DNA of 6,156 nt. It comes from a virus. A model generated the notes under the pieces. That model was not told the origin of the DNA. It saw only the letters and a program-made list of their open reading frames with translations, and searched no databases. Positions 1 to 6,156 of this stretch are shown here, in pieces. The first letter of the stretch is position 1. The number at the start of each line of letters is the position of its first letter. The stretch lies in the IMG/VR virus record IMGVR_UViG_3300022758_000079. One strand, written 5' to 3'. Both the position numbers and the translations under genes were made by a program.

Positions 1-127
1 AAACAAGGAAGCAATAGTGGCATTCTTAGTAGATATACACACAAGGAAATATCTCGTATTCAAAGAGGCAGTTGAAAAAATCACATGGGAAGAGATAGAC
101 AATCTGGTAAACGAAAAAATCAAAGAA
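1..127. repeat. Terminal redundancy. Positions 1..127 are an exact copy of 6030..6156, the hallmark of a circular genome (unit length 6029 nt) that has been linearised with overlap.
   Basis: I compared the first 127 nt and the last 127 nt base by base and found them identical. The repeat runs to the window edges, so it may extend further than 127 nt. Confidence 0.95.
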
Positions 128-169
128 GTAGAATTCAACAATGGTGTGCAATTAAAATTACAATTATGA
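2..169 (+). CDS. C-terminal part of a 99-aa hypothetical protein whose ORF spans the circular junction. It is the same ORF as 5899..6156, seen again here because of the terminal redundancy. The stop is TGA at 167-169.
   Basis: The reading frame is open from the window start to TGA 167-169, and it continues in frame the ORF that begins at 5899 (offset 6029 nt). Residues 2..127 duplicate 6031..6156. Confidence 0.45.
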   Translation, partial: NKEAIVAFLVDIHTRKYLVFKEAVEKITWEEIDNLVNEKIKEVEFNNGVQLKLQL

Positions 170-363
170 AAAAATCAACTTGGAAAGAAATCATTAGAAT
201 TATAGTGACAGTACTAACAGCATTATTAACAGCATTAGGAGCACAATCATGCACAGCAACAATGAGTGTGTTCTGGAAAAATACAAACAGTAAACAGAAA
301 AGTGAACAAAGCGCTACCAATAAGGTAGACTCAATAAACACTAATATTAACTTAAAACGGTAA
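85..363 (+). CDS. Small membrane protein, 92 aa if it starts at ATG 85. The alternative start ATG 166 overlaps the upstream TGA stop as ATGA and gives 65 aa. It has a basic N-terminus, one predicted TM helix (KEIIRIIVTVLTALLTALGA) and a polar C-terminus.
   Basis: This is the 85..363 ORF from the six-frame track. An in-frame ATG at 166 overlaps TGA 167-169 of the junction-spanning ORF, which would allow translational coupling. There is an uninterrupted hydrophobic stretch of about 19 aa. No convincing Shine-Dalgarno sequence precedes either start. Confidence 0.5.
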   Translation: MGRDRQSGKRKNQRSRIQQWCAIKITIMKKSTWKEIIRIIVTVLTALLTALGAQSCTATMSVFWKNTNSKQKSEQSATNKVDSINTNINLKR

Positions 364-368
364 AAAAA

Positions 369-611
369 ATGGAAGAAAATTTTAGCTTTAACAAAGACGC
401 TTTCCAAATCAGAGCGGTAAAAAACGGTGAAGAAGAAGATCAATACATGGTTACCTTAGGTAATCAATTGGCATCACCGAGACGGTTCAACAGCTACGAA
501 GAAGCCCAACAGGCAATCGATGATCGAGATTGGGACATGATAGCATGCTTAGCGGTATCACTATCAGAACACTTAATTCAACAATATCTTAAAAAAGAGG
601 AGGATAAATAA
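369..611 (+). CDS. Hypothetical acidic 80-aa protein immediately upstream of VP1 and coupled to it. Its stop TAA 609-611 overlaps the VP1 ATG 611 as TAATG.
   Basis: The ORF is on the + strand and lies between two + strand genes in a compact genome. The translation reads like a real protein rather than low-complexity sequence. I recognise no family from sequence alone. Confidence 0.5.
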   Translation: MEENFSFNKDAFQIRAVKNGEEEDQYMVTLGNQLASPRRFNSYEEAQQAIDDRDWDMIACLAVSLSEHLIQQYLKKEEDK

Positions 612-2605
612 TGTTAACAAGAGCAATTGGTAAAAATACATTGGGCGACAACAACAAAATGAAAGTTCACTTAAGGACTTATAATCGCTCAACTCATAAC
701 CTCAGTTACATCTGGAGAAACACTCAAGCAGTAGGAACACTTGTACCATTTATGTCATTACCTATGACCAAAGATGATACATTCGAAATACATTTACAAA
801 GCAATGTATTGACACATCCGACAATCGGACCATTGTTTGGTAGTTTTAAATTGCAAAACGATGTCTTTTTCTGTCCAATACGTTTATATAATAGCTGGCT
901 TCACAACAACAAGACAAAAATAGGTCTTAAGATGTCAGCAATTAAATTGCCACAATGGGTATTCGAAGTAAATCCAGGAAGAACAAATGAACCAGGTGAT
1001 TCATTTAACATGACACATCCGTCAAGCCTATGGAATTACTTAGGACTAAGAGGAACAGGTCAAATAACAGGCACAGTCGCCATAAAAGAAAGAGATTTCA
1101 ACGCAGTTCCTGCATTAGGATATTACGATATATTCAAAAACTACTATGCCAACAAACAAGAAGATAATTTCTACTTTATGGATTATTACAACAGAGCAAT
1201 CAAACTAACAATATATACAGGGACATCAAGTGGAGGAACAACAGTAGAAACATCGAAAAATCCAAACAGAACTAACGGCATGGTGTTACTCGAAAGTAAC
1301 AGGATCGAAATACAACTCAATCCTGAATTCATAATGGATCAAACTGAGTTCGAAGCAAACACGACGATCACCATAAAAGAAAAAACATCAACTCCCGGTC
1401 TGACACAATACAGTATCAACAAATATCCTATCACACAGATCCTGCAATTCGTGTCATATACGCCTGCTACCAATTCATACACGTATATAATTAAATCATC
1501 GATAAAACAAACTCAAATAATTATCTACCAAATACAAACATTAAAAGGAAAACTTCAAGCGCAAGCACTAAGCGACATCGATGAAATAAGAGAACTGATC
1601 TTAGGAACACAAGGTAATACACCTTTCAGAATCGCAGCAAACAACACAACTGTGAAGATGTTAGATTATCTATGCAAACCAGGAGGAGCATCAACAAACC
1701 AAAGCGACGCCTTTTACTATACTCCAGAATGGGGATTAGTGGTAAAAACATATCAATCCGATATATGTCAAAACTGGATTAACACCGAATGGATTGACGG
1801 AGACGATGGAATTAACAAAATCACAGCCGTAGCAGTAGAAGACGGAAAATTTACAATCGACGCATTGAACCTTGCAAACAAAGTATATAATTACCTTAAC
1901 CGTATCGCAGTATCTGACGGATCATATCGTGCATGGTTGGAAACAACATACACAGGAGGATATACTGAAAGAACGGAAACACCAATCTATTGCGGAGGAC
2001 AATCAGCAGAAATTGTATTCCAAGAAGTGGTATCAACAGCAGCAGCAACAGACGAACCGTTAGGAACACTTGCAGGTAGAGGCATGGATGCCAATAAAAA
2101 AGGCGGAAAAGTAATCGTAAGAGCAACAGAGCCAGGATATCTTATCGGAATTAGCAGTATTACACCAAGACTTGATTATACACAAGGAAATCAGTTCGAC
2201 GTAAACCTAAAAACAATCGACGACCTTCACAAACCAGCATTAGACGGCATAGGATTCCAGGATCTAAGCGCAGAATTACTACACGCTAATACAACAACAA
2301 TCGACGGAGCGTCGGATATCATAATACAAAAGTTCATAGGAAAACAACCTGCATGGATTGATTATATGACAAATATTAACAAAGCGTTCGGAAACTTCGT
2401 TACAAACGAAAACTTTATGATATTATCAAGACAATACAAATTAGAAAAATCGTCAATTAAAGATATGACAACTTATATCGATCCAACCTTATACAACGGA
2501 ATCTTTGCAGATCAATCGTTTGATGCTCAGAACTTTTGGGTACAAATCGGAGTGAATATCAAAGCAAGACGTTTAATGAGTGCTAAAATTATACCTAACT
2601 TATAA
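611..2605 (+). CDS. VP1: Major capsid protein VP1 (F-like jelly-roll capsid protein) of Microviridae, 664 aa.
   Basis: It is the largest ORF of a ~6 kb circular genome that also encodes a glycine-rich VP2 and an HUH Rep. A strong RBS, GAGGAGG, sits 6-7 nt upstream of the ATG. Its size is typical of gokusho- and alpavirus VP1 (550-780 aa). The assignment rests on size and genomic context, not on a homology search. Confidence 0.85.
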   Translation: MLTRAIGKNTLGDNNKMKVHLRTYNRSTHNLSYIWRNTQAVGTLVPFMSLPMTKDDTFEIHLQSNVLTHPTIGPLFGSFKLQNDVFFCPIRLYNSWLHNNKTKIGLKMSAIKLPQWVFEVNPGRTNEPGDSFNMTHPSSLWNYLGLRGTGQITGTVAIKERDFNAVPALGYYDIFKNYYANKQEDNFYFMDYYNRAIKLTIYTGTSSGGTTVETSKNPNRTNGMVLLESNRIEIQLNPEFIMDQTEFEANTTITIKEKTSTPGLTQYSINKYPITQILQFVSYTPATNSYTYIIKSSIKQTQIIIYQIQTLKGKLQAQALSDIDEIRELILGTQGNTPFRIAANNTTVKMLDYLCKPGGASTNQSDAFYYTPEWGLVVKTYQSDICQNWINTEWIDGDDGINKITAVAVEDGKFTIDALNLANKVYNYLNRIAVSDGSYRAWLETTYTGGYTERTETPIYCGGQSAEIVFQEVVSTAAATDEPLGTLAGRGMDANKKGGKVIVRATEPGYLIGISSITPRLDYTQGNQFDVNLKTIDDLHKPALDGIGFQDLSAELLHANTTTIDGASDIIIQKFIGKQPAWIDYMTNINKAFGNFVTNENFMILSRQYKLEKSSIKDMTTYIDPTLYNGIFADQSFDAQNFWVQIGVNIKARRLMSAKIIPNL

Positions 2606-2607
2606 TC

Positions 2608-2621
2608 GTTTCACGTGAAAC
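2608..2621. promoter_or_regulatory. Perfect 14-bp palindrome GTTTCAC|GTGAAAC with a CACGTG core, located between the VP1 stop and the next RBS.
   Basis: I read it directly: the reverse complement of GTTTCAC is GTGAAAC, and the two halves are adjacent. It could form a 7-bp hairpin or cruciform, or act as a dimeric protein-binding site. Confidence 0.4.
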
Positions 2622-2637
2622 AGAAAGGAGAAAAATA

Positions 2638-2994
2638 ATGAAATATCCCAGTAAAAAAATTGAACGAAACTTCAGCGGGTATGAAGAATTCGAATATATC
2701 GAAGGTGAAAGAATCGAAGACAAGGTAGCAAGGCTTTTTGAAGAGAACCAACCGATTAACGATGGAGCGCCTTTAATTTACACAGAGAGAAAAGATGGAG
2801 TATTACCAGCGTATGATATCAGAACAGATAGATTCGCAATAGCGCAAGAAGCGATGGAGAAAAACATGAATGCCGTAAATGCCAAAAGAAAAATGGAATA
2901 TGATATCATGGTTAACGGTGAAAAGAAAGATGCTGAATCTGGAAACAGAGAGGTAAATCCAGACATGGCGGGAGCAACGGAGGCATCCGCGTAG
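2638..2994 (+). CDS. Hypothetical acidic 118-aa protein between VP1 and VP2. It may be an internal scaffolding (VP3-like) protein.
   Basis: A strong RBS, AAAGGAG, sits 8 nt upstream of the ATG. The ORF is on the + strand, acidic and non-repetitive. The scaffold assignment is inference from position and composition only. Confidence 0.55.
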   Translation: MKYPSKKIERNFSGYEEFEYIEGERIEDKVARLFEENQPINDGAPLIYTERKDGVLPAYDIRTDRFAIAQEAMEKNMNAVNAKRKMEYDIMVNGEKKDAESGNREVNPDMAGATEASA

Positions 2995-3010
2995 GTCACA
3001 TGACAAAAGC

Positions 3011-3038
3011 TCGGGGTGGTAAAACATCCCGACTTTTT
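3011..3038 (+). terminator. Candidate rho-independent terminator: an 8-bp stem (TCGGGGTG / CATCCCGA, including one G·U pair), a GTAAAA loop, then CTTTTT.
   Basis: I paired the stem by hand. It lies 17 nt downstream of the ORF118 stop and is followed by a T-tract. Confidence 0.5.
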
Positions 3039-3071
3039 CGACGTGGTACGCATGTAACATATATTATGAAC

Positions 3072-3077
3072 TATAAT
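3072..3077 (+). promoter_or_regulatory. Consensus -10 hexamer TATAAT about 40 nt upstream of the VP2 ATG, with no convincing -35 element.
   Basis: The exact TATAAT hexamer sits in the intergenic region after the terminator. TTCGAC at 3037-3042 lies too far away to serve as its -35. Confidence 0.25.
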
Positions 3078-3117
3078 GTAAGACGCTTTAATAAAAGCGC
3101 GTAAAAAAATAACAACA

Positions 3118-4257
3118 ATGGCAGATTTTCTAAGTTCAGGATGGGGAAACGGATTAGTATCTGGAGCCTTAGGTATGATAGGAGGAGCGATCTCTGATCG
3201 AAGAAACTATCGAAACCAAAAAAAGCTAATGGGATTGCAAAACGAATACAATCTGAACATGTTAGCAAAACAACAAGATTACGCCAAAGAAATGGCAGGA
3301 ATAAATCAAGGATACGCAATGGATATGGCTAATTGGTCACACAATGCGAACAAAGACATGTGGGATTATACCAATTACGAGAACCAAGTAGCACACCTTG
3401 AAGCAGCAGGACTAAATCCAGCTCTATTGTACGGACAAGGAGGCGGAGGAGGAGCAACAGCAGCAGGAGGCAACGCAATTGCAGGAAGCGGACAATCAGC
3501 AGGAGGAGCAAACACAAGTGCACCGCAAGCCATAAAGTCACAAATAATCGAAGGTGCGGGAATGGGAATACAGCTTGGCCTTATGAATGCCCAAAAACGC
3601 AATTTAGAGGCCGATGCAGCCAAAAAAGAAGCTGATGCAGCCAAAACAGCAGGAGTGGATACCGAACTCGCTAAAACAGCAGCAAAGCTCAACGAAGCAA
3701 GAATCGAAAATATCAATATGTCAACCGAAGAGATAGCAGCTAAGGCGAAAATGTGGGGAGATACCTCTACAATGCTATGGCAACAGGCACGAAAATATGC
3801 ATCAGAAGCTGACTACAACGAAAAAACGATGGATACAAGAATCGAAAAAGCAGGGTATGAGACAGTGGGAAGCCTATTAGAAAACTTGGAGACCATCGCA
3901 AGAACTCAATTTACAAAAGCACAAACAGACGCAATAGCAGAGAACATAGCAATAGCATGGTATAATGCAGGAACAAACAGAATGAATGCAACAACAGCAG
4001 CAGACCATGTAGCAAATGAACTCTTCAAAACAATGGGAGAGCTTGACATAAAACAAAAACAATTGCTGAAAGATTGGATATATCAAGGAGTGCATGCAGG
4101 AGTGGCGCTATTAGAAGGCGTAACAGATCTTGTAAAAATAAAAGCACTAATAAAAGCAGCGTCAAAAGGCATAAAAGAAGTGGTGAACAAACGCAGAACA
4201 AACAACGGAAAAGAAGGATGGTCTGAAGAATGGATTAAGGAAGTGTTTAGAGAGTAA
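3118..4257 (+). CDS. VP2: VP2 minor capsid / DNA pilot protein, 379 aa. It has a Gly/Ala-rich tract (GQGGGGGATAAGGNAIAGSGQSAGGAN) and an Ala/Lys/Glu-rich helical region.
   Basis: A glycine-rich low-complexity region is typical of microvirus VP2/H-like pilot proteins. The ORF lies between VP1 and Rep. Its stop TAA overlaps the VP4 ATG as TAATG. There is no Shine-Dalgarno sequence; the leader is A-rich. Confidence 0.75.
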   Translation: MADFLSSGWGNGLVSGALGMIGGAISDRRNYRNQKKLMGLQNEYNLNMLAKQQDYAKEMAGINQGYAMDMANWSHNANKDMWDYTNYENQVAHLEAAGLNPALLYGQGGGGGATAAGGNAIAGSGQSAGGANTSAPQAIKSQIIEGAGMGIQLGLMNAQKRNLEADAAKKEADAAKTAGVDTELAKTAAKLNEARIENINMSTEEIAAKAKMWGDTSTMLWQQARKYASEADYNEKTMDTRIEKAGYETVGSLLENLETIARTQFTKAQTDAIAENIAIAWYNAGTNRMNATTAADHVANELFKTMGELDIKQKQLLKDWIYQGVHAGVALLEGVTDLVKIKALIKAASKGIKEVVNKRRTNNGKEGWSEEWIKEVFRE

Positions 4258-5171
4258 TGTGTTTATATCCAAAACTGATCAAAAACAAGCGGTATTACAA
4301 AACAAAAAAAAACAAAGGTGTAATACCGCCTTGTCCAGACGAAAGATTAAGATACGTAACAGCAGCTTGCGGAAAATGTTTTGAATGCATGAAACAAAAG
4401 GGGAGAGCCTGGCAAGTACGATTATCCGAAGAAATCAGGCAAGATCCAAAAGCAATATTTGTAACATTGACAATAAGCGATGAATCATGGAGAAAAATCA
4501 AAAACGCATACATACAATTATCAGACGAAGATTGTATAAAAAAGATGGTAAGATTATTCTTAGAACGAGTGCGAAAAAAAACAAAGAAATCACTAAAGCA
4601 CTGGCTTACAACGGAAAGAGGTGGAACAAATACGGAACGATACCACCTGCATGGACTTATCTGGGGAGAGAATGCAGAAACGTTGACAGGATCTTTATGG
4701 CAGTATGGTTTCGTATTTATAGGCACATTTGTAAACGAATGTACTGTAAATTACATCACAAAATATATCACAAAAACGGACGAAAAGCACAAGGACTTTA
4801 TACCAACTATCCTTTGTAGCGCAGGAATAGGGGCAGGTTACCTTAATCGAGCGGATTCGGAATTGAACCGATACCGTGAATCTAAAACAAATGAAACTTA
4901 TCGATTAAGGAACGGTGTGAAATTGAACCTACCTATATATTACAGAAATAAATTATACACCGATGAAGAAAGAGAGCAACTATTCCTCGAAAAAATCAAA
5001 AAAGGAAAGGTCTGGATAATGGGGCAGGAATGTGACATTCGCGATGAAGCTACGTACTTCGCAATGCTGCGTGACGCGCAAAAAAGGGCTCGGCAACTAC
5101 ACGGAGATGATCCGATAAAATGGGACGAAGCGAAGTATCTTAGAAGGCTCGCTCGGCAACGTTCTCGATAA
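4257..5171 (+). CDS. VP4: VP4 replication initiation protein (HUH rolling-circle endonuclease, gene A-like), 304 aa.
   Basis: Motif 1 FVTLT lies at about nt 4458-4472. Motif 2, the HUH motif HLHGL, lies at about nt 4644-4658. Motif 3, with the dual catalytic tyrosines YITKYITK, lies at about nt 4752-4775. There is an N-terminal CPDE...CGKCFEC zinc-finger-like cluster. This matches the known microvirus/φX174 A-protein superfamily architecture. Confidence 0.9.
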   Translation: MCLYPKLIKNKRYYKTKKNKGVIPPCPDERLRYVTAACGKCFECMKQKGRAWQVRLSEEIRQDPKAIFVTLTISDESWRKIKNAYIQLSDEDCIKKMVRLFLERVRKKTKKSLKHWLTTERGGTNTERYHLHGLIWGENAETLTGSLWQYGFVFIGTFVNECTVNYITKYITKTDEKHKDFIPTILCSAGIGAGYLNRADSELNRYRESKTNETYRLRNGVKLNLPIYYRNKLYTDEEREQLFLEKIKKGKVWIMGQECDIRDEATYFAMLRDAQKRARQLHGDDPIKWDEAKYLRRLARQRSR

Positions 5172-5184
5172 GAGGGCGTCCGGG

Positions 5185-5247
5185 CGGGCTTTCCGTTTCA
5201 AGTCCTCACTCCTTCGTCGCTCCGGGCTTTCCTCTTCAATCCCTGAC
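5185..5247. repeat. Two imperfect 25-bp direct repeats: CGGGCTTTCCGTTTCAAGTCCTCAC at 5185-5209 and CGGGCTTTCCTCTTCAATCCCTGAC at 5223-5247. They match at 20 of 25 positions and are spaced 38 bp apart.
   Basis: I aligned them by hand. They have an iteron-like arrangement immediately downstream of the Rep gene. Confidence 0.6.
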
Positions 5248-5294
5248 GCGCTGCGCTATGAGCCTCCGGCGGGTCGGTCTCGCCCGACAGGCGA

Positions 5295-5312
5295 CGAGCG
5301 TGCCGACGCTCG
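5295..5312. other. Perfect hairpin: a 7-bp stem CGAGCGT/ACGCTCG with a 4-nt GCCG loop.
   Basis: The reverse complement of CGAGCGT is ACGCTCG, which I checked. The hairpin lies inside the GC-rich island. Confidence 0.55.
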
Positions 5313-5500
5313 ACCCGGGAAAGTAACATTATCGGCTACCGCCTGATTTTTAACATAGTTAATGGTTTAGGTTAAACTGACCGGGAGCACCCCCCTAAAG
5401 GGGACCCCCCCGAGATTGGACCGTCAAAAGGATATGAAGGGGCGTGGAATAGGAGTGCCTATCGAGATGTTAAAGTAATATAAAAATGTGGTAAACCGGT

Positions 5501-5529
5501 TTGCATATATGAAAAAGAATGCCGATATT
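5501..5529 (+). promoter_or_regulatory. Candidate sigma70-like promoter for the small-ORF cluster: -35 TTGCAT at 5501-5506, a 17-nt spacer, and -10 GATATT at 5524-5529.
   Basis: This is a pattern match in the AT-rich leader upstream of the strong RBS at 5564-5569. The -10 matches the consensus at 4 of 6 positions. Confidence 0.3.
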
Positions 5530-5574
5530 TGCAATAAAATCAAAAAAATAAACAAACTAAAAACGGAGGTAAAA

Positions 5575-5739
5575 ATGAGAAAACTGCATTTATATGATAT
5601 AAAACTTAGAGACGCAATGTCCAATGAAGAACGAACAATAACAATAGAGGCAACCAGCATGATAATTGCAATAATAAAAACAGAGGATTTAAAAAACACT
5701 TACGAATACACATTAGAAATTAAAATGGTAAAATTATGA
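5575..5739 (+). CDS. Hypothetical small protein, 55 aa from ATG 5575. The ORF is open in frame back to ATG 5488, which would give 83 aa.
   Basis: A strong RBS, GGAGGT, sits 5 nt upstream of ATG 5575. The upstream ATG 5488 has no RBS. The stop TGA 5737-5739 overlaps the next gene's ATG 5736 as ATGA. Confidence 0.5.
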   Translation: MRKLHLYDIKLRDAMSNEERTITIEATSMIIAIIKTEDLKNTYEYTLEIKMVKL

Positions 5740-5933
5740 AAAAGATTTGGAAATGGAAACTGACAATTACATTTGTCACAGGAATGAGTTTAGAAACAGA
5801 AGTAAAAGCAGAAAGTATTAAAAAGGCAATCGCATCAATAGAATACACTGCAAAAAAAATGAACGGTGAGATAACCAGTGTCCAGAAAGGAGAAGAATAT
5901 GAGGACAAAAATCAAGGATGTCAAAGTGATTGA
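5736..5933 (+). CDS. Hypothetical small protein, 65 aa, with a mildly hydrophobic N-terminus and an acidic C-terminus. It is translationally coupled to the upstream ORF by an ATGA overlap.
   Basis: The ORF is on the + strand and has the ATGA overlap. I recognise no family for it. Confidence 0.45.
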   Translation: MKKIWKWKLTITFVTGMSLETEVKAESIKKAIASIEYTAKKMNGEITSVQKGEEYEDKNQGCQSD

Positions 5934-6156
5934 CGGAGATAAAATGTTATATACTCTATACATGTATAACAACAGGATCTTTGAATTACAGATAAAAAGT
6001 TACAATACAGGATATTGTAGGCACTTGAAAAACAAGGAAGCAATAGTGGCATTCTTAGTAGATATACACACAAGGAAATATCTCGTATTCAAAGAGGCAG
6101 TTGAAAAAATCACATGGGAAGAGATAGACAATCTGGTAAACGAAAAAATCAAAGAA
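5899..6156 (+). CDS. Hypothetical 99-aa protein that spans the circular junction. It runs off the window end and continues as 2..169, ending at TGA 167-169. Its N-terminus reads MRTKIKDVKVIDGDKMLYTLYMYNNRIFELQIKS...
   Basis: The six-frame track omits it because there is no stop inside the window. I translated it by hand. A strong RBS, AAAGGAG, sits 6 nt upstream of ATG 5899. Frame continuity across the 6029-nt offset is verified. Confidence 0.55.
   Translation, partial: MRTKIKDVKVIDGDKMLYTLYMYNNRIFELQIKSYNTGYCRHLKNKEAIVAFLVDIHTRKYLVFKEAVEKITWEEIDNLVNEKIKE

Follow-up and report, generated by a model that had tools for sequence, protein, structure and literature searches.

A GC-rich island adjoining the Rep gene

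The window, i.e. the whole stretch of 6,156 nt that was analysed, is microvirus DNA in which the gene for Rep, the rolling-circle replication initiator, occupies positions 4257-5171 of the plus strand (an open reading frame matching Pfam REP_ORF2-G2P with E=5e-12). As stated in the original prediction, a GC-rich island lies directly downstream of this gene, beginning 1 nt past the Rep stop codon. The island had been described as about 290 nt with 65-70% GC. The GC content of 5172-5460 as a whole is 59.2%, against 37.4% in the remainder of the genome, and in 100-nt windows it amounts to 61-67% over 5151-5350 and to 47-51% over 5301-5500. The figure of 65-70% is limited to the first ~150 nt (5172-5321, 68.0%), because the GC content falls to 49.6% in 5322-5460. 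Alignment to relatives places the limits of the variable island at 5161/5172-5466.

The island is also non-coding, as had been claimed: each frame contains 3-7 stops, the longest open stretch is 57 codons, and none is open throughout. Two small minus-strand open reading frames (5097-5201 and 5198-5329) are not preserved in L168, a relative whose Rep is 93% identical, and a coding role was rejected since no frame is open or conserved. A scan of the window for tRNA and tmRNA found none, and an Rfam scan (E<=10) returned only Flavo-1 and a spurious miRNA match. The premise that microviruses rarely keep this much non-coding DNA did not hold, with about 525 nt in the L010 family and about 575 nt in Dulem virus 263. 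Nor is the island likely to be an artefact of chimeric assembly: L014 is 99-99.8% identical, and homologues of the two hairpin modules described below are carried by L168/L175, L209 and L210, all of them distinct contigs obtained from other samples. Because these contigs are independent, an assembly chimera was rejected.

As judged from sequence comparison, the island is a mosaic of module A (5174-5251), module B (5263-5321) and a lineage-specific part C (5322-5466). Folding of the 306-nt island, which had been proposed as a check, gave energies no better than those of dinucleotide shuffles (z between -0.76 and +0.61, as RNA or DNA and on either strand), so that thermodynamics gives no support for structure. 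Since the z-scores are near 0, the evidence for structure is comparative. The island is real, but it was misdescribed, and the initial observation is confirmed in part.

Module A, the Flavo-1 family and module B

Module A begins 2 nt after the Rep stop codon and is laid out as a basal helix (GCGTC/GACGC), a 5-nt bulge (CGGGC), a helix (GGG/CCC), a rod and a variable tip. The rod contains two 3x3 internal loops that are pyrimidine on one strand and purine on the other. The iteron-like direct repeats predicted at 5185-5247 do exist (25 nt, 80% identity), but a repeat search, covariation and the covariance model identify them as the 5' arm (5185-5209) and the 3' arm (5223-5247) of one hairpin, both read on the plus strand; the arms are 80% identical because the internal loops are quasi-symmetric.

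The comparative alignment that had been suggested for conservation and covariation supports this fold, with the helices of module A covarying, as does the module B hairpin at 5295-5312. Across 80 copies of module A, 85.9% of the cells are paired compared with 73.5% in shuffles, and the covariation score is 0.314, against 0.118 for shuffles and at most 0.143 for slid controls, a value reached by none of 500 shuffles. Both-sided changes are found in 12 of the 19 pairs, and the basal helix occurs in covarying variants (GCGTC/GACGC, GCTGTC/GACAG, GCCGTC/GACGG and GCGTT/AACGC). Pairing is almost purely Watson-Crick (1223 pairs, with 82 G-U and 64 A-C), and the most variable basal pair is AU in 36 copies, UA in 25, CG in 8 and GC in 7, with no G-U at all. 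The folding energies of the two strands differ by 0.8 kcal/mol on average. Conservation extends to unpaired nucleotides, namely the CGGGC bulge, a C/T mismatch and the T-rich 5' flank, and so suggests that a particular factor acts on the element in trans, something that a hairpin serving stability alone would not require. A T-rich tract directly 5' of the element is present in 62-83% of the low-GC and 47-68% of the high-GC copies. A G-quadruplex was rejected, many copies having no fourth G-tract, and so was a self-cleaving ribozyme of the hammerhead, HDV-like or twister type, whose topologies do not fit by eye and none of which was matched by Rfam.

The Flavo-1 RNA motif (Rfam RF01705) was described by Weinberg et al. 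2010 (PMC2864571) and is modelled in Rfam on the strand opposite to the orientation of the window used here. The Rfam model matches the minus strand at 5178-5261 over its full length with 26.5 bits (E=0.023), below the gathering threshold of 42 bits. A covariance model built from 46 bacterial copies alone recognises 5174-5251, again at full length, with 75.3 bits (E=1.8e-14); its seeds were gathered with an exact pattern from the window, and conservation of the core is therefore partly ascertainment. The Bacteroidota copies retrieved by the core of the window are themselves Flavo-1 matches at 51-64 bits, above the Rfam threshold, and thus connect module A to the family through a transitive chain of bacterial copies. 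The interior of module A is about 85% similar to the Flavobacterium johnsoniae and F. psychrophilum sequences of the published seed alignment. In comparison with that alignment the minus strand of the window reads GCGUCAGGGAUUGAAGAGGAAAGCCC...GGACUUGAAACGGAAAGCCCG, and the conserved Flavo-1 base, GCGUNAGGGAU ... AGCCCG on the Rfam strand, is present. The Flavo-1 rod, with its 2-bp helix between two 3x3 internal loops, is likewise found in the window, with one mismatch in the 2-bp helix.

On these sequence and model comparisons, module A is identified as a diverged copy of Flavo-1, a REP-like imperfect palindrome that is multi-copy in Flavobacteria and other Bacteroidota. It shares the base sequence, the 2-bp helix between two 3x3 loops and the variable tip with the family, but unlike many members it has a closing helix extended to 5 bp and a CGGGC bulge in place of a mini-hairpin, and it sits in a microvirus. 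Membership gives no mechanism, because Flavo-1 carries no assigned function. The proteobacterial versions of the element matched no Rfam family, and a literature search found no paper in which the core 14-mers are printed.

Module B (5263-5321) is a multi-hairpin unit common to eight relatives and present in every relative found with this Rep type. It contains two overlapping and mutually exclusive hairpins within 5273-5294 (X, 5273-5277 with 5284-5288; Y, 5280-5284 with 5290-5294), each of which is 100% paired in nine sequences and has a compensatory double change of its own. They are followed by hairpin Z at 5295-5312, with a 7-bp stem (CGAGCGT/ACGCTCG) and a 4-nt loop, which covaries in relatives: four stem variants occur and pairing is kept in all of them (pair 43:50 is UA or GC; pair 44:49 is GC, UA or AU). 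Of the two perfect or near-perfect hairpins that had been predicted, the one at 5295-5312 is this covarying stem, whereas the one at 5390-5411 comes down to a mini-hairpin of 4-5 bp, CCCC(C)TAAAGGGG, in a segment that has no counterpart in close relatives. A segment of Dulem virus 263 that is inverted with respect to the genes there matches module B at 90% identity, and the comparison identifies module B as another portable hairpin unit like module A. Dulem virus 263 is otherwise unrelated to the window phage. A grouping of modules A and B as one unit through a conserved downstream GGTCTC box was discarded, the box being present in only 17 of 154 copies, and a 20-mer match to module B in the 21-kb contig L003 was judged to be chance, as it lies inside GC-rich coding sequence.

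Part C (5322-5466, 50% GC) is filler specific to the lineage, for which L175 and L174 offer no alignable counterpart. Within it lie an AT-rich inverted repeat (5349-5376) and a mini-hairpin, CCCCTAAAGGGG (5392-5403), that is also found inside the Flavo-1 variants L178-L183. From 5467 on, the window is 85% identical to L174; this plus-strand flank (5467-5531) consists of conserved ATGTTAAAGTAAT followed by the box GATATTTG (5524-5531), which precedes an open reading frame at 5575-5739 and which resembles a promoter box of the Bacteroidota type. Module B aside, the non-coding bases conserved in all relatives lie only outside the island, from 5467 on.

Variation among relatives and distribution of the element

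L167, L208 and L211 have no module A, and the copy of L168 is degenerate, its basal helix being broken and its core mutated; the Rep proteins of these relatives are 76-93% identical to that of the window. Because such close relatives lack it, module A is optional, and the cassette is best read as accessory. Of the 26 genomes in the L010 family, 3-4 have lost internal parts of the element or show decay of its 3' core. Where relatives lack module A, AAAGCCCTGCGGGCTTTTT, a canonical terminator hairpin, stands at exactly its place, and the differences between relatives with and without the module resemble segment replacement, not clean insertion.

The element itself is widespread. The 17-mer core of module A was found in 57 IMG/VR contigs and a gapped core in 106 bacterial genome stretches from five phyla, with recognisable relatives of the element in Proteobacteria, Planctomycetes and Spirochaetes. 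Related forms occur in Bacteroidales plasmids, proteobacterial conjugative elements, tailed phages and several unrelated microvirus lineages, and copies lie in tailed-phage prophages, in conjugative elements and in ordinary chromosomal intergenic regions, including those between housekeeping genes. The earlier interpretation is supported in part, the segment being non-coding, holding genuine conserved hairpins and having the look of a horizontal acquisition. The earlier suggestion of recently captured host DNA is right in spirit, because the element is portable and homologous to a Bacteroidota chromosome and plasmid repeat; its literal form is not borne out, as the exact core occurs in no gut Bacteroidales chromosome among the 106 genome matches. 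Copies on gut Bacteroidales plasmids are only 74-77% identical.

The element is multi-copy, extragenic and found in either orientation, as a REP-like repeat should be. Single plasmids carry two to three copies. The F. psychrophilum genome NC_009613.1 is named 96 times in the seed file, and several of the 51 copies that were read are identical. The 64 low-GC loci that were classified are all intergenic and represent all four gene arrangements; divergent intergenic regions account for 15 of them, without depletion. Flavo-1 matches have been found sense, antisense and also outside transcribed regions in a transcriptome (PMC9723704). Among microvirus lineages the element lies on the coding strand in three and on the opposite strand in three, at differing genome positions, and in the three antisense lineages it is located 20-46 nt upstream of a start codon with the Rfam strand as sense. 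The microviruses L033 and L012 share a single sequence, a 130-nt cassette of 93% identity that has opposite orientations relative to the genes. At least 10 proteobacterial loci have the element ahead of ardA and on its strand, at a distance of 40-400 nt (Pfam ArdA, E from 1e-44 to 6e-7). It likewise precedes an ArdC-like gene on Bacteroides fragilis pBF9343 by 340 nt and a JAB/RadC-like gene on pMMCAT by 270 nt. An assignment as oriT of the conjugative elements was rejected, since ardA is transcribed away from the element and leading-region genes run towards oriT (reasoning from PMC11541004).

Possible roles of the cassette

The reading that we prefer, at roughly even odds, is that the island consists of portable, accessory, REP-like hairpin modules, exchanged horizontally, that supply stem-loops at the end of the Rep transcript, and that it is not an origin. 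The modules would fill the hypervariable spacer that separates the Rep gene from the promoter of the following gene block, where short cassettes may arrive by passing between co-resident mobile DNAs, either by recombination or through a hairpin-specific enzyme, and may land in either orientation. Once in place, very stable stem-loops starting 2 nt past the Rep stop codon would form a 3'-end structure on the VP1-VP2-Rep transcript and could terminate transcription, hold off 3' exonucleases or provide insulation from the promoter downstream. The cassette would be unneeded for viability and would provide neither origin nor iterons. The placement of the bacterial copies is consistent with such a role: at low-GC loci where a gene end faces the TTT-GGGCG side of the element, the median gap is 23 nt and 19 of 27 lie within 60 nt, an arrangement matched by the window.

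REP/BIME sequences often follow stop codons closely, stabilise mRNA 3' ends and modulate termination. Like those of enterobacteria and pseudomonads, the modules are short, GC-rich, imperfect palindromes that are extragenic, multi-copy, present in either orientation and assembled in mosaic clusters. They differ in having no sequence similarity to REP and no GTAG-type 5' tetranucleotide, in the RAYT link not recurring among neighbours, and in a Flavo-1-like core that crosses phyla and is carried by phages and conjugative elements. The island resembles an intrinsic (Rho-independent) terminator in directly following the last gene of a transcription unit, but its stems lack a following T-run, and a scan of 4900-5800 for canonical terminators (hairpin plus T-run) returned no sites. 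The non-depletion of the element from divergent intergenic regions counts against a pure terminator, and its start-codon-proximal placement in the three antisense microvirus lineages counts against the transcript-end reading.

A tentative and rather unlikely alternative is that the modules are purely selfish MITE- or REP-like repeats, without function for the phage and moved by a hairpin-recognising enzyme such as a Y1 HUH transposase of the RAYT or IS200/IS605 type. The many and partly identical Flavobacterium copies, the 93%-identical cassette in opposite orientations in unrelated microviruses, the decay or loss of copies in close relatives and the conserved 5' T-rich tract, which resembles a target-site preference, would all fit. 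Yet clustering of the neighbouring genes revealed no recurrent transposase beside the copies, no transposase or other mobilising enzyme was identified, and the variants are replacements and internal deletions instead of precise insertions and excisions. A strong replication-strand bias of the IS200/IS605 kind was rejected as well, as about 35 of 51 F. psychrophilum copies (~69%) are co-oriented with the replichore in a hand tally with the terminus assumed at ~1.8 Mb. Compensatory changes within the phage family L178-L183 point to selection on the structure inside phage genomes, and a compact 6-kb virus should soon purge useless DNA.

It is unlikely that the folded element acts on incoming single-stranded DNA by recruiting host RNA polymerase or primase and so starting complementary-strand synthesis or early transcription. 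Such a signal would resemble the Frpo/ssi elements of leading regions, single-strand promoters reportedly described by Masai and Arai in 1997, or the complementary-strand origins of G4 (oric), phiX174 (primosome assembly site) and M13 (ori(-)), which are GC-rich intergenic hairpins of ssDNA phages. The element is indeed found in ssDNA phages and, in conjugative elements, folded upstream of ardA, ArdC-like and JAB/RadC-like genes, where the Rfam orientation would fall on the transferred template strand, just as it falls on the packaged strand of three microvirus lineages; near-pure Watson-Crick covariation is what a DNA hairpin should show, and leading-region genes use ssDNA promoters (Samuel et al. 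2024, PMC11541004). However, the window and two further microvirus lineages have the opposite orientation on the packaged strand, most microviruses have no such element, close relatives have deleted it, and copies are found as well in prophages of tailed phages and in the gaps between housekeeping genes. In F. psychrophilum its orientation tracks the replichore weakly. Frpo is a hairpin of ~300 nt that rebuilds -35 and -10 boxes, whereas the element has ~75 nt, is GC-rich and forms a rod without hexamers of the -35/-10 kind; a search of 5172-5321 found no promoter-like site, the only plus-strand match in the island being at 5350-5378 in part C, outside any hairpin. Neither boxes rebuilt by the hairpin nor a fixed polarity on the entering strand were thus found, the element having both polarities in microviruses and occurring also in chromosomes and dsDNA phages. 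The origins of G4, phiX174 and M13 are essential, fixed in polarity and conserved within their groups; the island, in contrast, is variable, dispensable and found in both polarities. A speculative extension, which we likewise consider improbable, would unite Flavo-1 and its cross-phylum relatives in one superfamily of portable DNA hairpins acting single-stranded. Their carriers would be DNAs that pass through a single-stranded state on entry or in replication, such as microviruses and the leading regions of plasmids and ICEs ahead of ardA, ardC and radC-like genes, and might recruit a conserved host enzyme, be it primase, RNA polymerase or an HUH nuclease.

A structured non-coding RNA, expressed by the phage or acting in cis on neighbouring genes, is doubtful. 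This view is in keeping with the Rfam class of Flavo-1 (Gene; sRNA), with the strong covariation across the 80 copies and the stems of variable length (see also the table of Weinberg et al. 2010, PMC2864571), with the purine-rich internal loops of the Rfam strand (GGA/GNA), which could form sheared G-A pairs, and with the sense orientation of that strand 20-46 nt before the start codon in three microvirus lineages. Against it, there is scarcely any strand signal in the covariation, with G-U hardly exceeding A-C and absent from the variable basal pair, and the two strands differ little in folding energy. The orientation relative to genes and transcripts is mixed, and the Rfam strand of the window runs antisense to every gene, with no promoter found that would transcribe it.

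Very improbable is a recombination region of the attP or dif type, left behind by, or used in, Xer-type integration into host chromosomes. At the start of the conserved flank stands ATGTTAAAG, which we take to resemble the XerD arm of dif, but this likeness amounts to 8 bases only. The island is hypervariable among relatives, and the inverted repeats of module B overlap and have spacers of 5-6 bp, whereas covarying hairpins are foreign to dif sites. Proviruses of Bacteroidales microviruses are flanked by dif-like sites (PMC3091885); no provirus junction was seen at the element, and in L005, the sole contig with a host gene, the motif is internal to the phage.

Least credible of all are the plus-strand origin with iterons and the packaging signal of the original prediction: the island adjoins the Rep gene and has a repeated sequence and hairpins, but the repeats are arms of a single hairpin and not repeated binding units, module A is absent or degenerate where Rep is 76-93% identical instead of being conserved with it, Dulem virus 263 has module B in inverted orientation, part C occurs in the window alone, and in other hosts the element occupies varied positions and both orientations relative to the coding (packaged) strand of microviruses, or lies in tailed-phage prophages, conjugative elements and chromosomal intergenic regions. 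A minus-strand priming site, also proposed, is disfavoured because the polarity is inconsistent.

Flavo-1 has been an orphan motif since 2010, with a one-sentence description and no known function. The window shows it riding in gut ssDNA phages. Unrelated microviruses exchange it in cassettes of ~130 nt, its covariation is that of a DNA hairpin, and it is repeatedly located just upstream of anti-restriction genes of conjugative elements. If the improbable single-strand reading were true, it would be a GC-rich counterpart of Frpo without promoter boxes for Bacteroidota and marine Proteobacteria, with a role in complementary-strand start or in very early expression of anti-restriction genes. For the annotation of microviruses, the findings advise caution: GC-rich non-coding islands beside Rep are variable accessory cassettes and should not be labelled origins.

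Composition and limits of the island

The window represents a circular microvirus genome, whose length is 6,029 nt once the terminal redundancy of 127 nt (1-127 = 6030-6156) is counted a single time. The plus strand carries all genes, including those that encode the major capsid protein (611-2605), the pilot protein (3118-4257), and the Rep protein (4257-5171), a match to Pfam REP_ORF2-G2P. Gut and faecal microviruses are its nucleotide relatives, and the close ones were found in human-gut metagenome assemblies. The sequence GATATTTG at 5524-5531, about 45 nt upstream of an ORF at 5575-5739 and replaced by TATATTTG at the equivalent place in relatives, resembles the Bacteroidota -7 promoter box TAnnTTTG. 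This promoter-like box and the plasmid matches described below point to a Bacteroidales host. A perfect 14-bp palindrome, GTTTCACGTGAAAC, is located at 2608-2621, 3 nt past the capsid gene stop. It is identical to the bacterial parS consensus core and is kept at the equivalent place in the compared contigs L168/L175, L208, L209, and L210; L030 and L051, from a different microvirus lineage, have GTTTCACGTGGAAC. The palindrome may bind ParB or may just form a hairpin.

The original prediction described a GC-rich, noncoding island directly 3' of the Rep stop. No reading frame is open across this region, and the GC content is 68.0% in 5172-5321 compared with 37.4% in the remaining genome, but only 49.6% in 5322-5460. 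In BLAST searches against phage records the island was split: 5174-5250 matched one unrelated microvirus, MG945641, and 5263-5321 matched Dulem virus 263 with 90% identity on the strand opposite that virus's genes. In whole-genome alignments, the entire island was present in L014 (99% identical). L175 (88% identical) was alignable through Rep to 5321 and then not until 5732, and L174 (80% identical) was alignable to 5160, then in 5264-5299 only, resuming at 5467. Because of these breaks, the variable island was set to 5161/5172-5466, comprising module A (5174-5251), module B (5263-5321), and the lineage-specific remainder, part C. The island is a mosaic with a member of the Flavo-1 family as its first module. 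It is bracketed almost exactly by an 8-nt inverted repeat without mismatches, TCTCGATA / TATCGAGA, at 5163-5170 and 5460-5467; the repeat does not occur in relatives without module A and may be a coincidence.

Module A as a copy of Flavo-1

The sole Rfam match for module A was Flavo-1 (RF01705) on the minus strand, with 26.5 bits and thus below the 42-bit threshold. In IMG/VR, 57 contigs contain the 17-mer GGGCGTCCGGGCGGGCT, followed in every case by ATCCCT(G/A)ACGC 35-70 nt downstream, and the gapped core was found in 106 bacterial genome stretches, mostly from Bacteroidota but also from Alpha- and Gammaproteobacteria, Planctomycetes, and Spirochaetes. The Bacteroidota copies are genuine Flavo-1 matches (51-64 bits) on the strand opposite the GGGCG orientation. 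In the F. johnsoniae and F. psychrophilum seed copies of the published alignment (Weinberg 2010), the interior GGAAAGCCCGCAGCCUGACGAAGGAAGUGCGAGGACUUG is close to GGAAAGCCCGGAGCGACGAAGGAGUGAGGACUUG of the window minus strand. A covariance model of 46 bacterial copies only matched 5174-5251 full-length with 75.3 bits (E=1.8e-14), the core match being partly by construction since the seeds were collected with a window-derived pattern. The same model gave 58.8 bits for L168, 44 and 38 bits for the Bacteroides plasmids p5482 and pBF9343, and no matches in L167, L170, L171, L173, or Dulem virus 263. Module A is a phage-borne, below-threshold addition to a family that is already known and functionally orphan, and the window as such does not represent a new type of system. 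The observation behind the original prediction was partly confirmed and its interpretation partly supported.

Structure of modules A and B

The predicted stability of the island was no better than that of dinucleotide shuffles, as RNA or DNA and on either strand (z -0.76 to +0.61), and the term structured is therefore justifiable only through comparison with other sequences. For module A, 80 distinct low-GC copies were analysed with the apical part replaced by a linker, which made the alignment gapless. The proposed fold has a closing helix of 5 bp, followed by the bulge CGGGC, a GGG/CCC helix, and a C/T mismatch; beyond these come two 3x3 loops, each preceded by 2 bp, and a distal stem. In this fold 85.9% of the cells are paired versus 73.5% in shuffles, and the covariation score of 0.314 exceeds those of the shuffles (0.118; reached by 0/500) and of slid partners (maximum 0.143). 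The closing helix covaries in the wider set too, and one phage family has GCGTT/AACGC instead of GCGTC/GACGC. A 25-nt direct repeat (5185-5209 and 5223-5247, 80% identical) had been described as iteron-like; the repeat is real, but its units are the two arms of module A, which are alike because the internal loops are quasi-symmetric. Almost all pairs are Watson-Crick (1223, with 82 G-U and 64 A-C), the most variable basal pair is AU in 36 copies, UA in 25, CG in 8, GC in 7, and never G-U, and the two strands fold nearly equally well. Selection on a DNA palindrome, or on the two strands alike, accounts for this pattern better than selection on a single RNA strand. Many Flavo-1 copies carry a mini-hairpin (e.g. 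ACCCCTTTAGGGGT, TCCCGTGGGA, CCTTTCAGG) instead of the CGGGC bulge, giving a three-way junction, as in L178-L183 (about 60-130 nt upstream of the Rep ATG), L204 (4145-4228), and L205 (722-800). The CCCCTAAAGGGG mini-hairpin is also free-standing in the window at 5392-5403, and a hairpin predicted at 5390-5411 amounts to a mini-stem of 4-5 bp.

Module B was compared in nine sequences: the window, L167, L168, five gut-metagenome relatives, and Dulem virus 263. The predicted hairpin at 5295-5312 (Z) is present and its pairing is retained through four stem variants, and a small UACC-loop hairpin covaries. Hairpins X and Y (5273-5294) are overlapping and mutually exclusive, yet each is 100% paired in all nine and has a compensatory double change of its own, which points to alternative conformations or to inverted repeats that overlap and are bound by protein. 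Module B is thus a genuine structural unit, and it too occurs in either orientation with respect to genes. In L168 (3585-3640), L209, L210, and L212 it is followed by a unit of about 20 nt, GCTATGCAGCGTGGG(T/C)A(G/A)GG, repeated two to three times in tandem at the position of part C in the window. The first conserved bases past the variable island (5467-5480) are ATGTTAAAGTAAT, and relatives carry tandem ATGTTAAA(G/T)(T/A)AATGTTAAAG at this site (L167 2246-2266; L168 3674-3697). ATGTTAAAT matches the final bases of the E. coli dif XerD arm. Dif-like sites are reportedly used by Bacteroidales microvirus proviruses (PMC3091885). The conserved flank may be the attP or the true origin region.

Distribution and possible role

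Among microvirus-size contigs, Flavo-1 copies are located on the coding strand 3' of Rep (window lineage and L033/L041/L169 lineage) or of VP2 (MG945641). On the non-coding strand, they precede Rep (L010 family), VP2 (L005/L015 family), or a small structural gene (L012 family) by 20-46 nt. L033 (4904-5033) and L012 (5010-5136) have in common a 130-nt cassette of 93% identity, composed of an A/T-rich leader, the Flavo-1 copy, and the next hairpin, in opposite orientation relative to genes and with no nucleotide similarity between the two beyond it. The L010 family (Rep identity of 80% or more) includes 16 genomes with the canonical form, six in which the closing helix is compensated and a mini-hairpin takes the place of the bulge, and three or four with internal deletions or decay of the 3' core. 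In the window lineage, module A is intact in L209 and L210 and mutated in its core in L168; L167, L208, and L211 lack it and have AAAGCCCTGCGGGCTTTTT, a textbook terminator, at its exact position. Of the more distant relatives, L170 and L171 carry GC-rich islands of unrelated sequence, and L173 lacks one. This distribution fits an accessory, exchangeable cassette, and modules A and B are structured, portable, orientation-independent, and dispensable. The variable placement, both orientations, and loss in relatives do not fit iterons or the proposed plus-strand origin or packaging signal.

At bacterial loci of low GC, the element lies between genes in each of the four possible arrangements (11 convergent, 15 divergent, 38 tandem). 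The gene end facing its TTT-GGGCG side is close (median gap 23 nt; at most 60 nt in 19/27), as in the window (Rep stop + 2 nt), and most copies have a T-rich tract just before the element. F. psychrophilum is named 96 times in the published alignment; 51 copies, several identical, were examined. By a hand tally with the terminus assumed at about 1.8 Mb, the Rfam strand of some 35/51 copies in NC_009613 is co-oriented with presumed replication, a modest bias similar to that of gene strands, whereas IS200/IS605 elements have a near-total one. A transcriptome study found Flavo-1 matches sense, antisense, and outside transcripts (PMC9723704). Mariniphaga tailed-phage prophages also carry the element. 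The Mariniphaga locus L152 has two copies (3899-3979, 5867-5947) separated by 2 kb; a common sequence of about 60 nt follows each of them. Both are downstream of DnaB-like and primase-like genes, with a group II intron reverse transcriptase ORF 1.5 kb beyond.

In Alpha- and Gammaproteobacteria the element, in its cross-phylum version and in a form covered by no Rfam family, precedes ardA by 40-400 nt on the same strand in at least 10 loci (L084, L089, L093, L106, L118, L124, L126, L134, L135, L164). Some have parB-like genes further downstream, which gives them the composition of a conjugative leading region. Copies occur in 80 Bacteroidales plasmids, some of them 74-77% identical to that of the window. 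In B. fragilis pBF9343 (L205 722-800) the copy is 340 nt upstream of an ArdC-like gene; in pMMCAT one precedes a JAB/RadC-like gene and another lies between convergent genes. By analogy with Frpo/ssi, Flavo-1 might be a signal active in single-stranded DNA, in line with the ardA and ardC contexts and the DNA-like covariation; the mixed polarity in microviruses and the copies in chromosomes and dsDNA phages make this unlikely. The missing T-run in the island, copies in divergent intergenic regions, and conserved unpaired bases, which suggest a specific partner, speak against a pure terminator.

The exchangeable cassette would have spread by recombination among co-resident mobile DNAs or by a hairpin-specific enzyme. 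In the window phage, it would give the Rep transcript a stem-loop structure at its end, replacing the terminator of relatives without module A. The window links ssDNA phages and anti-restriction loci with an unexplained family of repeats, which it renders experimentally tractable.
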